Below are positions 1 to 64,000 of a stretch of 64,000 nt of DNA, piece after piece. The stretch is from IMG/VR virus record IMGVR_UViG_3300029288_007054, positions 26,446 to 90,445 of that record; one strand, given 5' to 3'. Origin of the DNA: a virus. Its lineage: Duplodnaviria; Caudoviricetes. The notes beneath the pieces were generated by a model. That model was not told the origin of the DNA. It saw only the letters and a list, made by a program, of their open reading frames with translations, and searched no databases. The number at the start of each line of letters is the position of its first letter. The stretch's first letter is position 1. Made by a program: the position numbers and the translations under genes.

Positions 1-279
1 ATCGCCACACCAATCTTGACTGGTCCATACGCCTATTTCTGGTTTAATGTCTTTCATAGGATCGCCCCAACAAGCAGACCAATAGTTTTTAAGTTCACTA
101 TCACTAGCAAATCTATGACCAGCCTGCTGAAGTAATCGAACTGCATGCGCCCTAGAATTTGCACAAACATAGGCGTGATCGCAATACTCTTTACCAGTAG
201 GGTCTGGAGTATAATTACCATCCTTATCGTATCTCCTGCCACCCCATCCTTTTCCATTCCATATCTTAAGCTGTTTCAT
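1..279 (-). CDS. hypothetical phage protein, 3'-truncated by window edge (MKQLKIWNGKGWGG...)
   Basis: Manual translation: open from ATG at 277-279 to position 1, with ATGA overlap with the upstream gene's stop. Replaces the listed 54..257 ORF. Confidence 0.7.
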   Translation of the reverse strand, partial: MKQLKIWNGKGWGGRRYDKDGNYTPDPTGKEYCDHAYVCANSRAHAVRLLQQAGHRFASDSELKNYWSACWGDPMKDIKPEIGVWTSQDWCGD

Positions 280-458
280 CTTTCTATAACCTCTTCGCTT
301 GAGTTACAAAAACACGCATGGACACTCCCGTCTATATCCCTGTAAATGACCTTTCTTGCTAAAACAAGTCTTCCCCAGCTCCATGTTATCGCTACTCCCT
401 TTTCTGCCGTACATGGGCAAAAAGAATACCAAATTTTACTTTTAGTTTTTGTAATCAT
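276..458 (-). CDS. small hypothetical protein
   Basis: ORF track; start moved to the ATG 6 nt after TGTATAAT. Confidence 0.55.
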   Translation of the reverse strand: MITKTKSKIWYSFCPCTAEKGVAITWSWGRLVLARKVIYRDIDGSVHACFCNSSEEVIER

Positions 459-472
459 GCAAGCATTATACA

Positions 473-877
473 CTATTGATTCTTCTTTGCAAGCTTTATT
501 TTAATAGAAGTTTCTTTCCAATTGGGAGGCACCATCATGTAATCAGCCAAATATACATCTGATTTGCTATGTTTTTTAGACCTAAGTGGAATATTAACTA
601 ATACCTTAATGATGCGCAAATCTCTTTTCTTTGTAAAACGACCCACATATTCTTTCATTTTTCCAAGGTCTAAAAGAACGTTGAAACCGGACAGATATTC
701 CTTTTGGCTAGACCCATCTGTAACCATTTTATGTTCTGCCTTAACCCAAGTTTTAATAGGTATCTTTCGTGAACGTTTTCCGTTATATGGTATTGCATGG
801 AAAAGAGTATATACTTCATCTCCCCTGCATTCGACTATTCGATAGGCGTGTAGCATCATCAAGGGTTGTTCGCTCAT
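473..877 (-). CDS. hypothetical phage protein
   Basis: 134-aa ORF in a tightly coupled run. Confidence 0.7.
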   Translation of the reverse strand: MSEQPLMMLHAYRIVECRGDEVYTLFHAIPYNGKRSRKIPIKTWVKAEHKMVTDGSSQKEYLSGFNVLLDLGKMKEYVGRFTKKRDLRIIKVLVNIPLRSKKHSKSDVYLADYMMVPPNWKETSIKIKLAKKNQ

Positions 878-1074
878 TATATTATAACCTTTTTTAGTTC
901 CTCATTTTTAAACCAACCACAAACTGTCCCTAAATAAGGCATGTTAAAATTGGAAACATGATACCCTTTTTCTGGATCGATTGCTCTTATAATACCATGC
1001 TTATTGAATTTATCGTTCTTATAGGGAAGAATAATAACTGCATCAAATAATTTAAAGATTGTCCTTTTCTTCAT
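877..1074 (-). CDS. small hypothetical protein
   Basis: 65-aa ORF with coupled overlaps. Confidence 0.55.
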   Translation of the reverse strand: MKKRTIFKLFDAVIILPYKNDKFNKHGIIRAIDPEKGYHVSNFNMPYLGTVCGWFKNEELKKVII

Positions 1075-1172
1075 GGCTTATTCCCTTTGTTTATTTCAAC
1101 TTCCAAATTCCTTATTACCTTTTTACGCAATTCTTCTGCCCATTCTTCCATATCAAAACTATAATCGCTCAT
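1071..1172 (-). CDS. 33-aa hypothetical protein (MSDYSFDMEEW...)
   Basis: Manual translation; ATGA overlaps at both ends fill the gap. Confidence 0.45.
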   Translation of the reverse strand: MSDYSFDMEEWAEELRKKVIRNLEVEINKGNKP

Positions 1173-1345
1173 CTATCCTCCCTATCGTATGTTACATCAT
1201 CCCAACTATCATGTTGTATTCTATTTATTATACTATTTTTCGAAGCGATAATGTCATTCAGTTTTATAATATGAGCCTTAAGTTTTTCATTCTCTTCCTT
1301 AAGTTTTTCTATGGCATCGCTCCAACTGTCTTCACTTTCACTCAT
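1169..1345 (-). CDS. 58-aa coiled-coil hypothetical protein (MSESEDSW...)
   Basis: Manual translation; ATGA overlaps at both ends. Confidence 0.5.
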   Translation of the reverse strand: MSESEDSWSDAIEKLKEENEKLKAHIIKLNDIIASKNSIINRIQHDSWDDVTYDREDR

Positions 1346-1701
1346 TTTTTCTTTCTTAGATATTTATGTACTGCATCCAAATCATAAGGTGAAGGAGGGG
1401 CAGAACAAAATTTTAAATCTGATGGTCGTTCGGCTATAACTCTTTTTACTGCGTCTCTTAGCTGCTTATTAGTAAATTGTCTTGGGCCACCAACAATTTG
1501 AATGTCTTCTCCTTTTTTAACAAGGGCGCTGAATTTTATAACTCTATTAATTTCATTAAGAACCTTTTCCTCAAGAGCTTGCAATTTCAACGCTAGTGAA
1601 TAAAATTTATAATTTCTGCCCATCTCATCAAGGCTATTTATAACATCCCAAAACTTTTCAGATTGCTTTCCAGAATAAAAAGGGATCAGCTTCTTTTTCA
1701 T
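1342..1701 (-). CDS. hypothetical protein
   Basis: 119-aa ORF, coupled. Confidence 0.6.
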   Translation of the reverse strand: MKKKLIPFYSGKQSEKFWDVINSLDEMGRNYKFYSLALKLQALEEKVLNEINRVIKFSALVKKGEDIQIVGGPRQFTNKQLRDAVKRVIAERPSDLKFCSAPPSPYDLDAVHKYLRKKK

Positions 1702-1940
1702 GATATGAACTCCAATGCCTTTAGAACAGCTTCTCTAAGCGATGGAGCCATGAATTCATTTGACCCCTTATCTGAAAGTATAGAGCAAGACCACTTATCG
1801 CCGGGATCAGATGAAACAGATGAAAATTGATTGGAAACAGCAATTGAAATTCCATGATATTCTAATAGCCCTCCGATTATTTCCAAATCAATTTGTCGAG
1901 CAGATGTAGCTTTTTCTAAAATGTGTTTTATAGGCATCAT
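1698..1940 (-). CDS. hypothetical protein
   Basis: 80-aa ORF, coupled. Confidence 0.6.
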   Translation of the reverse strand: MMPIKHILEKATSARQIDLEIIGGLLEYHGISIAVSNQFSSVSSDPGDKWSCSILSDKGSNEFMAPSLREAVLKALEFIS

Positions 1941-2018
1941 GCGAGTACTATTTGTTTAGAATTTTTAGATTTCATACAATAATTATAGCAAATAAGATAT
2001 TAAAATCAAGAATTATTT

Positions 2019-2213
2019 TTAGAGGCTAAACCAGCCTTTCTTCTTTTCGGGGGGCTTATTATCGGGAAGCAATCGTCTCCACTGTGTACTTTTAGAGTCC
2101 GGTATTTTATCTCCAATCATGAAATTAGGCACTTCTTTCCATGCTCCTGCAGCAGTCGAATATTCATCTCCCTGTCGCAATTTATCTCCTGCTTTGAGAT
2201 TTTCATATAGCAT
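2019..2213 (-). CDS. small hypothetical protein
   Basis: 64-aa ORF downstream of ligA. Confidence 0.6.
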   Translation of the reverse strand: MLYENLKAGDKLRQGDEYSTAAGAWKEVPNFMIGDKIPDSKSTQWRRLLPDNKPPEKKKGWFSL

Positions 2214-2229
2214 TTTATGACCGCATTCC

Positions 2230-4167
2230 CTATTTCAGCATGTCAAGGAATTCCTTTTCTGTTATTATCTTTATTCCTAATTTTCCAGCTTTTTCCTTCT
2301 TAGACCCACTATCTTCACCACAGATAAGATAATCCAGCTTCGAACCAACCGACCCAGAAATCTTGCCACCGTTGGACTCAATCATCTTCTGAATATCATT
2401 CCTAGGTTGACTAAGTGTGCCTGTAATACAAAAGCTTTTACCATTAAGGCTATTGCTATCAAGCTTAAGTTGGGCTATTTTTACATATTTAAGAAGCTCT
2501 TCAATTTCTTTCCTTTGTTCATTCCAACCCTCAAGGAAAGACATGGTTTTTGTATTAGCAAACCCCGGAATTTTCAAAATATCTTTAGGAGTAAGATTAT
2601 CAACGTCTTTAACGGTAGGAGCAATCGCCGTAATATCTTTAGCCATTGTTCCAATTTTACCAATTCCAAGTGCCTCAATAAATTTTGCAAGGGTTATTTC
2701 TCTAACTGAATCAATAGATTCATATATCTTCTCTGAAGCCCTATCTCCAAACATATCTGCTAGTTTTTGTTTTAAACCAGACAATTTATACATATCAGAA
2801 ATTGACTTGACCATATTTGATGAAGTGAGCTCTGAAATAATTCCGGGACCAATACCTTTAACGTCCAACTTTTTAAACCAGTTTTCTATAGTTCCGTCAA
2901 TCTGTGCAGAGCAAAATTCGTTATCACAGATTCTGCTAATTTTAGTTTCATCCCATTCCATCTGCTTACCACAACAAGGACATTTATCAGGATACTTAAT
3001 TAATGCGCCCGTACCGTCCTTAACCATTGAGATAACCTTAGGAATTATATCTCCAGCCTTTGCAACTATGACTTCGGCACCCAAACGAGTAATACCTAGT
3101 CTCTCAATTTCCCTGTAGTTATGAAGACTAACCCTCTTAACAGTCGTCCCTGCCAGTTGAATTGCTTTTAGTAAACCAACGGGCGTAGCGACCCCTGTCC
3201 TTCCCATACTGTCTTCAATACCTTCCAATATGGTTTTACCTTTTTCCGTTTCAAACTTAACTGCCCTATGTGCCTTAGGCCTCTTACCGCCATCTGATGT
3301 TCCCATTGATTCAGCCCATTCGACATCATTAAGCTTAAAAACAATTCCATCAACATCAAAAGGAAGTTTCCCCCTGTCAAACATACCCATATATTTTTTA
3401 ATAGCCCTAACAACGTCTTCGGTACTTCGACCCTTGCAATTAATTTTCTTAGTATATTCTTTCAACGTCTCAAACTTATTGTCAACAAGATACTTTTGTT
3501 TATCTTCTTCTGTCTTAAAGTCTATGCCTCTGACTTCATAAGCGATAAAATTAAGGCCTCTCTCTTTTGTAACAAGGGGATCTTTTTGATTAATGGCACC
3601 AGCTGTAAAATTTCTAGGGTTCTTAGGTTTCTTGCCGTTGATAAGTCTGTTTGCCCAATTCTTATAAAAATCTTGCCTATTCTTGTAAACCTCACCTTTA
3701 ACTTCTACGTAGCCCTTGGAATCTACCCTATGTTTAACACCGTCAATATGCATGGCATTAGGGGTAAAATCAAAACCAGATTCTCCGTCGCCTCTTGTTA
3801 CTGCCTGTATCAATTTCCCATCTTGATACTTCAAACAAAAAGAACTTCCATCTACCTTAAGTTCCAAAACTGCGATCACTTTATCAATCTCTTTACTAAA
3901 TGTCCTGTCAAACCAAATCCCAAAATCATCTGGGTTAGGATCTTTATTGAGCGATCCCATAATATACTGATGTTTTACCTTGGTTCCGTAAATATGTTCT
4001 TCGTCTATTCCACCAACCTGAGCGAAAAAGGGGTTATCTGGGTCGAGCTTTTTAACCTCCGCATATTCTTCGTCATATTGATCGTCTGTAAGAGGAGAAT
4101 CACCTGAGGTTTCATATAATTTAGCACATTTTCTAAGTAACGCAATTCTTTCATCAATTGACTTCAT
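2230..4167 (-). CDS. ligA: NAD-dependent DNA ligase
   Basis: KxDG motif (ELKVDG), TRGDG, VKGEVY, Cys4 zinc finger, HhH region, C-terminal BRCT (FCITGTLS...GSKKEKA). Confidence 0.97.
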   Translation of the reverse strand: MKSIDERIALLRKCAKLYETSGDSPLTDDQYDEEYAEVKKLDPDNPFFAQVGGIDEEHIYGTKVKHQYIMGSLNKDPNPDDFGIWFDRTFSKEIDKVIAVLELKVDGSSFCLKYQDGKLIQAVTRGDGESGFDFTPNAMHIDGVKHRVDSKGYVEVKGEVYKNRQDFYKNWANRLINGKKPKNPRNFTAGAINQKDPLVTKERGLNFIAYEVRGIDFKTEEDKQKYLVDNKFETLKEYTKKINCKGRSTEDVVRAIKKYMGMFDRGKLPFDVDGIVFKLNDVEWAESMGTSDGGKRPKAHRAVKFETEKGKTILEGIEDSMGRTGVATPVGLLKAIQLAGTTVKRVSLHNYREIERLGITRLGAEVIVAKAGDIIPKVISMVKDGTGALIKYPDKCPCCGKQMEWDETKISRICDNEFCSAQIDGTIENWFKKLDVKGIGPGIISELTSSNMVKSISDMYKLSGLKQKLADMFGDRASEKIYESIDSVREITLAKFIEALGIGKIGTMAKDITAIAPTVKDVDNLTPKDILKIPGFANTKTMSFLEGWNEQRKEIEELLKYVKIAQLKLDSNSLNGKSFCITGTLSQPRNDIQKMIESNGGKISGSVGSKLDYLICGEDSGSKKEKAGKLGIKIITEKEFLDMLK

Positions 4168-4194
4168 ATCTTCCCCTTTCTTTATTATGCAACC

Positions 4195-4223
4195 ACTCTA
4201 TCATAACCGAATGATGAAGTCAA
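4195..4223 (-). promoter_or_regulatory. sigma70-type promoter for ligA
   Basis: TTGACT-N17-TAGAGT, followed by GGGGA SD before the ATG. Confidence 0.6.
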
Positions 4224-4226
4224 GCG

Positions 4227-4592
4227 CTATTTTAAAGATTTTTCAACAGAATATTTGATGAAATTCTCTATATCTTCTTCGGTCAGGTCTTTCAAAGGAA
4301 CAGACATTTTCTTGGCTATGGCTGCTTTGGTTTTCTCATTTGGACAGAATTTCCATCCTAATCCATTCTCATTTGTAGTCGTTTCAATTTCTGGATTCCA
4401 TTCTTGGGACTCCATTAACGTAAATGGAGTCTGCGAAAATGAACAATGGCAGAACCCCTCCTCCAGTATATCTTTTCTAGCTATTTCGTCCTTAGCCTGT
4501 TTCATTGCCTTAACTTTATTTCTAGCCTCATTTAATATCCCAACCGTGATAACACTTTGAAAATATGAGACATAACGTTTGTTTTTATTCAT
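4227..4592 (-). CDS. hypothetical protein
   Basis: ORF track; likely start MNKNKRY. Confidence 0.6.
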   Translation of the reverse strand: MNKNKRYVSYFQSVITVGILNEARNKVKAMKQAKDEIARKDILEEGFCHCSFSQTPFTLMESQEWNPEIETTTNENGLGWKFCPNEKTKAAIAKKMSVPLKDLTEEDIENFIKYSVEKSLK

Positions 4593-4671
4593 TTGTAACC
4601 CTTTCTTAGTGACCCTATTACATCTAAGCTTAACATGGATATATGATAGGCTATTCCATTCTAAAAACAAG

Positions 4672-6366
4672 TTATTTTTTTAGAACAATCTCGATTACAT
4701 TAATGGCTGGATAAATAAACGACTGTGGAAACGAGAAGTAAATATCTGCCTTCTGTCCTGATATCTCTGTTCCCAAATCATCTGAAAACATCTTAAACTT
4801 GACATCTGTTCTGACACCATTTTTAGATACATAAAAAGATAATATTTTCCAATCGTCTCTTTCAAAAAGACTAGGCTCAACAATTGTAGCGTCAGAAAGA
4901 AGAAACACTGGCTCCGGGTTATGCTGATTGCAATAGGGATAAAGACTGTTTTTTAGCTTTTCTGCATTTACAAGCGTAACGGATTGAGGTTTTAATTCTA
5001 CATCATAATATTTAATTTCCTCAGGTCTTCCATGAATTTTATAGTAGCTTTCACACGCCTTATTCAGTGCGTCGTTTACGTTATTCAGTGCATGGGGCTT
5101 AATAGTAACACCAGCAGCCAATGCATGGCCACCATAATTTTCAAATACATGTTTACAGCTATCGAGAATTTCTTTTAGGTTGACGTTTTCCAATGACCTT
5201 CCGCTTCCTTTAATGACCTCTCCATTTTTTCCCATTACGATTGCTGGTCTGCAAAATTTTTCTACTAGCCTCGAAGCAACCAGCCCAACTAACCCTATAG
5301 GCCATTCTGGGTTATATATTGCTATAGCATTAGGAAATTTATCTATATTGGCTTCTACTTCTAGCATTGCCTCTTTCTCATATTTTCGCTGTTTCTTTTT
5401 CCTCTCGCTATTATGCTCATTTAAATTCTGAGCCATTAGATCAGATATTTCTGGACTTTGTTCTATCAACAGCTTATAGGCCATATCTGGTTTAGAGAGA
5501 CGACCAACAGCATTTATTCTTGGAGCTATCTTAAATAGAACATCTTCCTGACTTAATGAAGAGTCTCTTATACCCGAATTTCTAATCAAAGCATTAAGCC
5601 CCGATGCGACCACATTATTGAGGCATCCATTCTCTAATCCGTTTTTTACAATAATTCTATTATCTCCAATAATGGGGCTTACATCTGCCAATATTCCAAT
5701 AGCAGCATAACTCAGAAATTCAATTGGATTCACTTTTTTTGTTAGCCATCTAATACCACGAATAAAATGAAAGACTTCTCCACAGGCACATGTATCTTGA
5801 AAATCGCACAAATGCCAGTTGATAAGAACATCTGCAGATTTAGAAATCTTTTCTTTATCTACAATGTGGTGATCTATTATAATAACTTTCTTGATCCCCC
5901 ACTCTTTCAATTCTTTAATCTCTGATTCGTTATTAGATCCGCAATCCGTTATTATAAGCAAGTCGGGAGGTTCTGTAAACATTTTTTTAAAAGATATTAG
6001 TGCCTTATGATTTAAACCATAACCATGTTCTATACGAGAAGGAAGAAACGCTTTACATTCTAGTTGAAAAATATTACAGAGCTGTTTTATCATGGTGGCA
6101 GAGACTATCCCATCTGCGTCAAAATCCCCCATAATAGCGACCTTCTCTTTTTTAAGGGCCGATTGACAAAACATAAGAGCAGCTGCTTCTACACCCTTAA
6201 GATTATATGGATGGGATAAATCGTTATAATTAGAATGTATGAACTTTGATGCGTTCTCTAGTTTAATATTCCTTTGGGAAAGCAAACGTGCCAAAATCGG
6301 TGAATGCCCTTGTTTCAACAATTCTGCTTCTTTGGCTTTGTCATTTAATCTTCTTTTCCACTTCAT
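4672..6366 (-). CDS. recJ: single-stranded DNA exonuclease RecJ (DHH family)
   Basis: GDFDADG, ITDCG, IIDHH and GGHALAAG motifs; start set at MKWKRR. Confidence 0.95.
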   Translation of the reverse strand: MKWKRRLNDKAKEAELLKQGHSPILARLLSQRNIKLENASKFIHSNYNDLSHPYNLKGVEAAALMFCQSALKKEKVAIMGDFDADGIVSATMIKQLCNIFQLECKAFLPSRIEHGYGLNHKALISFKKMFTEPPDLLIITDCGSNNESEIKELKEWGIKKVIIIDHHIVDKEKISKSADVLINWHLCDFQDTCACGEVFHFIRGIRWLTKKVNPIEFLSYAAIGILADVSPIIGDNRIIVKNGLENGCLNNVVASGLNALIRNSGIRDSSLSQEDVLFKIAPRINAVGRLSKPDMAYKLLIEQSPEISDLMAQNLNEHNSERKKKQRKYEKEAMLEVEANIDKFPNAIAIYNPEWPIGLVGLVASRLVEKFCRPAIVMGKNGEVIKGSGRSLENVNLKEILDSCKHVFENYGGHALAAGVTIKPHALNNVNDALNKACESYYKIHGRPEEIKYYDVELKPQSVTLVNAEKLKNSLYPYCNQHNPEPVFLLSDATIVEPSLFERDDWKILSFYVSKNGVRTDVKFKMFSDDLGTEISGQKADIYFSFPQSFIYPAINVIEIVLKK

Positions 6367-6454
6367 ACCCCATATTATACAAAAAAGTATATTATCTATA
6401 ACAACTTTATAAAGAAAAAGATGTAGGTTTTTCAAGCATTTTTGTTGAAATATT

Positions 6455-6763
6455 ATGAATATGAAATACCCAGTAAAGAAAAAGATCAGAAAAGAAATGA
6501 ACAGATCTGGCGTTCAAATATGCCCCATTTGCTTAGAAAATCAGATATTAGTTGAACATCATATAAACGGAAGAGATATTCCAAATGCAAACCACCCTTC
6601 TAATGTAGCCTATATCTGTTGCAATTGTCATAACAAAATTCATCATGGCATTATCATTATTGAAGGATGGTTTACGACCACAAAAGGTAAAGAATTGTTA
6701 TGGCATTATGTTGAAGAATCATCTTTCAGTGGACAAAATGCTCAACCCCATATAATAGGATAA
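6455..6763 (+). CDS. small HNH endonuclease
   Basis: CPIC...EHHING...SNVAYICCNCHNKIH. Confidence 0.8.
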   Translation: MNMKYPVKKKIRKEMNRSGVQICPICLENQILVEHHINGRDIPNANHPSNVAYICCNCHNKIHHGIIIIEGWFTTTKGKELLWHYVEESSFSGQNAQPHIIG

Positions 6764-6767
6764 AGCT

Positions 6768-8624
6768 ATGGCTATCATTCCAGTAGTAAATGCATGTGCT
6801 ACATCACGAGCCAGTGGCCTGTCTTTAGACTTAAGCGAACTTTACCAATTTGCACCTTTTAATAGTTTTGACCCCTCGAAAGATTTATTTGGTCCACAAG
6901 AAAACAATCAGTGGAAATCAAAATTTACACCAGTACTTCCAGAGCATCCCATCAGACTTAACGCAGATCTGGGTGCTGAATATGACATAGCTTATATACG
7001 CTATGTCAACTCTCATGATAGGGGAGGAGAAACAATCTGGGGTATTAATCATTTAAGAGTATATGGCGCAAAAGATACCTCAGAAGGATTAACGGCATAT
7101 AACGAGGTTAGGGCATCTTTCTACGCTGGTTTAACCTTGCTCACAAATGGAACTGTAACTTTAGATAAACACGTTGACCTTAAAGATAACGCCAATGCTG
7201 ATTTGTTAAACACCTTTATTACTCTGTCATTGCCGAATCATGGATTATATAGATACTATATTTTTGAGATAGATGATGCATTCTATAGTCCTCCAATGTG
7301 GATGGGCATAAGACGAATCGAACTGATAAATGAATCGTCATCATCTTCCTCGTCAAGCATTAGCTCTTCATCAAATAGCTCTTCGGAAAGCTCAAGTTCT
7401 TCAGAAAGTAGTTCTAGCTCAAAAAGCGATTCTAGCAAAAGTTCAAGTTCATCGGAAAGCTCAAGCAGCTCAAGCAATAGCTCCTCTGAATCTAGTTCTT
7501 CATCTGTATCCTCAAGCTCTAGTAGCTTCTCAAGCTCAAGTTCTTCCGAAAGCTCAAGTTCTTCTGAAAGCTCAAGCTCAGAAAGCGATAACCCAAGTTC
7601 AAGTTCTTCTGAAAGTTCAAGTTCTTCTAGCTCTTCTGAAAGTTCAAGTTCTTCTAGCACATTTATTAGAAGCTCTTCATCTTCCAGTTCTTCGTCTTCC
7701 AGTTCTTCAAGTACATTTATTAGAAGCTCTTCGTCTTCAAGTGGTTCTCCCGGCTTTACATTTACTATTGCTACAACATCAAGTCCTCAAACATTTACCT
7801 TACCGCTAATAAATACTGGTAGTTTTAACTGTACTGTAGACTGGGGTGATAATTCTACTTCTACAATTACGGCATGGGATGATGCCGCTAAAGTGCATTC
7901 ATATGCTAATGCTGGAACATATACAGTAATAATAAATGGTGCTTGCGGTGGATTTGCATTTAATAATGGTGGAGATAAAACATTAATAAATACCGTTATT
8001 TCTTGGGGAAGAAATTGTAACTTTAATACGTTAAATTTTTATGGATGTAGTAATTTGACTACTTTACCTAGTGGGGATGAAGAACAAGGTAGACTAAGTA
8101 CTGTAACAACATTCTTAAATTGTTTTTATAATTGTTTAAAATTAACCTCAATACCATCGGGCTTATTTAATGATAATACTACCGCAACTAATTTTGCTAA
8201 TTGTTTTGTGAATTGCTGGCCACTAACCTCAATACCGTCAGACTTATTTAATGATAATACTACTGCAACTAATTTCTCCTATTGTTTTTATTATTGTACT
8301 TCTTTAAAAGCAATACCTTCCGGTTTATTTGATAATAATATTAGCGTAACTAATTTTACTGGTTGTTTTGCTGAAATTGGCAATCCGCTGGTTTCTTTAG
8401 CTCCTGAATTATGGACAAGAACTGGACCTACCCCAACTGGAACAGATTGTTTTGCAAATGACACTAAATTGGCAAATTATGACTCTATACCAGAAAGTTG
8501 GGGTGGACCTTTGGTTAGCAGCTCAAGTTCTTCTAATAGTTCCTCAAGTAGTTCTGAAAGCTCAAGTAGCTCTAATAGTTCTAATAGTTCAAGTTCTTCA
8601 AGTAGTAGTTCGCATCCTATATAA
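6768..8624 (+). CDS. Ser-rich modular surface/virion protein with BspA/DUF285-like LRR domain
   Basis: Globular N-domain, ~140-aa poly-Ser linker, VDWGD PKD-like segment, 27-aa LTSIPSGLFNDNTTATNF..CF repeats, poly-Ser tail. Confidence 0.75.
   Translation: MAIIPVVNACATSRASGLSLDLSELYQFAPFNSFDPSKDLFGPQENNQWKSKFTPVLPEHPIRLNADLGAEYDIAYIRYVNSHDRGGETIWGINHLRVYGAKDTSEGLTAYNEVRASFYAGLTLLTNGTVTLDKHVDLKDNANADLLNTFITLSLPNHGLYRYYIFEIDDAFYSPPMWMGIRRIELINESSSSSSSSISSSSNSSSESSSSSESSSSSKSDSSKSSSSSESSSSSSNSSSESSSSSVSSSSSSFSSSSSSESSSSSESSSSESDNPSSSSSESSSSSSSSESSSSSSTFIRSSSSSSSSSSSSSSTFIRSSSSSSGSPGFTFTIATTSSPQTFTLPLINTGSFNCTVDWGDNSTSTITAWDDAAKVHSYANAGTYTVIINGACGGFAFNNGGDKTLINTVISWGRNCNFNTLNFYGCSNLTTLPSGDEEQGRLSTVTTFLNCFYNCLKLTSIPSGLFNDNTTATNFANCFVNCWPLTSIPSDLFNDNTTATNFSYCFYYCTSLKAIPSGLFDNNISVTNFTGCFAEIGNPLVSLAPELWTRTGPTPTGTDCFANDTKLANYDSIPESWGGPLVSSSSSSNSSSSSSESSSSSNSSNSSSSSSSSSHPI
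7370..7745 (+). repeat. low-complexity Ser-coding repeats
   Basis: Recurrent GAAAG(C/T)TCAAG units; ACATTTATTAGAAGCTCTTC at 7659-7678 and 7713-7732. Confidence 0.85.
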
Positions 8625-8639
8625 ATAAGGAGGTATATT

Positions 8640-9344
8640 ATGTGGTTTAGTAAATACAAAAAAACAGATTTTAGCGGGGGCGATTTGCATAAAGATCCAG
8701 AACCACTAATGGAAAGTAGGGCTTTCTATGCATCTCCTCAATTTGTAGCTCCTAGAAGAATGGACTCAAGGGATATGTGCTTACGATCCTCTAATCAAGG
8801 ACAAACACCTCACTGCGCTGGCTATTCAACAGCCGGATTTATTGAAGTTTTTAATTGGCGCACAAAACATTACCCTGAACAATGCGATGGCGATCTAATA
8901 TACACAGAAGCAAAAAAATTAGATGGTATGCCCCAAGTTAACGGAACAATATTAAGATGCGCAGGACAGGGCGCTATAAATGCGGGTTTGATTAAGGGTG
9001 TAGTAAAACAGGTGCCTAAAACAGAAATGGATATACAATTTGCAATACATACTTACGGTGTGTGCGTAGCTGGGTTTATGATCACCGACGAGTGGAATTT
9101 AGTGGAGAAAACTACGGGAAAAATTAGTAACTTTGGAGATAAAGCAAGGATAATTGGCGGACATGCTTTGCTTTTAGCAGGATATTCTGACGAAGGAATC
9201 TACATACAAAACTCTTGGGGAGAGGAATGGGGTATTTATGGTTTCGGCATACTCTCATGGGAACAGTTTAATAAGCAAATAATGGATGCAATGGTCATAG
9301 TCCCCGAAGTATGGACACCGGAAAATTCAGTTAGAGCTGCGTAA
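8640..9344 (+). CDS. papain-like (C1A) cysteine peptidase
   Basis: NQGQTPHCAGYS (Q, C), GGHALLLAGY (H), QNSWGEEWG (N). Confidence 0.9.
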   Translation: MWFSKYKKTDFSGGDLHKDPEPLMESRAFYASPQFVAPRRMDSRDMCLRSSNQGQTPHCAGYSTAGFIEVFNWRTKHYPEQCDGDLIYTEAKKLDGMPQVNGTILRCAGQGAINAGLIKGVVKQVPKTEMDIQFAIHTYGVCVAGFMITDEWNLVEKTTGKISNFGDKARIIGGHALLLAGYSDEGIYIQNSWGEEWGIYGFGILSWEQFNKQIMDAMVIVPEVWTPENSVRAA

Positions 9345-10229
9345 TTTAAGTTTGCCCCATCTTCTTAAATTGTGGTCATCTCTAATGCCATTTTTGATTA
9401 AACATCTACTAACTGATGTTTGTCCACAACTTAATTTCTTAGCAATATCAATCTGTTTAAAACCTTTTTTATGCAGAGCCAAAATATCCCGACGCATTTT
9501 AGCCCATTTCTCTTTATTTTCTTGAACTCTATTTGGTTCAAGTTTACGCAACCTAAATACAACAGATGCACTATTATATCCAAGTTTTTTAGCTATTTGA
9601 ACGGAATTAAGTTTTTTCTTTCTTAATTTGATAATCTTCTTTATATCTAATTTTTGAACACCATTATAGTTAGCAACCTTAAAATCAATTTTATCCTTCA
9701 GCTTCTTAAATTTCTCCACGTCTATTTGTTCCGTAATGTGACAATTTTTACACAAAACGTCACATTTCTTAATTTCATCAAGAAGCTTTTGAGGTATTTT
9801 CAGAAAAACCCTTTTAGAATGATAAGATCTATATATATTTAATTGTTTATCCTTTCTATCTCTATGATGAAACTCTAAACTAACAGCACTTTTGCCCTTA
9901 TACCCACATCTACTACAACTATCCTGACCCTTTATTTTTAGCAACATTTCTTTATTGGGATTGCTTATAGGATAATGCTCTTCCATATGACAGTTTGCAC
10001 ATAAAAGAATACATTTTTTAACTTCTTTCAGTGCTACATCCCAGTGTTTATTAATCATTGAGTTAATTATGTCTTCTTTATCTTTCGTATGATGAAATGC
10101 CAAGACAAAGACATTATCATTTCCACACTTTTCGCATTTGCCTCCAAGCAAGTTTGTAGCCTTTATCTTCTTCGCCCATCTTCTAATAAAACTATCTTTT
10201 CTATCTTGGGCGTTAGACCTTTTCTTCAC
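9327..10229 (-). CDS. tandem-HNH homing endonuclease-like protein with C-terminal HTH repeats
   Basis: Two CxxC...FHH...C.LLC.NCH modules; IAKKL/SQ.SV HTH-like repeats. Confidence 0.85.
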   Translation of the reverse strand: MKKRSNAQDRKDSFIRRWAKKIKATNLLGGKCEKCGNDNVFVLAFHHTKDKEDIINSMINKHWDVALKEVKKCILLCANCHMEEHYPISNPNKEMLLKIKGQDSCSRCGYKGKSAVSLEFHHRDRKDKQLNIYRSYHSKRVFLKIPQKLLDEIKKCDVLCKNCHITEQIDVEKFKKLKDKIDFKVANYNGVQKLDIKKIIKLRKKKLNSVQIAKKLGYNSASVVFRLRKLEPNRVQENKEKWAKMRRDILALHKKGFKQIDIAKKLSCGQTSVSRCLIKNGIRDDHNLRRWGKLKLRSSN

Positions 10230-10390
10230 TTTACTACCTCCCCTAAAATACCCCTTAAAAGGTCTTCTATGTGTTCGGGTAGGGTTTGGTCTAGCTCTTC
10301 CTTTATAATCAATTGTGCGTCAAGGTGATGCATTCTTAAGTTTTCTATCATGGCTTTAGCTTCCTGCGTTATATTGACTTCTACTAACAT
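10226..10390 (-). CDS. 54-aa leader ORF translationally coupled to the HNH gene (MLVEVNITQEAK...)
   Basis: Manual translation; GGGAG SD; GTGA overlap with the HNH start. Confidence 0.65.
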   Translation of the reverse strand: MLVEVNITQEAKAMIENLRMHHLDAQLIIKEELDQTLPEHIEDLLRGILGEVVK

Positions 10391-10545
10391 GGCGGTTCAC
10401 TCCCTAGAAAAAGCAGACCCCTTAGCATTATTACTATCTGATGAACCGCCAAGCCCGACAGGTAGTTACTAAAGGGTCTACTTATTATTCTATTTTAATT
10501 TACTAATACTAACAGACTTTGGCGATTCATCTGTATATATTATAC
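10388..10545 (-). promoter_or_regulatory. structured cis-regulatory leader (long hairpin plus alternative pseudoknots) with TGTATAAT promoter
   Basis: Stem 10412-10425/10469-10482; loop segment 10441-10452 complementary to both 10389-10400 and 10519-10530; -10 at 10539-10544. Confidence 0.7.
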
Positions 10546-10557
10546 AAGAAAAATCAC

Positions 10558-11301
10558 CTAAAATCCTTTAATTATTTTAATTAAATCTGTTACCATTATC
10601 GAGATTTTAGTCTGTTGTTCTGATGCTGGTAATTCCTCTACTGCATAGGCAAGTTGAGTTAATCGCTCCAGCAACATATCCCTGTAAGTCCTTGCCATAT
10701 CAGCTAAGGCATTCTCTGTAGTTATTGACCCATCAGGATTGATGCAAATCTTTTTATTTGGGGCACCCAGTATATCTTCAAGTTCCGCAATGGTTACTTG
10801 ATTTCTAGCTGACTTCTCCACCTTTGGCTGTTGGGGTTGCCTTAAAACCCATTCTGAAAAATCCTCACAAGGTAAATCAAAATCGCAATCATCTTCTGTT
10901 TCTCCATCTTTAATTCTTGCGCAACTCTCGCAACTTCTCTCTTTTGGCTGTCGGGGTTGCCAGTATTGGCATGGTGAATGTATGTGGTCAGTTGCAGGAA
11001 TACAACCATTATGATTCTTTCCGCAACTCTCGCAACTTCTCTCCGCCTTTGGCATTGCAGGGGTGAACTTGGTGCAGCAACAAAATCCAGTAGGTTCTCG
11101 ACATTCTTGTTTACGAAAGTGATTGCCTTCTGTATGTCCACACTCGCACACTTCACTTTCTGCGGAGGGGGCGAGTACCCACAACAACGCCTGTTTTCTA
11201 ACCTCAAGGAAAAGTCTTACTGCATCTGGATTCTTATGTGAATCGCCAAACAGTTCTTCAATCTCTTTTAACTCTGCCATTATCTCATTCTCTGCCTTCA
11301 T
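10558..11301 (-). CDS. Cys-rich hypothetical protein with duplicated ERSCESC module
   Basis: 22-nt direct repeat at 10920-10941 and 11022-11043; many CxxC/CxC motifs. Confidence 0.65.
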   Translation of the reverse strand: MKAENEIMAELKEIEELFGDSHKNPDAVRLFLEVRKQALLWVLAPSAESEVCECGHTEGNHFRKQECREPTGFCCCTKFTPAMPKAERSCESCGKNHNGCIPATDHIHSPCQYWQPRQPKERSCESCARIKDGETEDDCDFDLPCEDFSEWVLRQPQQPKVEKSARNQVTIAELEDILGAPNKKICINPDGSITTENALADMARTYRDMLLERLTQLAYAVEELPASEQQTKISIMVTDLIKIIKGF

Positions 11302-11335
11302 TTTGTTCTCCTACATTTAGCCGTCTTCCTATCAC

Positions 11336-11686
11336 TCATTTTTCAAACACCCATTCCTTCATAATTGTTTTTCCAGTATATTCAAAAACTTTCTTTTTAT
11401 CATTGAGTTTATATTCTGCGGCCTCATAAGCCTTCCCAGTTTCAATAATTCGGTTTAAGGATAAATAAATCATATTTCTTTTAGGTTTCCCGTCCTTGGA
11501 TAATGCTAAAAGATATTCAGACCCGTCGTGTGGCCCATTAACAAATTTAAAAGCACCTGCCTTCCCTTCAGCCATTAAAGAATACATTGTGTCAACGGCT
11601 TCTTTTTTTTCGGCAGCAGACAAAGATTTATGAAATTTCTCAATATCGGCATCATTTTTGTCAAAGTTCATTTTTACCCTCCCCAA
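11336..11686 (-). CDS. hypothetical protein
   Basis: 116-aa ORF with GGAGG SD. Confidence 0.6.
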   Translation of the reverse strand: MGRVKMNFDKNDADIEKFHKSLSAAEKKEAVDTMYSLMAEGKAGAFKFVNGPHDGSEYLLALSKDGKPKRNMIYLSLNRIIETGKAYEAAEYKLNDKKKVFEYTGKTIMKEWVFEK

Positions 11687-11739
11687 AAAAAGGTCAATCG
11701 GCTATGGCTATAATTAACACAAAAATATCGTAGTCCATT

Positions 11740-11919
11740 TTATTCCTCTCTGTTCCTCTTTTTTAACTCTTTTTGCTGCTCTTTTGCTTTATCTGCGAAT
11801 TCTTGGCTTACTTCATCGATGTATTCAGATTGATTCTCTAAGATCCATAATTCTTCTTGGCAATTTGAGCAAACGCCATTACTTGTTCTACCACCGCAAT
11901 CTGGACAATAATTACTCAT
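11740..11919 (-). CDS. 59-aa zinc-ribbon protein (MSNYCPDCGG...CSNC)
   Basis: Manual translation; CxxC...CxxC. Confidence 0.6.
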   Translation of the reverse strand: MSNYCPDCGGRTSNGVCSNCQEELWILENQSEYIDEVSQEFADKAKEQQKELKKRNREE

Positions 11920-12068
11920 TTTGGTGTATTAGCAGGCACAAAATTAGTAAACGAGTTATTGTTCATTAGGGGCGGTCTTTCGTCTCCTACTATCGGATCA
12001 GGAGTAAAACAACCACCTAAAAATATACTACCACTCACGCATATCACGATCAGAGCTCTTTTTACCAT
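11916..12068 (-). CDS. 50-aa putative lipoprotein
   Basis: MVKRALIVICVSGSIFLGG-C: basic N-terminus, hydrophobic core, lipobox-like LGGC; ATGA overlap with the next gene. Confidence 0.5.
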   Translation of the reverse strand: MVKRALIVICVSGSIFLGGCFTPDPIVGDERPPLMNNNSFTNFVPANTPK

Positions 12069-12225
12069 CTGCATAATCAAATTCCCTCCTATCCACTCTT
12101 AACAACTCATAACATTGTTGACATAGCCATTCGTGTCCTTCGTCGTTCCATCTTAAATTACCTTCTGTAAAACAAGCATCGCAAACTTCAGGTCTAGGTG
12201 GCTTTGTAAATTTATTCTTTTTCAT
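12028..12225 (-). CDS. small zinc-ribbon protein
   Basis: CDAC...WLCQQC. Confidence 0.65.
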   Translation of the reverse strand: MKKNKFTKPPRPEVCDACFTEGNLRWNDEGHEWLCQQCYELLRVDRREFDYADGKKSSDRDMREW

Positions 12226-12425
12226 TTTCCCTCGTCATAGTCCTCATAATCTTCATCTAGCATTGCCTCAAATGCCTCTTGTTCCTCATATTCCCTTATT
12301 GCATCTTGCTCTTCTATATCAACTTGGCACAAATCGCAAATCCATTCGCCACAATCCTTATTCCAATGTAATCCATCTTCTTCTCCGCAGCATTCGCATA
12401 TCTTAGGTTTTGGGGATCGTGTCAT
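12222..12425 (-). CDS. small zinc-ribbon protein, paralog of 12028..12225
   Basis: CECC...WICDLC, acidic tail. Confidence 0.65.
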   Translation of the reverse strand: MTRSPKPKICECCGEEDGLHWNKDCGEWICDLCQVDIEEQDAIREYEEQEAFEAMLDEDYEDYDEGK

Positions 12426-12436
12426 TGATTAAAACC

Positions 12437-12652
12437 CTATCTCTTTCTGGGTTTCATCTTCTTCGTTTTTTTAGTCTTTGTTTTTGTTTTAACATAGCTT
12501 TCGAGAGCCGTATTAACTGCCCAATTAAGCAACGCTTTTTCATCATTAAGTATGTTTTTTTTAGCATAACGCAGCATAATCTGTTTTTCATCCTCAGGGA
12601 TTTCTACTTCAAACTCTACATATTTAACCGATCTTTCTTCTAGGAATTGCAT
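12437..12652 (-). CDS. hypothetical protein
   Basis: 71-aa ORF with AGGAG SD. Confidence 0.6.
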   Translation of the reverse strand: MQFLEERSVKYVEFEVEIPEDEKQIMLRYAKKNILNDEKALLNWAVNTALESYVKTKTKTKKTKKMKPRKR

Positions 12653-12664
12653 GTTTTTTTCTCC

Positions 12665-12982
12665 TTATTTTGTATTTTTGAAAGCATTGTAATCTTTCAT
12701 TATAATATCCTCTAGCTTTTCCATTACTTTGAAGGCATTTTTATAATTCATTTCTCTAATCCACACATTAACGTCTTTATCCGATGGGCATCCAAGTTCT
12801 GCTGCGCTATCATAGAAAGATATTATAACCGCCAACATTAAATCTTCTACATTTACTTTATTTTTATGTTTCATGGTTTTAATAATTTCCTTGTCTGTCG
12901 TTACATCCACCATTTTTTCCTTTATGACAGGTTTCTGGGCATGGTCTATCGCAACGAAATTGCGGATATTTTTTTCTATCAC
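12665..12982 (-). CDS. hypothetical protein
   Basis: 105-aa ORF; true start uncertain. Confidence 0.5.
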   Translation of the reverse strand: MIEKNIRNFVAIDHAQKPVIKEKMVDVTTDKEIIKTMKHKNKVNVEDLMLAVIISFYDSAAELGCPSDKDVNVWIREMNYKNAFKVMEKLEDIIMKDYNAFKNTK

Positions 12983-13070
12983 GCATACGTCTTATCGTGG
13001 GCTTAAAATATTTAAGTTTGCCATCGAAACCTAAGCCTGCAAAAATCTGATTACCATCCTTGTCTTTCAT
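12879..13070 (-). CDS. small Cys-containing hypothetical protein
   Basis: 63-aa ORF with GGAG SD; overlaps its neighbour. Confidence 0.45.
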   Translation of the reverse strand: MKDKDGNQIFAGLGFDGKLKYFKPTIRRMRDRKKYPQFRCDRPCPETCHKGKNGGCNDRQGNY

Positions 13071-13080
13071 TTATACTCCA

Positions 13081-13296
13081 TTAATAATGTCCAAATACCC
13101 CTTCTGAATAATAATCTCTTTTATCATCGGCAATCATTCTCTGTCTTATATCTTCTCTTAACGATTCTATCCACTTTTTTTGCCCAACAATAATCGCTTC
13201 CATCTCTGTAATTTCACCCGCAAGTTCTAATGGGTCGGCATCCTGAATATACCATCTTTTTTCTTCTATACTTTTACATTCTTTAAGGGTTTTCAT
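13081..13296 (-). CDS. hypothetical protein
   Basis: ORF track; likely start MKTLKE. Confidence 0.55.
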   Translation of the reverse strand: MKTLKECKSIEEKRWYIQDADPLELAGEITEMEAIIVGQKKWIESLREDIRQRMIADDKRDYYSEGVFGHY

Positions 13297-13300
13297 TATT

Positions 13301-14431
13301 TTAGTACCATCTTTCTTCTTCTGCCACAAATTCTGACAATTCCCTATACAGCTCTTCAATTTTTCCTACATTAACTGAATGAGGAATGCTAGAAGTATTA
13401 TACAATTTTTCTAGGTCTGCCATTCTTCTTTCTACCTCTGTCATTAGCTCTTCATATTTAAATTCGCCAGCCCTAATTTTCATTAGGTAATCTTTTTGTT
13501 CTCCTTCAAAACGAACAATAGGATATCCGTGAGTAAGAATATGCTCACCAGAAATTAAAAGTCTCATGCAATGCATCATATTTTTTTGATCATAATTAAG
13601 CTTACCTTTTTCCTGATCAACCCACCTAGCTTCATTCCTATTTTTCATCCAGTCCCAATATGAGTGCCATTCCTTACATGCCTTTTCATAATCTTGTTTA
13701 TTATAGATTAATAGACCAGCAAATTTTGCAATTTCATCATCTATGGGGATTGACTCACAAACCAACATATCATCTCCCCTAAAAATTCCCTTTGCTTCAG
13801 CGCCATAATAATATAACCGATATACATTGGATGTATGTTCAAGAGCAGAACAATGATATTTGCTCATGCTTGGAACGTCTTTAATATTTGAATAAACAGG
13901 CCATGGGACAGGTCTGCAAGGAAAGGTTTTATACTCTTCCATTGAAACCCTGTCAAATGAAAAATCTGGCACAATCCAGCAAAATTCTTCTTTTACAGGT
14001 CTATTTACAGGTTGAGGGTTATGAACCTTCTTATTCTGCCCTTTTGCCTTCTCAATTTGAGCATAAGCATAGCCAGAATGCGTATGGAAGCACTTCTTTG
14101 ATATGAATAAATCTCTATTTTCAATAAGCTTGGTCATGACAGGGGATTGGAACCTTACGCAATCCTGAGGCATCCAGAGCAATTCTATCATGTTCGGGTT
14201 GGCTGTTTGAAGCAGCTCAAATGCTCTTTTTAGTGAATAATAGGTAATATCATTCTTTTCGTCGCTAATCTGTCCCGCTGGATCAGAAAGGCCTAAATAA
14301 TCATGAGGAGGGTTAACATAAAACCCCCTAAGATCAGTATCTGATTTAGGCGTATTAGTCCCATACGCATGAGACCCGCTAACGGTCTCAAAAACGATTC
14401 TACCCGATTCTTTAAGTTCTTTAATATTCAT
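13301..14431 (-). CDS. Pol-beta-superfamily nucleotidyltransferase, RlaP/YcgL-like
   Basis: GSHAYGTNTPKSDTDLRG (GS...DxD), ANPNMIELLW, YDQKNMMHCMRLL; start set at MNIKEL. Confidence 0.85.
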   Translation of the reverse strand: MNIKELKESGRIVFETVSGSHAYGTNTPKSDTDLRGFYVNPPHDYLGLSDPAGQISDEKNDITYYSLKRAFELLQTANPNMIELLWMPQDCVRFQSPVMTKLIENRDLFISKKCFHTHSGYAYAQIEKAKGQNKKVHNPQPVNRPVKEEFCWIVPDFSFDRVSMEEYKTFPCRPVPWPVYSNIKDVPSMSKYHCSALEHTSNVYRLYYYGAEAKGIFRGDDMLVCESIPIDDEIAKFAGLLIYNKQDYEKACKEWHSYWDWMKNRNEARWVDQEKGKLNYDQKNMMHCMRLLISGEHILTHGYPIVRFEGEQKDYLMKIRAGEFKYEELMTEVERRMADLEKLYNTSSIPHSVNVGKIEELYRELSEFVAEEERWY

Positions 14432-14915
14432 TAATGTTTGTTCTACCTTTTCTAGCATAACCTTTACAAACGTTCCTATCCTCATTACATCTATCGCAAG
14501 GATGTTCCCTTTTATCCATTGCGATTGCCAGCACCAATATTGGATCAAGAGTGCACCCTGAAGGAACGCCTAATGTTGGTTCCGATGCCTGCTTTTCTTC
14601 TTTTGGCATCTCTTTTTCTATACCATGTTTCTTAAGCAATTCATTGTACTGAGAGTTGCTATGATCATACCATGAATCAGGCAACTCATATCCTTCCCCT
14701 GAACGAAAAATAGTCATTTTACAAGATCTTCCATGAAGATAGTCAAGACTTACTGCAATTCTCTTGTCCTTTGAAAACCTACCAATAATCTCTTTCACTT
14801 CTTGTTCTGGAATATCGCCATCTTTAAAATGAAAAAAACCCATTCCTTGAGGTGAACTAAGGGAATACACATCCTGAACAAATTTTACCAACTCTAATTT
14901 ATCTACTTTTATCAT
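14421..14915 (-). CDS. hypothetical protein
   Basis: SSPQGMGFFH and DYLHGR motifs; coupled. Confidence 0.65.
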   Translation of the reverse strand: MIKVDKLELVKFVQDVYSLSSPQGMGFFHFKDGDIPEQEVKEIIGRFSKDKRIAVSLDYLHGRSCKMTIFRSGEGYELPDSWYDHSNSQYNELLKKHGIEKEMPKEEKQASEPTLGVPSGCTLDPILVLAIAMDKREHPCDRCNEDRNVCKGYARKGRTNINEY

Positions 14916-15418
14916 TGTATGTTCTCCAATTCTATATCATTAATTGCATTCTGATTATCTGGTGACACCTTAAATAATTTTAGTTCTTCCCTAACTATCA
15001 TCAAAAGTTCACCCAAAACATTCTTCCCTTTCCCGTTACATTTATCACAGCTACAAACTCCAAAGTGATTGTCATGCCACATATTACCTTCAACCAAAAT
15101 CTTATTTCCAGTGGCTAACAGTTTTTTAGCCAAATCACTACCACCCTTAAATTTGATTCGAAGCAGATCAAGCATTATAGAATCCTTTACCTGTTCCCAA
15201 TCAGGTCTTAATGTTACTCTCCTACCCGCTCTTTTTGCAACTCCCGGAGATTCATCTGATCTTATCATTTCTCTTTCATCATCATTAGAAGTTTTAGCAG
15301 CCTGATATGCATGTTCAGAAGTCGCATACGTTTTACCCTCAAAATCAATTGGGCAACGATAGAAATTACTTAAAAACCTATGCTCTGTACCATCAAACCT
15401 TGTAATATAATCACTCAT
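14912..15418 (-). CDS. NADAR family protein (YbiA-like ADP-ribosylhydrolase)
   Basis: FLSNFY, TSEHAYQAAK, WEQVKDSIM, D..FG, GKNVLGELLM. Confidence 0.92.
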   Translation of the reverse strand: MSDYITRFDGTEHRFLSNFYRCPIDFEGKTYATSEHAYQAAKTSNDDEREMIRSDESPGVAKRAGRRVTLRPDWEQVKDSIMLDLLRIKFKGGSDLAKKLLATGNKILVEGNMWHDNHFGVCSCDKCNGKGKNVLGELLMIVREELKLFKVSPDNQNAINDIELENIQ

Positions 15419-15427
15419 CTTATTCTC

Positions 15428-15871
15428 CTATTCGCACTTATGTTCCAATATATACAATGCCATTTTATACTTCTCTTTTAACGACCCCTCTTGCAAACTT
15501 CTCAAATTATCCTCTATATCGGCTATTTTAATTTTGGTAGCATCAACGCTATTTTTAATTCTTAGAATAAAATTAAGATAGCTTTCATCTTTTGTCTTAG
15601 AAAGAGCAATCACTAAATCTACAGTACGAGGATCAACCCCTTCTTTTAACAAATCTTCTGCTGTTATTGCAGTGTCTTCTATTATATCATGGAGATACCC
15701 AGCAGCAATTATATAGTCATCACAATGTCCATAATATAACTTTTTGGCTACTCTTTCTGGATGAACGAAATAGGGTTTTCCTTTATCATCGCCCATCTTT
15801 CTAGTTTGCCCCATATGCCCCCTGATTGCGATCCCTCTTGCGATATCTACTGGTAACAAATCTTTTGGCAT
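15428..15871 (-). CDS. HD-domain small alarmone hydrolase-like (SpoT/Mesh1 family)
   Basis: H.GQ.RK, PYFVHPERV, LHDIIEDT, KIADIEDN. Confidence 0.88.
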   Translation of the reverse strand: MPKDLLPVDIARGIAIRGHMGQTRKMGDDKGKPYFVHPERVAKKLYYGHCDDYIIAAGYLHDIIEDTAITAEDLLKEGVDPRTVDLVIALSKTKDESYLNFILRIKNSVDATKIKIADIEDNLRSLQEGSLKEKYKMALYILEHKCE

Positions 15872-16047
15872 TATTTCTTCCTCAACTGTTTATTCTTTCT
15901 AATAGGATTAGCATTAGCTCCACATTTAGGGCATTTCTTAGTTGGCATTCCGTCGCCAGCATCCATCGGACCCATAGGTTGACCTGAATCATCGGGCCAC
16001 AATCCATATCCATAACATATTTTACATTTTCTTTTCTTATTTTTTAT
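15871..16047 (-). CDS. probable small zinc-finger protein without canonical start
   Basis: CKIC...CPKC open frame filling the gap; first plausible start is ATA. Confidence 0.4.
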   Translation of the reverse strand: MKNKKRKCKICYGYGLWPDDSGQPMGPMDAGDGMPTKKCPKCGANANPIRKNKQLRKK

Positions 16048-16340
16048 ATATTTTTCTCACACCAATCATATATTACACTTGCATTCAGTGTAAATGTTTC
16101 ATCAAGCCCAGCAACAACATCAAATTTAAAATCTTGATAATGAGCCTGCGCCTGATCTTTATCTAAACAAACTTCGAGCAAAAGCGCTAAAGCTAATTGG
16201 CTTGGGCCTGAACCACTATAGCCCCAACTAAACCCATCTGGCGAATGGTTCCTATATGCTTGAGAGAGACGAGGATCTAGCAATTTACCGTCGATGTAAA
16301 CATTGTGATTACTGCCAGTTATAATGCTATCTTTCCTCAT
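16044..16340 (-). CDS. DUF6166-like protein
   Basis: HSPDGFSWGYSGSGPSQLALALL. Confidence 0.75.
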   Translation of the reverse strand: MRKDSIITGSNHNVYIDGKLLDPRLSQAYRNHSPDGFSWGYSGSGPSQLALALLLEVCLDKDQAQAHYQDFKFDVVAGLDETFTLNASVIYDWCEKNI

Positions 16341-16369
16341 AATTCTTTCCCTTTCAAATTATCGGAAAT

Positions 16370-16397
16370 AGTATAGCATAAAAGAGGAAAACGTCAA
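16370..16397 (-). promoter_or_regulatory. sigma70-type promoter with extended -10
   Basis: TTGACG-N16-TATACT with TGn. Confidence 0.6.
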
Positions 16398-16404
16398 GAA
16401 AAAT

Positions 16405-16641
16405 TTACATCCAATATTTGTTCTTAGAAAAATGCAGCCTTTCTATCAACATTTGCAGTCTAAGTTTAGGTGCAGAAAACTCTATGTGACCGGGCATTTG
16501 CTTATAAGTTATTCCATATTGCTTACATATTTGTTCAACTGTTCCGAATCTTATTCCAACAAACCCTAAACGACGATCATGCAACACTTGATTAAGATTA
16601 ACCTTGGCACAAACAGAAATGTTTTGTTCAACTTCTTTCAT
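16405..16641 (-). CDS. hypothetical protein
   Basis: ORF track; start MKEVEQ. Confidence 0.55.
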   Translation of the reverse strand: MKEVEQNISVCAKVNLNQVLHDRRLGFVGIRFGTVEQICKQYGITYKQMPGHIEFSAPKLRLQMLIERLHFSKNKYWM

Positions 16642-16696
16642 AATATTTCTTTCTCTAAAAAAAGGATATAACCCTTCCTCAATAGAACAATTTATT

Positions 16697-17029
16697 ATGT
16701 CTAAGAGGAAAAACAGTATCAAATATAAAAAACGTAAAAAAGAAGCGTGTGTTATTCTCCATTCAGTTTATAAGTTCCTCAAAGAAAAATCAGACACAAT
16801 TATACTCAGGAAAATCCGAGGAATGGATGGTAAATATGAGCCTTCTGACGATGAAATAACCATAGATTATAGGAAAGAATTAATACCAACTTTAATACAT
16901 GAGATTATGCATTGTTTACATCCCGACTGGTGTGAGACTAAAGTGCTTACTAAAGAACGAGAAGTTGTAAACGCAATGTCATTGAGACAATGTAAAAACA
17001 TTCTTAGAAGATTCTCATCCTATCTTTAA
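16697..17029 (+). CDS. small HExxH metalloprotease-like protein
   Basis: PTLIHEIMH; start MSKRKN. Confidence 0.65.
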   Translation: MSKRKNSIKYKKRKKEACVILHSVYKFLKEKSDTIILRKIRGMDGKYEPSDDEITIDYRKELIPTLIHEIMHCLHPDWCETKVLTKEREVVNAMSLRQCKNILRRFSSYL

Positions 17030-17322
17030 TAAACTAATTCCACTTTCCCATTAGGATTACCATCTACACCCGTATAGTTCCCTGCTGGAGTCGATCCCAC
17101 GGTAAAAGCTTTTATGGCTTTTAAATGGCCTAACGAAGGTATTGCCTCTACTGGTTGACATACGTATCTACTGTTGCATATTTTCCAATTTTCAAAGTCA
17201 CGATATAAATAATAAGGACTTGCGGCATTTCCATTAAACCACATCCCCCTATCTATTTGGGTATATATGCCATCCCAAGCGGCAGAAAAATCATAGACAC
17301 GTATGTTTGTATATGCTCCCAT
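17026..17322 (-). CDS. hypothetical protein
   Basis: 98-aa ORF with AGGAGG SD. Confidence 0.6.
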   Translation of the reverse strand: MGAYTNIRVYDFSAAWDGIYTQIDRGMWFNGNAASPYYLYRDFENWKICNSRYVCQPVEAIPSLGHLKAIKAFTVGSTPAGNYTGVDGNPNGKVELVY

Positions 17323-17452
17323 GTTCCTCCTAAGGTTCTATACCTGAGCAATCCAGTATATCTTTATTCAAAAAAGTGTTCTTAATCTCCTCGTTTACCA
17401 TACTAGCTATTTCTTGATTTTCTTTTGATATTTTCTGGGGTTAAATAAATAA

Positions 17453-18040
17453 TTATTTTTTGTTACATTCTGAAACGTAATTAGGGTTAATATGCACCCC
17501 ATCGAAGAATAGCCACCGCTTCTTATCAGCATCACTAAAAATATAATTTGGATCTGAATCAATAACAGTTAAGTAGTTCTTCAGCAAATCCCATGATTCA
17601 AACATGTGATCTGGAGGAAATCTGCCATACATCCATTTAGGCATCTTCTTTCTATTATCTCCGATCATTAAAAGTACTGGTTTCGCTTGCCTATTTGCAT
17701 TAAAAATCTCTTCATGAGTTCCACAAGTAAAAATATTAATATCGTAATTAACGACTAGAAATGAGCTCAGGTCTACACAGCGCAAATCCCAATGGTTTAA
17801 CTCCTTAACTTCCGATCTAAGATCTTCAAATTTACCATCCCTTAATAGACCTTCCATTCTAGGTCTTTTATGAGTGTCCAAATGCTGAGTTCCATAAAAA
17901 CTATGCTTTAGAGGATTAAATACTCTAACATTCCTTTTTTGCAAGAATGGTTCTATATCGTTTCTCCATTTACATCCTTTGTTTTCTGCAAAATCAATTG
18001 GACCTGACAAATAAGCTGCTAACCCGTTTAATCGATTCAT
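17453..18040 (-). CDS. nucleoside 2-deoxyribosyltransferase-like / nucleotide hydrolase
   Basis: YLSGPID, FNPL, DLRCVDLSSFLVV, GTHEEI. Confidence 0.7.
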   Translation of the reverse strand: MNRLNGLAAYLSGPIDFAENKGCKWRNDIEPFLQKRNVRVFNPLKHSFYGTQHLDTHKRPRMEGLLRDGKFEDLRSEVKELNHWDLRCVDLSSFLVVNYDINIFTCGTHEEIFNANRQAKPVLLMIGDNRKKMPKWMYGRFPPDHMFESWDLLKNYLTVIDSDPNYIFSDADKKRWLFFDGVHINPNYVSECNKK

Positions 18041-19074
18041 TAAAATTTACTCTCCCTTTTACCACCATCGCTAATCATATACCACTTTACTTTCTCTTTA
18101 TATTCTTTCAAATTCCTAGCACCACTGTAAGATAAAGAACTTTTAAGCCCATCTTCTATCTCCCTAAGTAAATATTTAGCATGACCCTTAAATGGTATCT
18201 TTTTCATTTCGCCTTCAACAAATCTACCTTCTTGTCCATTTTTTCTCTTATTTTCTGCCGAAGCGCTTCCACCATACATTTTATACCATGTTCTGTTGAT
18301 TAAATTAGTTCCGGGTTCTGCATAAACATTACCCGGAGTTTCGGTGGTGCCAGCAAGAACGGCACCTATCATAACCGCATCAGTATATATTAAGGCCTTA
18401 GGAACGTCTCCAGCATTTTGAATACCTCCGTCAGAAATAGTTCTAACGTGTTTTATTCCATCTCTCTGCAGTGCCTCATAAACTTCTTTAATTGCAGAAA
18501 ATTGAGGTTTGCCTACTCCAGTATTAGATCGAGTGCGACAAACTGATCCGGGGCCAATCCCGATTTTAAGAATATTAGCGCCCCAATCTACCAAGTCCAA
18601 TGCTGAATCTCCAGTTGCGATATTCCCAGCCATGATTGTAATAGATTGCGTACCCACCCTTGAACATACCCATTTTAACATATCTTGCATTTGCTTACAA
18701 TGACCATGAGCAATATCAATACAAAATGTTTTTGCACCAGCTGCATAAAGCCTATCAAACCGTTCCTTCTCTTCTTCCTTAACACCGATAGATACTCCAC
18801 AGCAAAGTGTTTCCTGAGCTTTTTTAAGCTGATCAACATTTTCTTCTATGCTCATAAACCTATGCAAAATTCCGAAACCACCATTTTTATACATTTCAAT
18901 GGCCATTTTATATTCGGTAATATCAGGCATATTAGCAGATATAACAGGTAACATTAACTTAAATTTATTGTCGCCTAAAAATGTAGAAACATCCACATCT
19001 TTGCTACGGGAATCAACATCTGAATACTGATCTTCAATTTGAATATCTGAGAATGTAATTGCTGTTTCGTCCAT
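18040..19074 (-). CDS. IMPDH/GMP reductase family oxidoreductase (no CBS domains; probably GMP reductase)
   Basis: SANM, GILHRF, IDIAHGH, AGNIAT, catalytic KIGIGPGSVC, SDGGI, SYSGA. Confidence 0.9.
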   Translation of the reverse strand: MDETAITFSDIQIEDQYSDVDSRSKDVDVSTFLGDNKFKLMLPVISANMPDITEYKMAIEMYKNGGFGILHRFMSIEENVDQLKKAQETLCCGVSIGVKEEEKERFDRLYAAGAKTFCIDIAHGHCKQMQDMLKWVCSRVGTQSITIMAGNIATGDSALDLVDWGANILKIGIGPGSVCRTRSNTGVGKPQFSAIKEVYEALQRDGIKHVRTISDGGIQNAGDVPKALIYTDAVMIGAVLAGTTETPGNVYAEPGTNLINRTWYKMYGGSASAENKRKNGQEGRFVEGEMKKIPFKGHAKYLLREIEDGLKSSLSYSGARNLKEYKEKVKWYMISDGGKRESKF

Positions 19075-19100
19075 CTTTTTCCCTTTCTTGCAACATTGAT

Positions 19101-19128
19101 ATTATACAACAAAGAATGAAACAATCAA
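19101..19128 (-). promoter_or_regulatory. sigma70-type promoter
   Basis: TTGATT-N16-TATAAT upstream of the GMPR/IMPDH gene. Confidence 0.55.
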
Positions 19129-19131
19129 CAA

Positions 19132-19443
19132 CTAAACTGTTCTATCTTTTAGTTCTAACGGACCTTTCACTTCTATATCTGCTGAAAAATCTTCAACCCC
19201 ATAATGCATTTTATATGTAAGGGGTTTATGTCCATCTTTGGGATCGTTTGAAACAGCGTTAAATAAACCATTCATTGCATATCTTTCAACAGTTAAAATA
19301 GCAACTTCACCAGCCTCAATTTTTAATGTTAAACTTTTTACTGGATGCTCATTTTCCTTGCCATCTATAAATTTTACTTTATCCCAAGTCAATAACTTAA
19401 TAGGATAAAAATTATCTTCGTTACTTTTTATATTAATAGTCAT
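19132..19443 (-). CDS. hypothetical protein
   Basis: 103-aa ORF. Confidence 0.6.
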   Translation of the reverse strand: MTINIKSNEDNFYPIKLLTWDKVKFIDGKENEHPVKSLTLKIEAGEVAILTVERYAMNGLFNAVSNDPKDGHKPLTYKMHYGVEDFSADIEVKGPLELKDRTV

Positions 19444-19454
19444 GTGCCATTCCC

Positions 19455-20189
19455 TTATTGAGTTTTCTTATTTAGACTTCCAAGATCATCTAACACTCTC
19501 TTAATAGCCGCTCTTTCAGCCTGAGTTTTTGCCTCTATGATAGCCTTGTTAAAAACATCCACAAATGATTTCATAGGAATAATAATAAGCTCTCCGCTAT
19601 CTTTCATTTCTCCCATGATAGAGGCTTGAAGTTTAAGAAGATTGTTGAAAGTGCCCATGAGTCTTGCGGTTTCGGCGCTTTTTATTTGTTCAATTTCTGC
19701 AGCGCTTATATCATTATTGGGTGTAATACTATTTATCCCTGCTAATCTTTCAGTGATAGTAGAAAGCCCTAAATGAATTCTGTCTAAGGTAGTCAACTGA
19801 ACGCCGCTCAGTCGTTTAATCCTATTAGCATATTCAATTAGTTGTAACCCCCTAACACCTCTTTCGTAATGGAAACGCATATGGTTATCAATGACATCCT
19901 TAGAAACTGGAAAATCACTACGGCTTTTAAACAGCTTTTTAACTTCTTCGTGGTTAGTCGTATCAGCCCATTTCTTTTCTAGCTCTTCCCTGTGAGGATC
20001 TGAACATATCATGCAGGTAGGTTCATGATAAACATTTTTTTCATTAATATTAATTAACTGTGCCAATGCCTCATCAATATCTCCAGCTTCGGGGGGCGAG
20101 AAACTTTGAATTTCTTCTTTGGGGGGTGGGGTCATAGATTGTTCGAAAGGGACATCTTGTGATTTTTCTTCGGTCATATTTTCCTCCAA
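19455..20189 (-). CDS. hypothetical protein with CxxC...H...H zinc-finger/HTH region
   Basis: CMICSDPHREELE...IDNHMRFH. Confidence 0.65.
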   Translation of the reverse strand: MEENMTEEKSQDVPFEQSMTPPPKEEIQSFSPPEAGDIDEALAQLININEKNVYHEPTCMICSDPHREELEKKWADTTNHEEVKKLFKSRSDFPVSKDVIDNHMRFHYERGVRGLQLIEYANRIKRLSGVQLTTLDRIHLGLSTITERLAGINSITPNNDISAAEIEQIKSAETARLMGTFNNLLKLQASIMGEMKDSGELIIIPMKSFVDVFNKAIIEAKTQAERAAIKRVLDDLGSLNKKTQ

Positions 20190-20204
20190 TATTATTCCAC
20201 TATA

Positions 20205-20495
20205 TTATACAAGGTTTTTCTTCTGAGGCCTATTATTCTTTTTATCAAATAATACCACATCTTCTGCTATATCTTTGAGAATAGTAGTCAAGGTTAGTGG
20301 TCTGGCGTCTAGAAGAACAGAAAAGAAATTATCCATTTTATCATCGGGCATGGCAAAACGCTTATTCTTTGCATAAACCCTGACAGCAGAAAGGACTTCT
20401 CTAGCGGATTTTCTGTCACTGGATCTTGTAATAAGTTCGTTGGCGTTGTGGAGAAGGGTAATGATTGAGCTGGCAGTATCAGAAAGCTTTTGCAT
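20205..20495 (-). CDS. hypothetical protein
   Basis: 96-aa ORF. Confidence 0.6.
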   Translation of the reverse strand: MQKLSDTASSIITLLHNANELITRSSDRKSAREVLSAVRVYAKNKRFAMPDDKMDNFFSVLLDARPLTLTTILKDIAEDVVLFDKKNNRPQKKNLV

Positions 20496-20496
20496 A

Positions 20497-20931
20497 TTAG
20501 TTAATCCTATTAACGGATATCAGCTTTTGAGCTTCTACTTGAGATCCGTTTTCTAGGATTTCTTCGGCCTTTTCCCATGCTTCCTCATCAGTAGAGGCTC
20601 TTACAGTCTTGCCGATATCATATGAAGAGTTAAGTTTTCCAAATTCGTCTTCAAATTGGAATGTATACTCAGATAAATTGCTAGTGGTATCTTCTGCTTC
20701 GCTCTTAACCATTGCAGCGTAACTCTCAGCTGCTTCTCTTGATAAACCATCAATCATAAGAAGTTCTACGCATTCTGACTCTTCCAAACCGTCTTCTAAA
20801 TACGATTTGGCTAAGGAAGCATATTTCTTATGTTCAGCAATGGCCTTCGATGCCTGTTTCCTTAAAGAGTTGTGAAGACTCTCTACGAAGGTCACTCTCT
20901 GCATATCCATTCCTGTTGATGGTCTTGTCAT
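20497..20931 (-). CDS. hypothetical protein
   Basis: 144-aa ORF. Confidence 0.65.
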   Translation of the reverse strand: MTRPSTGMDMQRVTFVESLHNSLRKQASKAIAEHKKYASLAKSYLEDGLEESECVELLMIDGLSREAAESYAAMVKSEAEDTTSNLSEYTFQFEDEFGKLNSSYDIGKTVRASTDEEAWEKAEEILENGSQVEAQKLISVNRIN

Positions 20932-20996
20932 GTTATATTATTTCCTATTAGCCTTTTAATAATCCTTCAACTATTTATATTATTTTTTAGGCCTTA

Positions 20997-21791
20997 TTAA
21001 CTCTTCTCCTCTATCGGAAAATCGCCAACTTCTTCGTCTATATTATTCGGTGCAGGGTTTTTAACTTCCTCCTTTATTTCTGGAGTATTTTCAGTTTTCC
21101 CTGCTTCTTTGTTAAGATTAGATTCGTCGGTCTCAAAAAGCTCCCAAGATATTTTATAATCATCAGTGCCCCTATCGATCCACTGACCCTGAGCATTAGG
21201 AGTCTTAACAGCCATCCTACCTGATTCTGGAGAATAGATATAGTCAATAGCCTCATTGCCCATCCAAGTATCGGAAGCTGTCACCGTACCCACTGATTTA
21301 TAACTAATATTCCCTTGCTTACCTGTGAATATGATAGTTATAGTTTTTCCATCTTCTTCAACCTTAGCGTCCTCAATTTTTCCAAGGTTATATGCTTCCT
21401 TGGTATTTTCAATAACTCTTTGAGCACTCTTGTTTAATTTTGGAGATTGAAGACCGGAAACATTAGCCAAGGGGTCAAAATGATCAACTTCTCCGCCTAA
21501 TCCCTTAATGCATTTTCCAACCCTATTAATATTATCTACTAGCGTTTGAGAGGTCTTATTTAAACCCATTTCCGAGAAAGTAGCTATAAGCCCATCCCTA
21601 ACCTCATAGAGCTCCAATAGCATTCTTTCCGTGTTATAATCAGATGAAGCAGGAACTTTGATAGATCGATCAACTATTGTGGGAGCCTGTGCAGGCGGAA
21701 TCTTAACATTCCCCAAATTTTTAAGAAAGCTATCTTCTAACAAACTTTTAGTATCAAACTTACCTTCTTCATCTACATAATTATCACTCAT
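20997..21791 (-). CDS. hypothetical protein
   Basis: 264-aa ORF with GGAG SD. Confidence 0.7.
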   Translation of the reverse strand: MSDNYVDEEGKFDTKSLLEDSFLKNLGNVKIPPAQAPTIVDRSIKVPASSDYNTERMLLELYEVRDGLIATFSEMGLNKTSQTLVDNINRVGKCIKGLGGEVDHFDPLANVSGLQSPKLNKSAQRVIENTKEAYNLGKIEDAKVEEDGKTITIIFTGKQGNISYKSVGTVTASDTWMGNEAIDYIYSPESGRMAVKTPNAQGQWIDRGTDDYKISWELFETDESNLNKEAGKTENTPEIKEEVKNPAPNNIDEEVGDFPIEEKS

Positions 21792-21805
21792 GTTACACTC
21801 CTTTA

Positions 21806-22060
21806 TTATATGATGTCTGCCTTTGTTATTTCAGTGCTCAAGTCTTTAGATCCACAGGATGGACAACCTTCTGGAACTAAAAGGCTTGACTGTATTATAC
21901 AACAGTTAGTGCACTTTACAGCATCAATATCATAGTTTTTTTCGTCTTCTACAGCAGCAGAAAGAGCTTCTATGGCATAGTCTGTAATAGGTCTTCCAAT
22001 AGGAGTCCTTTTTAGCGCTATTTCGGCTTTTAAGGTATTCAAAACTTCGGATATATTCAT
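21806..22060 (-). CDS. small zinc-ribbon protein
   Basis: CTNC...CPSCGS. Confidence 0.65.
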   Translation of the reverse strand: MNISEVLNTLKAEIALKRTPIGRPITDYAIEALSAAVEDEKNYDIDAVKCTNCCIIQSSLLVPEGCPSCGSKDLSTEITKADII

Positions 22061-22140
22061 GACTATTATTATTCATATTAACCCATAAAAAACCCTTTTA
22101 AAAAGGTATTTTTTCGATATATCTTGTATAATATTAGTGT

Positions 22141-22710
22141 ATGAAGAAATCATCAAACACTAAGAAAGTAAAATTAGAATCTCTTCCGAAGATAAAACGA
22201 AGATTATTCAAGCTTTGGTCTGAGGCTGTCCGGGAAAGATCAGGATTTAAATGCGAATTTTGCGGTATTGAAAATAAAGCAATAAATATTAACGGTATAG
22301 CTACGAAAATTGACGCACATCATTTAATCTCAAGAAAGATAAAAGATTTTCCATTAAAGTTCGCAATAGATATGGGCGTTGCTGTATGTCCAATTTGCCA
22401 TAAGTGGGGAATTCCATCGTTTCACAGAGACCCTGTTACTACCATAACATGGCTCATAAAAAACAAACCCGAACGCTATAATTTTGTTCTAGAGAACGTA
22501 AACGTAAGAATCGATCTAGACAACAGGGCTGTTCTAGCTGAGATAGAAGCTAGATTAATAGCCAAAGAATCTCTTGACCTGAATAAACTTAAAGAAATAG
22601 AAAAACAATTTCCTAGAGAAATTAAACCTAAGAAAGAAAAAATAGTAGGAACTCTCTTTGAAGATGACGAACCATCTTTACCTGTAGAAACTAAATCAGA
22701 CGCTATCTAA
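22141..22710 (+). CDS. HNH/NinG-like nuclease
   Basis: WSEAVRER...CEFCG...AHHL...CPICH. Confidence 0.75.
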   Translation: MKKSSNTKKVKLESLPKIKRRLFKLWSEAVRERSGFKCEFCGIENKAININGIATKIDAHHLISRKIKDFPLKFAIDMGVAVCPICHKWGIPSFHRDPVTTITWLIKNKPERYNFVLENVNVRIDLDNRAVLAEIEARLIAKESLDLNKLKEIEKQFPREIKPKKEKIVGTLFEDDEPSLPVETKSDAI

Positions 22711-23973
22711 CTTATAACTTTTTAAGGCTTCTATAATCTCTTGTATTTGCTGAGAAGGATTTTTACCATATCTAATGTTTGCCAGCTTCTCTTGAACGAA
22801 TAAATAAACCCTTATAGCCCTGTTTAGCACTTTCTTTTTTAATTCTTGTTCCGGGACATCTGAGTTGGGTGCTACGATATGGTTTCTTACGGTATTGACA
22901 TATTGATCTGCCATAAAGGGCATCGGGATTATTTCCGCTCCCTTTCTAGTCATGGTCGTTTTTATCTTGGCTTTTTTATCTTCAATAATCTTTAGATATC
23001 TTCTTGGAATTCCTTGTTTACTGGTAAGGAAGTCTATAATCCCATCTGGAGACTGATACTGTTCTGCTATACTTCTTTTTTCATTTTCGTTTATTTCTTC
23101 ATTATACCAAATAGCTGAAGGAAATCTACCCATACCCATTAGTTTTCCAGATATGCTTCCCCAAGGCATTCCCATAGCCCACAAATGCGCTACTACCATC
23201 TGCCATCTCGCTTTTTTAGCAAATATTTCGGCTATTACGTTCCCATTGATCCCATTGTTTAGGAATTGTTCGGTCATATTTATCGCATCTTCATAGGTTC
23301 CTGTATCTAAAACGTTACTTAGTTTATATAAGACAGCTTCCTTGCTAGTAGGAAATGCGTTATCCAGAATAAATTGAGCATCAATTTTGTTAGGACAGGT
23401 GATGCACATTTTGCTAATATCCGAATCTAATAATCCACGATCATATCCAACAATATTAATCAAGATTCGGGCCTCATAAGACGAGATCTCTTTTCCATGC
23501 TTTTCAAAACATTTGATAACAAAATCTATACATTCGTCCATCTGTTTTTCAGTAAGCAAATCTCCGCTGTTGATTATCTTTGCGCCCTTGATTCCCCTAA
23601 AGGTTTCTATAAACTCTTCCCAAGTTTTTTCCATTATTCTGGTTTTAGGGTCAAGCTTAACATGATTTTCGGAATCCCAAATTATAAGCTTAGTAGAATC
23701 GGCACAAGAAGAAGATAAGTCTATGAGAAATTCCCTAACTGCTTTTTTATCTGGAATTTCCTTAATTAGCAATACCTTTTCTGAGTCGTCCCAACTAAAT
23801 AACCCAGCTTCCATTCTAATGCTTTCTAATGATTCAGTGGATGCCGATTTAACAACCCATTTGAGCTCAGGATATTTCTTTTTAGCTGAAGTTATTGTAT
23901 TCTGAGCGACATACAAGTCTCCATAAATAAATATTGGCGATGGGAAGGCCATGTTAGTTTTCAGAATCAGCAT
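22696..23973 (-). CDS. DNA polymerase III delta-like clamp loader subunit
   Basis: Size and adjacency to the beta clamp; VGYDRGLLDSDISK helix motif; no intact Walker A. Confidence 0.6.
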   Translation of the reverse strand: MLILKTNMAFPSPIFIYGDLYVAQNTITSAKKKYPELKWVVKSASTESLESIRMEAGLFSWDDSEKVLLIKEIPDKKAVREFLIDLSSSCADSTKLIIWDSENHVKLDPKTRIMEKTWEEFIETFRGIKGAKIINSGDLLTEKQMDECIDFVIKCFEKHGKEISSYEARILINIVGYDRGLLDSDISKMCITCPNKIDAQFILDNAFPTSKEAVLYKLSNVLDTGTYEDAINMTEQFLNNGINGNVIAEIFAKKARWQMVVAHLWAMGMPWGSISGKLMGMGRFPSAIWYNEEINENEKRSIAEQYQSPDGIIDFLTSKQGIPRRYLKIIEDKKAKIKTTMTRKGAEIIPMPFMADQYVNTVRNHIVAPNSDVPEQELKKKVLNRAIRVYLFVQEKLANIRYGKNPSQQIQEIIEALKSYKLDSV

Positions 23974-25249
23974 TATAATGAGCGTTGGTCTGGATACCCA
24001 TTGAAAAATATACTAATGCTTCATCATGGTTTTTGCCTGTAATTTTTACCGTTTTAAGGTTTTCTGGGATTAACAAATTTACCTCTTCGGATTTAAATAC
24101 CTTAAGACCTTCCATCAAATGATTTACAGCCCATACTAATTTTGCATCTTGGGCTATATTCGGAATATTAGCTTGTTTAATGTTCGGTTTGTATTTATTT
24201 TTCTCAGAAATGGCCTTAACAGTAAACGTACCATCCGTTTTATTAAAAATGAATAAGGCAGCAGAGTTATTAACTACAGAAGCATTAATAAGCATATCAA
24301 TAAATAATGCCTTTGATATTTCTGCCAATTGTTTATAATCTTTGTCAACTAGTTTTTGAATGCTTGGAAATTTACTTATTTGCTCCTTTTCCGTACTTAC
24401 CATGCGAATTTTAAGATTAGGCTGGCTAATAAATATCTTTTCGGTTTCTTCATTATACGCAAAGATAAGTTGTTCTGTTTTGTTTATGATTTTAGTAATC
24501 TGGCTTAATATAACAGAAGGCGCAAGAAGAGGTTTATCCGATTTGACATCTATTACGTTTTCCTTAGGAACCTTATAGAGTGCACAACGAGCCTTATCAG
24601 TGGCTGCAAAATAAAGGTCATTAGCATACGTTTGAATATCAATAGCGTCCCATACGTGTTTATCATCTTTAGAAAGGGCCGCAAAAGAAACGTTTTCCAG
24701 CGCCTCTGTCAATTGCCCACCTTGCATTTCGAAATATTTTTCTGCTTTTTGATCATAATCGATTGCAACCATGTGGGTGGGATCGAAACAATCCAGCTCC
24801 CACTTTCCGCTTGTTTTAGAAGTGTCTTTTGAAATAAGTTTAACGGTCCCTATTCTTTTAATCATAAATTTAGAGAGATCTTGGTTGTCATTGACCTCTC
24901 CGTCAAAAGTGTTTATTACGTCTGGAACAGGAAGTTTATTCAGAGTGAGACTGATTGTAGAATCTGGACCCTGAACCTTAGCCCAAAGAATTAGCTCTTT
25001 AGCTGGAACCAAAACGCTTCCTTCTTCTTTAACTATTATCCCATTTTGTTCTGTTACTGGAATTGAATATTTTACTGAAAGCAAATCAGTAGATGATTCA
25101 ACTATGAAGTTCTTATTAACAGTAATCCTTATGCATTTGTTAAGCATTGCCATTACCGTAATTTCAGACTGAACGTTTTCGGCAATAGCAGCTAAAGAAC
25201 CTTTCTCCAGTGCTTCTATCAATATTTTTTGACGGATTCCTACTTTCAT
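23954..25249 (-). CDS. dnaN: DNA polymerase III beta sliding clamp
   Basis: STDL, EGSVLVPAKEL, AATDKAR and FPSIQKLV segments typical of DnaN. Confidence 0.85.
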   Translation of the reverse strand: MKVGIRQKILIEALEKGSLAAIAENVQSEITVMAMLNKCIRITVNKNFIVESSTDLLSVKYSIPVTEQNGIIVKEEGSVLVPAKELILWAKVQGPDSTISLTLNKLPVPDVINTFDGEVNDNQDLSKFMIKRIGTVKLISKDTSKTSGKWELDCFDPTHMVAIDYDQKAEKYFEMQGGQLTEALENVSFAALSKDDKHVWDAIDIQTYANDLYFAATDKARCALYKVPKENVIDVKSDKPLLAPSVILSQITKIINKTEQLIFAYNEETEKIFISQPNLKIRMVSTEKEQISKFPSIQKLVDKDYKQLAEISKALFIDMLINASVVNNSAALFIFNKTDGTFTVKAISEKNKYKPNIKQANIPNIAQDAKLVWAVNHLMEGLKVFKSEEVNLLIPENLKTVKITGKNHDEALVYFSMGIQTNAHYNADSEN

Positions 25250-25299
25250 TTATTGCTCCTTTGGTTTACTACATCTTCTTAAAGTATATTATACAACTA

Positions 25300-26268
25300 T
25301 TATACACTTTTCGGCAAGAATATTGGAAGATCCTCTATCTTACCATATTCAAACAAATGCATAGCTTTTTTACGAATTCTCAATAGCGCATTATCAATAC
25401 TCTTAGTGTTATACCTTCTATCAAGTGAGATAGATATGTTTTTAGATATTTCTCTATAGGAAGAACTTGACAGATATTCTTTTAGCACCACTCTTTCAAA
25501 ACTAGATAAGGCATTTAATAACGTAGTTTTGGTTACAATATATGCTTCATTTTTTTCCAGCGTTTCGTCGCAAGAAGCCTTATTGTCTGCAATAATATTA
25601 GCATAGGTAGTTTTATGTTCATCATCATCGTTTTTGCCAATCGGTGAGCTGTCTAAGGAAATCGCTTGATTAATAGATTGATCTTTCTTTCTATTCTTTG
25701 ATGCATTCAATAGCGTTATAAGATGTCTTCGTATACACATCTTCGCAAAATTCAAGAAACTCATACCTTTACCTCTTTTAAAATTAGGTATTGCTTTTAT
25801 TTTTAAGGCAATCAATGTCTCCTGATAGATATCTACCGTTTGCAGCCCTTTGATGAAAGGGAATTTTTTTAAGCAAACGTTTATGAGATAACCATGCATA
25901 TAAAGGTGTATCTTATTAAATATTTTATTCATTTCTTCTTCATCAGGATTTTGTTGTTTTTCTATATTCTGCATTTCTATTGCTAAAGAATCCAACTCTC
26001 TTTTAACCTGCTTAGGAGATCCCATTAACGGTTCTTTAACGCATGGAAGCTTAAACATAATTTGTTCAAGCATATCTCTTGAGGGAGCCTCTGGAGTTTC
26101 GGGGGCATCAGGTGCATCAGCAGTGTTCTCAATCAGGCTTGTTCCTACACCCTTCAGGATTTCAGATTCCAAAGCCCTAATCACCGGAATCTTAGACAAA
26201 CGAGTTTCTTTAATTAACTTCTTATCTTTTTTACTTTTTCTGTTCGCTAACTTTTTTGGTCTTGCCAT
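25300..26268 (-). CDS. SigH-like RNA polymerase sigma factor with N-terminal extension
   Basis: FLNFAKMCIRRHLITLL, ISLD, LSSFERVVL..YL...SYREIS, KSIDNALLRIRKK. Confidence 0.88.
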   Translation of the reverse strand: MARPKKLANRKSKKDKKLIKETRLSKIPVIRALESEILKGVGTSLIENTADAPDAPETPEAPSRDMLEQIMFKLPCVKEPLMGSPKQVKRELDSLAIEMQNIEKQQNPDEEEMNKIFNKIHLYMHGYLINVCLKKFPFIKGLQTVDIYQETLIALKIKAIPNFKRGKGMSFLNFAKMCIRRHLITLLNASKNRKKDQSINQAISLDSSPIGKNDDDEHKTTYANIIADNKASCDETLEKNEAYIVTKTTLLNALSSFERVVLKEYLSSSSYREISKNISISLDRRYNTKSIDNALLRIRKKAMHLFEYGKIEDLPIFLPKSV

Positions 26269-26322
26269 TTTTATTCTCCCTGTTTAAGGAGACTAAAAAG
26301 GCGATTTCATTGTTATAAAACT

Positions 26323-27432
26323 TTATTTAGATCGAAGGAGTTCAACACAATTAATAATTGTCGCCTCCATAATCCACCTATCATTTATATTAAATGTTTG
26401 TTTCTTATCTACTTCTATAGAAGCAAATAATCTGGCCAATTTAAGTAACTGAGCCATTGTTAATCCACTACCTATTTTTTTAATTTCCTGAGTTTCATTA
26501 TCTGGTAAATCAACCAGTTTTGTGTCGCCATTCTGTGCCTTGATCACCATTGCGTTTCTAAAGACTTCAGAAATTTCATCAATAATCTCTTTCGGTTGGA
26601 CAGATGCCATGATCAAATCGTTAATTTGGTCAAGAATTAACGAGATATTGCTATCTAAAATTGCATTTGCGATATTCAATATACCTTGACGATCTGCCAG
26701 TCCGAAATATTTTTGGGCATTAGAAGCTGTTATTAATTTTTCTCCCGCAAGCGTCCCAACTTGTTCGAGATATCCAATTGCATCTCTCATACTACCTCTT
26801 GCCATTTTTGCAATTAGAAACAACGCATCGTTTTCGATATTTATATTCTCTTGTTTTGCAATGATAGACAACCTTGCTACAATATCCTTAGAGGGTATTT
26901 TTGAAAAGTTAAATTTTTGGCAACGGGATAAGGAAGTGGTTAATATTTTGTCAATCTCTGTTGTACAAAGAATAAAGGATAAATAAGACGGCGGTTCTTC
27001 TAGTGTTTTTAATAAGGCTGAAGCTGCAGCGTTAGTTAATCTATGAACTTCGTCTATAATGTAAATTTTTCTATTGAGCTCTTGAGGAGACCATTGAGCG
27101 GCATCTATAACGTTTTTCACATTTTCCACTCCGCTATTAGAGGCTCCGTCAATTTCAATAACATCCGATGCCACGCCCTGATGGATAGTAGAACATGCCC
27201 TACATTTTCCACAAAGTTTGCCATCAACAGCGTTTTCGCATTCCATTAAATTAGCTAAAATTCTAGCCATAGAAGTTTTTCCGCTGCCATGATTTCCACT
27301 AAATAAATAGGCATGGGCAAAACGCTTATTGATAGATGCTTGTTTCAAAGTGGCCACTACATGACGCTGACCAACAATATCTTCTAACTGGAAGGGTCTG
27401 TATTTTCTATACAATACCAAATCTTTAAACAT
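26323..27432 (-). CDS. dnaX: DNA polymerase III gamma/tau subunit (gamma-sized)
   Basis: YRKYRP, Walker A GSGKTS, Cys4 zinc module, IDEVH, LLKTLEEPP, SRC. Confidence 0.95.
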   Translation of the reverse strand: MFKDLVLYRKYRPFQLEDIVGQRHVVATLKQASINKRFAHAYLFSGNHGSGKTSMARILANLMECENAVDGKLCGKCRACSTIHQGVASDVIEIDGASNSGVENVKNVIDAAQWSPQELNRKIYIIDEVHRLTNAAASALLKTLEEPPSYLSFILCTTEIDKILTTSLSRCQKFNFSKIPSKDIVARLSIIAKQENINIENDALFLIAKMARGSMRDAIGYLEQVGTLAGEKLITASNAQKYFGLADRQGILNIANAILDSNISLILDQINDLIMASVQPKEIIDEISEVFRNAMVIKAQNGDTKLVDLPDNETQEIKKIGSGLTMAQLLKLARLFASIEVDKKQTFNINDRWIMEATIINCVELLRSK

Positions 27433-27547
27433 GAAATCTCCTACTCTCTATAACGTATATGTCTTTTTCCTTCTTAGATGTATCACATTTATTATACATT
27501 TTTTACTAAAAAAGAGGAAGGAAATTTATCAAAAGGGGCAAAAAATA

Positions 27548-27991
27548 CTATCTAATGATTTTCTTATATAATTGATTGATTTTTTCGATGAATTCTGGAA
27601 GAGAACCGTTGTTTTCTATAGTTTCTATGTTCGGCAGATTAATTGTAGAAACACCGGGGCGATATATCTGAAATGTTGTGATTTTGTTAGTTTCAGCCTC
27701 GTCCATAGATATGTCATCAAATACTATCATTGTTTTATCATCTGGAACCGTGATAAGAACAAGATTTAACCAGTATTCTTTACTTACTTTAACGCCCCTT
27801 CTTCTAACGTTATTCAAAGTAGACTTATCTTGTTGGATCTCTTTATTCGGAAATAGATACTTAGCAAATTCTCTTACTTTATCATTTATGCTAGCTTTAT
27901 GGAAACCTTTTCTTTTAAAGAAATCAGATGCTGTTGTTCTTCCACTGTTATGATCCCCTATAAAGCCTATAATTATTTTTTTCATTTGCAT
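27548..27991 (-). CDS. degenerate dNMP-kinase-like P-loop protein
   Basis: IIGFIGDHNSGRTT (R in place of K), WLNL, IVFDD, IENNGSL. Confidence 0.55.
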   Translation of the reverse strand: MQMKKIIIGFIGDHNSGRTTASDFFKRKGFHKASINDKVREFAKYLFPNKEIQQDKSTLNNVRRRGVKVSKEYWLNLVLITVPDDKTMIVFDDISMDEAETNKITTFQIYRPGVSTINLPNIETIENNGSLPEFIEKINQLYKKIIR

Positions 27992-28860
27992 TAATTAAAA
28001 GTTCTACCGACACCTGTGAATGGAATTTCGCAAACAATCGGCCCCACCATTCCTTCAACCTGAGAAGTATAGAATACAACATTCATTTTAATACTCAACC
28101 CGCCAGCAGCTATAAAATTTATTGAATTGACAGTGCTCGTTTGTGTAGGGATAAAACGCTGGCCTTGATCTAAATAACAAGAAATAGACCCTGTGACTTC
28201 CTGCATTCCTATCCTCAAGTCAGCTGGAAGTAAACCAGCGTTCTCTCCTGAACCCGTACCACAAGTATAAATATTTTGGATGTTGTTATTAATTTTCATC
28301 GAGAAGCCTCTGATTTGAGTGAATGAAGGATCTGAAGAAATGGTTACTTTATCCCATGTAACCATTTTTTCGGCTGTTATATATGATAATCCAGCGCTGC
28401 CTTCTTGTGTAGCATTCTTAGCAGCAATGTCAACTGTTATGTTTAATATATCTCCAGCTTGGATATTAACATCATAACCATTTACTCTACATTCCGTAAA
28501 TGAAATTTGACCATTACTTCCTCCAGTACCACCATCCTTGCAATAATATTGATAGGTTAGAGTTGGGATATATGTTCCACTAACTGCTTCGTCAAAAAAA
28601 GCCGATGCAGAATTTTCTGTGGCCGGGAATGATAGTGACCCACCTAAACGAATAACAGACGGTCTCCATATGCGCCTTTGAGTATTGACAGTTCCTACAG
28701 ATTCGCCCTTAGTAGTATTACCACTGGGGATGGTATCGTTTAATCCTATAACGTGATTAAAAAACTGCGCATCCTGAGTCGTATTCAAACCAAAAGAAGT
28801 GCATCTTATCTTTCGGCCTCCAACACTCATTAATCCAGTATAACCGGGTAATACATTCAC
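27991..28860 (-). CDS. possible tail tube / virion structural protein
   Basis: 289 aa, G/T/S-rich beta-type composition, alternating patterns resembling tube proteins. Confidence 0.4.
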   Translation of the reverse strand: MNVLPGYTGLMSVGGRKIRCTSFGLNTTQDAQFFNHVIGLNDTIPSGNTTKGESVGTVNTQRRIWRPSVIRLGGSLSFPATENSASAFFDEAVSGTYIPTLTYQYYCKDGGTGGSNGQISFTECRVNGYDVNIQAGDILNITVDIAAKNATQEGSAGLSYITAEKMVTWDKVTISSDPSFTQIRGFSMKINNNIQNIYTCGTGSGENAGLLPADLRIGMQEVTGSISCYLDQGQRFIPTQTSTVNSINFIAAGGLSIKMNVVFYTSQVEGMVGPIVCEIPFTGVGRTFN

Positions 28861-28875
28861 TACATTTACATCAGA

Positions 28876-30981
28876 TCAAAGTGTATCCAAATCATCTGTT
28901 GCGTCAGCGTTACTTTCGTCATTTCCTGTACCAGTGTCTTGTTCCGAAGCCTCCTTCTTAGGATATTTTTTGAAACTCTTTTTGTTACTTGGCGTACCGT
29001 CTAATTGTTCGCTATACGTGCATTTGGGGTACTTACTACACCCATAGAACTTATCTCCGCTACTCTTATTACTTCTTTCTACAAGCTCTCCATCCCTTCC
29101 TGCTTTTTGACAATCAGGACATTTTTTCCCGGTTGTTTTAAACTGCTTCTTCTCTTTTATAGAAAAAGTTCCATCCTCTGCCTTAGTGTAAACAGTCTTA
29201 CAATCAGGCCATTTATTACAAGAATAGAAAACCCCATACTGTCCTCTTTTTTCTACGATTTCGCCTTCTTTACAAACGATACATTTACCCATGACTTTCT
29301 GCTCCTTTTGCTGTGTTTCCGAATTACTCTCAGAACTCTTTATATGTTTCTGTAGAATTTCATATACTGACCCGACTACATCTAAATATGTCTTTTTACC
29401 ATCTGCTATTTCATCAAGGCTTTTTTCCAACATGGATGTATATTTTATATCCATAAAGAAATCCTTGAAATTGGGTTGCAAATAATCATTGATTCTTAAA
29501 CCCAAATCAGACGCTATTAAACCCTTACCTTTTCCCTTCTCAATATTCACATACATCTTTTTTTGAATAGAGGTAATAATTGAAGCCCTAGTAGCAGGTC
29601 TACCTACCCCATCCTTTTCCATTGCATTAGCTAATGTTCTTTCATTATACCTAGCTGGCGGTTCAGTAGTGTGCTTTGTTCGTTTAATATCCTTCAGATC
29701 AAGACACTCCTTTTCTGAAACTGGCGGCAATACTGCTTCTTTTGTTTTTGAATAAGGATAAATCTCTGTCCATCCTGCAAACTTTATACTCTGTCCTCTA
29801 GCAATCAGCGAATGTCCAGTATCAGTACTAACATAATATGCAACCGTATCAATGATCTGAGGAGTCATCTGACATGCTATAAATCTAGCTCTAATTAGCT
29901 TATACATTTTTTGTTCATCTGAGGAATCAATATCATTTCCTTCATCTTCAAGATGGGTTGGTCTTATACATTCATGAGCTTCTTGTGCTGCTGCGCTAGA
30001 TTTCTTAGCATAAACATTTGCACTAGCCGGGAGATATTCTTTTGAGAATCCATTTTGAATAAATCTTCTTACTTCTGTAATAGCTTCTGGTGCCACACTG
30101 AAAGAATCAGTTCTAATGTAAGTTACTTTACCTGCCTCATAAAGCTTCTGGGCGATAGTTTGAGATTTACTAAGACTCCATCCAAAAACAGAAGAGCATG
30201 ATCCCTGCAATGAATTTGTGTCAAAAGGAGGAAAAGGATTATTTCTCTTTTCTGCCTTTTCGATCTTATCCATCTTGTACTTTGCAGTTTTAAGCTTTTC
30301 AAGATCCTGAGCAGAAATTTTATCGTCTACGTACCTATTTTCTTTTTCTTTCGTGATAACTTTAGCCCAAAATTCACCTTTTTCGCACTTTAACAGAGCC
30401 TCTATAAACCAGTAATCTTCCGGTTTGAATGCGTCTATCTCTCTTTGCCTATCGCATACAAGTTTAAGGGCAACGCTTTGAACCCTGCCTGCTGAAGACT
30501 TGTTTATATGGGCCGAATACCATAAAACAGGAGAGACCTTATATCCGATCAGCCTATCCAAAACCTGCCTAGCCTTTTGAGCGTCCACAAGATTTTGATC
30601 TATATCTCTAGGGGATTTAAGGGCATTTAAAATATCTGTTTTTGTAATCTTGTCAAAGGCCACTCTTTTACATTTCTTCTGTGAGGCCTTGTCTAAAACA
30701 TCATAAATGTGAAAGGCAATTCCTTCGCCTTCCCGGTCCATGTCAGTAGCTAGAAATATTTCATCTGCTTTTTTTGCTGCTTCTTGTATTTTCTTAACTA
30801 CATCCTTCTTATCCTTGGAAATTTCATATTTCGGCACGAAACCGTTCTTAACATCTATATTTATTCCTTTTTTAGGGATCTCCCTGATATGTCCAACAGA
30901 TGCCATTACGTTATAATCAGCCCCAAGATATGATTTAATCTTAACGCATTTATTTGGTGATTCTACTATAAACAATTTCAT
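28876..30981 (-). CDS. topA: type IA DNA topoisomerase
   Basis: [22 protein letters not shown], catalytic [18 protein letters not shown]-terminal zinc ribbons. Confidence 0.97.
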
Positions 30982-31547
30982 ATTTTACTCCCACAGCATT
31001 TTTTATACTTCTTGCCACTACCACATGGGCATGGATCGTTTCTGCCTATCTTTTCATTCTCTCTTTTTGTAGGAATTGCTTTTATATCATAATCGATAAT
31101 TAGCTTCCCCTCAAAGTGATCAAGCTCATGTTGAACCGCTATAGCAATCAAACCATCGTTTCCGGGTTCATCTTCTTTGGAGTAGTAAAAAGACAATTTT
31201 TCATCTTCAAAATGATCATTTTCTATCCTTCGATTCTTAATTACAATCTGTCGATATCTTTTAGTATCTCGAAAGATGTCAGGGAAGGAGAGGCATCCCT
31301 CCCTAACAAATATCATTTCATCTTCTGCTTCAATCAATTCGGGATTTATTAAATGGATAAAGCTTTCTCCCTTTTTAATAACCCCCAATCTTTTATTTTG
31401 TCCAATTTGGATTGCTGCAAGTCCAATGCCATGATCTAGCGGCCTGAGCGTGTTTTCAAGCGCTTCAATTAGAAATTGAGCCTCACCAACAGAAGTAATC
31501 GGTTCTGATTTTTTTCTAAGAGCATCTATATCTTGGACAATTTTCAC
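30978..31547 (-). CDS. def: peptide deformylase with C-terminal SEC-C motif
   Basis: [21 protein letters not shown]; [18 protein letters not shown]. Confidence 0.93.
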
Positions 31548-32419
31548 TTATCTCCTCTCAAAAAATAAGTTCCACTATCATTATCAAAACCCACAATATT
31601 TTTCTTGTATAATTCGGCTATACATTTAGATAGGGACTCATGAATCATCTTATGCTCAGATCTATTACATAAATATAAATTATTTATTGAATTGTTAAAC
31701 GTATCTCCATCTATATGATGAACTACTTCGTTTCGATATAAACTTCTTCCTATTATTTGTTCAATAATATACATATGTATTGCCCTATTTTCTCCTTTTT
31801 TAGAGATATAGTTGCTATTTCTATTAGCCTTTTTAAAAATCTGAGGAATAATACTAGTTAAGTCAGCTTTTAAAACCGCCCCACCATATTTGTTAACAGG
31901 ATTAAAAACAGGACAGACGATGGTTTGATATATACCTAAAAATTCATTGAACCAAACTCTTTTATTTAGCATTGCCATTGCTATTTGTTCCATTTTATGA
32001 TGACATTTTCTATGTTCTTTGCAACTAGCAAAAATAAATAAGTTATCCATTGAATTATTTAACTTCACACAACTAATATGATGAACTTGTTCCCCATGAA
32101 TAAGTTTTCTGCCAAGTTTTTTTTCAGCAATAACTCTATGCTCAAACTGGTTCTTCCCTTCATAATAAATTCTACGATACCCATCTGGAGATATACCACC
32201 TTTGAACTTCTTATTCTGATCACCTATAATTATCTTTTTATATTCTCTAGCATTAGCACACATTAAGCACAAATGTTTTCCGGGATGACGTTTTTGACCT
32301 AGTTTAAAAGAAGAACTAAACATTTCAAATTCCTCTTTGCATTTATCACATGATAGCAATATTTTTTTATCATGTTTATCACATTTTTTTCTTTTGACTC
32401 TAAACGACCTAATAATCAT
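31544..32419 (-). CDS. tandem-HNH homing endonuclease-like protein
   Basis: Two HR/HM...GR.L...E.VHHI....NN...NL modules. Confidence 0.85.
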
Positions 32420-32420
32420 A

Positions 32421-32471
32421 TTCCAATCCCTCCAATGTTTTATATGATATAATTCAATAGAGGGATTGGAA
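32421..32471 (-). promoter_or_regulatory. SD-sequestering hairpin upstream of the HNH gene
   Basis: Perfect 12-bp inverted repeat 32421-32432/32460-32471 covering most of GGAGG (32429-32433). Confidence 0.75.
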
Positions 32472-32485
32472 AACTTCTTTTTACT

Positions 32486-33088
32486 TTAAAATATATCTCC
32501 TTTAGATTCGTCTACCGCATCTGTGGCGGGGACGGTTCCTTTATTATCTAATACCTTTTTGGGACGACCTCTTTTATTTTTTTCTATTTCATTCTCAGGT
32601 ATTTCGTCCTTTTCTTCTAGTTCTTCTTCCATACTTGGCCTAAGTTCTAAATTGAATTTAACATCTTCTAAAATTAAATTAGGAAGATCCTTAGAGTTAA
32701 CCCAATTTACTCCAACTTTATCGAGTACTAATTTGAAATCTTCACAATCATGTTTAATGGTTTTACCTACTTCGCTATGAATATGAAGTAATTCATGCAA
32801 AAGAATCCATTGACGTTTCTTTTCATCCCACTCTTTCCAGTCCGACCAGTAAATTTCCAAAATATACCTAACCGGAATATTATTGTCCTGAAGCACTGCC
32901 TTTTCGCATCCTTTAACTGGTTTAATTTTGGCCAATGTAGTATTCTTTTCCGACCTTTCCTTATTTTCGATGCCATAAACGGCAATCATCTGAGGCCTGA
33001 CACACCACAATACATCAGGCTGTTTCTCACACAACTGCTTCACCATCTCTTCAGCTTCCTTTACTCTTGAATATACTTTTTCTGTCAT
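32486..33088 (-). CDS. putative phage metallopeptidase
   Basis: LLHELLHI...HDCEDF. Confidence 0.75.
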   Translation of the reverse strand: MTEKVYSRVKEAEEMVKQLCEKQPDVLWCVRPQMIAVYGIENKERSEKNTTLAKIKPVKGCEKAVLQDNNIPVRYILEIYWSDWKEWDEKKRQWILLHELLHIHSEVGKTIKHDCEDFKLVLDKVGVNWVNSKDLPNLILEDVKFNLELRPSMEEELEEKDEIPENEIEKNKRGRPKKVLDNKGTVPATDAVDESKGDIF

Positions 33089-33101
33089 TACCGTCTCCCT
33101 T

Positions 33102-33311
33102 TTACTTTGTTTTTTCCACTCTAAAATTAATGATATCGTCAACTGGCAAAATATCAATCTCTACGGCATGATGAGTTATAAATGGAACCCCTTCGGTGAT
33201 TGCCTTATTCAATTCTTTTTTTACCCAGTTTATATCAGCTTGACTTGCAGGCCTTTCATCAGTGCCAACTTTCACAATCATTAACTTCTTTAGTTTCTTT
33301 GATTCTTTCAT
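33102..33311 (-). CDS. small hypothetical protein
   Basis: 69-aa ORF with GGAG SD. Confidence 0.6.
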   Translation of the reverse strand: MKESKKLKKLMIVKVGTDERPASQADINWVKKELNKAITEGVPFITHHAVEIDILPVDDIINFRVEKTK

Positions 33312-33335
33312 TGCTGTTCTCCTTTTTGTTAATTA

Positions 33336-34091
33336 TTATACATATCTTACCCGAACATTCTTACAATAAGTTTTAGCTATCTTTAAAAGCTCGTCAACTT
33401 CTTCTGGTTCATATGGTGTAACATTATACGCATCTTCACTCAACATGTTTTTATTGTGCCTGAATTGTTGCAATATCCATGCGCAATCTGATCTCAACAT
33501 GGAACCTATTTCTTCGATAGCCTTTTTATCTATAAATAAAGGATAGAGAGTAGTCCTAACTTCGTAATCGAAATCCTTTCTATGTAACTTAGCCTCTATC
33601 AACTGAACATGTGATCTAATTAGACTCATACCATACGACTTATTAAATTCAGGTATCATATTTTCCGATTCTGAAGCTATTTGAGATATATCTTCTGATC
33701 TGGCGCATTTAAAATCCAAAGCTACATAGTTGACCAACGGAAGTACTTTTTTTAGTATTTCAGGCATATTACCATTAGTAGACATCCCAACCATGCACCC
33801 CCATGACTTTAACTCGTTTATAAGGGCAATAAGAGCTCCTACTGGGGTTACAGTGGGTTCTCCTCCACTAAGCATAATCCATTCACATCTTTCTTTTAAA
33901 ACATATTGCTTAATTTCCTCGATATTTAGGGGCGCAATACGCTCATTTTTAACAAGTCTAGCATTCATACAATATGGACATCTAAGATTACAACCTTTGA
34001 GGAATATAGACGGAGCAAAGACATTATGTCCAGCCTCACTCGTTTTATTAAATCCATATATGTTAGGTAACTTTTTCATAAGTCTTTTCAT
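33336..34091 (-). CDS. radical SAM protein, anaerobic ribonucleotide reductase activase-like
   Basis: GCNLRCPYCMN (CxxxCxxC), LSGGEPT, YEVRTT. Confidence 0.85.
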   Translation of the reverse strand: MKRLMKKLPNIYGFNKTSEAGHNVFAPSIFLKGCNLRCPYCMNARLVKNERIAPLNIEEIKQYVLKERCEWIMLSGGEPTVTPVGALIALINELKSWGCMVGMSTNGNMPEILKKVLPLVNYVALDFKCARSEDISQIASESENMIPEFNKSYGMSLIRSHVQLIEAKLHRKDFDYEVRTTLYPLFIDKKAIEEIGSMLRSDCAWILQQFRHNKNMLSEDAYNVTPYEPEEVDELLKIAKTYCKNVRVRYV

Positions 34092-34518
34092 TCCCATGTA
34101 GATAGATAAGGTTAAGCTCTTCGCTATATTTCCTACTTTTTTGAAGCGCATCATATAGCAATTTCCTATGACAATGGGCTCCTTCGGCAGTGTTTTCCCA
34201 ACAGCATAGATAATAGTCATGTGATAAAGCTAAATTTTCTAACCATCCGGTAACTGCTGGTTTTCTAGTTCTCATAAGAGACATAAACGCATCAGTATAA
34301 CTTTGCCAATCGTTATCTTGTTTATACTTTTGCAATATTTCCCATGTGGGGCAAAAGAAATCTAAACGTGGAATATTTTCATCGACATAAGGAAGTTTGT
34401 CTCCAGAAGGTTTTTTTAAAGCGATAGAATAAACCGTAAAAGGAATAGTTATTACTTCCTTCTGCAAAAAATAATTAACTTGCCAAAAATTCGTAAACAC
34501 CAATGTCGGTTTGCTCAA
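34063..34518 (-). CDS. DUF488-like protein
   Basis: CPTWEIL, W..Y...F, LCCWE...HCHR. Confidence 0.65.
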   Translation of the reverse strand: MSKPTLVFTNFWQVNYFLQKEVITIPFTVYSIALKKPSGDKLPYVDENIPRLDFFCPTWEILQKYKQDNDWQSYTDAFMSLMRTRKPAVTGWLENLALSHDYYLCCWENTAEGAHCHRKLLYDALQKSRKYSEELNLIYLHGNEKTYEKVT

Positions 34519-34778
34519 TTTTTTGCTGCCTTTTTAATTGCTTCGTTTAATTCTTTTTCAGAACAACTTTTAACAAATACGCTATTCCCTATTACAACTC
34601 CGGGCAGATCGTTTATTCCCCGATTAATAGCTAGGGTTATAGCCTCTTTAGTATCATAGTGCATTTTGTGCAGTTTGCAATCTATTTTTTTACAATTAGA
34701 GATGGCATTTTCGAGGTTGTTTAATACTTCTTTACAATGAGTACAGTCAGCAGCATAAATAAAGAATATATGGACCAT
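34515..34778 (-). CDS. thioredoxin/glutaredoxin-like protein
   Basis: CTHC near the N-terminus, DLPGVVIG cis-Pro segment. Confidence 0.7.
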   Translation of the reverse strand: MVHIFFIYAADCTHCKEVLNNLENAISNCKKIDCKLHKMHYDTKEAITLAINRGINDLPGVVIGNSVFVKSCSEKELNEAIKKAAKN

Positions 34779-34785
34779 GTTAATC

Positions 34786-35247
34786 CTATAGTCTTTGGGC
34801 CGTAACGGGAAGACGTTTCATTATCCTCTTTAGACGACCATATGGCTTAACATCAAGTATTAAACACTTAGCAATATCTCTCTTATCTACCCAACCAACG
34901 TCAGAATTATTAACGTAACCAAGATATTCCTTATACTTGCCTAAATTCTTTAATGTAGGAACAAGCATCTTAACCATTTCCTTATAGTCATTGCGATGGT
35001 CCATCTTCTTAGCTATCAATCCATCTGAATCCTGCGTAGCCTCTATTACTCTCATAAACAATAGCCATTCTGCCTTGGTCATTTTAGCTGTGTCTTTCTT
35101 GTATATCTTAGAATACTTTGAGAACGTTTTTTTATCAAGAATAGGTCTAAGGCTTTCTAGATCTTTTTTCGTCATTTGACAATATTTTAAGCCGTCTCTT
35201 GTTATTACTGTGCATTCTGGGACTTTCGTTTTTTTCTTCATTATCAA
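34786..35247 (-). CDS. hypothetical protein
   Basis: 153-aa ORF. Confidence 0.6.
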   Translation of the reverse strand: MIMKKKTKVPECTVITRDGLKYCQMTKKDLESLRPILDKKTFSKYSKIYKKDTAKMTKAEWLLFMRVIEATQDSDGLIAKKMDHRNDYKEMVKMLVPTLKNLGKYKEYLGYVNNSDVGWVDKRDIAKCLILDVKPYGRLKRIMKRLPVTAQRL

Positions 35248-35251
35248 CTCC

Positions 35252-35545
35252 TTAGTATTTTAGTTTTGCATGATCTTTAATTTTATTGTTCAAATCCGGG
35301 TCAAAAACAGCATAAATAAATTTATTCTCTTTTCCCAAGTATGTATATTTTAAAATGTCAACGTATTTTTCCATTTCCCTTACTATGTCATCTTCTGTTC
35401 TGTTACCAAAAGATGCGATAGCGTTTCTATGAATTTGACTCCTAAACCTTCCTTGTTCGCATTCTAATAACAGCAGAACCGATTGCGCCTCTTTAATATA
35501 TTCGGCGTCTATTAATCTGGCCTTAATTTTTTTTGTTTCTGACAT
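35252..35545 (-). CDS. hypothetical protein
   Basis: 97-aa ORF. Confidence 0.6.
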   Translation of the reverse strand: MSETKKIKARLIDAEYIKEAQSVLLLLECEQGRFRSQIHRNAIASFGNRTEDDIVREMEKYVDILKYTYLGKENKFIYAVFDPDLNNKIKDHAKLKY

Positions 35546-35557
35546 GTTATTGCCCTA

Positions 35558-36382
35558 TCAATAATTTTCCAAATTAGGCATGTCTTTTGCGAATTTCTGT
35601 CTGATTACATCTTTTAAACAGGCTATTTGGGCTTCTATCGTTTGGAAGCTAGCTGCCATCATGAAATCCGTTAATTTCACCAACCAATCTTCACCGAAAA
35701 TCTTAAGCAATAGCCAGTCATGAAAAGTTCTATAGTTTGCCTTTTGTCCTATCTGTGCTTCAGAAAAATTGCCGACCCTACTATCCAGCATATCTAGCTG
35801 TTTAAATAATTCTTCTATAACTTCCTTAGTAAGGGGTTTGCTTTCATCTTTCATTTTTACATAAGGGCATTGAGTATTCAGTGGAAGCTGCTCTCTTTTG
35901 AGCAAACCGTCATAAGCTTTTTCAAATTTATCTACCCTCTCTTTATACATCGTACTAGGCCATAGACCATATAGTCTACAATTTAACGGTCTGAATTCAT
36001 ACCATTTACACCTATTCTTTTCTGACAAAAGCATGCAGGGTTTAATTAACGTTTTCATTCCAAATTTTTCAAACTGATTATAAAAGAAATATTCGACACT
36101 CTTACATATTATTTCTATCTTTTCAGATCTGTCCGTAGTCTTCCATATTTCGTTAATAAGCTGAGAAAACTCACAATAATTCATACTTGGGCATGCAGTT
36201 TTACAGCATTCACAAGTTCCGTTACAAGTACTATCCAAATTAATAAACCCATAATAAATATCATGAAGTACTTGTTTGAGCTCTATCTTTTTTGTCGGCT
36301 TCTTGCTATTATTAAGGAATCTTTTGATCCTGTATTTGTTGTTTTTAGTTCTGCTGCTATTCTTATTTTTGGACATTTCCAT
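35558..36382 (-). CDS. YkgJ-family Cys-cluster protein
   Basis: C..TCECC, PCMLL...C..YEFRPLNCRLYG. Confidence 0.8.
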   Translation of the reverse strand: MEMSKNKNSSRTKNNKYRIKRFLNNSKKPTKKIELKQVLHDIYYGFINLDSTCNGTCECCKTACPSMNYCEFSQLINEIWKTTDRSEKIEIICKSVEYFFYNQFEKFGMKTLIKPCMLLSEKNRCKWYEFRPLNCRLYGLWPSTMYKERVDKFEKAYDGLLKREQLPLNTQCPYVKMKDESKPLTKEVIEELFKQLDMLDSRVGNFSEAQIGQKANYRTFHDWLLLKIFGEDWLVKLTDFMMAASFQTIEAQIACLKDVIRQKFAKDMPNLENY

Positions 36383-36398
36383 TCTCCCAGCTGTATTT

Positions 36399-36632
36399 TT
36401 ATAACTTCATTTCTATGTTTAATTTAAGTTCAAAATAATCATCTGTTTCTTTCCAGACTTTTTCTCTTGGAATATGCAATACGTCAAGCGTTATCTCAGC
36501 CCCTTCCTGTGTCATCCAAGGATCACCATCTGGATGTGGTTCAAATTTCATATACTGAATTCCTTCGTCGTCTTCTATATATGCTTGAGGACTCCGCTTG
36601 TATAACCTGACTTTATATGGATAAACAATCAT
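36399..36632 (-). CDS. hypothetical protein
   Basis: 77-aa ORF, coupled. Confidence 0.6.
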   Translation of the reverse strand: MIVYPYKVRLYKRSPQAYIEDDEGIQYMKFEPHPDGDPWMTQEGAEITLDVLHIPREKVWKETDDYFELKLNIEMKL

Positions 36633-37273
36633 TTATCAACTTCGAGTTTAGCTACTGCATAATCATTAATTATACAGATTCCAATCTCTTCCGTAACAGT
36701 CCATTTTTTACAAAATTCGTCAGCCATTTTATTTCGCCTCTTTGCTTCTTCTACTTTTTCTTCGTAAGTCATTTCTTTGGGTGGATCTAGATAATAATGG
36801 CCGTTCTCACTTTCAACACTAATGCCACAACTTTTACACTTAAAAACAATTTTATAATGATTTTCCCATACCCCGTTTTTATCAGGGCCGCTACTAAGGC
36901 ATTCTAATGGCTGATTTGTCACCTTATCTAATTCTTCTCTAATTACGTCACCGCCACACTTGCTACATGTATAAATATAACCCTCAAAACATCCCGGTAT
37001 TCCTTTTAAAATTTTACTGTCCTCAGAAACATACCATGCTATATATTTTTCCCTTTCGCCCATCTCTTTAACTTGCAAGGTAAAAGTTTTGTGACATTTT
37101 TCACATTCACATTGGGTCGTTAAATGATTATTGTACCCGCCCACTAAAGTTTCAAAGGTTCCGTTATTCTTAACTTTTTCAGAATTACAATAAGGGCAAA
37201 TGAGCTTATCACGGTGGATTTTGGGATCATGCCGTTCTTTAACGATATCTAAAAATGCGTTGTACTTTGCCAT
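36629..37273 (-). CDS. multi-zinc-ribbon hypothetical protein
   Basis: CPYC, CEKC, CSKC, CKSC. Confidence 0.7.
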   Translation of the reverse strand: MAKYNAFLDIVKERHDPKIHRDKLICPYCNSEKVKNNGTFETLVGGYNNHLTTQCECEKCHKTFTLQVKEMGEREKYIAWYVSEDSKILKGIPGCFEGYIYTCSKCGGDVIREELDKVTNQPLECLSSGPDKNGVWENHYKIVFKCKSCGISVESENGHYYLDPPKEMTYEEKVEEAKRRNKMADEFCKKWTVTEEIGICIINDYAVAKLEVDK

Positions 37274-37281
37274 TGCGTCTC

Positions 37282-37446
37282 CTAGTATGTTTTCCAGTAC
37301 ATTCTAATATCATCATTATCAATATAATACTGTCGTCCAAGTGCCCTATATTCATCTGTATCTTTCTTGCCCTCTTTTTCTAATTCATCCATCTTTTCTC
37401 TAATTTTCTGATCCTCTTCCAGTCTTGCATCAGTTACATTACTCAT
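37282..37446 (-). CDS. 54-aa acidic hypothetical protein (MSNVTDARLEED...)
   Basis: Manual translation; AGGAG SD; its TAG overlaps the next gene's SD. Confidence 0.55.
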   Translation of the reverse strand: MSNVTDARLEEDQKIREKMDELEKEGKKDTDEYRALGRQYYIDNDDIRMYWKTY

Positions 37447-37574
37447 TTTATTCTCCTATTGAAAGGATTACATTTCCAATCTTGATACGACTTGTTAAGT
37501 ACCCAATTCCTGTAGCACCACAGTTTCCATCCTTCTTTCATACCTTTTAGAAATTTTAAAATTATCTCTTTCAT
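37443..37574 (-). CDS. 43-aa hypothetical protein (MKEIILKFL...)
   Basis: Manual translation; ATGA overlaps at both ends. Confidence 0.45.
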   Translation of the reverse strand: MKEIILKFLKGMKEGWKLWCYRNWVLNKSYQDWKCNPFNRRIK

Positions 37575-38092
37575 GTTGTTTTCTTTATTTCATTGCCGCT
37601 AGGATCTATCTCCATCCATTTTGTTCGTTCTTTATCCAACGACTTAAAGAACTTGAAAATATTTAACGGACACCTAAAAAACGGTTCGTTTTTAGTATTA
37701 ATATTAGAACACCTACAATCTTTATTTTTGGGTTTTATTCCATGGATTTCTTTCATTTTAGTAACCGCTATCGTATCCCAATGCTTATTAGACATGACAT
37801 AAACATCTGCTTCGCTTTTGTTTTTTCTAAATGGCACATCTAATGTAGGCCATCCCTGCCATGCCCCAGATACATCCCAACAATCGATTTTTCTTTCTGC
37901 TTCTACCAAAATAGTTCTATTTAGCAACAGATGAAAAATCTCAAAGTCTAATCGCTTAAACTTTTCGTGCTGTTCTTTTATGGGAATATCTAATCTATAA
38001 TATCCCTTCGACAAAAGAAATCTAGAGGCTAAAATTTTCGCCTTCAAATCATTCTTGTCATAATCTTCTTGAGAAAAAGGTTTATGGTTCAT
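37571..38092 (-). CDS. hypothetical protein, possible PD-(D/E)XK fold
   Basis: D...VEAERK pattern. Confidence 0.55.
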   Translation of the reverse strand: MNHKPFSQEDYDKNDLKAKILASRFLLSKGYYRLDIPIKEQHEKFKRLDFEIFHLLLNRTILVEAERKIDCWDVSGAWQGWPTLDVPFRKNKSEADVYVMSNKHWDTIAVTKMKEIHGIKPKNKDCRCSNINTKNEPFFRCPLNIFKFFKSLDKERTKWMEIDPSGNEIKKTT

Positions 38093-40572
38093 GTTATTCT
38101 TCTTATCTCACTTAAACCATTAATACCCGGCTGTTTCTCTATTAATATCTGATGTTTAAGCATTTTGTTAATAGACGGTTTGTGTGATATAACTAACACT
38201 CTTCCAAAATCGTTCTGCAATTTGTTAAGTAGCCTAAACACCCCCTGAGTATTTGCTTCATCAAGTGGACCAAACACTTCGTCAAGGCATATAATTTCAG
38301 GCTTCTGAGCACATCTGGTAAATGACAATCTAGCTAATCCAATATCAGTAGCCAATCTGATTATCATTTTTTCTCCACCGGACAACATAATAAACGTATC
38401 GGCAGTTCCACCACTAACATTAATATCAACCTTGGATTTATCATTAATCAGAACTTCTACACTAACCTTCCCATTAGTCAAAATATCTAGACACTCCTTA
38501 ATATAAATATTGAGAAGAGGTAAATACTTCTTGACCATCCTAGTTTGAATACCTTCCAACCCCAATACGTCTTCAATAAGTAGCAACCTATTCAATAGTA
38601 ATCGTTCTACCTCTAAGCTATCCTGAGTTTCTTTAAGAGTAATAGTTTCTTTTTTGATATTATCTATTTCCCCAGTTAATGTCCCAATCTGAGAATCGCA
38701 ATCAGACTTCAGCCTATTAGCTATCTCTATTGCCTTTTTATGCGCAGCTATCTTGTCTTGAATTCCCTGAGCATCCTTCATGGCCTCTATAAGTTTAAGT
38801 TTAATACTGTCAATCTTTTCATTAAGCTTAGTTATTTCACCGTCATACTTTGCAGATATTTCGTCCTCCTTAACCTTGTATGAGTCCTTCTGCTTATTAA
38901 ACTTTTCTATTTCCTTTTGGATATCCTTTAGCTCTGTTTCCTTTTCGGCAATGAGTTTAGCGTTATCGTCTATCTTAACCTTGTTATTCTCATTGTCCCT
39001 AATCTCAGACTTGATTTTTTCTTCTTTTATCAAGTAGTCATTGATTATATCAAGCTTCTTCTGGGCATCTTCTAAATTTTTAGTTATTTCTTCTTGCGAT
39101 GCCAAAAGCTTTTTAACGTTATCAGTATGAATACTTATCGAGTCATTGCACTTTTTGATTTCTGATTCAATATGTTTTCTGCTTACGTTACTCTTGCATT
39201 TGTCGCATATAAACTCTTCTTTAGTTCCGGCTTCCTTAAGTTGATCTTCTAGAGGCCTTTTCTCACCAGAAATACGTTTACATTCAAAAGACTCAGTGGA
39301 CATTTCGGACGTAACCTTTTCTTTTGCATCCTGAAACGATTTAACTTTTTCTACATATTGGGGCTTAGCTTTCTTGGCTTTTTCAACTTTCGCCAGCAGA
39401 TCTTCTCTAATTTTTAAATCAAATTGATCTACTTTGACTTTGGTAGCGGTTATGGTTGCCTGAAGTTCCCTCTGCTTGGTAGCTATGTTGGTTAATTTTG
39501 TCTGATCATTTGCTAGCATTTTGTCGGATTCTTCAAAAAGCAATTTCCACTGTTTAACTTGGGTTTCCTTTTGCTCTTTCTGAGAGTTAAGCTGTTCCTT
39601 AACGCCTCTACCCTCTTCCTTCATTCTCTCTATTAATTTTAAGATTTCTGATTTAGACAGCGTTTCTATGGCATCGTTATTTTGCTTAACCTCAATATCA
39701 ACATCCTTAACAGAATCTTTCAGAGCCTTGATCTTGGATTCTATGCTTTCAATGGTACCTTTGTTTTTAATATTACTAGAAATAACCTCAACCTTGGCAT
39801 TTAACTCCGTCAGTTTCTTTTCTTTGGCGTTCTTCTTCTTCCTAATATGTTCCAAGAAGCCTTCAATAGTATCACCTAGTTTTAGAAGGCTAATAAACAT
39901 TTCTTTCTTAACTTTATCCGTTCCCATTAAGAACTTACCTGCATCTGATTGACCGAACATAGCAGACGAACAAAATAAATCATAATCCATGGGAGTTATA
40001 CTAGCCAGAAATTCAGATGAGTCAGGTTTTCTATGCCCAGAAAGATGATCTACTTCGACTTTATTAAAGCATTCTACTTCCATTACTGGGCTATGATCTT
40101 TCTGATTGGCAGATAAAGTTCTTCCCCTCTTTGCCCTATAAATTTTGCCACCCTCTTCAAAAAATTCTTCGACATAGGATTCTCTAAGACCCTTGGGAAA
40201 TTTGCCATTAATCTTAGTAACCACAGAAACTCCAGCGCCTGCTATTTTATCTGTATTTGCATTTCTACGAACAATTTTTTCATAATGGACATAACAAATA
40301 CCCTCAAGGATTGTAGATTTTCCGACTCCATTACTTTCGTCATAATTATCGCCTACAATTCCAGCTATTCCAATAAGATTAGTTATGCCCCTAGCCTTAG
40401 CCTTGTTAATATAATCTAACGGATCTTTAGCCAAACGATCATAGAGAGCATCTGCCGTTAACTTACCTTGATTAACAAGCTCTTGGTCTTCTGGAGAGAT
40501 ATCAAACACAACAGAGTTATTCTTATTCCCAAACCGCATAAAATTATAAAGTCTTATAGCGTATATTTGCAT
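38089..40572 (-). CDS. sbcC: SbcC/Rad50-like SMC ATPase
   Basis: Walker A NGVGKST, long coiled coil, CDKC hook, LSGGE signature, ICLDE, ISH. Confidence 0.93.
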   Translation of the reverse strand: MQIYAIRLYNFMRFGNKNNSVVFDISPEDQELVNQGKLTADALYDRLAKDPLDYINKAKARGITNLIGIAGIVGDNYDESNGVGKSTILEGICYVHYEKIVRRNANTDKIAGAGVSVVTKINGKFPKGLRESYVEEFFEEGGKIYRAKRGRTLSANQKDHSPVMEVECFNKVEVDHLSGHRKPDSSEFLASITPMDYDLFCSSAMFGQSDAGKFLMGTDKVKKEMFISLLKLGDTIEGFLEHIRKKKNAKEKKLTELNAKVEVISSNIKNKGTIESIESKIKALKDSVKDVDIEVKQNNDAIETLSKSEILKLIERMKEEGRGVKEQLNSQKEQKETQVKQWKLLFEESDKMLANDQTKLTNIATKQRELQATITATKVKVDQFDLKIREDLLAKVEKAKKAKPQYVEKVKSFQDAKEKVTSEMSTESFECKRISGEKRPLEDQLKEAGTKEEFICDKCKSNVSRKHIESEIKKCNDSISIHTDNVKKLLASQEEITKNLEDAQKKLDIINDYLIKEEKIKSEIRDNENNKVKIDDNAKLIAEKETELKDIQKEIEKFNKQKDSYKVKEDEISAKYDGEITKLNEKIDSIKLKLIEAMKDAQGIQDKIAAHKKAIEIANRLKSDCDSQIGTLTGEIDNIKKETITLKETQDSLEVERLLLNRLLLIEDVLGLEGIQTRMVKKYLPLLNIYIKECLDILTNGKVSVEVLINDKSKVDINVSGGTADTFIMLSGGEKMIIRLATDIGLARLSFTRCAQKPEIICLDEVFGPLDEANTQGVFRLLNKLQNDFGRVLVISHKPSINKMLKHQILIEKQPGINGLSEIRRIT

Positions 40573-41870
40573 TATTTATTCTTCTTAGCTTCTTTATATT
40601 CTTCATACTCTTCAACGGTTAGATCTATCGTTAGTTTTTTCTCTTTCTCATCCTTGATTCTTTCTTCAAGCATTTCTTTTACGCAATCGATAACATCTTC
40701 AGCTTCCAAGTGTCCTTTTTTCAGTATTTCTGTTTCCAGCTTGGTAGCTGCTTCCCTTTGTTCTTCGTCGATTACATCATTCTGGTTATAAACATGGATT
40801 GGGTTTAGCGTGTCTCTTATCTCACGTTTCAGAGTCTCTAAACCAGATGAAAAATCTATCAATTCATCTTTCGTCCCATGAAATCCGAGTTTGACAATTG
40901 CACCTTTGTATTTGTCGGGATCTAACTTCTTAAAATTTTCCCTAATTTTACTTAGTGTACCATTGATTTCTATCATGGGCCTGCAATTTGGATACACTAT
41001 GAATTGACATTTTCCCATTTTTTTATCTGGTTTTGCTTCGCTATCAAAAACCACGAACCCCTTTTCCAAATCGGCTTCTAAGGCATTGGTTTTTTCAAGA
41101 CTGCCGGGATACATCGCAATACATTTTTTTGTGGGCAGCACCTGATGTTTATGATAATCCCCTAGCATGACATATTCTGCACCGATGCCATCCAAATCAT
41201 CCAAGCTTATATCCTTAGGATTATTGTTAATAAACTCATGCTTCACTTCTGCTGTAATCTTAGTTACAGTATCAGTTAATTCTCCAACCTGCCCCATTTG
41301 ATCAATAACCTCTTCTTCGGTATATTGGTTCATCGATGCACCCTTAACACCAAAATGTCCAAAAAATATTGAGGGCATATCTAATTTTTGTTTATGAATT
41401 TCATCAACAAAATCAGTAAAATCCTGTTTAATCGTTTTCTTCTTTTGTTCTACTTCCAAAGAATAAGGAAATAACAAAAGCTTTACCCCCTTATACGTAT
41501 TAATGGTTGGCTTTTCGATGACCACTGTCTTCGGCAACTGAAGTTCAAATATATCACTTATAGCATGTTCCCTCTTAGATACATCGTGATTTCCAATTAA
41601 GATGATAACTGGAATATCTGCCTTATTCAGTTTTCTGAGTTGTTTACTAAAAAAGCGTCGTACCTTATTTGATGGATCTGGATGATCATAGATGTCTCCG
41701 GGGATGACAAATAAATCGGGCTTAATCTCACTTATATTTTTATCCACCGCCCAAGCAAACGCTTTCATAAAATCTACGTTGCGGAAAGGAAGATCAGATA
41801 TATCTCTGTCCATGACGCCTTTGAATACCGTTTTGTTTAAATGAATATCTGGAACAACAGCTATCTTCAT
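40572..41870 (-). CDS. sbcD: SbcD/Mre11-like nuclease
   Basis: PDIH, GDIYD, GNHD, GH, LGDYH, YPGS; coupled to sbcC. Confidence 0.92.
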   Translation of the reverse strand: MKIAVVPDIHLNKTVFKGVMDRDISDLPFRNVDFMKAFAWAVDKNISEIKPDLFVIPGDIYDHPDPSNKVRRFFSKQLRKLNKADIPVIILIGNHDVSKREHAISDIFELQLPKTVVIEKPTINTYKGVKLLLFPYSLEVEQKKKTIKQDFTDFVDEIHKQKLDMPSIFFGHFGVKGASMNQYTEEEVIDQMGQVGELTDTVTKITAEVKHEFINNNPKDISLDDLDGIGAEYVMLGDYHKHQVLPTKKCIAMYPGSLEKTNALEADLEKGFVVFDSEAKPDKKMGKCQFIVYPNCRPMIEINGTLSKIRENFKKLDPDKYKGAIVKLGFHGTKDELIDFSSGLETLKREIRDTLNPIHVYNQNDVIDEEQREAATKLETEILKKGHLEAEDVIDCVKEMLEERIKDEKEKKLTIDLTVEEYEEYKEAKKNK

Positions 41871-41872
41871 TT

Positions 41873-42496
41873 TTATCCTATTATTTGGTTCATTGTTTTT
41901 TCGTAGTAATCGTAATCTACCTGACTAAAACACACAAACGTTACTTTCTCAATGTTAGTAGCAGCATTATTATACAGATATTCCAAAGTAGAATTAATAG
42001 CTATTAGACAAGCCACTTCTATGGGATATGCATGCCCTCCGGTCCCTAATGAAGGAAATGCAATAGATTTTAACTTATTATCATCTGCAAGCTTGATACA
42101 GTTTTTATAGCAATTAGCCATTTCAATATCTCTCTCTGGATGGGCATTTTTAAAGATGGGTTCAAGTTTACCATTAACTTCCCTTCTTATAATACCTCCG
42201 ATAAATTTCGGAGCCACAGTATGAATAACATGATTAGCGATAAGATTATATGCACCAGTAATACGGGCTTCCCCTGTCGGACATCTAACGCCATTCTTAT
42301 CTGCTGGCATTTCCCGACATTCTCTTAACAGAAACGGCCCAGCAGCTTTATGTATAGCCCCATCAACGCCTCCTCCACCTAATAGGGCTTCATGAGCAGC
42401 ATTTACGATAGCGTCAGCCTTAACTGCTGTAATATCCCCAAGAATGAGGTCTATAACTATATTTCGACTATTAACCTTTAGTGATTTGCTAATCAT
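41873..42496 (-). CDS. macrodomain ADP-ribose hydrolase (YmdB/MacroD-like)
   Basis: GDIT, IVNAA, GGGGVDGAIH, IAFPSLGTG. Confidence 0.93.
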   Translation of the reverse strand: MISKSLKVNSRNIVIDLILGDITAVKADAIVNAAHEALLGGGGVDGAIHKAAGPFLLRECREMPADKNGVRCPTGEARITGAYNLIANHVIHTVAPKFIGGIIRREVNGKLEPIFKNAHPERDIEMANCYKNCIKLADDNKLKSIAFPSLGTGGHAYPIEVACLIAINSTLEYLYNNAATNIEKVTFVCFSQVDYDYYEKTMNQIIG

Positions 42497-42858
42497 TTTT
42501 TACCTTTTAAAATTTTGATATGCTTATCAAGGTTCTTTAAGGCTATCTGATCCTGTGCAATGGTTTTTACCAACTTTTCCCGTTGTTCTTCAAAGTCTTT
42601 TAACATATATTCATTTAATTCAAGCTCTTCTTTCCGCACCTCTGCTTCCGTCATGCAGGTAACGCAAATACCTTCTTCTCCCATATCTATAAGACTTTGC
42701 GTTCCCGGAAAATTACACCATGTATCATTGAGGTTGTGACTTCTAACCCCACATCTACTTTTCATAGGCTTGTGAAGCTTTCTATGTTTGCATTTTCTCT
42801 CTTCGCATTTATGACTAGCAGGATCTCTTACTGCACCATCGCAGATTACCATTTTCAT
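42493..42858 (-). CDS. hypothetical Cys-rich/coiled-coil protein
   Basis: 121-aa ORF, coupled. Confidence 0.6.
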   Translation of the reverse strand: MKMVICDGAVRDPASHKCEERKCKHRKLHKPMKSRCGVRSHNLNDTWCNFPGTQSLIDMGEEGICVTCMTEAEVRKEELELNEYMLKDFEEQREKLVKTIAQDQIALKNLDKHIKILKGKK

Positions 42859-42884
42859 TTTTTGTACCCCTTTTCTGAATTATA

Positions 42885-43466
42885 TCATTTTTTAAAAGAA
42901 AATCCAGCTTTATCTGCCACACATTGTATGTCATCCTCAAAAGCGTTTCTGATCTGCTCTCCCTCATCCATATATTGTTTCCTAAGGACGTAAGAGGGAT
43001 GAAAAGTTGGCATGCATGGAATCCCGTTGTATTCAAACCATTTGCCCCTTAGCCTTGTTATCCCAGATTGACTAAGAATGAATTTTAGGGGCGTTGCGCC
43101 AATAAGCAAAATATATTTTGGTTTAGTTATCTCTATCTCTTGCCTTAACCAATCATAAACGCACATATCAACTAATTTACTATCTTCTGGAAATTTGTTA
43201 TTTTCAGGTCTGCAGGGAAGGGTATTTGTGATAAGAGAATTCCCCTTGTTATATCCGAACTTATTTAATGTGGCACGTAATAACTTTCCCGCCTTACCTA
43301 CAAATGGCTTAAGCTGTTCCAGTTCTTCACTTCCGGGCGCTTCGCCGCAGATTAAAACTATAGGGCTAGTTTTACATCCATCAGACGGTACAACACAATT
43401 ATATACCTTCCCGATAGCACATGCTCTACATTTCAACTTTGCTTCTTCAAACGATGAGTAATTCAT
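42885..43466 (-). CDS. uracil-DNA glycosylase family 4
   Basis: CRAC, GEAPG, PFVGKAG, CRP, HPSY. Confidence 0.93.
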   Translation of the reverse strand: MNYSSFEEAKLKCRACAIGKVYNCVVPSDGCKTSPIVLICGEAPGSEELEQLKPFVGKAGKLLRATLNKFGYNKGNSLITNTLPCRPENNKFPEDSKLVDMCVYDWLRQEIEITKPKYILLIGATPLKFILSQSGITRLRGKWFEYNGIPCMPTFHPSYVLRKQYMDEGEQIRNAFEDDIQCVADKAGFSFKK

Positions 43467-43493
43467 AAGATAATTATACAAAAAAGAGGAGAT

Positions 43494-44456
43494 TTAAGAG
43501 AACATATTGTTTCTGATTAATTGATAATCATTTTTAGTCAATTTATAATTAATAAATTTAAAATTAGCATGCAAAACATCATGAACATACCTTCTTTTTT
43601 TTACGATATTCCTAAGATAACTGATATAGTTTATTTTTGATTTCTTATGAAAACCAGTTACCTCTACATAGGTATTATCTAGTGGAAAGTAAAAGTCATA
43701 GCGACAATAACCAATTCCGGGGCCATATCTTTGATCATGAATAAAAAATTTTCTTTCATTTTTAAATTTTAAATACCAATAAGCTTCAACTTTAGAAGAA
43801 CAAAGGGTGCCATCCCTTAGCACTATTTTTTTACATTTAGGACAACTATTGCCGTTAATTCGACTATAAACCGCTGCCTGCCATTCATAATCACATTTTG
43901 AACATTTCCACCACATCTTTTGATGAGAACTATAGGGAACCTCGCATGCACCTATCTGATTTTTAAACAAGTGAAATTCTTTAGCTAAATCAGGGTATTT
44001 TGTTTGAAGAGAATTACACTTGGGACAATTGCCATGCCCCAGAAGTCTATTATAAATTGATGCAGACCATTCATAAGAACAAATGGAGCATCTCCACCAA
44101 TATTTATTAATAGAATGACCTACTTCGATAGGATCGATTTTGTTCTTATCGTAGCTCCATTCTTTTAACAGCTCTGGACGTTGTGATACGAAAGATTGAC
44201 AATAGGGACAATTAGCGCTATTTTTTATATTTCTAAGTCTAGATTTAATGCCATTTTTTAATGTTTTAATATATCTAAATCCGATTTGAGCCATCCATTC
44301 AAAACCACACTTAGAGCATCTCCACCATACTTTTTTTCTACAATTTATTGCAACATCGTTGGGAGTTAAGGTATTCTTATTTTGATTCCACTCTTGGGTC
44401 AACAACGGCGAGTTAAGAGAAAGTCTATTTTTATCTGTTATGACATTAGATCCCAT
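43494..44456 (-). CDS. zinc-ribbon-repeat protein with C-terminal PD-(D/E)XK-like nuclease (homing endonuclease-like)
   Basis: Three WW.CS.C..EW.A...CP.C repeats, then RYDFYFP..NTYVEVTG. Confidence 0.75.
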   Translation of the reverse strand: MGSNVITDKNRLSLNSPLLTQEWNQNKNTLTPNDVAINCRKKVWWRCSKCGFEWMAQIGFRYIKTLKNGIKSRLRNIKNSANCPYCQSFVSQRPELLKEWSYDKNKIDPIEVGHSINKYWWRCSICSYEWSASIYNRLLGHGNCPKCNSLQTKYPDLAKEFHLFKNQIGACEVPYSSHQKMWWKCSKCDYEWQAAVYSRINGNSCPKCKKIVLRDGTLCSSKVEAYWYLKFKNERKFFIHDQRYGPGIGYCRYDFYFPLDNTYVEVTGFHKKSKINYISYLRNIVKKRRYVHDVLHANFKFINYKLTKNDYQLIRNNMFS

Positions 44457-44587
44457 ATCTCACTTTTAGACAACAAACCCTTAAACGACTATAAGTTAGA
44501 TTCATTGCCATGAGATCTAGTTAGGAAATCGAATAAGGGTCTGTCTTAATATTTTTTACTAAATCTCATGGCATATATATTATACCA
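44457..44587 (-). promoter_or_regulatory. pseudoknotted 5' leader with extended -10 promoter
   Basis: TGG-TATAAT at 44579-44587; helix 44506-44520/44559-44573; crossing helix 44474-44483/44534-44543. Confidence 0.65.
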
Positions 44588-44613
44588 TAAGAACCTGTAA
44601 AATTCCTTCATTT

Positions 44614-45351
44614 TTATGATTCATTTGTAAAGGCATACCAAGCAATTCCTGTTCTTTCATTACCATTCATGTCTGTCACTATAAACATTGGGAAACAATA
44701 CATGTCTACGCCTCTTACTGCGACATATCCCCTAGCAATAGCCATAGCTTTAGCTGCCTTACCGATGGTAGCATTGCCAAAACATCTTATAACAACTTCT
44801 TTGTTCTCTTCCAATGAGTGCGCAATGGCTCCAGCCAGTTTTTTAACATTACGCTTCCTATCTTCTGGAAGGATATCTTTCGGATCAGCTTTTACCATTA
44901 AAATACTTTTACATTTATCAATATCAACGCTCTTTTTGTCTACCATCTTTTCCGAAGCAAAAGCGACAAAAGATATTCCGGTTAATTCGTTTTCTCCCAT
45001 TTTTGTGGTGATAAACGCTGGAGAGCAATCAAGCTGAAGATTTTGAACCTCTATATAGCTTCGTGCAATAGCAAGTGCCTTAGCTGCCTTACCAATAGCG
45101 GCATTACCAAAACATCTTACATTAATTTCTCCCTTGGCCCTAAGGGAATGGCTAATGGCCCCAGCTAGCTTTTTAACGTTTCTCTTACGTTCATCAGGAG
45201 TGATATCTGGCGGATCTGCCTTAACTTTTAAGCAATTAACAATTTCTCCTTCGTTAAGATGTGATTCGTCCACTGGCACTTCGTTGACTAATTCTTTGCT
45301 AATTTCTTGTTCATCATTACTTACATTTATTTGTTTATCGTTTGTGTCCAT
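44614..45351 (-). CDS. tandem SpoVS-domain protein
   Basis: Two copies of VKKLAGAI.HSL...FGNA.IGKAAKA.AIAR.Y...C.P.F...G.E.TGI. Confidence 0.88.
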   Translation of the reverse strand: MDTNDKQINVSNDEQEISKELVNEVPVDESHLNEGEIVNCLKVKADPPDITPDERKRNVKKLAGAISHSLRAKGEINVRCFGNAAIGKAAKALAIARSYIEVQNLQLDCSPAFITTKMGENELTGISFVAFASEKMVDKKSVDIDKCKSILMVKADPKDILPEDRKRNVKKLAGAIAHSLEENKEVVIRCFGNATIGKAAKAMAIARGYVAVRGVDMYCFPMFIVTDMNGNERTGIAWYAFTNES

Positions 45352-45471
45352 TTTCCCTTGCTCCTTAATTTAGTGTATGTACAATTATTGCTACACTTAT
45401 ATTATACATTAAATAACAAAAATACACTAACTTTTTTTTAGTGCATGGAATATTATTCTATTGAGCAAAGA

Positions 45472-45505
45472 AAAAAGCCTCTTTTTTAAAAAAAAGAGGC
45501 TTTTT
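45472..45505. terminator. bidirectional intrinsic terminator-like inverted repeat
   Basis: AAAAAGCCTCTTTTTT / AAAAAAGAGGCTTTTT just downstream of the sigma gene. Confidence 0.7.
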
Positions 45506-45520
45506 ATCTACTGACAGAGA

Positions 45521-46450
45521 TTAAACCGTTATTCTATTCGCCATTATTTCTTTATTTTTCCTAAGTTTTCTTATCGCTTTCAAAATGGTATTTGCCTCTT
45601 GGGTTTTTCTCATTTCTATGGTATAACAAAGTTTATTGCTTCTCCCCATATGATAATCAACCAAGACAAACCGATCTAAATTAGTCTTCCCCCTAATAAT
45701 ATCCTTGACTAGATTTTTACAATTCTTCTTATCTTCTATTTTTTTTGCAGTTCTGCGGCCAAGGGTAATAAACCCTGTCTTAGTCTTATATTCCTTTAGA
45801 GCTGACGCCAAAGTACTTCCAGAGCCGATCTTCTTTAAAAAACCTCCTACGGTTGGACAACCATGAGATAAATATTTTACAGTTTCTTCGAGGTCTATTT
45901 TTCTAAGAACATTATCTGGCCTGTTTTTAGAATCTGGAATAACATCTTTTAGTGTATTTTCTGAACCATCTTTATTGTTATATTTATATTCGAGTGATAA
46001 CATAAAATTGTATTTGTTGATTTCATTATCCATAAACTGCGGGAGTCTCTTCTTAGCATTCTTGCCGATATGAAGGTTCCTAATATGATTAATGAAATAA
46101 GTGTACAGGCAGGTGTTAAAAGACCCTTTATCCTTCTTATAATTCATAATCGCTTTATAGAAGTAGTGGCTTAGCTCTCCAAACATGTCCTCTTTACTAT
46201 CCATAAGATAATAATATTGCCTAGCCCAAATCTGTAAAGTTGGTATTCGACTTTTATACAGCCTTTCAAAAATTTCATTATCGCCTGTTTTTTGAAAAAG
46301 AACCACATCTTTATCTTCCTGTGCTCTATCTATTTCAACAAAATTAGATTGTTCCTCTATCGGTTCCGTTGTGAAGTCTCCCTCTGTTTTTATTAGATTA
46401 GGACAAACTATCTTTAAGCATTTTTTTTGTTTCATTCTTCTCTCCAGCAT
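45521..46450 (-). CDS. sigma-70-family sigma factor-like protein
   Basis: Region-2-like IFERLYKS...EDMFGEL...KAIMNYKKDKGSFNTCLY..FINHIRN; LSLE...TLKDVIPD. Confidence 0.7.
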   Translation of the reverse strand: MLERRMKQKKCLKIVCPNLIKTEGDFTTEPIEEQSNFVEIDRAQEDKDVVLFQKTGDNEIFERLYKSRIPTLQIWARQYYYLMDSKEDMFGELSHYFYKAIMNYKKDKGSFNTCLYTYFINHIRNLHIGKNAKKRLPQFMDNEINKYNFMLSLEYKYNNKDGSENTLKDVIPDSKNRPDNVLRKIDLEETVKYLSHGCPTVGGFLKKIGSGSTLASALKEYKTKTGFITLGRRTAKKIEDKKNCKNLVKDIIRGKTNLDRFVLVDYHMGRSNKLCYTIEMRKTQEANTILKAIRKLRKNKEIMANRITV

Positions 46451-47124
46451 TTATTTAAAAACTCACAGCACTTACATTCCTTAGCCGTTTTAACTTTATA
46501 GGGCTTTCCGGGTATTTCTCCTTTTATTTTGCATTCTGATAGCGTTAAGCATTTGCTTTTTACAGCCATGATAATCGGTTTATATGGCTCAATGTCAAAT
46601 AGCTCATACTCATGTGTATTCTCATTTTCATATATTGCTAATCCGTGTTTCAGTTCTGCAAGCCACATATAAATAATAGTTTCTATTACATCTTTTTTCG
46701 AAGCTCCTCTTTTTTTGACAGTTAAAAATCTATCTTCATTAACCGGAAATATCTTCACGGCAAAAATAACGTCATTTACGCTAATAACGGCATCTATCGT
46801 TCCAGACATATTGTAATTACAATCGCCTACTACCAGATCAGACTCCAATAGCTTTATCGATTTGAACTTTGAAAAATATTCTTGCCATTTTTTCTTCGTA
46901 TAAATGTCGCTGGTCGTTTTAAGATAAGATGCAGATTCTTTTTGTTTGCCATCCCCCATAACCCTATATATTAATTTTCGAGAACATTCAGTAATAGTAT
47001 TGGGATTAAAAGTTGTTTTAAGCGATTCCTTAGATCTAGCGGAAACCTCGCTGTCAATTATTTGTTCAAGTTGTGCAGTAATGTGATCTTTCTTAACAAA
47101 TATTGGGGCTTCTATTTCTAGCAT
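46432..47124 (-). CDS. Cas4-like/RecB-family PD-(D/E)XK protein
   Basis: N-terminal C.RK.IY, SGTIDAV, C-terminal CKCCEFLNKC (4-Cys staple). Confidence 0.75.
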   Translation of the reverse strand: MLEIEAPIFVKKDHITAQLEQIIDSEVSARSKESLKTTFNPNTITECSRKLIYRVMGDGKQKESASYLKTTSDIYTKKKWQEYFSKFKSIKLLESDLVVGDCNYNMSGTIDAVISVNDVIFAVKIFPVNEDRFLTVKKRGASKKDVIETIIYMWLAELKHGLAIYENENTHEYELFDIEPYKPIIMAVKSKCLTLSECKIKGEIPGKPYKVKTAKECKCCEFLNKCWREE

Positions 47125-47912
47125 ACAGCCTCCTTTTTGTCTTCAGAAACCTTTTTGCGAATCTCCAAAATTTCCTTTTCACTCAATGTCTTTTCTAGTT
47201 CTAAAAAGGCTTTTAATCCATTTTTAATAACGAAAACATCAGGATCTTCACCTATTGGCAAATCATTAATCACCGATATCGACTCGCAAAAACCAAGATC
47301 CTTCAAAGCACATATAAATTCCCGCTGAGCTTTTTGCCCTGAGTTATTCTGATCAGAGTCGAGACATATGCAAACATTAGTGCAATATCTAGCTATAAGT
47401 CCTATTTTTCTATGAGACAACTTGGTACCCATAACTGCCACAACTTCAGCTAGCCCCTCTTGCATTAGAATCAACGCATCCATGTATCCTTCTACTAAAT
47501 ATATCTTATTACGTTTGAAGACGTTTTTTCTAGCCTTGTCAAGTAAAAAAAGATGTTGATTCTTTTTGAAAGATATATTCCACCATGAATACCCCTTTTC
47601 AAAAGATGGTTTTCGTGTAGCAAAACCGACAAGCTCATCGAATTCAGAATAGATTGGAACTATTATTTTGTTTCTGATGTAATAGTCGAATCCTTGCTTG
47701 TATTTTTCCTTTTTCTTAGCATCCATACCATAAAAAAGAACCTCATCAGGAATTGTATCTTTGCTACAGCAATAACCTATTTTATGTAAATCAACGGTAG
47801 CTGGTTTGACACCTCTGCGATCAAGATAACCTATGGCTGCTTCAACCTCTAAATTCTTATTGAGGGCGATATTGTTATAACATTGTAGAATAAATTGCTC
47901 TAATTGAGACAT
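47118..47912 (-). CDS. DnaG-type primase catalytic core (TOPRIM), lacking zinc-binding domain
   Basis: YLDRRGV, IIVPIY, GFATR, LVEGYMD, VMGT, CLDSD, EDPD. Confidence 0.88.
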   Translation of the reverse strand: MSQLEQFILQCYNNIALNKNLEVEAAIGYLDRRGVKPATVDLHKIGYCCSKDTIPDEVLFYGMDAKKKEKYKQGFDYYIRNKIIVPIYSEFDELVGFATRKPSFEKGYSWWNISFKKNQHLFLLDKARKNVFKRNKIYLVEGYMDALILMQEGLAEVVAVMGTKLSHRKIGLIARYCTNVCICLDSDQNNSGQKAQREFICALKDLGFCESISVINDLPIGEDPDVFVIKNGLKAFLELEKTLSEKEILEIRKKVSEDKKEAVC

Positions 47913-47927
47913 AGGCTCCTCACGATT

Positions 47928-47965
47928 AACAATAGTGGCACGAAATATCTCATGCCACTATTGTT
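47928..47965. other. 13-bp inverted repeat between recA and primase
   Basis: AACAATAGTGGCA-N12-TGCCACTATTGTT. Confidence 0.65.
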
Positions 47966-47979
47966 GTATATCAGCCTAA

Positions 47980-49182
47980 TTAAATTTCTTCTGGATTAGA
48001 TTCGTCTTTAGCTTCGTCTCCAAGTTCTTCTTCGGTAGCGTCAACGGCTTTATCCGTGCTCACCGATGCAGACTTAGGAGATATTATTTTGGTTGGGTCT
48101 TCTTTCATTTCTAAAATAGCACCGTCAAGTTCTCCCAACTCTTTATCATCATCATACGCTTCTATCACTTTATCCAGCAACGGCAGCACTAAATTATTAT
48201 CTATCAAATAATCTGCCAATTCAAGAATTGAAGCAGCACCAGTTTCAATTTTCTTACTGTTCAAGACATCTTTAGGAATATTGAATAACTGGTTATAGGT
48301 CTTAATGAGTTTTGCTGTCTTAGCAGCATTGCATAGCATTACTACAGGATTCAAAGCTGCAGCATCAAAGATAATCTTAAATGTTGCCCTTCCAAACGGT
48401 CTAGCAACCTTATTCTTAACAAACGTTGCTTCGCTTATCTGTCCTACAATAACATCTTCTCCAGCTTCTTTTACCTTAATTTTTTCTTTCTTAGAAGTTC
48501 TGATTCTCTGGTGGCAATAAAACTTCAAAGCATTACCGCCGGGAGTAGTTTCAGGATTGCCATACATTACCCCAATCTTCATTCTCACCTGATTAATAAA
48601 GACACAGGTAGTGTTTCCAGCTCCACAAGCAGCCACTATCTTACGACATCCTCTAGAAAGAAGCTGTGCTTGAGCTCCAATCCTAGCATTATCTTCCAAA
48701 GACCCCTCAAGTTCTGCTGCTGGTATAAGTGCAGCAGTAGAATCAATTACAACAACTCCAAGCGCACCACTTTTACATAACAAATGTGCATATTCTAGCG
48801 CCTGTTCTCCACTTTCAAACGTATTAGAATAAATAAGCTTTTTAACATCAACACCTTTGCTTGCTGCCCAAATAGGATCAAATGATTGTTCAATATCTAA
48901 TAAGGCGCATTCTAATCCCTGTCTCTGTGCTGAAGCGATAAGATAAAGAGTTAATAGGCTTTTGCCGCTAGATTCAGGCCCATAAATTTCAATCATCCTT
49001 CCCCTTGGCACACCGCCGCAATAACTAGCCGCATCTATATCTTTAAGTCCAAATGGAATTACGGGGATATTATCTACTTCAATATCTCCAAACCTAGCTA
49101 AAACTGGTTTAGCTTTATTGCCCATTTGCTTTTCTATATTTGCAAGAACCGCATCCATTGGATTTTTTGTTTTGCCAGCCAT
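47980..49182 (-). CDS. recA: RecA recombinase
   Basis: GRMIEIYGPESSGKS, IDSTAAL, FINQVRMKIGVMYGNPETTPGGNALKFY. Confidence 0.97.
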   Translation of the reverse strand: MAGKTKNPMDAVLANIEKQMGNKAKPVLARFGDIEVDNIPVIPFGLKDIDAASYCGGVPRGRMIEIYGPESSGKSLLTLYLIASAQRQGLECALLDIEQSFDPIWAASKGVDVKKLIYSNTFESGEQALEYAHLLCKSGALGVVVIDSTAALIPAAELEGSLEDNARIGAQAQLLSRGCRKIVAACGAGNTTCVFINQVRMKIGVMYGNPETTPGGNALKFYCHQRIRTSKKEKIKVKEAGEDVIVGQISEATFVKNKVARPFGRATFKIIFDAAALNPVVMLCNAAKTAKLIKTYNQLFNIPKDVLNSKKIETGAASILELADYLIDNNLVLPLLDKVIEAYDDDKELGELDGAILEMKEDPTKIISPKSASVSTDKAVDATEEELGDEAKDESNPEEI

Positions 49183-49203
49183 ATCTATTCTCCTTGATTA
49201 AAG

Positions 49204-49244
49204 AAAATGGAGGACTAATGTGTGCTACATTAGTCCTCCATTTT
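49204..49244 (-). terminator. intrinsic terminator
   Basis: Perfect 18-bp inverted repeat with 5-nt loop and U-tract after the SSB gene. Confidence 0.8.
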
Positions 49245-49246
49245 TG

Positions 49247-50125
49247 TTAGAACAATTCTTCCGACTTGCCTTCTGCTGTTTTAGGGGCCTCTTTACCCTC
49301 TTTTTCAAACATATCGTTGTTTTCTGCAGGAGCGCCAGTCATACTTTCTTCTGCTGGTTCTGCTCCACCAGCTTCTTCGGGTGTAGGAGTCTCAGTCTTT
49401 TCAGCTCCGTCTTTAGCCTTTTTCTTAGGAGCGATTTTCCTATCTGCAGGTAACTCATTCCACATTTTCTGCATAACCTCTGCAGAAGTAGATTTGTAAA
49501 TCGTCCTGAGCGGCCAAAGATTAGAAACTCTCTTTCCATCTTCTCCCTTTATGAATTCGCCTTTTTCATCTACCTTAAAGATTTTTTTCAATTCTTCAGG
49601 TGTGAAAGGTGTTTTGTCAAGGGGCATAGCTGTATATTCAGTCTTTAACTTGTCAGGATTGCCATCTTTATCCAATGGGATTTTCCCCGATTTGTCTTTG
49701 GGAATTTTAACCGTAATAGACCAATCCGGGCCATCGTTCTTAGTGGGATCAATTTTAGTTGCATCCCTATAGGCATAAAAAAGCTTAAAAAGAGAATGAG
49801 GTTTTTCAAGCACTTTTATTTTACCATCAGCCCTGTCAATAACGTTAATGGCATATCTCTGTTGTGGCCAGAAGCCAGCTTGCCATGCAGGATCAATATC
49901 CCTTTCGCTGTCCTGAACAGTAGCCCTGTAAGGTCTAAAATGTTTGCGGAACTTAACAAACTGCCCTACCAACCTAATCTTATAAGTCCCCGGCGGTTCC
50001 ATCTTCATATATTCTGTTTTGGGAAAAGAGTTATTACCCTGTTTCCCTTTTTCGCCCTTATCCCCTTCACCGTTCTGATTGTCTGAGAAATCAGAATCCC
50101 AATTACCCACTGCTGCTTCTGTCAT
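49247..50125 (-). CDS. gp32-like single-stranded DNA-binding protein
   Basis: YKIRLV, RYAINVIDRADGKIKVLE, D..I.V...TEY pattern; acidic tail ending ELF; next to recA. Confidence 0.65.
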   Translation of the reverse strand: MTEAAVGNWDSDFSDNQNGEGDKGEKGKQGNNSFPKTEYMKMEPPGTYKIRLVGQFVKFRKHFRPYRATVQDSERDIDPAWQAGFWPQQRYAINVIDRADGKIKVLEKPHSLFKLFYAYRDATKIDPTKNDGPDWSITVKIPKDKSGKIPLDKDGNPDKLKTEYTAMPLDKTPFTPEELKKIFKVDEKGEFIKGEDGKRVSNLWPLRTIYKSTSAEVMQKMWNELPADRKIAPKKKAKDGAEKTETPTPEEAGGAEPAEESMTGAPAENNDMFEKEGKEAPKTAEGKSEELF

Positions 50126-50159
50126 GTTCTTCTCCTTATTTGTTTTACTTACCCTATAT

Positions 50160-50927
50160 TTAAAAATCCCTTAATTTAGGATTTCCATCTTCATCTTTGT
50201 CATCTTCTTTATCTACGTTGAATATATCTGTCATACTTTCAGGCCTATGAAAATCTGTATCTGGCAAAGCTCCCCTACCAACATCTCTCAATTTTAGCAT
50301 TAACTGCCAAATAGTAATCCTTCGAGATAAGTTATCGTGTAAGCTGTCAAGATTTTTCAAGACGTGATTACAAACTTTTGATAACGCTTCTATTTCAGCA
50401 AAATCAGCTAAAAAATTGCTAAGACGGTACACTGCATCTCCCTTTCGCCCTTCTGTATTCTTTTCAGTAGTGAATTTGCCCCAAGAATCCTTAAGGATGT
50501 CAACAACTCTATTTTTGTGATTATAGCATTTTATTACGTTAATTAGTATTTCTGACAGTCTGTCTTTTGACCCCTGAATTTTATGTAGTTCGTCGTTTAA
50601 TACTTGCAATGTCGGAGTCGGAGATGACTTAACAGAAAGTTCTCCTAGTTCTTTATAGATAGCATCGTAGTTAATCTTAGGCAAGAGTCTATAGGTTGCC
50701 TTTAGCCTGTCTGCCATATCTATAAATTCTTTTGGGAAGTCTGTTCCTCTTAATTCTGGGATTCCGCCGCTTTCATCTGCTGTAGCACCTTGAGATGAAG
50801 CAGGTTTAGCGTCAGATTTTTCTGAAACCTCAGAAGCTGGAGCTGAAGTTACCACTGATGATGGTTTTACTTCGCTAGACTTACCAAAAAATTCTTCGTC
50901 GTCCAGTGTAATATCTTTTTCAGCCAT
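50160..50927 (-). CDS. hypothetical protein, possible UvsY-like recombination mediator
   Basis: Long helical body; adjacent to SSB and recA. Confidence 0.4.
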   Translation of the reverse strand: MAEKDITLDDEEFFGKSSEVKPSSVVTSAPASEVSEKSDAKPASSQGATADESGGIPELRGTDFPKEFIDMADRLKATYRLLPKINYDAIYKELGELSVKSSPTPTLQVLNDELHKIQGSKDRLSEILINVIKCYNHKNRVVDILKDSWGKFTTEKNTEGRKGDAVYRLSNFLADFAEIEALSKVCNHVLKNLDSLHDNLSRRITIWQLMLKLRDVGRGALPDTDFHRPESMTDIFNVDKEDDKDEDGNPKLRDF

Positions 50928-50951
50928 ATTTAAACCGTTGCTTGTGTTTTG

Positions 50952-51305
50952 TTAGATAGCTTTATAAACTGCCAAATAGTCGTTGGTATTTAAGGATATG
51001 ACGCTCTTGGGATCAAGAGTAAACCTTAAGCTGCCCCGATCTTCTCTGGTAATAGTTACAGACTTGGAATTTTTAACCTTCCCAGCCTTATAATCATCTA
51101 AGGTAGGAGTACCAGCCATACCAATAATAGTTACTTCCATCGTAACCATAGGTAATCCTGTTTCCCTCTTACAAATGCATTCAAAATTATCAAATGCATT
51201 TTCTTGGGCTACCTGTTTTTCATATGCTTCTGTGAACATGTCTTGTATATCTTCGTCACTGAGTTTGCTAACATCCATTTTATCTATCTTGCGTTTAAGT
51301 GCCAT
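50952..51305 (-). CDS. hypothetical protein
   Basis: 117-aa ORF. Confidence 0.6.
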   Translation of the reverse strand: MALKRKIDKMDVSKLSDEDIQDMFTEAYEKQVAQENAFDNFECICKRETGLPMVTMEVTIIGMAGTPTLDDYKAGKVKNSKSVTITREDRGSLRFTLDPKSVISLNTNDYLAVYKAI

Positions 51306-51362
51306 GACTTTTCTCCTTGTTTTATTTATTATACATATATTCAGAATTTTTAGACAACATTT

Positions 51363-51812
51363 TTAATTATTAAAAAGATCGTCATCGTCGTAACCAATAT
51401 TATCCAATTCCTTATCAAGCGTACTTTTGTCCACTACAGTATTGCTTTGAGCGCCGAGGGCTTCTTTTTTAGCTTCTTTTTCAGCGTTGTCTTTACTCTT
51501 GTCATTTTCATGAGTTTTCTTAGCTATGTTTGGTTCTGAACCAGCTTGCAACCATTCGGGTATTCTTTTCGCTATCTTTTCTTCGATCTCCGTTACCGAA
51601 TCTGTTTTCTTCCCAAGCCTACCGGGGAGAGCCCTCATCGTTCTAATTATATCATTTGTTAGCTCTTCAGTCAATACGTCTTCTTGCTTTATCATATCTT
51701 CTTTTGAGCCGTATTCTATATTCTTTTCGCCGTATTTATTAATCTTGATATGTTCAAACTGCCCTACATGAATCATTATTTCTACCGATGTCGCTATCTT
51801 TTTCTGCTCCAT
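51363..51812 (-). CDS. hypothetical protein
   Basis: 149-aa ORF with GGAG SD. Confidence 0.6.
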   Translation of the reverse strand: MEQKKIATSVEIMIHVGQFEHIKINKYGEKNIEYGSKEDMIKQEDVLTEELTNDIIRTMRALPGRLGKKTDSVTEIEEKIAKRIPEWLQAGSEPNIAKKTHENDKSKDNAEKEAKKEALGAQSNTVVDKSTLDKELDNIGYDDDDLFNN

Positions 51813-51813
51813 T

Positions 51814-52167
51814 TTATACTCCTTCGTTTTCTATTATTTTTATCACTTTAACATAACTTTTGCCGACGTTATCTTCTTGATATGTTTTAACCAATCTAAG
51901 TTTTTTATTTCCCATGATAGCCATGCCTAAATCCTGATGAGATCCAGTAGATGTTTTATCCCAAAAAATATCAACCCTTTCAGCTTCTTTCATAGCTTTC
52001 AAATGAGATCTGATAATATTAATTCCAGTTTCATCATCTTGATTAACGTCCCTTGGAGGATAATGAACCGTATGTCCCTCTCTCTCTAACCCAAAAACGT
52101 ACTCATCCATTTCTTCTTTTTGTTCCTTAGTAACATTTCTAACAGGGCATATGATATATATATACAT
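51814..52167 (-). CDS. short nucleoside deoxyribosyltransferase-like protein
   Basis: IYIICPVR, HYPPRD, WD..STGSHQDLGMA. Confidence 0.6.
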   Translation of the reverse strand: MYIYIICPVRNVTKEQKEEMDEYVFGLEREGHTVHYPPRDVNQDDETGINIIRSHLKAMKEAERVDIFWDKTSTGSHQDLGMAIMGNKKLRLVKTYQEDNVGKSYVKVIKIIENEGV

Positions 52168-52179
52168 AATTATTCACCT

Positions 52180-55092
52180 CTATATAGTGATTCTTTCTGT
52201 CGCACCAAACTCATCCATTAAAGATAATCCACCAAATTTTTCCATTTCCTTTTCTTGTTTCTGTTTGATCTTCTTATCTTTTTCCATGCTTTTTTTAATT
52301 TCTGGATATTTCGTAAGCATAATCGCCTGTGGAACTCCCCATGATCCCATACATCCTGATTTAACCATCGTTTCAAAAACCCTACAGTTCACCACTCTGG
52401 CATCTGTCCTTGCCATAAAATCTTCTAAGTCTTTAAAAGGTTGATTTTTAACGATACTTTCCACGGCTTTTGATCCAACACCCTTCAACATAGTTAACGG
52501 TTTAATGAGCCCTTCCCTCTGTTGACCATTTTTGAATGTTAATTTTCCTATCTTAAATTCTAATTCACTGTTATTAACATCAAAATGAGAGCATGTTATC
52601 CCCATCCTTTCGGCAGCGTGGATATACATATTGAGCTTTTCGTTTTTATCATTGTTATTAATTTCACTAGTTAGAAGATTACACATAAATTCTATCGGAT
52701 AATAGCATTTTAGCCAAGCCGTCTGATAAGCAATAAATGCATAGGCAGCTGAATGAGACTTATTAAATCCATAGTCACCAAAATATTCGATCTGCGCAAA
52801 AACCTTGATAGCTATTTCTTCCTTGATATCATTTTTTACACAACCATCTACAAACTGTTTTTTCGTCTGCGCTAAAAGATCCTTATCCTTTTTGCCCACA
52901 GCCTTTCTAAGGGTATCTGCCTGACCGCCAGTAAATCCTGCCATTTTTTGTGACACCCTCATAATATTTTCCTGATAAACCATAATTCCATATGTCTCTT
53001 TAAGCGCCTCGCCCATTAATGGATGCAGATATTCAACTTTCTTCCTGCCATGTTTATAATTGCAATACATATCATGCATTCCAGCACCCAATGGCCCCGG
53101 TCTATACAGCGCACATGCAACAATCATATCTTCGAATCGGTCCACCCTTACAGCTTCTAATAATCTTGACATACCATCTGCTTCAAATTGAAAAATTCCC
53201 AATGTATCTTTAGTCGGATCTCGACCATTTAAGATCTTGAAGACTTCCTTATCAACAGGATCTAAGGTGTCTACGTTTATGTCTCTATTGTATCTTAACT
53301 TGATCATCTTAACGGTTTTATCAATAACGGTTAGGGTCTTAAGCGCCAAAAGATCGAATTTTAATAATCCTAGCTTTTCCACTTCTGGCCCGTCAAATTG
53401 AGACGCTATCACACCTTTGGATTCCCTTAACGGTACTCTTTCAATAACTTTATCTTTACATATTAATATACCTGCAGGATGAACACCAGCCGAAGCCAAT
53501 GTCTTTTCTATTCGCCTACTGCAATCTAAAAGTTTTGGAAATTGACGCATCGAATCCCTAAAATCAGAACTTGATTTTAATGCTAACTCAATAGTCATTG
53601 TCGGTTTAAACGGGATCTGCTTAGAAATAGCGTCAGCCATGTTTAGACTATTTTTAGTCATTTCTTCTTTGGTGTCAGGATCTTTTTTTAATTTTTCCTG
53701 ATAATCTTCCCAATCATTTCCTATGTCCAAGGCCTTAGCTGTACCCCTAATGGCTGCTCTAGCCTTTAATTTATTATATGTGCCTATCTGACAGCAATAT
53801 TCTTCTCCATATTTTCTTACAATATAATTGAAGACCTCATCTCTCCTATCATAATCAAAATCAACGTCTACATCAGGAGGGCTTATACGTTCTGGATTTA
53901 AAAATCTCTCGAAAATAAGGTCATATTTTAATGGGTCTAACCCAGTTATGCCCAATACGTAAAGGCAAAGAGAACTAACTGCCGAACCTCTTCCAACACC
54001 GATTCTTATTCCTTCTCTTCTTGCAAAATTTATTATATCCCAAAGAACGAGAAAATATTTGGTATATTTACATCCAACAATTACGCTCATCTCATATTTA
54101 ATACGCTCCCGGTACGCAGACACGTTGAATAACCCCTTTTCTTTCATCCCATTACTAACTAGGGTTTTTAAAAAGGCTTCTTCATCCTTAAATCCTTCTG
54201 GAACAATAAACTTTGGCAGCAGGTCTTCTCCAAAAGAAAGAAGGTTCGTTTCTATCTTTTCTGATATTTCTACCGTATTAACAAGAACGTCTGGCGCTTT
54301 TTTATACAACTCTAACATTTCTTCGTATGGTTTCAAATAAAAATCTTTACTATCAAAAGTAAATCTCTCAGGATTTTTAATGACATCTATAGTCTGAATA
54401 GATAGCAATACATCATGGGCTTCCCAATCTTCCTTACGAGCATAATGAGTATCTTGGGTGGCAATAACTTTGATGCCTAATTTACGCCCCAACTTATAAA
54501 CCATATTGGCAATCTTCCGTTCTTTTTCCTCTTGTTCTTTACCAGCATCGTTATAAGCATGAATCATGATCTCTAAATAAAAATCGTCCTTAAGCAATTC
54601 TTTATATTTATTTGCGGTTGCTATTGCGGCCTCTTCATTTCCTGTCCACAATAAATTTGGTATCTCACCCTTCCCACAAGCGCTAGAAATGATTAAACCC
54701 TCGCTATGAGTCTGTAGCTCATTAAAATCTATTCTTGGTTTATAATAGAAGCCTTTTAGATATCCAAAAGAACTCAGATATATAAGATTTTTGTACCCGA
54801 TCTTATTCTTGGCAAGAATAACCAAATGATTCATCTGCGCCCTAGAGTCTTTATCTTTTACGCTATGATCCTTGCAAGTGTAGGCTTCCATCCCCAAAAT
54901 TGGCTTTAGATTAAATTCCTTACATGCCTTTGTAAATTGAAATAGCCCTGCACAACTACCATGATCTGTCAATGCTAAAGACTTATACCCCATACTACTG
55001 GCACAAGAAGCTAGGGTTTTAACAGAAGACAAGCCATCTAGCAAACTAAAGGACGAGTGGTTATGAAGATGTACAAAATTTTCGTCAGTCAT
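52180..55092 (-). CDS. dnaE: DNA polymerase III alpha subunit, C-terminally short (970 aa)
   Basis: PHP HLHNHS.FSLLDG, GRGSAVSS, catalytic PDVDVDF, KFDLL, YGFNKSHSAAY. Confidence 0.97.
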   Translation of the reverse strand: MTDENFVHLHNHSSFSLLDGLSSVKTLASCASSMGYKSLALTDHGSCAGLFQFTKACKEFNLKPILGMEAYTCKDHSVKDKDSRAQMNHLVILAKNKIGYKNLIYLSSFGYLKGFYYKPRIDFNELQTHSEGLIISSACGKGEIPNLLWTGNEEAAIATANKYKELLKDDFYLEIMIHAYNDAGKEQEEKERKIANMVYKLGRKLGIKVIATQDTHYARKEDWEAHDVLLSIQTIDVIKNPERFTFDSKDFYLKPYEEMLELYKKAPDVLVNTVEISEKIETNLLSFGEDLLPKFIVPEGFKDEEAFLKTLVSNGMKEKGLFNVSAYRERIKYEMSVIVGCKYTKYFLVLWDIINFARREGIRIGVGRGSAVSSLCLYVLGITGLDPLKYDLIFERFLNPERISPPDVDVDFDYDRRDEVFNYIVRKYGEEYCCQIGTYNKLKARAAIRGTAKALDIGNDWEDYQEKLKKDPDTKEEMTKNSLNMADAISKQIPFKPTMTIELALKSSSDFRDSMRQFPKLLDCSRRIEKTLASAGVHPAGILICKDKVIERVPLRESKGVIASQFDGPEVEKLGLLKFDLLALKTLTVIDKTVKMIKLRYNRDINVDTLDPVDKEVFKILNGRDPTKDTLGIFQFEADGMSRLLEAVRVDRFEDMIVACALYRPGPLGAGMHDMYCNYKHGRKKVEYLHPLMGEALKETYGIMVYQENIMRVSQKMAGFTGGQADTLRKAVGKKDKDLLAQTKKQFVDGCVKNDIKEEIAIKVFAQIEYFGDYGFNKSHSAAYAFIAYQTAWLKCYYPIEFMCNLLTSEINNNDKNEKLNMYIHAAERMGITCSHFDVNNSELEFKIGKLTFKNGQQREGLIKPLTMLKGVGSKAVESIVKNQPFKDLEDFMARTDARVVNCRVFETMVKSGCMGSWGVPQAIMLTKYPEIKKSMEKDKKIKQKQEKEMEKFGGLSLMDEFGATERITI

Positions 55093-55181
55093 GCTTTTCC
55101 TCTAAGTAAACATGTTCTTATCGATTAAAAATACATCAGTATCTTTAAATCTTTCGAACTATTACAACATTATACAAACAT

Positions 55182-55724
55182 TCAGTTTTTTTTGCTTTCA
55201 TTCTTTTTCAATATTTTTAAGTCATCTTCTGGAGGGGTATTCTTTTCAAATAACCCCTGCAATCTGGCTTCTACCGCAGATGTTCTTTCATAAATCGCTT
55301 TGTGAATGTAATCTAGAAGTTCCCTAGAAAAATCTGTCCAATTAAAGTTATCCAGATTGGCATCATAAATTTTATGCTTTAAAGATACATTATCTGAAGA
55401 AAAATCTGAAGTATAAGCATATCCTTGTATAGTTATGTCTTTTCCATTGGTGGCGATATCTATATAATTATTACAGTTACTTTTAGATAGGGTTAACCTC
55501 TTGTATGGTCCCATTTCAGAAATTCTAATATCATTAATAATTCCCTCTTGCTTAAAAATCAAAACTATGCGATATAATTTAGTAAGCATAATATCAGCAA
55601 ATAGGCTATGATCGGCCAACACTTTTTCTATTTCAGAACCATATTCCTGTAAAAAAGCTTTGTGTTTCTCACTGACAATTTTTTGAATACCCGGAACATC
55701 TAAGATATACTCTCTTTTGTTCAT
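55182..55724 (-). CDS. hypothetical protein
   Basis: 180-aa ORF, coupled. Confidence 0.65.
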   Translation of the reverse strand: MNKREYILDVPGIQKIVSEKHKAFLQEYGSEIEKVLADHSLFADIMLTKLYRIVLIFKQEGIINDIRISEMGPYKRLTLSKSNCNNYIDIATNGKDITIQGYAYTSDFSSDNVSLKHKIYDANLDNFNWTDFSRELLDYIHKAIYERTSAVEARLQGLFEKNTPPEDDLKILKKNESKKN

Positions 55725-56278
55725 TTCTTTTTTCTCCTATCAACTAATTTGTCTACCCTATTATACAGATCTTCAATGCTTCCGTCATTGATAATTTTAA
55801 TATCACCCTTGAGATCATACGCTTCACTAGCATGCCCCTTCAACCCCACATTTCCAGTATAACCCGGCCTAACTACCTTTACGCATAAAAATTCACTCTT
55901 TTTGGCGTGTTTTTTAAAGAACTTAAGTTCATTTGGGAAGCGTATATCAGAAATAACATATCTGTTTTTAGGATCATTTTGAATTTTATACCATAATGAC
56001 TTAACCCATATTGCGTCATCTATATTTTCTCTAAATAACTCAGTACCAATGAATTGCAACAATTTTCTAACAGTCCAGTTAGGCCAATTCTTTAGTGGCT
56101 GTTCTCTAGCAACCCTATCATATACTGTGTGATCATCCAATGCAAAAACATCTTTAACCAACCGTTTTATCGGATCAGCCAATGCAATTTTCTTAAATCC
56201 ATAATTCTTAATTAAGTAATCCCCAATTGTATCTTTTCCTGATCCTGCCTTACCACAAATTCCAACGAGCTTCAACAT
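55721..56278 (-). CDS. deoxynucleoside monophosphate kinase
   Basis: GKAGSGKDT, LADPIK, RKLLQFIGTE, SDIRFPNE, HASE. Confidence 0.9.
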   Translation of the reverse strand: MLKLVGICGKAGSGKDTIGDYLIKNYGFKKIALADPIKRLVKDVFALDDHTVYDRVAREQPLKNWPNWTVRKLLQFIGTELFRENIDDAIWVKSLWYKIQNDPKNRYVISDIRFPNELKFFKKHAKKSEFLCVKVVRPGYTGNVGLKGHASEAYDLKGDIKIINDGSIEDLYNRVDKLVDRRKKK

Positions 56279-56288
56279 ATTATGCCTC

Positions 56289-57095
56289 CTAGACTTTTCT
56301 AGTATTATACATAATATATTTTTTAAGCTCTATAATTTTTGCATTTTTTATGTCGTCTGTAATTTCCAATTTTGAAGGAGCGCCGATCAGAAAATGACAA
56401 AGCAATTTATGAACGTCAAATGGTTCCCTATATTGTTTTAGCGCATACAACATCAGCGCATATGGATTAGTGAAACCCTTTAAACAGAAAATATTGTCTC
56501 CGAATTTAGTCCTTATAGTGTTAACATGGGAAAAATAAGACGGGTGGATATTGCACATATTGACTGCCAAAATTCCATCTTCCTTTAATTTAAAAGAAAC
56601 AAATTCTGTGAATTCTAGAGACATAATATGCGTTGGAATATAATGTTTATCAAAAGCATCAATAAGTATAACATCGTATTCCTTGTCTATTTTTTGTATA
56701 ACATTAAATGCATCGCCTATATAAACCTTAATTTTATCCGTCTCTTTAAAAAAGAAAAACTTCTTAGCTATACTTACTACTTCGCCATCTATTTCTATGA
56801 TATCAATATTAGCTTTGGGAAAATAATGAGAAACCAACCTTGGACATACTCCAGCCCCAAGGCCTATAATCAATACATTAACTGGCTCTGGAACAAATAG
56901 AAAAGAGTGCATAAATAATGAATAAAAATCATAGACAGGAGAATCTGGTTTCTTAATATCTACAGCGCCTTGCTCCTGAGACAATCCATACCCAAATATT
57001 AGTCTCCTAATATCCCCTTCTTCAATCACTTTAATATCATGATAATGGGTCTGAACTCTATATATCGTTTTAACGTCCATTTTTTCCTGAATCAA
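56289..57095 (-). CDS. spermidine synthase-like class I SAM/dcSAM transferase
   Basis: VLIIGLGAG, IEID.EV, IGDA, YDVILIDAF. Confidence 0.8.
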   Translation of the reverse strand: MIQEKMDVKTIYRVQTHYHDIKVIEEGDIRRLIFGYGLSQEQGAVDIKKPDSPVYDFYSLFMHSFLFVPEPVNVLIIGLGAGVCPRLVSHYFPKANIDIIEIDGEVVSIAKKFFFFKETDKIKVYIGDAFNVIQKIDKEYDVILIDAFDKHYIPTHIMSLEFTEFVSFKLKEDGILAVNMCNIHPSYFSHVNTIRTKFGDNIFCLKGFTNPYALMLYALKQYREPFDVHKLLCHFLIGAPSKLEITDDIKNAKIIELKKYIMYNTRKV

Positions 57096-57889
57096 GCTCT
57101 TAATCTTTTAGCTAATCTTTCCTTAGCATCAGGATTATAATACTTAGCCTTCCGAATTGTTTCTTGCGCCCCGTTAATGTCATAATCAAAATCCTGAATA
57201 TTGACCGTCCTAGTCTCACTATCAAAAATAGCAAATGAGGTTTTGCCACCACTTCTAGGTTGACCTATAGATCCCGGATTAATTAAGCAACAATCCAAGT
57301 CAATTTTATAAGTATCTCCACATAGATGAGATCCCATATCTAAATGAACAGCTAATGGGTTAGATTTCATACTACTTATAAATGTGGGTAGGTGAGTGTG
57401 TCCAAAAAATCCCAATTTCATTTTATACTTTCTTAGTGCCGCAATACCAATCCATGCATCGCTGTTATTTAGAATGTATCCCCAATTATACTCATCTCCA
57501 GCAGGTGATTCATGACTAATATAAAAGGGCAAACATGGGTCTTCTATGACCATTTCCTTGGGATGAGAAAGCAACCATTCTTTATCTTCATCATTCAATA
57601 CCGAATAAGAATAATCTAACCCAGCCATAGCATCACTGCTCAATGCAGAAGATTCAGTATAACTTAAATTAGGAATCCTAACCCCCATGCTGTCATGATT
57701 ACCAATAATAATATGCCTGATCAAGGGATGATTCTTTACAGCATTAATACACTCAATAGGATTAGCATTGTAGCCTATTATATCTCCCAAACAGATTATT
57801 GAGTCAATCTTCTCTCCGCTAATAATATCTAGGGCAGTATTAAGAGCATGAAGATTAGAATGAATATCTGATATGATTGCGTATCTCAT
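57092..57889 (-). CDS. calcineurin-like metallophosphoesterase
   Basis: SDIHSN, LGDIIGY, GNHD, GHTH, NPGSIGQPR. Confidence 0.9.
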   Translation of the reverse strand: MRYAIISDIHSNLHALNTALDIISGEKIDSIICLGDIIGYNANPIECINAVKNHPLIRHIIIGNHDSMGVRIPNLSYTESSALSSDAMAGLDYSYSVLNDEDKEWLLSHPKEMVIEDPCLPFYISHESPAGDEYNWGYILNNSDAWIGIAALRKYKMKLGFFGHTHLPTFISSMKSNPLAVHLDMGSHLCGDTYKIDLDCCLINPGSIGQPRSGGKTSFAIFDSETRTVNIQDFDYDINGAQETIRKAKYYNPDAKERLAKRLRA

Positions 57890-57909
57890 TGCTTTAAATT
57901 ATTCTTGGG

Positions 57910-58728
57910 TTATACAGCCTTCCACTCTTTAGTGTCAAAAACAAACCCCTGTGGAATAAATCCATAGTTTTTTCCATCCCAACTAGTAAACCCAGCTCCC
58001 TTAGCGCTTTCTTTCCATGCATCTGCCTGATCAATAACATTATCCTGATAGTGTACTAACATCATCTTTTTCTTTGTGTCATCAGGTAACGTAATCAAAT
58101 CTAAATAATTAGCATGAACCCCAGATTTAAAAGACGACGTTTCACAATCATTGATAATTATATCGGCTTGTTTATAAAAATCGCTTATTTGATTAGGACA
58201 AAATTGTGTATCACCAGTATAATAAATCTTTTTACCAGTATCAGGATCAATTATCATAAGCCCAAACGAGAGAACAATAGAATACTCATCCATGATATGT
58301 ATTGACTGCACAATATGAAACTCAATATCTTCCCAAAAAAACTTACCATTTTTCTTTATCATCTGAACATCATAGAAATCTTCAAGAGTGGTTTTTTGTC
58401 CTTGTAGAGATTTTAAACCAGCCTTCCAACAATTATTCCATCCTTCTCTAATCAAATCGCTATTTCCAATCATGGTAATCTTTTCACAACCGGGAGTAAA
58501 ATGGTTAGTAAGCCCCAGCCATTCAACCCCATGAGAATGATCTCCATGAAGATGGGTAATATAAAGAGCATCAATATCCTTGCAGCCTAGCCCTATCTTA
58601 TTAAGAGAAAATCTGATGTCATCCCCTGCATCGATAAGAAGATTCTTATGATTCCTAGTAATCATGAAATTTGTTTGATTATTCTTTAACGTACCCGACA
58701 TGCCTGTACCTACGAATGTTATTTTCAT
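57910..58728 (-). CDS. MBL-fold metallohydrolase, Apyc1-like phosphodiesterase candidate
   Basis: GTG, LLIDAG, THLHGDH, YTGDT, DC...GVHA.Y, VHYQDN. Confidence 0.85.
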   Translation of the reverse strand: MKITFVGTGMSGTLKNNQTNFMITRNHKNLLIDAGDDIRFSLNKIGLGCKDIDALYITHLHGDHSHGVEWLGLTNHFTPGCEKITMIGNSDLIREGWNNCWKAGLKSLQGQKTTLEDFYDVQMIKKNGKFFWEDIEFHIVQSIHIMDEYSIVLSFGLMIIDPDTGKKIYYTGDTQFCPNQISDFYKQADIIINDCETSSFKSGVHANYLDLITLPDDTKKKMMLVHYQDNVIDQADAWKESAKGAGFTSWDGKNYGFIPQGFVFDTKEWKAV

Positions 58729-58988
58729 TATTTATTCTCCTTTGTGTTTGTTAGTTCATTTTTTATGTCTGGCCCTACCATCGTGGGCAAAAGTAACGCT
58801 GAGAAAACGATGCCATCCATTATCATATAATCAATGTCTTGCATATTAAAATAATAAACCAAAAGTGTTCGGACCAAAATAGCATAAGAATAAAATACGG
58901 CCAATGCGTTAGATATTTTCCAAGTCTCACCAAACCACCAGTCAATAAATTTAACTATTTTACTTTCCATCGCTGTCATTTTGTTCAT
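58728..58988 (-). CDS. small membrane protein
   Basis: Two hydrophobic stretches. Confidence 0.55.
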   Translation of the reverse strand: MNKMTAMESKIVKFIDWWFGETWKISNALAVFYSYAILVRTLLVYYFNMQDIDYMIMDGIVFSALLLPTMVGPDIKNELTNTKENK

Positions 58989-59371
58989 CCTCTTTGATTA
59001 TTTTTTTCACAATGTCTCTTTGTCCTTGCGTCCAGCTGCTTCTGGCATACTTTATTATATTTTAAGATCTTCTTCCAAGTCTCACCAGCTATAAAGTACG
59101 GCTTATCTTCGTCCTTAGAATGATATTCTCCTAGCTGAAGTTCAAAATCAAGTTTTATAAGTTTAAACCCTTGGGCCTGCAGATCAGATACGACTGCATC
59201 AACTATATCTTCTCCATAAATTTTATATACGCATTCCTCTTTAACCAGCTTGCTTACAACATTATCAATTGATTTTGACACCGCATTCTGAAATTCTTCT
59301 GCAGAACAATCGCATTCAAAATAATGGGGTTGATATGTCTCCCAACCAGCTAGACTTAGGGCATAGTACAT
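58985..59371 (-). CDS. hypothetical protein
   Basis: 128-aa ORF, coupled. Confidence 0.6.
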   Translation of the reverse strand: MYYALSLAGWETYQPHYFECDCSAEEFQNAVSKSIDNVVSKLVKEECVYKIYGEDIVDAVVSDLQAQGFKLIKLDFELQLGEYHSKDEDKPYFIAGETWKKILKYNKVCQKQLDARTKRHCEKNNQRG

Positions 59372-59805
59372 TATTCTTTCTCCGTATTTTTGTTAGCTTC
59401 TTCTAGAGCTTTTTTAGAGTCTTCTCTTGTTTTTTTAACCATTTCTTTCCAGTCTTCTTTCCCAAGTTTTTTTTCCATTTCAGATACCCACATTTTTTCT
59501 GCATAATGTTTATCCATCGCACAAACGGGACAAGAGCTACTGCTGCTTAAGAGGGCATCGACAAAGATATAGTATTCTTCTTCTTCCAGTAAGTCTTTAG
59601 GATCTCTTTTGATTTCCTCATTAAAAAACATGGCAAGTAGTTTCATTCTACGGGCTTCATAAAAATAATAAAAATAGACATACTTTTCTGCCTTAAGAAT
59701 TGAGTCAGGCTCTTCCTTATAAGCCTTTTCTAATCTATCAACAATTTCAGTATCTCTTTTCTGTTCTTCTTCAGGATACAAACTATCTTTTCCTATTTCT
59801 TGCAC
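59371..59805 (-). CDS. hypothetical protein
   Basis: ORF track; start moved to the GTG after AGGAGG. Confidence 0.55.
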   Translation of the reverse strand: MQEIGKDSLYPEEEQKRDTEIVDRLEKAYKEEPDSILKAEKYVYFYYFYEARRMKLLAMFFNEEIKRDPKDLLEEEEYYIFVDALLSSSSSCPVCAMDKHYAEKMWVSEMEKKLGKEDWKEMVKKTREDSKKALEEANKNTEKE

Positions 59806-60376
59806 TTCTCCTCCTTCTGCAAAGCCTTTTATACCTTTGCATATTTTCTTCTCCGGGCAAAGTAATTCCACTGTGGGCCTTAAATACAGGTACCATTCCA
59901 GCCTCTTCTCTTAGTGTGCGTAAAACATGAGGATTTGCGAATATATTAGAATTGTATCTAATGAATTCGACATAATCCAAACCAATAAAATCGCAAGCAA
60001 AAGTAGCAACTGCACCGCTCCTACTTATTCCAGCGTGACAATGAAGCACCAATGCGCTGTCTGCCAATAATTTATTAGCCTCTGTTATAAAATCGATTAT
60101 GTCTCTAGCATGCTTTCTATCAAAAATTACTGCCTCAGAATAGTCACGCTTTGTGTTTTCAAAATCTCTAGGAGTTACATCCCAAAATTCTAGAGAAAGA
60201 ATATCCATACATCCCATGCTCTTTAATTTATTTTCGACAAAAGGAGAAGCAAATATATCTCCACTATGAATTGAAATTAGATGCCAAGGTCGGTTTTTAT
60301 AAGGAAAATTTAAACCATCCATCCGTACAAACATTTCCATGTTAAAACGGTTAAAAATTTTTATCTCTTTGATCAT
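59783..60376 (-). CDS. protein-tyrosine/dual-specificity phosphatase-like protein
   Basis: HCHAGISRS (CX5R), F.DV loop. Confidence 0.85.
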   Translation of the reverse strand: MIKEIKIFNRFNMEMFVRMDGLNFPYKNRPWHLISIHSGDIFASPFVENKLKSMGCMDILSLEFWDVTPRDFENTKRDYSEAVIFDRKHARDIIDFITEANKLLADSALVLHCHAGISRSGAVATFACDFIGLDYVEFIRYNSNIFANPHVLRTLREEAGMVPVFKAHSGITLPGEENMQRYKRLCRRRRSARNRKR

Positions 60377-60417
60377 ACGGATATTATACAATAATAAAAA
60401 GAGAAAACAAGGGGAAT

Positions 60418-60978
60418 TTAAGCCCTATATTTAGCGACAGCCTTACAAAATTCTACCAAATCATTGTCTGTCATTATGTTTCTAGCATAATTAGCCATTA
60501 CAGAAACAAATCTAATATTCCCCTTGATGTAATCTTTTGAGTTATCAATCCTGTCAATGCTTGCCCGATGGCTACGATTTTCAGCATTTTTCCATCCTTC
60601 ACTTCCATATGGCAATAATAATTTCCAACCAGTAAAGGGGCACAATCCTTTTTGTTCTTGCCATAATTTTAAGAGATAATCAACGTCTATTTCGACACTA
60701 GGTCTACGTCCAGTATTTTTTAGAGTTTTTAAAAAATATTTAAACGGAGATCTTTCATCAACAGTGCGTCGTTTCTTTACCCATTTCCATGCAGTTAGTC
60801 TAACTTCATCTGACATTCTAGCTTTTAGTGTAGCAAAAGTGTTTACGGCAAGTGCACAACAACGCCTTGAACAAAACTGCTTTCTACCTAGTTTAAGGCT
60901 TCGAGTTACTTCTTTTTCTAATCTTTCAAACTCTTTTCCGCAATTCGCAAAATCACATTTTACAATCATTTTTTTCAT
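60418..60978 (-). CDS. HNH-like homing endonuclease
   Basis: N-terminal C..CGKEF...FCS..C; QKGLCPFTG, SIDRIDNSKDY..GNI..V...AN. Confidence 0.8.
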   Translation of the reverse strand: MKKMIVKCDFANCGKEFERLEKEVTRSLKLGRKQFCSRRCCALAVNTFATLKARMSDEVRLTAWKWVKKRRTVDERSPFKYFLKTLKNTGRRPSVEIDVDYLLKLWQEQKGLCPFTGWKLLLPYGSEGWKNAENRSHRASIDRIDNSKDYIKGNIRFVSVMANYARNIMTDNDLVEFCKAVAKYRA

Positions 60979-61022
60979 CTTTCATCTCCTTTTCCTATAT
61001 TGTTCTAGGTGGAGGTGAAGAT
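60977..61022 (-). promoter_or_regulatory. hairpin occluding the SD and start codon of the endonuclease
   Basis: ATCTTCACCTCC (61011-61022) pairs with GGAGATGAAAGAT (60977-60989); inner CCTA/TAGG. Confidence 0.55.
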
Positions 61023-61044
61023 ATCCTGCTTTTATATTCAAAAA

Positions 61045-61408
61045 TGGTGGAGATGCGGAAGAGTCGAACTTCCGGTCTTCAAAGTAATAACTTCAATCTT
61101 CTACATGTTTAGTCAGCACTTTCTTTTGCCCCGACAGGCCTCACCAAGATTTTTTACAAGGGCACCATCGTATCTTGTTAACCCTATAGCAACTAATCAG
61201 GAGCAGTTGCTAACTCCGTTCCTAGTAGTAATTAGTCGTACTCATCCCCGCCACTAGTATCCAGAGATTTTCCTATCGCCACTATTAGGCAGCGAGAGCT
61301 AGGGACTTTTCAGCACCTATATTTTGGAATGCTTTTATACTGGCCAACATTACCATTCCAGTACATGCCGCTTGAGCCATTTTTCTCTGAATCGAACCAC
61401 ACATCCCC
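61045..61408 (-). ncRNA. ssrA: transfer-messenger RNA (tmRNA), 364 nt, tag (A)AEKSLALAA
   Basis: 5' GGGGATG pairs with 3' CATCTCC (G3:U70), then A-CCA; T-arm GGAAG-TTCGACT-CTTCC; ATAGGT-GCT resume context; tag ORF 61285-61314 ending GCC-TAA-TAG. Confidence 0.95.
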
Positions 61409-61431
61409 ATTAAATTTTTAAAGAACAAGGC

Positions 61432-61881
61432 TTACTTCTTTTTAAAGCCCTTATTTTCCTCTTTATATTCTAAAGCTGAGCATATAGAACAAGATCCATC
61501 TCCCACCATCCCATGTTCACAGGTATGCGCCTGTTCGGGAGCAAATGCATCTTCAGGCTTATCAGGATAAATTTCTCTATAGACATTATACACTCTTTCC
61601 ATATTAGTGTCATTAACTTTTTCTGCCGTATTTTCATCAACCTTGCCACATTTCTTACAAACCTTAAAAATCAACAATGGAACAGGGAAACCACCTACCG
61701 AATCTTTCCATTCTTCATGAGGACAAACATCATAGCCATATTCTAGAGCTAAAAACTCCGATGGTTTTATTCCTTTAGCCTTAGCAGCATCACGAAAAGA
61801 AATTCTGTTACCTATCCTTTCGTCTCTAGCCTGCCTTCTTCTTGCAAGCTCATCATCAAGCTCTTTGCCATATAATTTCAC
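61432..61881 (-). CDS. hypothetical protein with HTH-like and Cys motifs
   Basis: 149-aa ORF, coupled. Confidence 0.6.
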   Translation of the reverse strand: MKLYGKELDDELARRRQARDERIGNRISFRDAAKAKGIKPSEFLALEYGYDVCPHEEWKDSVGGFPVPLLIFKVCKKCGKVDENTAEKVNDTNMERVYNVYREIYPDKPEDAFAPEQAHTCEHGMVGDGSCSICSALEYKEENKGFKKK

Positions 61882-62207
61882 GTCTGATTTTTCCTTTCGT
61901 TTGCTTCCTTAACCTTCTTAGCTAACATTTTTGTGCCCTTATCTGCCAATTGTTTCCAAGGCCCCTTAACAGCATAATAAAGAACAGCTGTAACTTGAGC
62001 TGTCTCCTCATCTTCTTTATTGGCAAGTAGACACGAAGGAAACTGCGTCTTCTCCAATGTATCCCAAAGACACTGACTCAACAAAACATTCAGAACTTCC
62101 TTTGCTCCGATTTTATCAATGGCCAAATTGATAATTGATGGAATATTAACAGTAGTTTCTATCTTTAGGGTTTTGTCAATAGGCTTTTTGTCAATAGGCT
62201 TTTTCAT
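61878..62207 (-). CDS. hypothetical protein
   Basis: 109-aa ORF. Confidence 0.6.
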   Translation of the reverse strand: MKKPIDKKPIDKTLKIETTVNIPSIINLAIDKIGAKEVLNVLLSQCLWDTLEKTQFPSCLLANKEDEETAQVTAVLYYAVKGPWKQLADKGTKMLAKKVKEANERKNQT

Positions 62208-62212
62208 ATTTT

Positions 62213-62311
62213 TTACCTTTCATGTCCACAATCCTGACATACCCATTTACATACTCTGGTTACAGGATCACAAACCTTAACCATCGTTCCACCGCATTTA
62301 GGACATTTCAT
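62213..62311 (-). CDS. 32-aa zinc-ribbon peptide (MKCPKCGG...WVCQDCGHER)
   Basis: Manual translation; GGAGG SD; CxxC...CxxC. Confidence 0.6.
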   Translation of the reverse strand: MKCPKCGGTMVKVCDPVTRVCKWVCQDCGHER

Positions 62312-62314
62312 ATT

Positions 62315-62575
62315 TTATTCCTCCGTATTATCTTCTGACAATGCTGCGAGTCCAAAATTAGCAGCGAACCTATTTAGCTGCTCCTCTACGGAAAGAAGAA
62401 TTCCGGGCAAAACAAATCCTTTTTCAGTCTTGTCTTTATCAGTGAGGACATTATCTAAAATATTTTCCCAAGCTTTTTCTAAAATTCTATCAATTTGTTT
62501 TTCTTGTTTAGGTGTTATTCCGTGGTAATCTTGATCTGATATCGCCCTCTTACTCTTTTTATTCTTTTTTTTCAT
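62315..62575 (-). CDS. hypothetical protein
   Basis: 86-aa ORF. Confidence 0.6.
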   Translation of the reverse strand: MKKKNKKSKRAISDQDYHGITPKQEKQIDRILEKAWENILDNVLTDKDKTEKGFVLPGILLSVEEQLNRFAANFGLAALSEDNTEE

Positions 62576-62594
62576 CTTATTTCCTTTTCTAAAT

Positions 62595-62670
62595 TGGAGG
62601 CTCTGACGGGAGTTGAACCCGTAACAGTCTGATCTAGAGTCAAACGCTCTACCAATTGAGCTACAGAGCC
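62595..62670 (-). tRNA. amber suppressor tRNA (anticodon CUA), 76 nt, encoded CCA
   Basis: GGCTCTG/CAGAGCC acceptor, GCTC/GAGC D-stem with GG, TTTGA-CTCTAGA-TCAGA anticodon arm (CTA at 62635-62637), ACGGG-TTCAACT-CCCGT T-arm, U73. Confidence 0.93.
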
Positions 62671-62687
62671 TTATTTTTTACAAGAGC

Positions 62688-62715
62688 ATTATACCTTATA
62701 TCTTATAAAATGCAA
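62688..62715 (-). promoter_or_regulatory. sigma70-type promoter for the suppressor tRNA
   Basis: TTGCAT-N16-TATAAT about 17 nt upstream of the tRNA 5' end. Confidence 0.6.
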
Positions 62716-62724
62716 GCGAAATCT

Positions 62725-63156
62725 TTACTTATTTACTGCCGAACCTCTAAACGTATGAAAGTATCTTAATGGCCTGAATTTCCTGTCGCCTATATAAAAT
62801 GCCCATTTATGATATGGCTTTCCGCAAATTAACAATGTCCAAGCCCCTTCCTTGGGAATCTCTAAGTAATGCCTCTGTAGGGCTCTAGAATGCCATATAG
62901 AAGGCGCTGAAACCTCAAACCTGCCATTAGGGGTCACATTCGCATATTTGCCCTTTAAAACGATGGATATGAATGAGCACGAATGGTCATGAAAGAACCT
63001 TGTGTCATCAGACCTTATCCAATGATGAATTCTGATTGAATAGTTAAAAAAGATAAACATCCACCTATAAAGGTAGGGGTCATTCTTATCTCCCATCGCT
63101 TCTTTCCAACGAATCTGAAACGGTCTAAATTTTCTATAAGGTTTCATTTTTTTCAT
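62725..63156 (-). CDS. cupin-like phage protein
   Basis: PYLYRW, IHHWIRSDD..FHDH...F.S.VLKG.Y, HYLE. Confidence 0.65.
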   Translation of the reverse strand: MKKMKPYRKFRPFQIRWKEAMGDKNDPYLYRWMFIFFNYSIRIHHWIRSDDTRFFHDHSCSFISIVLKGKYANVTPNGRFEVSAPSIWHSRALQRHYLEIPKEGAWTLLICGKPYHKWAFYIGDRKFRPLRYFHTFRGSAVNK

Positions 63157-63165
63157 CCTTTAAAA

Positions 63166-63323
63166 TGGTCAACGTAGGGGGTAACGATCCGCCCTCATTC
63201 GCAATCCGGTTGTACATTCCATCATGCCGACCGCAAACTAACTTACTTGCCTAGGCCATTCCTTTAGTTTGCATGTCTAACGCATTATGTTAAATAATGC
63301 CGCTCTCCTTGAGCTATACGTTG
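63166..63323 (-). ncRNA. 158-nt tRNA-like RNA with 88-nt structured insertion in the variable region
   Basis: CAACGTA/TACGTTG acceptor plus A-CCA; GCTC-AAGGA-GAGC D-arm; GCATTAT-TTAAC-ATAATGC hairpin; GGCGG-ATCGTTA-CCCCC T-arm. Confidence 0.8.
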
Positions 63324-63335
63324 ATATTTAATTTT

Positions 63336-63411
63336 TGGTCAGGGCTTGCGGAGTCGAACCACCATCTCTCTACGTGTTTTGTAAAGTGCTCTCCCATTGA
63401 GCTACGCCCCG
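63336..63411 (-). tRNA. 76-nt tRNA-Pro-like RNA with non-canonical anticodon arm (pseudo/decoy tRNA)
   Basis: 5' CGGGGCGTAGC, 3' CCCTG-A-CCA, normal D-arm and TTCGACT loop; 6-bp stem with AAAACAC loop lacking U33. Confidence 0.75.
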
Positions 63412-63419
63412 TTATTTTA

Positions 63420-63875
63420 TTACATAGATTTCAATACCTTATCGGCTCTTTTCTGAATCTCCACTTTAGTCAACTCTGTAATCTTATCTTCTACGGCCTT
63501 TTCAATATATTTATCTATTGCATCAGCCTGAATAAGTTTAGAAATTCGATCTTTAACCAAATCAATTATTATGTCGTTGACTTGAGTGAAAGCGTTATCT
63601 TTAATTGTTTTTTTAATATCTGACGACAACTCAAAACTATTGCGTTGTCCCCAAGTATCTACCTTTACCTTTCCAATTTCCTTCTCAATAATTTTGACAG
63701 ATGCATCCTTAGCTTCTTTGATCTGAGTCTGAAGAAACTCATCCTTCAAAAGGGCCATCATATGTTTATTCACAAAGTTCATAATGACACCTTGTTTAAG
63801 CTGAACCTCTAATTCATTATCATCTTTGAACAATCTTTCCAACGCAGGTGTATCTAGCGACATTTTAATACTCAT
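63420..63875 (-). CDS. hypothetical helical protein
   Basis: ORF track; start MSIKMS. Confidence 0.6.
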   Translation of the reverse strand: MSIKMSLDTPALERLFKDDNELEVQLKQGVIMNFVNKHMMALLKDEFLQTQIKEAKDASVKIIEKEIGKVKVDTWGQRNSFELSSDIKKTIKDNAFTQVNDIIIDLVKDRISKLIQADAIDKYIEKAVEDKITELTKVEIQKRADKVLKSM

Positions 63876-63877
63876 TT

Positions 63878-64000
63878 TTATTCTCCCCATAATTTAAGAC
63901 CAGAGAACATGTTACTATCAGTAAGACAAGCAATGGCCGTCATCTGATTACCAAGATCAGGCTCTCTGAAACCCGTCCATTTCATATTTTTTTTATTCAT
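63878..64000 (-). CDS. C-terminal fragment, possibly phage peptidyl-tRNA hydrolase (Pth2-like)
   Basis: ...WTGFREPDLGNQMTAIAC...LKLW; frame is open to the window edge. Confidence 0.4.
   Translation of the reverse strand: MNKKNMKWTGFREPDLGNQMTAIACLTDSNMFSGLKLWGE

What the first reader, a model, noticed from the sequence alone, without database searches (positions are those of the whole stretch)
10388..10545. Apparent bistable RNA switch controlling a leader ORF coupled to an HNH nuclease
Seen on the minus strand: promoter TGTATAAT (10539-10546), then a long hairpin (14-bp stem 10412-10425/10469-10482 plus inner stem 10433-10440/10459-10466). Its loop segment TTGGCGGTTCAT (10441-10452) is complementary to two mutually exclusive partners. 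One is the 5' ATGAATCGCCAA (10519-10530; 12 bp, one G-U). The other is GTGAACCGCCAT (10389-10400; 11 bp), which lies between the GGGAG SD and the AUG. The controlled 54-aa ORF overlaps (GTGA) the start of the tandem-HNH gene. Inference: a riboswitch- or attenuator-like on/off pseudoknot for a toxic nuclease; ligand or trigger unknown.
Basis: partly seen in the sequence, partly recalled or inferred. Interest (0 to 1): 0.8.

Follow-up and report, generated by a model that had tools for sequence, protein, structure and literature searches.

The report
RNA relay switch guarding homing-endonuclease cassettes
A conserved 355-base module in a large phage genome carries a promoter and a folded RNA leader, and it probably lets a small protein and the selfish DNA-cutting enzyme behind it be made only from the module's own transcripts.

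Summary
On the minus strand, TGTATAAT (10546-10539) is followed by a 5'-terminal segment el1 (10531-10519). Next comes a 71-nt hairpin with a U tract (10482-10408) whose loop holds the complement el2 (10452-10440). A second copy, el3 (10400-10389), lies between the SD and the AUG of a 54-aa ORF that overlaps a double-HNH gene.

I found a fourth element, el0 (10558-10552), upstream of the -10 box. It pairs with el1, so the promoter sits inside a hairpin.

The module spans window 10577-10226. It recurs once more in this genome and in 12 further distinct metagenomic loci, with 8 different "key" words. All the elements present change together. The downstream gene varies: HNH, GIY-YIG, a DUF4379 zinc-finger protein, or a Hint-like protein. 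No Rfam family matches.

Best reading (0.5): a ligand-free relay. Transcripts from the module's own promoter lack el0, so el1 captures el2 and the ribosome site stays free. Read-through transcripts fold el0:el1, terminate, and mask the ribosome site through el2:el3. This extends the T4 promoter-in-hairpin control and the hok tac/ucb logic. A ligand-binding riboswitch is not supported.

First-stage notes on the neighbouring window of this genome had already flagged the duplicated cassette.

The parts
10226..10577 (-). The whole conserved module: upstream motif, promoter hairpin, leader, terminator hairpin and 54-aa ORF.
   Evidence: blastn against the other loci shows homology starting at 10577-10583 and ending at 10221-10236. 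Flanking sequence and the nuclease gene are unrelated between loci.
10508..10572 (-). Promoter-enclosing hairpin H0. It can form only on transcripts started upstream. Its 5' arm contains el0 (GGTGATT, 10558-10552), its 3' arm contains el1, and the -10 box lies in the loop.
   Evidence: strand folding gives -23.5 kcal/mol, z -5.9. The equivalent hairpin is predicted in all 8 copies tested, at -13.5 to -23.5 kcal/mol. The sum of matched el0:el1 energies beats 5000/5000 permutations.
10539..10546 (-). Promoter TGTATAAT (a -10 box with TG directly upstream). It is part of the palindrome TGTATAATATATACA (10546-10532). The predicted start is near A10532.
   Evidence: TGTATAAT is identical in 10 of the 11 distinct copies that include the promoter; L014 has TGTATTAT. 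The genome has 26 TGTATAAT on the coding strand against 2 on the other. Eight such sites lie 6-8 nt before an ATG that opens a long ORF. No -35 box is present, and the start site is not mapped.
10519..10531 (-). el1, the 5'-terminal 'activator' segment GATGAATCGCCAA. Its pairing with the el2 region extends to about 10508.
   Evidence: The 11-bp core is paired in 109/110 cells across 10 copies, with changes on both sides at 7 positions.
10495..10530 (-). Short upstream ORF (11 codons plus stop) that starts at the AUG inside el1.
   Evidence: Its length varies from 0 to about 60 codons between copies (own reading of the sequences), so it is not a conserved feature.
10408..10482 (-). Long hairpin T: outer stem 10482-10469/10425-10412 and inner stem 10466-10459/10440-10433, followed by the U tract 10412-10408. 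It looks like an intrinsic terminator.
   Evidence: -35.0 kcal/mol on the sense strand against -20.2 on the antisense strand. A hairpin plus U tract is present in every copy, with different stem sequences.
10440..10452 (-). el2, the loop segment TTGGCGGTTCATC, complementary to both el1 and el3 (the 'sequestor').
10400..10404 (-). Shine-Dalgarno GGGAG of the 54-aa ORF.
   Evidence: A purine-rich SD sits at the same place in all copies.
10389..10400 (-). el3, GTGAACCGCCAT. It covers the SD-AUG spacer and the first bases of the AUG (10390-10388).
   Evidence: the count of structure pairs for el2:el3: 86.7% of cells paired against 34-54% when slid; 8 of 15 pairs change on both sides; covariation score 0.478, reached by 0/500 shuffles.
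10226..10390 (-). 54-aa ORF encoding an acidic, helical small protein. Its 3' end carries the SD for the next gene and its stop overlaps that gene's start (GTGA).
   Evidence: Homologues were found down to about 33% identity. pI is 4.1-5.7 in 18 of 19 members, with one at 6.56. AlphaFold2 gives a two-helix model at pLDDT 63-67. No Pfam or PDB sequence match.
9327..10229 (-). Double-HNH endonuclease gene with a C-terminal HTH-like region: a free-standing homing-endonuclease type.
   Evidence: PHROGs HNH families at E 9e-31 with two stretches; Pfam HNH and HTH_23 hits are weak.

Best explanation
This is a ligand-free, four-segment RNA relay built into a portable expression module for selfish nuclease genes. 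The segments alternate in type: el0 and el2 are complementary to el1 and el3.

On transcripts that start at the module's own promoter, el0 is absent. The 5'-terminal el1 pairs with el2 as soon as el2 is made. This (a) holds the inside of the terminator hairpin open and so lowers termination, and (b) leaves el3, that is the SD-AUG region, free. The 54-aa ORF is then translated, and through the overlapping stop/start so is the nuclease.

On transcripts that read in from upstream genes, el0 pairs with el1 in a hairpin that encloses the -10 box. The terminator hairpin then folds with el2 exposed in its loop, and most transcripts end there. Any that escape have el2 paired with el3, which masks the ribosome site.

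Shown here: the four elements, their co-variation, the hairpin plus U tract, the gene overlap and the module boundaries. Inferred: the start site, the effect on termination, the effect on translation, and which state each transcript class adopts.
For: 1. Architecture and spacing are kept. The TGTATAAT-to-ATG distance is 148-160 nt in the 11 distinct copies with a complete leader (WIN, PAR, L003, L004, L005, L006, L009, L011, L014, L017, L019). The key word differs between copies, with 8 variants in all; the d-type is known only from the 5'-truncated L007.
2. el2:el3 is 86.7% paired, 8/15 pairs change on both sides, and 0/500 shuffles reach the covariation score.
3. The el1:el2 core is paired in 109/110 cells, with changes on both sides at 7 of 11 positions.
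4. Matched duplex energies are -16 to -32 kcal/mol for el1:el2 and -18 to -32 for el2:el3. Mismatched combinations average about -14 to -16. Matched sums beat 5000/5000 permutations for all three helices, including el0:el1 at -106.5 against -74.2 +/- 7.1.
5. The helices contain 131 G-U pairs. The sense strand folds much better than the antisense strand (T: -35.0 against -20.2), so the structure acts as sense RNA.
6. In growing-transcript folds, own-promoter transcripts have el1:el2 as the minimum-energy structure when el2 emerges, in 10/10 copies. Read-through transcripts reaching the U tract have el0:el1 plus the T hairpin in 10/10, though in L011 only 3 of 8 el1 core positions pair with el0.
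7. el1:el2 and el2:el3 are nearly equal in energy within each copy.
8. The promoter looks real: strong strand bias, and leaderless genes in the same genome.
9. There is precedent. T4 I-TevI, I-TevII, I-TevIII and segB, and Aeh1 mobE, have an RBS hairpin that forms only on upstream-initiated transcripts, with a late promoter placed inside it (PMC2988022, section 12). In hok mRNA the 5' tac element traps the anti-SD ucb and frees the mok SD (PMC9841398).
Against: Nested folding puts the terminator hairpin below el1:el2 in energy once its 3' arm is made, in 8/10 copies. Relief of termination would therefore have to be kinetic. el1:el2 also leaves the outer stem free, so termination may not be affected at all.

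el0:el1 (-8 to -14 kcal/mol as a duplex) is much weaker than el1:el2. At the stage when el2 emerges, read-through transcripts already prefer el1:el2 in 7/10 copies.

el2:el3 together with the hairpin is a pseudoknot. Its linker is only just long enough in the window copy (own estimate), and no pseudoknot-capable folding was available.

In L019 no gene is called for 1.3 kb upstream.
Confidence: 0.5

Rival explanations
1. A regulated attenuator or riboregulator with an external trigger. All transcripts carry the alternatives el1:el2 and el2:el3 (plus the terminator), and a factor tips the balance. Candidates are a protein (possibly the 54-aa product or the nuclease), an RNase cut in the long hairpin, temperature or a small molecule.
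For: The two pairings are nearly equal in energy, and the minimum-energy fold of own-promoter transcripts flips between states across copies. The hairpin is long enough to be an RNase III-type substrate (own knowledge). I-TevI represses its own promoter (PMC2988022, section 10). The promoter is palindromic.
Against: No nucleotides outside the helices are conserved, which a ligand pocket or a sequence-specific protein site would require. No Rfam match. The reading does not explain why el0, which lies outside the own-promoter transcript, changes together with el1. The small protein is acidic, which fits poorly with binding nucleic acid.
Confidence: 0.2
2. A ribosome-driven relay. Ribosomes finishing the upstream gene, or translating the short ORF that starts at the 5'-terminal AUG inside el1, melt H0 or the terminator. 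This decides whether el1 is free, whether the terminator forms, and whether el3 is exposed. It would be a coupling or attenuation device like the trp or pyrBI leaders.
For: In the window copy the upstream ORF's stop codon (10560-10558) touches el0, and in most loci it lies within 25 nt of el0. This phage uses leaderless AUGs at TGTATAAT promoters. In the b, c and f key types the AUG in el1 opens a frame that runs through the whole hairpin (own reading). In L007, which lacks el1, a 366-aa ORF reads through the hairpin.
Against: The upstream ORF in the leader is not conserved: 11 codons here, 7 in L009 and none in L011. Its peptide sequence is not conserved either. L019 has no called gene for 1.3 kb upstream.
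Confidence: 0.15
3. The promoter-to-terminator unit is mainly a gene for a small RNA of about 125 nt. Its loop el2 acts in trans as an antisense repressor on el3 of longer mRNAs, or el1 acts as an activator. The different key words keep cassettes in one genome from cross-reacting.
For: A promoter followed about 125 nt later by a terminator, with a recognition sequence in a stable loop, is the usual anatomy of antisense RNAs (own knowledge). The two cassettes in this genome have non-cross-reacting keys: -10 to -11 kcal/mol against -26 to -30 for matched pairs.
Against: Within such an RNA, el1 and el2 would pair with each other and hide both. The unit is always directly joined to the ORF it would target, so action in cis is simpler. 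No separate copy of the unit exists without the ORF in the genome or the loci.
Confidence: 0.1
4. The repeats act at the DNA level, as protein operators, recombination sites or insertion scars, and are not an RNA structure.
For: There are direct and inverted copies of one word around a promoter, and the promoter is palindromic.
Against: The word differs between copies while complementarity is kept. G-U pairs are tolerated only on the sense strand, and the antisense strand folds 10-15 kcal/mol worse. A conserved protein could not follow eight different words.
Confidence: 0.03

Closest known systems
Translational control of T-even phage homing-endonuclease genes (I-TevI, I-TevII, I-TevIII, segB, Aeh1 mobE): an RBS hairpin with a late promoter inside (PMC2988022, section 12)
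   Same: Both concern a selfish nuclease gene in a phage. An RNA structure hides the ribosome site on transcripts that come from upstream. The cassette's own promoter is placed so that its transcripts lack part of the inhibitory structure.
   Different: In T4 the promoter sits inside the very hairpin that hides the RBS, so there are two segments. Here the promoter sits inside a hairpin that hides an activator segment, and the signal passes through four segments. A terminator hairpin carries the sequestor in its loop. A conserved small ORF lies between the leader and the nuclease. No sequence or Rfam relation was found.
hok/Sok mRNA folding (tac, fbi, ucb, mok SD) (PMC9841398)
   Same: A 5'-terminal activator element (tac, like el1) has alternative partners. 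When it traps the anti-SD (ucb, like el2), the SD of a leader ORF (mok, like the 54-aa ORF) is freed, and that ORF is translationally coupled to a harmful gene.
   Different: In hok, tac is held by the 3' end (fbi) and released by 3' processing; here it is held by a 5' element that is present only on read-through RNA. No antisense RNA gene was seen on the other strand: the only scan run, a sigma-70-type -35/-10 pattern scan, found none, and that scan also misses this module's own promoter. The hok toxin is a membrane peptide, not a nuclease.
Four-segment leader attenuators (trp-type 1:2, 2:3, 3:4) and terminator/antiterminator riboswitch expression platforms
   Same: A chain of mutually exclusive helices ends in a hairpin plus U tract upstream of the controlled ORF.
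   Different: There is no conserved leader peptide with sensing codons and no conserved aptamer. The competing helix invades the loop and inner stem of the terminator, not its 5' arm at the base. The last pairing masks the ribosome site as a loop-to-tail pseudoknot.
IS10/Tn10 'fold-back inhibition' of transposase translation on transcripts from outside the element
   Same: A mobile element shields its harmful gene from outside transcription by an RNA pairing that needs sequence upstream of its own promoter.
   Different: In IS10 the pairing is a direct two-segment pairing, with no relay and no terminator.

Membership tests
Riboswitch (ligand-binding aptamer plus expression platform) | Match to a described aptamer class | tested here: not met
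   Rfam 15 gives nothing in the region at gathering score. In the permissive scan the best hits are 12-25 bits, far below their thresholds, and unrelated.
Riboswitch (ligand-binding aptamer plus expression platform) | Conserved unpaired nucleotides forming a binding pocket | tested here: not met
   In the 11-sequence alignment the invariant columns lie in the promoter, helix cores, U tract and SD. The linkers differ completely between key types.
Riboswitch (ligand-binding aptamer plus expression platform) | Ligand-dependent change of structure | not testable with these tools
   Needs in-line or SHAPE probing.
T4-type promoter-in-hairpin control of homing-endonuclease translation | Ribosome site sequestered by a conserved RNA pairing | tested here: met
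   el2:el3 covers the SD-AUG spacer and the AUG. It is 86.7% paired, and 8/15 pairs change on both sides.
T4-type promoter-in-hairpin control of homing-endonuclease translation | The cassette promoter lies inside an RNA structure that is complete only on upstream-initiated transcripts | tested here: met
   H0 encloses the -10 box in all 8 copies folded, with z -1.8 to -6.6. However, it sequesters the activator el1, not the RBS itself, so the match is to a modified form.
T4-type promoter-in-hairpin control of homing-endonuclease translation | Differential translation of the two transcript classes during infection | not testable with these tools
hok/Sok-like type I toxin-antitoxin mRNA | 5' activator element with alternative partners that frees the SD of a coupled leader ORF | tested here: met
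   el1, el2 and el3 with co-variation. Overlapping stop/start (GTGA, ATGA or TAATG) in most copies; L004, L009, L017 and L019 have other junctions.
hok/Sok-like type I toxin-antitoxin mRNA | Cis-encoded antisense RNA gene | tested here: not met
   No promoter-like site on the opposite strand of the leader. This was a consensus scan only.
hok/Sok-like type I toxin-antitoxin mRNA | 3'-end fold-back element and 3' processing | not tested
   The 3' end of the transcript is unknown.
Intrinsic-terminator attenuator | GC-rich hairpin directly followed by a U tract, upstream of the regulated ORF | tested here: met
   Present in every copy, at -23 to -36 kcal/mol with 4-6 U. The simple terminator scan misses it because the loop exceeds 8 nt.
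Intrinsic-terminator attenuator | An alternative helix that excludes the terminator | tested here: inconclusive
   el1:el2 consumes the loop and the 5' side of the inner stem but not the outer stem. It is the minimum-energy fold before the 3' arm is made (10/10), but not after (2/10).
Ribbon-helix-helix repressor or antitoxin (for the 54-aa product) | N-terminal beta strand and basic DNA-binding face; match to RHH families | tested here: not met
   No Pfam or PDB sequence hit. The model has two helices and no strand, but confidence is low. The N-terminus is not conserved in distant relatives. The family is acidic.

The most novel reading that the evidence does not exclude
A previously undescribed class of portable RNA 'lock'. 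It is a self-contained, ligand-free, four-segment relay with an embedded promoter and terminator that travels with a small acidic protein. It serves as a common 5' expression module for unrelated homing-endonuclease families. Its short 'key' words diversify by compensatory change, so that several cassettes can sit in one genome without cross-talk. In effect it would be a natural counterpart of engineered orthogonal riboregulators.
Probability: 0.35. Interest if true: 0.8.

Novelty: new variant of a known kind. Interest (0 to 1): 0.7.

Why it matters
Homing endonucleases must be expressed enough to spread without harming the phage that carries them. How free-standing ones are controlled outside the T4 group is largely unknown.

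This module would show a general, transferable solution: one 355-bp unit that insulates any nuclease gene from surrounding transcription at two levels, termination and ribosome access. It is a clean natural example of a multi-state RNA whose logic can be read from co-variation alone, with eight interchangeable address words. That makes it directly testable by swap and compensatory mutations, and of interest as a source of orthogonal RNA parts.

It also defines a new structured-RNA family and a new small-protein family (about 55 aa, acidic, motif LRxNHID...IQEELxQxLP) for annotating large phage genomes.

Tried and rejected
- Rfam at gathering and permissive thresholds found no family.
- blastn of the region against GenBank phages found no match.
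- An exact 8-mer word/complement/word scan of the 90-kb record found only the second cassette. The window copy escapes it because el1 and el3 differ by a T/C.
- A scan of all 58 promoter-like sites for 5'-end-to-downstream pairing found no hidden extra copies. It found only the unrelated element at 44587.
- MAFFT misplaces L014 and shifts el1 by one column between key types. I therefore counted el1:el2 on a hand-anchored alignment. I did not build a covariance model.
- The RHH idea for the small protein, raised in earlier notes and by my own first look, was not supported.
- The ESM Atlas gave no usable hit.
- The leaderless upstream ORF as the core of the mechanism was rejected because it is not conserved.
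- A DNA-level reading was rejected on strand-specific G-U pairs.
- Group I intron and HEARO/omega-RNA readings were considered and dropped, because Rfam found neither.

Full report
**Setting.** The window is bases 26446-90445 of a 90,445-bp IMG/VR record classed as a provirus, about 48% complete and 36% G+C. It carries phage-type replication genes (RecJ, NAD-dependent ligase), a tmRNA and a tRNA. Nearly all genes lie on the minus strand.

On the minus strand the order is:
- TGTATAAT at 10546-10539;
- GATGAATCGCCAA at 10531-10519 (el1);
- an AT-rich spacer;
- a long hairpin with outer stem 10482-10469/10425-10412 and inner stem 10466-10459/10440-10433 (7 bp plus a C-A mismatch);
- an 18-nt loop holding TTGGCGGTTCATC at 10452-10440 (el2);
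- TTTTT at 10412-10408;
- GGGAG at 10404-10400;
- GTGAACCGCCAT at 10400-10389 (el3);
- the ATG at 10390.

The repeat finder recovers the three inverted repeats independently. The 54-aa ORF (10390-10226) overlaps the GTG of a 300-aa protein with two HNH stretches and a C-terminal HTH-like region.

The hairpin plus U tract has the anatomy of an intrinsic terminator. A fourth element also exists.

**A second copy in the same genome.** A search of the record with the leader hit only the promoter part of a second site. Reading that site shows the same layout with a different word:
- TGTATAATATATAC;
- ATGAAGTTACCACA;
- a hairpin GCACAAGTCC...GGGCTTGTGC followed by T6, with the loop GTGTGGTAACTTCT;
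- GGAGAAGTTACCACAATG;
- a 53-aa ORF 64% identical to the window's;
- a GIY-YIG endonuclease in place of HNH.

**More copies elsewhere.** Profile searches with the small protein found relatives only in metagenomes and MAGs, one of them labelled Atribacterota. I fetched 12 further distinct loci; two more fetched loci duplicate these (L013 matches L005 and L018 matches L017).

Every locus that reaches far enough upstream has the same architecture, including those whose protein is only 33-41% identical. The distance from TGTATAAT to the ATG is 148-160 nt.

Eight key words occur:
- GAAYCGCCA (a);
- GAAGTTACCA (b);
- GAAGTCACCA (c);
- GAAGTCGCCA (d);
- GGAATCGCCA (e);
- GAAACGACCAA (f);
- GAARTCGCTA (g);
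- AAGCCGCCA (h).

The gene behind the small ORF is HNH, GIY-YIG, a four-fold DUF4379 treble-clef zinc-finger protein, or a Hint-like protein. In most copies its start overlaps the small ORF's stop (GTGA, ATGA or TAATG); the junction differs in L004, L009, L017 and L019.

blastn places the module's edges at window 10577 and about 10225, with unrelated sequence on both sides. So this is a discrete 355-bp unit that has recombined with different nuclease genes and sits at different places in related phage backbones. In L004, for example, it lies between RecJ and the ligase.

**Co-variation.**
- el2:el3, counted on the MAFFT alignment: 86.7% of cells pair, against 34-54% when the partner is slid by 1-3 columns. 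Eight of 15 pairs change on both sides. The covariation score is 0.478, against 0.06-0.18 slid, and 0/500 shuffles reach it.
- el1:el2, counted on a hand-anchored alignment because MAFFT shifts el1 by one column between key types: 109 of 110 cells of the 11-bp core pair, with changes on both sides at seven positions.
- Matched duplex energies are -16 to -32 kcal/mol for el1:el2 and -18 to -32 for el2:el3. Mismatched combinations average -14 to -16.
- The correct assignment gives a lower energy sum than any of 5000 permutations.
- The helices include 131 G-U pairs. The sense strand folds 10-15 kcal/mol better than the antisense strand, so the structure is selected in the sense RNA, not in DNA.
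- Among 58 promoter-like sites in the genome and loci, only the module copies combine a strong 5'-end-to-downstream pairing with a strong second pairing. They score -16.5 or lower for both, against medians near -9.

**The fourth element.** Just upstream of the -10 box lies GGTGATT (10558-10552). It is complementary, with one G-U, to AATCGCC in el1.
- The same holds in each copy with its own word: GGTAACTT/AAGTTACC, GGTGATTTC/GAAGTCACC, ATTCTTTC/GAAAGAAT, GGCGATTTC/GAAATCGCT and TTGGTGGCTTTC/GAAAAAGCCGCCAA.
- The resulting hairpin (window 10572-10508) scores -23.5 kcal/mol with z -5.9. The range over 8 copies is -13.5 to -23.5 with z -1.8 to -6.6.
- The -10 box sits in its loop.
- Matched el0:el1 energies sum to -106.5, against -74.2 +/- 7.1 for permuted partners.
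- el0 can only be present on RNA that starts upstream of the module's promoter.

**The promoter.**
- TGTATAAT is identical in 10 of the 11 distinct copies that include the promoter; L014 has TGTATTAT.
- In the genome TGTATAAT occurs 26 times on the coding strand and twice on the other.
- Eight such sites are followed 6-8 nt later by an ATG that opens a long ORF. RecJ at 6366 is one example, which points to leaderless mRNAs and a start about 7 nt after the hexamer.
- That places el1 at the very 5' end of the module's own transcript.

**Folding of growing transcripts (nested model only).**
- Own-promoter RNA: when el2 has just emerged, el1:el2 is the minimum-energy structure in 10 of 10 copies.
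- Own-promoter RNA: once the hairpin's 3' arm exists, the hairpin is lower in energy in 8 of 10.
- Read-through RNA: at the U tract, el0:el1 plus the hairpin is the minimum in 10 of 10, partial in L011.
- Read-through RNA: when el2 first emerges, el1:el2 is already preferred in 7 of 10.
- Full-length own-promoter RNA flips between el1:el2, the hairpin and el2:el3 from copy to copy. This is expected for nearly equal-energy states.

**Mechanism proposed.** The facts fit a relay.
- Own-promoter transcripts lack el0, so el1 traps el2 early. The inside of the terminator hairpin is held open, which would give a kinetic loss of termination; this is inferred. el3 stays single-stranded, so the small ORF and the coupled nuclease are made.
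- Read-through transcripts sequester el1 in the promoter hairpin. The terminator folds with el2 in its loop, and escaped transcripts are silenced by el2:el3.
- This is the logic known for T4 homing-endonuclease genes (PMC2988022, section 12), lengthened by two segments. The el1/el2/el3 part works like tac/ucb/mok-SD in hok mRNA (PMC9841398).
- I give this reading 0.5.

**What weakens it.**
- No RNA data could be obtained.
- el0:el1 is much weaker than el1:el2.
- el1:el2 leaves the outer terminator stem untouched.
- The el2:el3-plus-hairpin state is a pseudoknot that I could not model.

**Rivals.**
- An external trigger such as a protein, an RNase or a ligand (0.2). It is weak on conserved unpaired bases and does not explain el0.
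- Ribosome-driven melting from the upstream gene or from the leader ORF that begins at the AUG in el1 (0.15). The leader ORF ranges from 0 to about 60 codons, so it is not conserved.
- A trans-acting small RNA (0.1).
- DNA-level sites (0.03).

**The small protein.** It is under coding constraint. Among differing codon pairs, changes are 416/136/455 at codon positions 1/2/3, and 329 differing codon pairs are synonymous against 423 that are not.

The wider family, about 20 representatives at 50% clustering, shares the motif LRxNHID...IQEELxQxLP..IEDI. It is acidic and modelled as a low-confidence helical hairpin. It matches no Pfam, PDB-sequence or Atlas entry.

An RHH repressor role, suggested in earlier notes, is not supported. 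Its function is open. A small acidic protein made just before a nuclease could be a partner or inhibitor, but that is speculation.

**Verdict.** This is a real, conserved, previously uncatalogued structured leader. Its logic is a new variant of known kinds, and it is attached to a portable module for selfish nuclease genes.

Noticed in passing
whole record; e.g. window 6366 (-), 22141 (+), 43466 (-), 60376 (-): Many genes appear to be leaderless. Eight of 38 TGTATAAT/TGnTATAAT sites are followed 6-8 nt later by an ATG that opens an ORF of 60-564 aa, including RecJ. TGTATAAT is 13-fold more frequent on the coding strand.
   Followed up: partly
window 44457-44587 (-), upstream of ORF 43494-44456: A second kind of structured leader. 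TGGTATAAT is followed by a 15-bp 5'-terminal helix, and its loop (CAGACCCTTA) pairs with TAAGGGTTTG about 17 nt before the ATG of a DUF4379 zinc-finger nuclease-like gene. There is no small ORF and no U tract. An earlier first-stage note had also flagged it.
   Followed up: partly
window 10563-10577 (-) and the same place in all loci: A module-specific motif, AAATAAWWARAGGAWT, lies about 10 nt upstream of el0. It is absent from the genome's other TGTATAAT promoters. In some copies it forms the base of the promoter hairpin. It could also be a factor site or the left recombination edge of the module.
   Followed up: partly
L007:940-1241: A natural variant lacking the promoter, el0 and el1. The 3' end of a 366-aa ORF of unknown family reads through the hairpin and el3 into the small ORF. 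The hairpin, el2 and el3 are intact, with their own key word.
   Followed up: partly
window 6455-9344 (+): A plus-strand block sits inside an otherwise minus-strand region, convergent with the HNH gene. It holds a 102-aa HNH-like protein, a 618-aa protein of unknown function and a 234-aa papain-like peptidase.
   Followed up: no
window 10382-10389 and 10507-10514: The direct repeat between el1 and el3 continues after a gap: TGTTAGTA follows both, on the minus strand. The start of the small ORF therefore imitates the 3' extension of el1.
   Followed up: no
L005:3254-4312: In one locus the gene behind the module is a 352-aa protein with only weak Hint/intein-like hits. The module therefore also serves non-classical selfish genes.
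   Followed up: no

Follow-up and report, generated by a model that had tools for sequence, protein, structure and literature searches.

Introduction

Homing endonucleases need to be expressed without harm to the host phage and without disturbance of neighboring genes. To our knowledge, the only solution worked out to date is that of T4, in which a hairpin is combined with an internal promoter. Related logic is found in attenuators of the trp type, which choose among alternative helices (1:2, 2:3, and 3:4). In T-even phages, transcripts of I-TevI, I-TevII, I-TevIII, segB, and Aeh1 mobE carry a hairpin that sequesters the RBS, and the genes are also read from an internal middle or late promoter (PMC2988022). 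This hairpin arises only on read-through RNA, because the late promoter sits within the hairpin (PMC2988022). T4 mobE and segF have 5′ intrinsic terminators that curb the read-through reaching the nuclease gene (PMC2988022, "Regulation by transcript processing"), and I-TevI represses its own late promoter, as part of the autorepression described for T4 intron endonucleases (PMC2988022).

The locus analyzed here lies in a 64,000-nt stretch of phage DNA (the window), whose parent record is 90 kb long with an estimated completeness of 48%. As in the T-even systems, a selfish nuclease with its own promoter is embedded in a host transcription unit. The likeness is predicted to go further: an inhibitory structure would form only on upstream-derived transcripts, where it would cover the translation start, and transcripts from the nuclease's own promoter would escape it. 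We think it somewhat likelier than the contrary that the RNA in question, which we term el44, is a cis-acting 5′ leader of a homing-endonuclease cassette that senses the origin of its transcript.

Results

A structured element ahead of a nuclease gene

All genes in this part of the window are on the minus strand. The stop codon of a tandem-SpoVS gene (44616-44614) and the ATG (44456) of a 320-aa protein are separated by 157 nt. The features mapped in and around this interval, with its two helices designated P1 and P2, are as follows.

44599..44609, minus strand: conserved left block of the cassette, GAAGGAATTTT, beginning 5 nt past the tandem-SpoVS stop
44581..44602, minus strand: strand A″, overlapping the -10 element and present only in RNA reading in from upstream
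44579..44587 (44587-44579), minus strand: extended -10 promoter-like motif TGGTATAAT, with a predicted +1 at about 44573-44571
44558..44573, minus strand: strand A, the P1 5′ strand, UGCCAUGAGAUUUAGU, forming 16 bp with 44521-44506 (-26.3 kcal/mol)
44534..44545, minus strand: strand B, the P2 5′ strand, GACAGACCCUUA, within the P1 loop, forming 12 bp with 44483-44472
44506..44521, minus strand: strand A′, the P1 3′ strand, ACUAGAUCUCAUGGCA, pairing with A
44466..44483, minus strand: strand B′, the P2 3′ strand, UAAGGGUUUGUU (44483-44472), running into a U-rich stretch
44447..44457, minus strand: strand A2, a diverged copy of A across the start codon, UAUGGGAUCUA, pairing with 44519-44509
43494..44456, minus strand: free-standing nuclease gene, 320 aa, encoding DUF4379 Zn-ribbons and a C-terminal PD-(D/E)XK-like domain
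43473..43480, minus strand: promoter-like motif TGTATAAT at the right edge of the cassette, just past the nuclease stop and before a uracil-DNA glycosylase gene

The tandem-SpoVS protein (window 44614-45351, minus strand; also L119 and L018) contains two PF04232 domains.

A first-pass annotation of this DNA had described an H-type pseudoknot starting at the TSS predicted from TGG-TATAAT, and the paired strands that it placed are there. The promoter motif is found on the minus strand where it had been placed, and the 15-bp helix falls within the 16-bp P1 (44573-44558/44521-44506), which includes one G-U pair. The loop pairing reported between CAGACCCTTA (44543-44534) and TAAGGGTTTG (44483-44474) extends to 12 bp (44545-44534/44483-44472), and the distance to the start codon is as had been given, with the ATG 17 nt past 44474. 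P1 and P2 are interleaved, in agreement with the H-type topology. The G-rich core of B′ is followed by UUUGUUGU, and the B:B′ duplex has an energy of about -16.3 to -16.8 kcal/mol. Besides A, the A′ strand has two alternative partners, 44505-44497, in the apical part of a long hairpin, and the start region at 44457-44447. Two strands that the annotation did not contain, A″ on the 5′ side of +1 and a sequence resembling A at the AUG, are treated below.

We then compared these helices with what chance would produce. The MFE z-score of el44 is -2.9, and 1 of 200 shuffles folded as well. The claim of a discrete structured RNA that begins at the predicted +1 and is tied to a mobile nuclease is supported. 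When both strands of the 90-kb genome were scanned for interleaved helices (minimum lengths of 10 bp for P1 and 8 bp for P2), the largest matches were el44 (16 + 12 bp) and el2 (13 + 11 bp), a second leader copy introduced below. The remaining matches combined a P1 of 10 to 11 bp with partners of 8 to 9 bp, and there was one 13 + 8 pair; the third copy in this phage, el10, was not returned at these thresholds. The promoter-like motifs are strongly biased by strand: TGTATAAT occurs 26 times on the coding strand versus 2 on the other in this genome (G000), and KGTATAATAT 18 times versus 1 in the 186-kb relative G001, where the reversed control gave 0. Judged by these counts, the promoter-like motif is a real class, and the start site of el44 itself is a prediction.

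The nuclease is of the homing-endonuclease type

The product of 43494..44456 matches Pfam PF14311 (DUF4379) with an E of 3e-45 and has three to four treble-clef Zn-ribbons. In the C-terminal domain, D254, E265, T267, and K287 are invariant among 18 homologues. The AlphaFold model of this domain (pLDDT 90) gave weak Foldseek matches, the best with an E of 0.014, and all of them were PD-(D/E)XK nucleases (Bax1, R2 RLE, arenavirus cap-snatching endonucleases, XisH, I-Bth0305I, and Vsr). By sequence, the sole solved relatives are DUF4379 proteins of mitoribosomes. The nearest nuclease homologue, P0002, is 67% identical and is found on a 1169-bp contig; another, P0001, is encoded on a 148-kb contig. 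Pfam and PHROGs returned DUF4379 and endonuclease families only, with no IscB or TnpB domains. As modeled, the el44 nuclease is a free-standing homing-endonuclease-type enzyme and would not be RNA-guided.

A family of leaders with covarying helices

This phage has three copies of the leader, and homologues of the el44 nuclease led to at least four more (L002, L043, L044, and L046, among the matches listed). The six sister copies are as follows.

el10, window 10388-10545: leader, 54-aa micro-ORF, and HNH endonuclease
el2, genome 2155-2320, outside the window: leader followed by a micro-ORF paralogous to that of el10 and a GIY-YIG endonuclease
L002, IMG/VR contig UViG_3300029286_002355: leader, micro-ORF, and Zn-ribbon nuclease
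L043: leader, micro-ORF, and Zn-ribbon nuclease, arranged as in L002
L046: intact leader, with the micro-ORF shortened to 12 codons (L046:274-312)
L044: leader without a micro-ORF, like el44

The same leader architecture therefore precedes three unrelated nuclease types, namely, GIY-YIG, HNH, and DUF4379 plus PD-(D/E)XK-like. In all seven leaders, the order is promoter, A, B, A′, B′, U-rich run, and start codon, and the loop lengths range from 14 to 37 nt (L1), 12 to 27 nt (L2), and 11 to 23 nt (L3). The micro-ORF of the family is acidic, 53 to 61 aa long, and located between leader and nuclease. There is none in el44, where B′ ends 17 nt ahead of the nuclease ATG. The copies can be arranged as a series of micro-ORF loss in which the RNA is kept, from L046, with its 12-codon remnant, to L044 and el44, with none.

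Kinship between el44 and the element at 10388-10545, which the first-pass annotation had proposed from a shared helix motif, is borne out by a common promoter block, a common architecture, and the AGACCCTT/AAGGG motif, with AGACCCTT, part of strand B in both elements, recurring at 10472-10479 (minus strand) inside el10. TATAATATATA, ~25 nt upstream of TATAATATATA, and AGACCCTT are common to both; TATAATATATA and its upstream ~25 nt are shared by all three copies in this phage, and TATAATATATA of el44 is identical to that of el2 and el10 and in the same register. The shared promoter block of the family, AAGGxxTTTT ... TGTATAATAT directly ahead of A, is present in el44. AAAGGA/T..TTTT, 25 nt before TATAAT, is in the same register in el10, el2, and L002, and the 11-mer GAAGGAATTTT is present in identical form in L046.

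The helix sequences are unrelated between copies but complementary within each copy. Across the seven leaders, the cognate A:A′ energy was -22.2 versus -9.1 kcal/mol for non-cognate pairs, and that of B:B′ was -17.4 versus -8.2 kcal/mol. The same held for A′ with the start region (-18.9 versus -10.4 kcal/mol) and for the upstream segment with A (-12.9 versus -7.5 kcal/mol). For el44, the cognate A:A′ energy of -26.3 kcal/mol compares with -1.9 to -6.8 kcal/mol when its strands were combined with partners from other copies; for B:B′, the corresponding values were -16.3 and -1.7 to -15.6 kcal/mol. Five leaders could be aligned in register with MAFFT, and el44 and L044 were compared by cognate versus non-cognate energies instead. 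Pairing holds in 97.8% of the cells of this five-sequence alignment, with both sides altered in 9 pairs, a result reached by 0 of 500 shuffles; in slid controls, pairing was only 29 to 58%.

Covariation of the kind suggested as a check on the upstream regions of homologues is seen in the five aligned leaders; el44 escapes the five-leader covariance model. This model (R1, built from the five micro-ORF leaders) scores its members at 95 to 128 bits. It gave no match at el44 at E <= 10 and 12.3 bits (E 0.96) at L044. Since R1 misses el44, this leader is assigned to the family by its promoter block, its architecture, and the AGACCCTT/AAGGG motif that it shares with el10. By these sequence features, el44 is a putative diverged member of a leader family of at least seven copies and the third and most diverged copy in this phage. 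One R1 match in G001 (61669-61782, plus strand, E 0.09) was rejected, as it has neither a promoter nor helices of the leader type.

At Rfam gathering thresholds, only tmRNA and tRNA were found in the whole window; these are a phage tmRNA (84 bits) and a tRNA, at 61045-61408 and 62598-62670, respectively, both on the minus strand. At E <= 10, the region 44400-44650 returned only noise (miRNA and snoRNA models) and no HEARO match. A blastn search of the el44 locus against GenBank phages gave no match, and neither the SpoVS-like protein nor the nuclease, each used singly as a query against IMG/VR, found relatives. The promoter-block pattern had 14 matches in IMG/VR, of which only the G001 cassette is real, and an IMG/VR search with the micro-ORF alignment found nothing beyond G001.

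These results bear on two readings in which el44 would not be a leader that senses transcript origin. The first is that el44 yields a trans-acting RNA of ~105 nt ended at the U-run, either a HEARO/OMEGA-like cofactor or guide, as the first-pass annotation had envisaged, or an antisense RNA to el10 acting through AGACCCUU/AAGGG. P2 together with the U-rich run could terminate a short RNA, a structured RNA adjoining a mobile nuclease gene is also what is seen with IscB and TnpB, and el44 B pairs with el10 B′ almost as well (-15.6 kcal/mol) as with its own B′ (-16.3 kcal/mol). However, the nucleases concerned are protein-guided homing-endonuclease types without RuvC-/IscB-type or TnpB domains, and the element is a 5′ leader that is interchangeable among GIY-YIG, HNH, and Zn-ribbon nucleases. 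The loops are unconserved, there is neither a guide-like segment nor a conserved scaffold, Rfam gives no HEARO/OMEGA match, and common descent of el44 and el10 explains the shared 8-mer more simply. The HEARO/OMEGA analogy is accordingly not supported, and we regard a trans-acting RNA of either kind as very improbable.

The second is a riboswitch that senses a ligand or temperature through a pseudoknot fold. A pseudoknot topology beside the start codon is common among small riboswitches, and el44 has this topology next to its start codon as well as the MFE z-score given above. No Rfam family was matched even at E <= 10 beyond noise, though, and the downstream genes encode selfish nucleases and not metabolic functions. 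Because the unpaired regions vary in length and sequence between copies, there is no conserved riboswitch pocket. We give this reading hardly any weight.

Two further strands complementary to the P1 arms

We next describe A″ and A2, on which an origin-sensing leader would depend. Within A″, UCUUAUGGUAUA (44592-44581) pairs with 44575-44564, and UUUUAC (44602-44597) pairs with 44559-44554. The A″:A duplex of el44 has an energy of -17.1 kcal/mol, which was matched by 0.07% of shuffles and 0.2% of genome windows (p about 0.001). A2 pairs with A′ over 11 bp, including 2 G-U pairs, at -13.6 kcal/mol, an energy equalled by 1.3% of shuffles and 0.9% of genome windows (p about 0.01), and is identical to A at 10 of 14 positions. 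The A2 pairing of el44 is weaker than that in the five micro-ORF sister leaders, in which A recurs, exactly or almost exactly, between the SD and the AUG. In these five leaders, the upstream segment complementary to A overlaps the -35 to -10 spacer. The cognate pairing of the upstream segment with A ranks top of its column in five of the seven leaders, and el10 is at most 0.3 kcal/mol off. L044 has neither A″ nor A2 and retains P1, P2, and the U-run. A reading of the A...A2 direct repeat as a terminal repeat or target-site duplication was rejected, given that the inverted A′ lies in the middle of the element and not at its ends and that A″ is a fourth matching strand.

A″ and A form a 12-bp imperfect palindrome centered on the -10/+1 region, and this raises the question of whether the dyad acts as DNA. 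It could be an operator that binds a repressor or the nuclease, with the helices serving as the terminator of the upstream gene and the features being independent of one another. T4 intron endonucleases are known to repress themselves through operators that overlap their promoters (PMC2988022), and the P2 arms look like ordinary terminators of these phages. Several observations speak against this explanation. Both mismatches in the palindrome are of the G-U type and hence wobble-compatible, which is relevant only in RNA. A is matched by A′ and A2 as well, which an operator does not need, and the interleaving of A′ inside P2 is retained in seven of seven leaders. Moreover, three unrelated nuclease families with the same design would not share a DNA-binding specificity. 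An operator is on these grounds improbable, and we return to the leader as an RNA.

Predicted folding and a candidate switch

Folding was computed as a pseudoknot-free partition function, which cannot hold P1 and P2 together, and the predicted P1/P2 alternation is in part a consequence of the energy model barring the joint fold. In RNA beginning at its own start, P1 had a probability of 0.6 to 0.96. With 30 to 100 nt of upstream RNA included, P1 went to 0 in six of the seven leaders, and A″:A reached 0.6 to 0.9 and B:B′ 0.8 to 0.99; in read-through RNA of L044, another upstream pairing still disfavors P1. The read-through fold of el44 has an advantage of 10 kcal/mol over the best structure in which P1 is retained, and in the own-promoter RNA of this leader, P1 and P2 are at most 2 kcal/mol apart. 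A′:A2 of el44 has a low probability in the nested model, and a rough estimate suggests that this pairing is weak and would not beat the apical hairpin.

In seven of seven leaders, the segment from B to B′ is predicted to fold into a single long, irregular hairpin that has A′ located apically and a 3′ side rich in U. It has an energy of -28.7 kcal/mol in el44, and the z-scores of its interior range from -0.7 to -2.9 across the leaders. Its arms, AAAAGCCC...GGGCUUUU, resemble those of ordinary terminators of these phages. A simple terminator scan did not call this hairpin, because its loop exceeds 8 nt. The U-run of el44, UUUGUUGUCU, is poor and lies partly within the stem. This genome has no ordinary terminator in the interval from the SpoVS-like stop to the cassette promoter. 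In G001, a standard terminator hairpin, with a TGTATAATAT promoter behind it, follows the homologue of the SpoVS-like gene (64% identity).

We propose the following mechanism for an origin-sensing leader. RNA started at the leader's own promoter, TGGTATAAT, would lack A″, and A would pair with A′ as P1, perhaps alongside B:B′ in an H-type pseudoknot. In this state, the start codon would be free and the nuclease made. In RNA reading through from the SpoVS-like gene, A″ would fold onto A across the -10 region. A′ would then be released into the terminator-like B..B′ hairpin, onto A2 over the AUG, or both, and read-through transcripts would in this way be terminated before the nuclease gene or left untranslated. 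The direction could also be the opposite, with P1 bringing B and B′ together and so favoring termination. In either form, the proposal would agree with one alternative offered in the first-pass annotation, a translational or expression control element, which fits the strands, the covariation, and the predicted switch.

The principal competitor is a static H-type pseudoknot, in which P1 and P2 form on every transcript and act as a 5′-terminal stabilizer or a fixed brake, with no sensing of origin. The loop lengths let both helices coexist in all seven leaders, P1 begins at the predicted +1, and a rough sum of the helix energies would place P1 plus P2 ahead of either helix alone. In addition, only P1, P2, and the U-run are kept in L044. 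A static fold, however, gives no reason for A″ and A2 to covary with A and A′ in five to six of the seven leaders, el44 included, or for the interior of B..B′ to be able to fold onto A′. Because A″ and the A-like copy at the AUG exist, a switch is likelier than a static pseudoknot, which we consider unlikely. Given that L044 lacks A″ and A2 yet has P1, P2, and the U-run, the leader may have a core function without the relay.

A broader version of the proposal is that the leader is a general sensor of transcript origin. It would use a four-strand relay (A″/A/A′/A2) running through an interleaved terminator-like helix, switch between the pseudoknots A:A′ + B:B′ and B:B′ + A′:A2, and be portable across GIY-YIG, HNH, and Zn-ribbon/PD-(D/E)XK nucleases with or without a micro-ORF. 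We put this generalization forward tentatively and consider it rather doubtful.

Comparison with T-even control and with attenuators

The predicted switch departs from T-even control in how the inhibitory structure would be avoided. T4 own-promoter transcripts miss the 5′ arm of the hairpin, whereas those of el44 hold A, A′, and A2, all of which are downstream of +1, and only A″ is upstream. The el44 leader is accordingly predicted to work by relay, with the upstream-only A″ capturing A and freeing A′. Further differences are that pairing over the AUG in el44 involves the nuclease's own first codons and not the SD, that the family has an extra interleaved helix with a U-run, and that it is portable across three nuclease families.

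As in mobE and segF, a terminator-like hairpin with a U-run in front of a free-standing endonuclease gene could cut nuclease transcripts. In T4, the terminators are simple hairpins, have loops of 4 nt, and are placed within the coding region, whereas the stem arms of el44 are 50 nt apart, enclose an A′ that has alternative partners, and lie in the 5′ UTR. The el44 cassette also follows the T4 pattern in which a promoter behind the inserted endonuclease restores the next gene, here TGTATAAT at 43480-43473.

With the trp-type attenuators, the leader would share a series of helices that exclude one another, with an upstream strand picking the antiterminator-like or the terminator-like fold. Unlike in attenuators, the input would be the presence of a 5′ strand, set by promoter choice, and not a ribosome position, a protein, or a ligand. 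In addition, the terminator base B:B′ is interleaved with P1 and shares no nucleotides with it.

Compared with the solution of T4, that of the leader family, which covaries across copies, matches no Rfam family, and would be built from a strand relay and interleaved helices, would be both more elaborate and more portable. el44 indicates that direct attachment of the leader to a nuclease gene is possible, the final relay strand being re-created within the first codons, and L044 that loss of the outer relay strands leaves a core of P1, P2, and U-run in place. Should this be confirmed, the leader would offer a compact natural part for making gene expression promoter specific and a marker for mobile nuclease cassettes in uncultivated large phages.

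Other arrangements ahead of nuclease genes

Further arrangements were noted in these phages. In the G001 cassette, a second TGTATAATAT is located in the 3′ end of the micro-ORF (L002:2442-2477), 26 nt before the nuclease ATG, and by its sequence the G001 nuclease may have an additional private promoter downstream of the leader. A GIY-YIG-type endonuclease gene of the same genome (L006; G001:C1:33984-33993, minus strand) has its own TGTATAATAT promoter and a 33-nt unstructured leader; because this leader is unstructured, a structured leader is not obligatory for homing endonucleases in these phages. Other Zn-ribbon nuclease paralogues (L003:950-1180, L045:230-430, and L047:1290-1500) are preceded by an ORF of ~55 aa and have neither the RNA leader nor the acidic micro-ORF. 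This ORF has a ribbon-helix-helix-like look (e.g., ...EKEHEVLETLREKYAINISKCF...) and would provide these cassettes with a front end of a second kind.

What the first reader, a model, noticed from the sequence alone, without database searches (positions are those of the whole stretch)
62595..62715. Amber suppressor tRNA(CUA) with its own promoter in a genome region where TAG is still a stop
Seen: a canonical 76-nt cloverleaf with CUA anticodon, G37, U73, G1:C72/G2:C71/C3:G70 and an upstream TTGCAT-N16-TATAAT. 14 ORF-track genes in the window end in TAG (e.g. ligA, dnaE, primase), and long genes have no internal TAG. Known: some large phages recode TAG only in late genes. From memory, the body resembles Bacillota tRNA-Arg(ACG) but lacks A20, while U73 plus the GGC acceptor is Cys-like, so the charged amino acid is unclear. 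Inference: temporally regulated read-through or partial recoding, possibly to a non-Gln residue.
Basis: partly seen in the sequence, partly recalled or inferred. Interest (0 to 1): 0.8.

Follow-up and report, generated by a model that had tools for sequence, protein, structure and literature searches.

The report
Phage amber-suppressor tRNA with gated target
A large phage that otherwise uses the normal genetic code carries a genuine UAG-reading tRNA. In its close relatives this tRNA's likely target is a conserved in-frame UAG in a neighbouring peptidyl-tRNA-hydrolase-like gene, which offers a testable purpose for the "orphan" suppressor tRNAs of big phages.

Summary
Window 62595-62670 (-) is a canonical 76-nt tRNA with anticodon CUA, G37, U73 and an encoded CCA, behind a conserved promoter.

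TAG is an ordinary stop in the 90-kb record: 20 of 129 crude gene calls end in it, including DnaE and LigA. I found no internal TAG there.

The tRNA is not an orphan. In every relative whose sequence covers that position, a PTH2-like peptidyl-tRNA-hydrolase gene lies about 1.2 kb upstream and carries a conserved in-frame TAG at codon 35, in a surface loop. Only the last 40 codons of this gene lie in the window (63878-64000); the TAG itself falls beyond the record's end.

The same promoter-marked locus holds three unrelated tRNA bodies in sister phages, all with CUA and all followed by a phage tmRNA.

Of 57 distinct PTH2-like gene clusters (53 from IMG/VR), 46 have a tRNA(CUA) nearby, often 7-50 nt downstream.

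My reading is a suppressor tRNA / PTH2-like / tmRNA module with an amber-gated hydrolase, not shown genome-wide recoding. Late genes could not be seen because 58 kb of the parent contig is withheld.

Other agents of this scan reported the same design on other phage DNA. I found no paper describing it.

The parts
62595..62670 (-). tRNA(CUA), amber suppressor, 76 nt, U73, G37, encoded CCA
   Evidence: ARAGORN. Rfam 69.6 bits. Cloverleaf fold. 96% identical copy in L019/L179.
62688..62717 (-). Conserved promoter block GCTTGCAT-N16-TATAAT (-35 at 62715-62710, -10 at 62693-62688)
   Evidence: Occurs once in the window, 0 expected by chance. Conserved in L019, L020, L187 and L192 although the tRNA bodies differ.
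63878..64000 (-). 3' end (last 40 codons plus stop) of the PTH2-like peptidyl-tRNA-hydrolase-like gene. In relatives its codon 35 is TAG. The 5' part and the TAG lie beyond the record's end.
   Evidence: The window end translates to MNKKNMKWTGFREPDLGNQMTAIACLTDSNMFSGLKLWGE, 85% identical to L179 residues 62-101. Pfam PTH2 scores 25-27 bits against a cut-off of 23 on the read-through orthologues. The fold matches Pth2 structures.
63420..63890 (-). phrog_3806-like gene between the PTH2-like gene and the tRNA cluster; syntenic in relatives
63336..63411 (-). Aberrant tRNA-like gene (ARAGORN 'Val(aac)'; Rfam 28.8 bits, just under the cut-off)
   Evidence: Orthologue in L179:10473-10548. Not studied further.
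62725..63156 (-). Cupin/cysteine-dioxygenase-like gene (phrog_4786) directly upstream of the promoter
   Evidence: Its 3' end is conserved in L019 and L187.
61878..62575 (-). Three small ORFs (62315-62575, 62213-62311, 61878-62207) starting 19 nt after the tRNA's CCA, probably on the same transcript
   Evidence: None contains a TAG.
61432..61881 (-). Conserved helix-turn-helix/zinc-ribbon-like ORF ('MKLYGKELDD...') that sits between the tRNA(CUA) and the tmRNA in all relatives
   Evidence: Homologue P0097 carries PF13560.
61045..61408 (-). Phage-encoded tmRNA, tag AEKSLALAA, stops TAA-TAG
   Evidence: Rfam RF00023 84.1 bits. Alignment with relatives' tmRNAs. tmRNA follows the tRNA(CUA) locus in L019, L020, L187, L188-190 and L192.

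Best explanation
The tRNA is a functional, phage-encoded amber suppressor. It belongs to a small translation-rescue module: a PTH2-like hydrolase gene, the tRNA(CUA) and a tmRNA. SHOWN: the tRNA is canonical and has its own conserved promoter. The locus keeps a CUA tRNA in sister phages even though the tRNA body has been exchanged. In those phages the PTH2-like gene about 1.2 kb upstream has a conserved in-frame TAG at codon 35, in a surface loop, with protein-coding constraint on both sides and no conserved restart codon. PTH2-like genes of this family sit next to suppressor tRNAs across many large phages. INFERRED: (1) The tRNA is transcribed early from the sigma-70-like promoter, trimmed by RNase P, charged by a host synthetase with an unknown residue, and competes with RF1 at UAG. 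(2) Full-length PTH2-like enzyme is made only when this read-through happens, so its amount tracks suppressor activity (an amber gate). (3) The hydrolase and the tmRNA clear the peptidyl-tRNAs and non-stop ribosome complexes that read-through of TAG-terminated genes creates. About 15% of this phage's genes end in TAG, as do some host genes. Because the gated codon lies in a variable loop, the inserted residue matters little, which would explain why the tRNA body could be swapped. What first made suppression useful to the phage is not settled. Further TAG-containing genes in the unseen 58 kb or more remain possible.
For: The tRNA is real. Its promoter block is unique in the window and conserved in relatives.

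The orthologous locus holds three unrelated bodies (53-70% pairwise identity, no closer than random tRNAs), all with CUA. The window/L019 body is nearest a U73 tRNA-Thr, L020/L188-190 is Trp-like, and L187/L192 is Tyr-like. There are compensatory stem changes within and between types.

The conserved in-frame TAG in the PTH2-like gene appears in 9 independent assemblies (L179, L192, L020, L188, L189, L190, L180, L181, L182). Pfam PTH2 scores above its cut-off across the TAG, and PHROG hydrolase families match at E about 1e-11 over residues 1-92. Divergence by codon position is 0.26/0.19/0.51 before the TAG and 0.32/0.25/0.49 after it, against 0.33/0.39/0.35 upstream of the start.

The AF2 model has pLDDT 91 and places residue 35 in loop 34-42. 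The top 14 structural hits (E <= 0.001) are Pth2 or Pth2-fold proteins, TM 0.71-0.80.

The window end encodes the C-terminal 40 residues of this gene. Relative L191 has the tmRNA but neither the tRNA(CUA) nor the PTH2-like gene at the locus.

A second in-frame TAG in L188/L189 aligns to Gln in L191, with 42 conserved codons after it.

Survey: 46 of 57 distinct PTH2-like clusters have a tRNA(CUA) within 5 kb. In 31 of the 32 clusters with a tRNA within 200 nt downstream, that tRNA is a suppressor. In-frame TAGs occur at four or more different positions.

Review PMC3985003 cites Ueda et al. 2002, titled as showing that SsrA copes with read-through caused by suppressor tRNAs, and notes that suppressor read-through creates a non-stop-like situation.
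Against: The TAG at codon 35 is not visible in this genome itself, because the record ends about 180 nt short of it. It is inferred from an 89%-DnaE relative. Most PTH2-like genes in the survey (44 of 57 clusters) have no in-frame TAG although a suppressor sits beside them, so gating cannot be the whole reason for the pairing. L180-type phages have the TAG but no tRNA(CUA) within 20 kb. G37 after A36 is unusual for a UAG reader and may mean low efficiency. No expression, charging or enzyme data exist, and catalytic residues were not checked. The link to tmRNA rests on synteny only. In the L020 type the tmRNA tag itself ends in TAG, which fits poorly with strong suppression.
Confidence: 0.6

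Rival explanations
1. Stage-specific code change. The suppressor is made early so that late structural and lysis genes, located in the part of the genome not held here, can be translated through many in-frame TAGs. The PTH2-like TAG would be just one of these. This could hold in addition to the best explanation.
For: The record is only 48% complete. Its parent contig is 148,635 bp, so 58 kb or more is unseen. No structural gene was found in what I could read. In-frame TAGs do spread to other genes in a sister lineage. The model is described for other phages (10.1101/2021.08.26.457843).
Against: TAG is not depleted as a stop: 20 of 129 gene calls, including DnaE and LigA. Reading TAG as sense gives no specific gain in coding density (0.949, against 0.956 for TGA and 0.983 for TAA). 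No RF-1-domain (release-factor) gene was found. Three different tRNA identities at one locus would be hard to tolerate if TAG were a frequent sense codon. The L020-type tmRNA tag ends in TAG. The 10 kb beyond the window in the 89% relative is standard code.
Confidence: 0.2
2. Host-directed or counter-defence tool. The suppressor, the PTH2-like enzyme and the tmRNA act on the host's translation, for example to override a defence that works through premature termination, tRNA cleavage or ribosome stalling. Phage TAG codons would be incidental.
For: The PTH2-like gene and suppressor tRNA are paired in most surveyed phages even without any in-frame TAG. PTH2 in jumbo phages has been proposed to rescue ribosomes after tRNA cleavage (PMC7824862). 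Aberrant tRNA-like genes lie nearby.
Against: This does not explain why a TAG is conserved inside the PTH2-like gene over 45-70% protein identity. No defence system that a suppressor would neutralise was identified. This is speculation.
Confidence: 0.12
3. Non-functional relic: a tRNA whose anticodon mutated to CUA by chance, or an assembly error, with no role.
For: G37 next to A36 is atypical. No direct expression data exist.
Against: The CUA anticodon is kept in independent assemblies and in three different bodies at the same locus, with compensatory stem changes and a conserved promoter.
Confidence: 0.03

Closest known systems
Suppressor tRNAs of stop-codon-recoded phages (TAG read as Gln, 'code 15': crAss-like, Lak, Agate and others; Borges et al. 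preprint 10.1101/2021.08.26.457843; Peters et al. PMC9523058)
   Same: A phage-encoded tRNA(CUA) lies in a standard-code region. In-frame TAGs in phage genes need it. The path 'suppressor first, in-frame stops accumulate later' fits the extra TAG seen in L188/L189.
   Different: TAG remains a normal stop (15.5% of genes). Only one conserved target is visible, plus one lineage-specific one. No recoded late block and no RF-1-domain gene were seen. The tRNA bodies are not Gln-like and differ between sister phages.
'Orphan' CUA suppressor tRNAs of standard-code jumbo phages (e.g. Xanthomonas phage XacN1, PMC5852040)
   Same: A large phage with standard code carries CUA tRNA(s) and also a peptidyl-tRNA hydrolase.
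   Different: The XacN1 authors read through annotated amber stops and found no target. Here a target is visible because the TAG lies inside a gene that code-11 callers truncate or miss.
PTH2 (archaeo-eukaryotic peptidyl-tRNA hydrolase, PF01981) in jumbo phages (Iyer et al., PMC7824862)
   Same: The same fold and family are found here, and a role in ribosome or peptidyl-tRNA rescue has been proposed.
   Different: That paper does not mention suppressors. The adjacency to suppressor tRNAs and the in-frame TAG are the new elements here.
Laboratory amber suppressors supF (tRNA-Tyr CUA) and su7 (tRNA-Trp CUA); recalled from my own knowledge
   Same: The L187/L192 and L020 bodies look like tRNA-Tyr and tRNA-Trp with a single anticodon change to CUA (loop CUCUAAA).
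   Different: These are natural and kept by selection. The window's own body has G37 and U73 and fits neither. The L187-type body has a shortened variable arm, and its discriminator varies (A73 or G73).
tmRNA/SsrA as a buffer against suppressor-induced read-through (Ueda et al. 2002, cited in PMC3985003)
   Same: A suppressor tRNA and a tmRNA occur together. The published logic is that read-through feeds trans-translation.
   Different: Here both are phage genes in conserved synteny. No experiment links them.

Membership tests
Canonical elongator tRNA (Rfam RF00005) | Covariance-model score above the gathering threshold; cloverleaf with 7/4/5/5-bp stems | tested here: met
   69.6 bits against 29. 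The minimum-free-energy fold is the cloverleaf.
Canonical elongator tRNA (Rfam RF00005) | U33, G18G19, T54-T55-C56, 7-nt anticodon loop, 3' CCA | tested here: met
   Read from the sequence.
Amber suppressor tRNA | Anticodon CUA at positions 34-36 | tested here: met
   CUA is conserved in relatives.
Amber suppressor tRNA | Reads UAG in vivo (aminoacylated and accepted by the ribosome) | not testable with these tools
   Indirect only: in-frame TAGs with coding constraint on both sides in relatives.
tRNA-Pyl | Atypical body: short D-loop without G18G19, 6-bp anticodon stem, 3-nt variable loop, no T-psi-C | tested here: not met
   The body is fully canonical. ARAGORN's 'Pyl' label reflects only the anticodon.
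tRNA-Gln-derived suppressor (supE type) | Weak 1:72 pair, G73, A37 (E. coli rules, recalled from my own knowledge) | tested here: not met
   G1:C72, U73, G37.
tRNA-Cys identity | U73 plus GCA anticodon and a G15:G48-type core (recalled from my own knowledge) | tested here: inconclusive
   U73 and the GGC acceptor start are present. The anticodon differs and the core pair is A15:U48. The nearest tRNA in my small local set is a U73 tRNA-Thr at 78%.
Code-15-type recoded phage | Many in-frame TAGs in conserved genes; TAG-sense reading restores gene lengths and coding density | tested here: not met
   None in the 90-kb record. Only the PTH2-like gene, plus one other gene, in relatives.
Code-15-type recoded phage | TAG depleted as a terminator | tested here: not met
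   20 of 129 gene calls end in TAG.
Code-15-type recoded phage | Recoded late (structural and lysis) genes | not testable with these tools
   No structural genes lie in the DNA I could read. The parent contig is withheld.
PTH2 peptidyl-tRNA hydrolase (PF01981) | Profile score above the curated cut-off | tested here: met
   25.0, 27.0 and 25.5 bits against 23 for the L179, L020 and L180 read-through products; L192 scores 16.6. The window piece alone is too short.
PTH2 peptidyl-tRNA hydrolase (PF01981) | Pth2 alpha/beta fold | tested here: met
   AF2 model with pLDDT 91.3. Best hits 2zv3, 1q7s, 1wn2, 1xty and 3erj at TM 0.74-0.80.
PTH2 peptidyl-tRNA hydrolase (PF01981) | Catalytic residues and hydrolase activity on peptidyl-tRNA | not tested
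   The conserved motifs RxDL, VQAGHA, EPD and TAI are invariant or nearly so, but I did not map them onto the known active site.
tmRNA (RF00023) | Covariance-model score; tRNA-like ends; tag reading frame ending in ALAA plus a stop | tested here: met
   84.1 bits against 47. Tag AEKSLALAA-TAA-TAG.

The most novel reading that the evidence does not exclude
The PTH2-like protein and the nonsense-suppressor tRNA form a widespread two-gene device of large phages. The hydrolase would act specifically on the suppressor tRNA's acylated or peptidyl form, setting how much UAG (or UAA/UGA) read-through the infected cell experiences. In some lineages, including this one, the loop is closed by placing the stop codon inside the hydrolase gene, making a self-measuring controller of read-through. 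The inserted amino acid would be irrelevant, which is why the tRNA body can be swapped freely. This would be a regulatory use of stop-codon suppression without any change of genetic code.
Probability: 0.3. Interest if true: 0.85.

Novelty: new variant of a known kind. Interest (0 to 1): 0.68.

Why it matters
Suppressor tRNAs in large phages that use the standard code are a published puzzle. The XacN1 authors looked for targets and found none (PMC5852040).

This case adds three things:
- A concrete, conserved target: an amber codon inside a PTH2-like gene.
- A strong physical association between that gene family and suppressor tRNAs across many uncultured large phages.
- An orthologous locus where three unrelated tRNA bodies all keep the CUA anticodon. 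This suggests selection acts on read-through itself rather than on a particular amino acid.

It also shows how code-11 gene calling hides such genes. Finally, it links suppression with two ribosome-rescue functions (peptidyl-tRNA hydrolase and tmRNA), and that link can be tested with simple reporter and enzyme assays.

Tried and rejected
1. Two same-frame ORF pairs joined by TAG are not read-through fusions. Window 15428-15871 and 14912-15418 are separate families, an HD hydrolase and phrog_1017. The 101-aa ORF before the helicase is followed by TTGACA-N17-TATAGT and a proper ATG.
2. I scanned the whole record for early 'ATG-few codons-TAG' gates. The candidates at window 33163 and 56332 are intergenic or promoter sequence next to normal SD-ATG starts.
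3. No RF-1 or PTH2 domain is detectable in the 90 kb. The PTH2 miss is explained by the gene being cut by the record's end.
4. Reaching this genome's own missing DNA failed. Look-ups of its proteins return nothing because own-genome records are withheld.
5. Exact-pattern scans for the tRNA and tmRNA in viral and genome collections found nothing. The anticodon-arm pattern found four unrelated MAG sites that I did not pursue.
6. DnaE relatives in species genomes are at most 40% identical and gave no host. One helicase homologue is labelled as an Atribacterota MAG, which is only a weak host hint.
7. blastn of the tRNA against phage records gave mixed isotypes (Asn, Phe, Trp, Lys), so it gave no identity.
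8. Walking to late genes through helicase relatives (L183, L185) found only more early-type genes.
9. Disclosure: a routine protein look-up unexpectedly returned a further stretch of metagenome record Ga0187886_1000383, of which I already held L019. I therefore hold about 60% of it, over the half that the fetch from genomes allows. I fetched nothing more from it and did not walk the remaining 21 kb.

Full report
**1. The observation**

ARAGORN finds a 76-nt tRNA with anticodon CUA at 62595-62670 on the minus strand. Rfam's tRNA model scores it 69.6 bits against a gathering score of 29. Its minimum-free-energy fold is the cloverleaf.

The sequence shows G1:C72, G2:C71, C3:G70, G18G19, a TTCAACT T-loop and anticodon loop C-U-CUA-G37-A38. 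It also shows a 5-nt variable loop, U73 and an encoded CCA. The body is fully canonical, so ARAGORN's 'Pyl' label reflects only the anticodon.

TTGCAT-N16-TATAAT lies 17 nt upstream. The 30-nt block containing it occurs only once in the window.

**2. The genome**

The window is the right-hand 64 kb of a 90,445-bp IMG/VR record flagged 'provirus' and estimated 48% complete. Proteins of this genome are recorded on a parent contig of 148,635 bp. At least 58 kb was therefore trimmed away and is withheld from the tools.

Everything I could read is early or middle-type:
- DnaE, topoisomerase I, NAD-dependent ligase, RecJ, SbcCD, clamp, clamp loader, helicase, sigma factors and nucleotide-metabolism genes.
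- In the closest relative, EF-Ts, a SpoU methylase and another sigma factor just beyond the window's end.

I saw no structural gene.

**3. TAG as a stop**

A crude gene caller gives 129 genes with stops TAA 74, TAG 20 and TGA 35. DnaE and LigA end in TAG.

Reading TAG as sense raises ORF coverage from 0.908 to 0.949. That is less than the same trick gives for TGA (0.956) or TAA (0.983).

The only long same-frame ORF pairs joined by TAG are separate genes. A scan for 'ATG-few codons-TAG' gates found none. No RF-1 domain is present.

**4. Relatives keep a CUA tRNA, but not the same tRNA**

A metagenome scan with DnaE found a relative at 89% identity (L019, extended by L179) and one at 70% (L020). 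Look-ups through neighbouring proteins added L187, L188-190, L191 and L192.

In all of these except L191, the locus is marked by the same promoter block and holds a tRNA(CUA). That tRNA is followed by a conserved helix-turn-helix/zinc-ribbon-like ORF and a tmRNA.

The tRNA bodies fall into three unrelated types, with 53-70% pairwise identity, no closer than unrelated tRNAs:
- **Window/L019 type.** U73, G37. In my small local set its nearest neighbour is a U73 tRNA-Thr at 78%.
- **L020 type.** A73, loop CUCUAAA. Its nearest neighbour is a phage tRNA-Trp.
- **L187/L192 type.** A class-II-like D-arm and a shortened variable arm. Its nearest neighbour is tRNA-Tyr. The two copies differ by a compensatory pair and in the discriminator (A73 or G73).

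Selection has thus kept 'a tRNA that reads UAG' at this place while the body, and probably the amino acid, changed.

**5. The target**

Earlier notes of this scan said that other standard-code jumbo phages gate a PTH2-like gene with a UAG. I treated this as a lead.

My scan for early gates in this record found nothing. I then translated all frames of the lineage's DNA with TAG as X and ran an all-against-all blastp for alignments that span an X. This gave one strong, recurrent hit.

The hit is a roughly 100-codon ORF directly upstream of the phrog_3806-like gene, with TAG at codon 35. It is present in L179, L192, L020, L188, L189, L190 and, more distantly, L180-182. That makes nine assemblies from JGI, ENA and Logan.

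Evidence that this is one gene:
- The read-through product scores above Pfam's cut-off for PTH2, with the match spanning the TAG (25-27 bits against 23). It also matches PHROG hydrolase families at E about 1e-11.
- Divergence by codon position is 0.26/0.19/0.51 before the TAG and 0.32/0.25/0.49 after it. The 90 nt upstream of the start show no such periodicity.
- No start codon is conserved between the TAG and the invariant EW-N-TLIYL stretch.
- An AlphaFold model (pLDDT 91.3) places residue 35 in the loop between helix 1 and strand 2. The 14 best PDB matches (E <= 0.001) are Pth2 or Pth2-fold proteins, TM 0.71-0.80.

The window itself ends inside this gene. Positions 63878-64000 (-) encode its last 40 residues, 85% identical to L179. 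The TAG would lie about 180 nt beyond the record's end. For this genome the TAG is therefore an inference from its 89% relative.

**6. Supporting patterns**

- L191 has the tmRNA but lacks both the tRNA(CUA) and the PTH2-like gene at the locus.
- In L188 and L189, a 161-codon gene of unknown function has TAG where L191 has Gln, and 42 conserved codons follow. In-frame TAGs are therefore tolerated and are beginning to spread in that lineage.
- An IMG/VR scan with the PTH2-like alignment returned 80 loci from large phages. With the two loci of the earlier scan that makes 82 loci in 53 distinct clusters, or 57 counting the four from this clade.
- Of the 57 clusters, 46 have a tRNA(CUA) within 5 kb on the same strand. 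Three have a UUA tRNA, two a UCA tRNA, five have none, and L180 has none within 20 kb.
- In 32 of the 53 IMG/VR clusters a tRNA lies within 200 nt downstream of the PTH2-like gene, and in 31 of these it is a suppressor (gaps of 7-160 nt). Suppressors are only 49 of the 250 tRNAs in those loci.
- Thirteen clusters carry an in-frame TAG in the PTH2-like gene, at four or more different positions (33-35, 47, 61, 69).

The gene family and suppressor tRNAs are linked far beyond this clade. The internal TAG is a recurrent elaboration rather than the rule.

**7. Mechanism**

Shown:
- A canonical, conserved CUA tRNA with its own promoter.
- A conserved in-frame UAG in the neighbouring PTH2-like gene of close relatives.
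- Conserved synteny with a tmRNA.

Inferred:
- The tRNA is made early and charged by a host enzyme.
- Only read-through at codon 35 yields the full hydrolase, so the enzyme's level follows suppressor activity.
- The hydrolase and the tmRNA remove the peptidyl-tRNAs and non-stop complexes that read-through of TAG-terminated genes produces. Review PMC3985003 cites Ueda et al. 2002 for SsrA's role in coping with suppressor-induced read-through.
- The loop position of the TAG makes the inserted residue unimportant, which fits the swapped tRNA bodies.

Points that do not fit neatly:
- Most PTH2-like genes next to suppressors have no TAG.
- L180-type phages show the TAG but no CUA tRNA within 20 kb.
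- G37 is odd for a UAG reader.
- The L020-type tmRNA tag itself ends in TAG.

**8. What remains open**

I could not tell whether late genes in the unseen DNA contain TAG codons. Nothing I saw argues for it. TAG is not avoided as a stop, no RF-1-domain gene is present, and the tRNA identities differ. But it cannot be excluded.

**9. Comparison with the literature**

- Borges et al. describe suppressor tRNAs that enable recoded late genes, and suppressors in standard-code relatives.
- The XacN1 paper reports two CUA tRNAs with no identifiable target, and a peptidyl-tRNA hydrolase elsewhere in the genome.
- Iyer et al. note PTH2 in jumbo phages without mentioning suppressors.
- Searches of the paper library found nothing that links PTH2 with suppressor tRNAs.
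- Other agents of this scan reported the same design in other phages. I used that as a lead and verified it independently for this lineage.

Noticed in passing
window 61045-61408 (-): Phage-encoded tmRNA (Rfam 84 bits) that ARAGORN missed in the window. Its tag is AEKSLALAA, followed by TAA then TAG. A possible internal promoter, ATGACA-N17-TATAAT, lies at 61613-61585 inside the upstream ORF.
   Followed up: partly
L020:5877-6237, L188:10360-10720: In the Trp-like-suppressor lineage, the tmRNA tag reading frame (ANGSYALAA) ends in TAG, not TAA. With an active amber suppressor the degradation tag would sometimes be extended by about 16 residues and lose its C-terminal ALAA.
   Followed up: no
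window 63336-63411 (-) and 63166-63323 (-): An aberrant tRNA-like gene (ARAGORN 'Val(aac)', Rfam 28.8 bits) lies between the PTH2-like gene and the suppressor. The first has an orthologue in L179:10473-10548.
   Followed up: no
L192:2130-2207: A second tRNA-like gene (Rfam 33.8 bits) sits between the conserved promoter and the Tyr-like tRNA(CUA). It appears to have a 6-bp anticodon stem and an 8-nt loop, and ARAGORN does not call it.
   Followed up: no
L188:2568-3053 and L189:2569-3054: A gene of unknown function has an in-frame TAG (L188:2922-2924) where the L191 homologue has Gln. Gene callers cut it to 118 aa.
   Followed up: yes
L179:7008-8408; L180:988-1518: Relatives encode translation factors and a tRNA/rRNA modifier just beyond the window's end: EF-Ts, a SpoU-family methylase and, in more distant kin, IF3. 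Such cell-like genes may be why 58 kb of the parent contig was trimmed as 'host'.
   Followed up: partly
L246-L248, L251, L265-L267 (UUA); L223, L259 (UCA): In other IMG/VR large phages the PTH2-like gene has an ochre (UUA) or opal (UCA) suppressor tRNA within 5 kb instead of an amber one; the two UCA tRNAs lie within 200 nt downstream. I saw no in-frame stop inside those PTH2-like genes.
   Followed up: partly
L179:15673-16488, L187:5543-6373: An Anti-Pycsar Apyc1-like metallo-beta-lactamase gene lies between the tmRNA and DnaE in relatives. The window's orthologue was not pinned down.
   Followed up: no
L179, L188 (tRNA genes upstream of the suppressor): The clade carries a small scattered tRNA set rich in G34 anticodons for four-codon boxes: Val GAC, Ala GGC and Thr GGU, plus Val UAC and Gly UCC.
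   Followed up: no
L188, L189, L190, L020 (contig ends): Several independent assemblies of the L020-type phage all break about 130-150 nt after the DnaE stop. This suggests a repeat or a strain-variable junction there.
   Followed up: no
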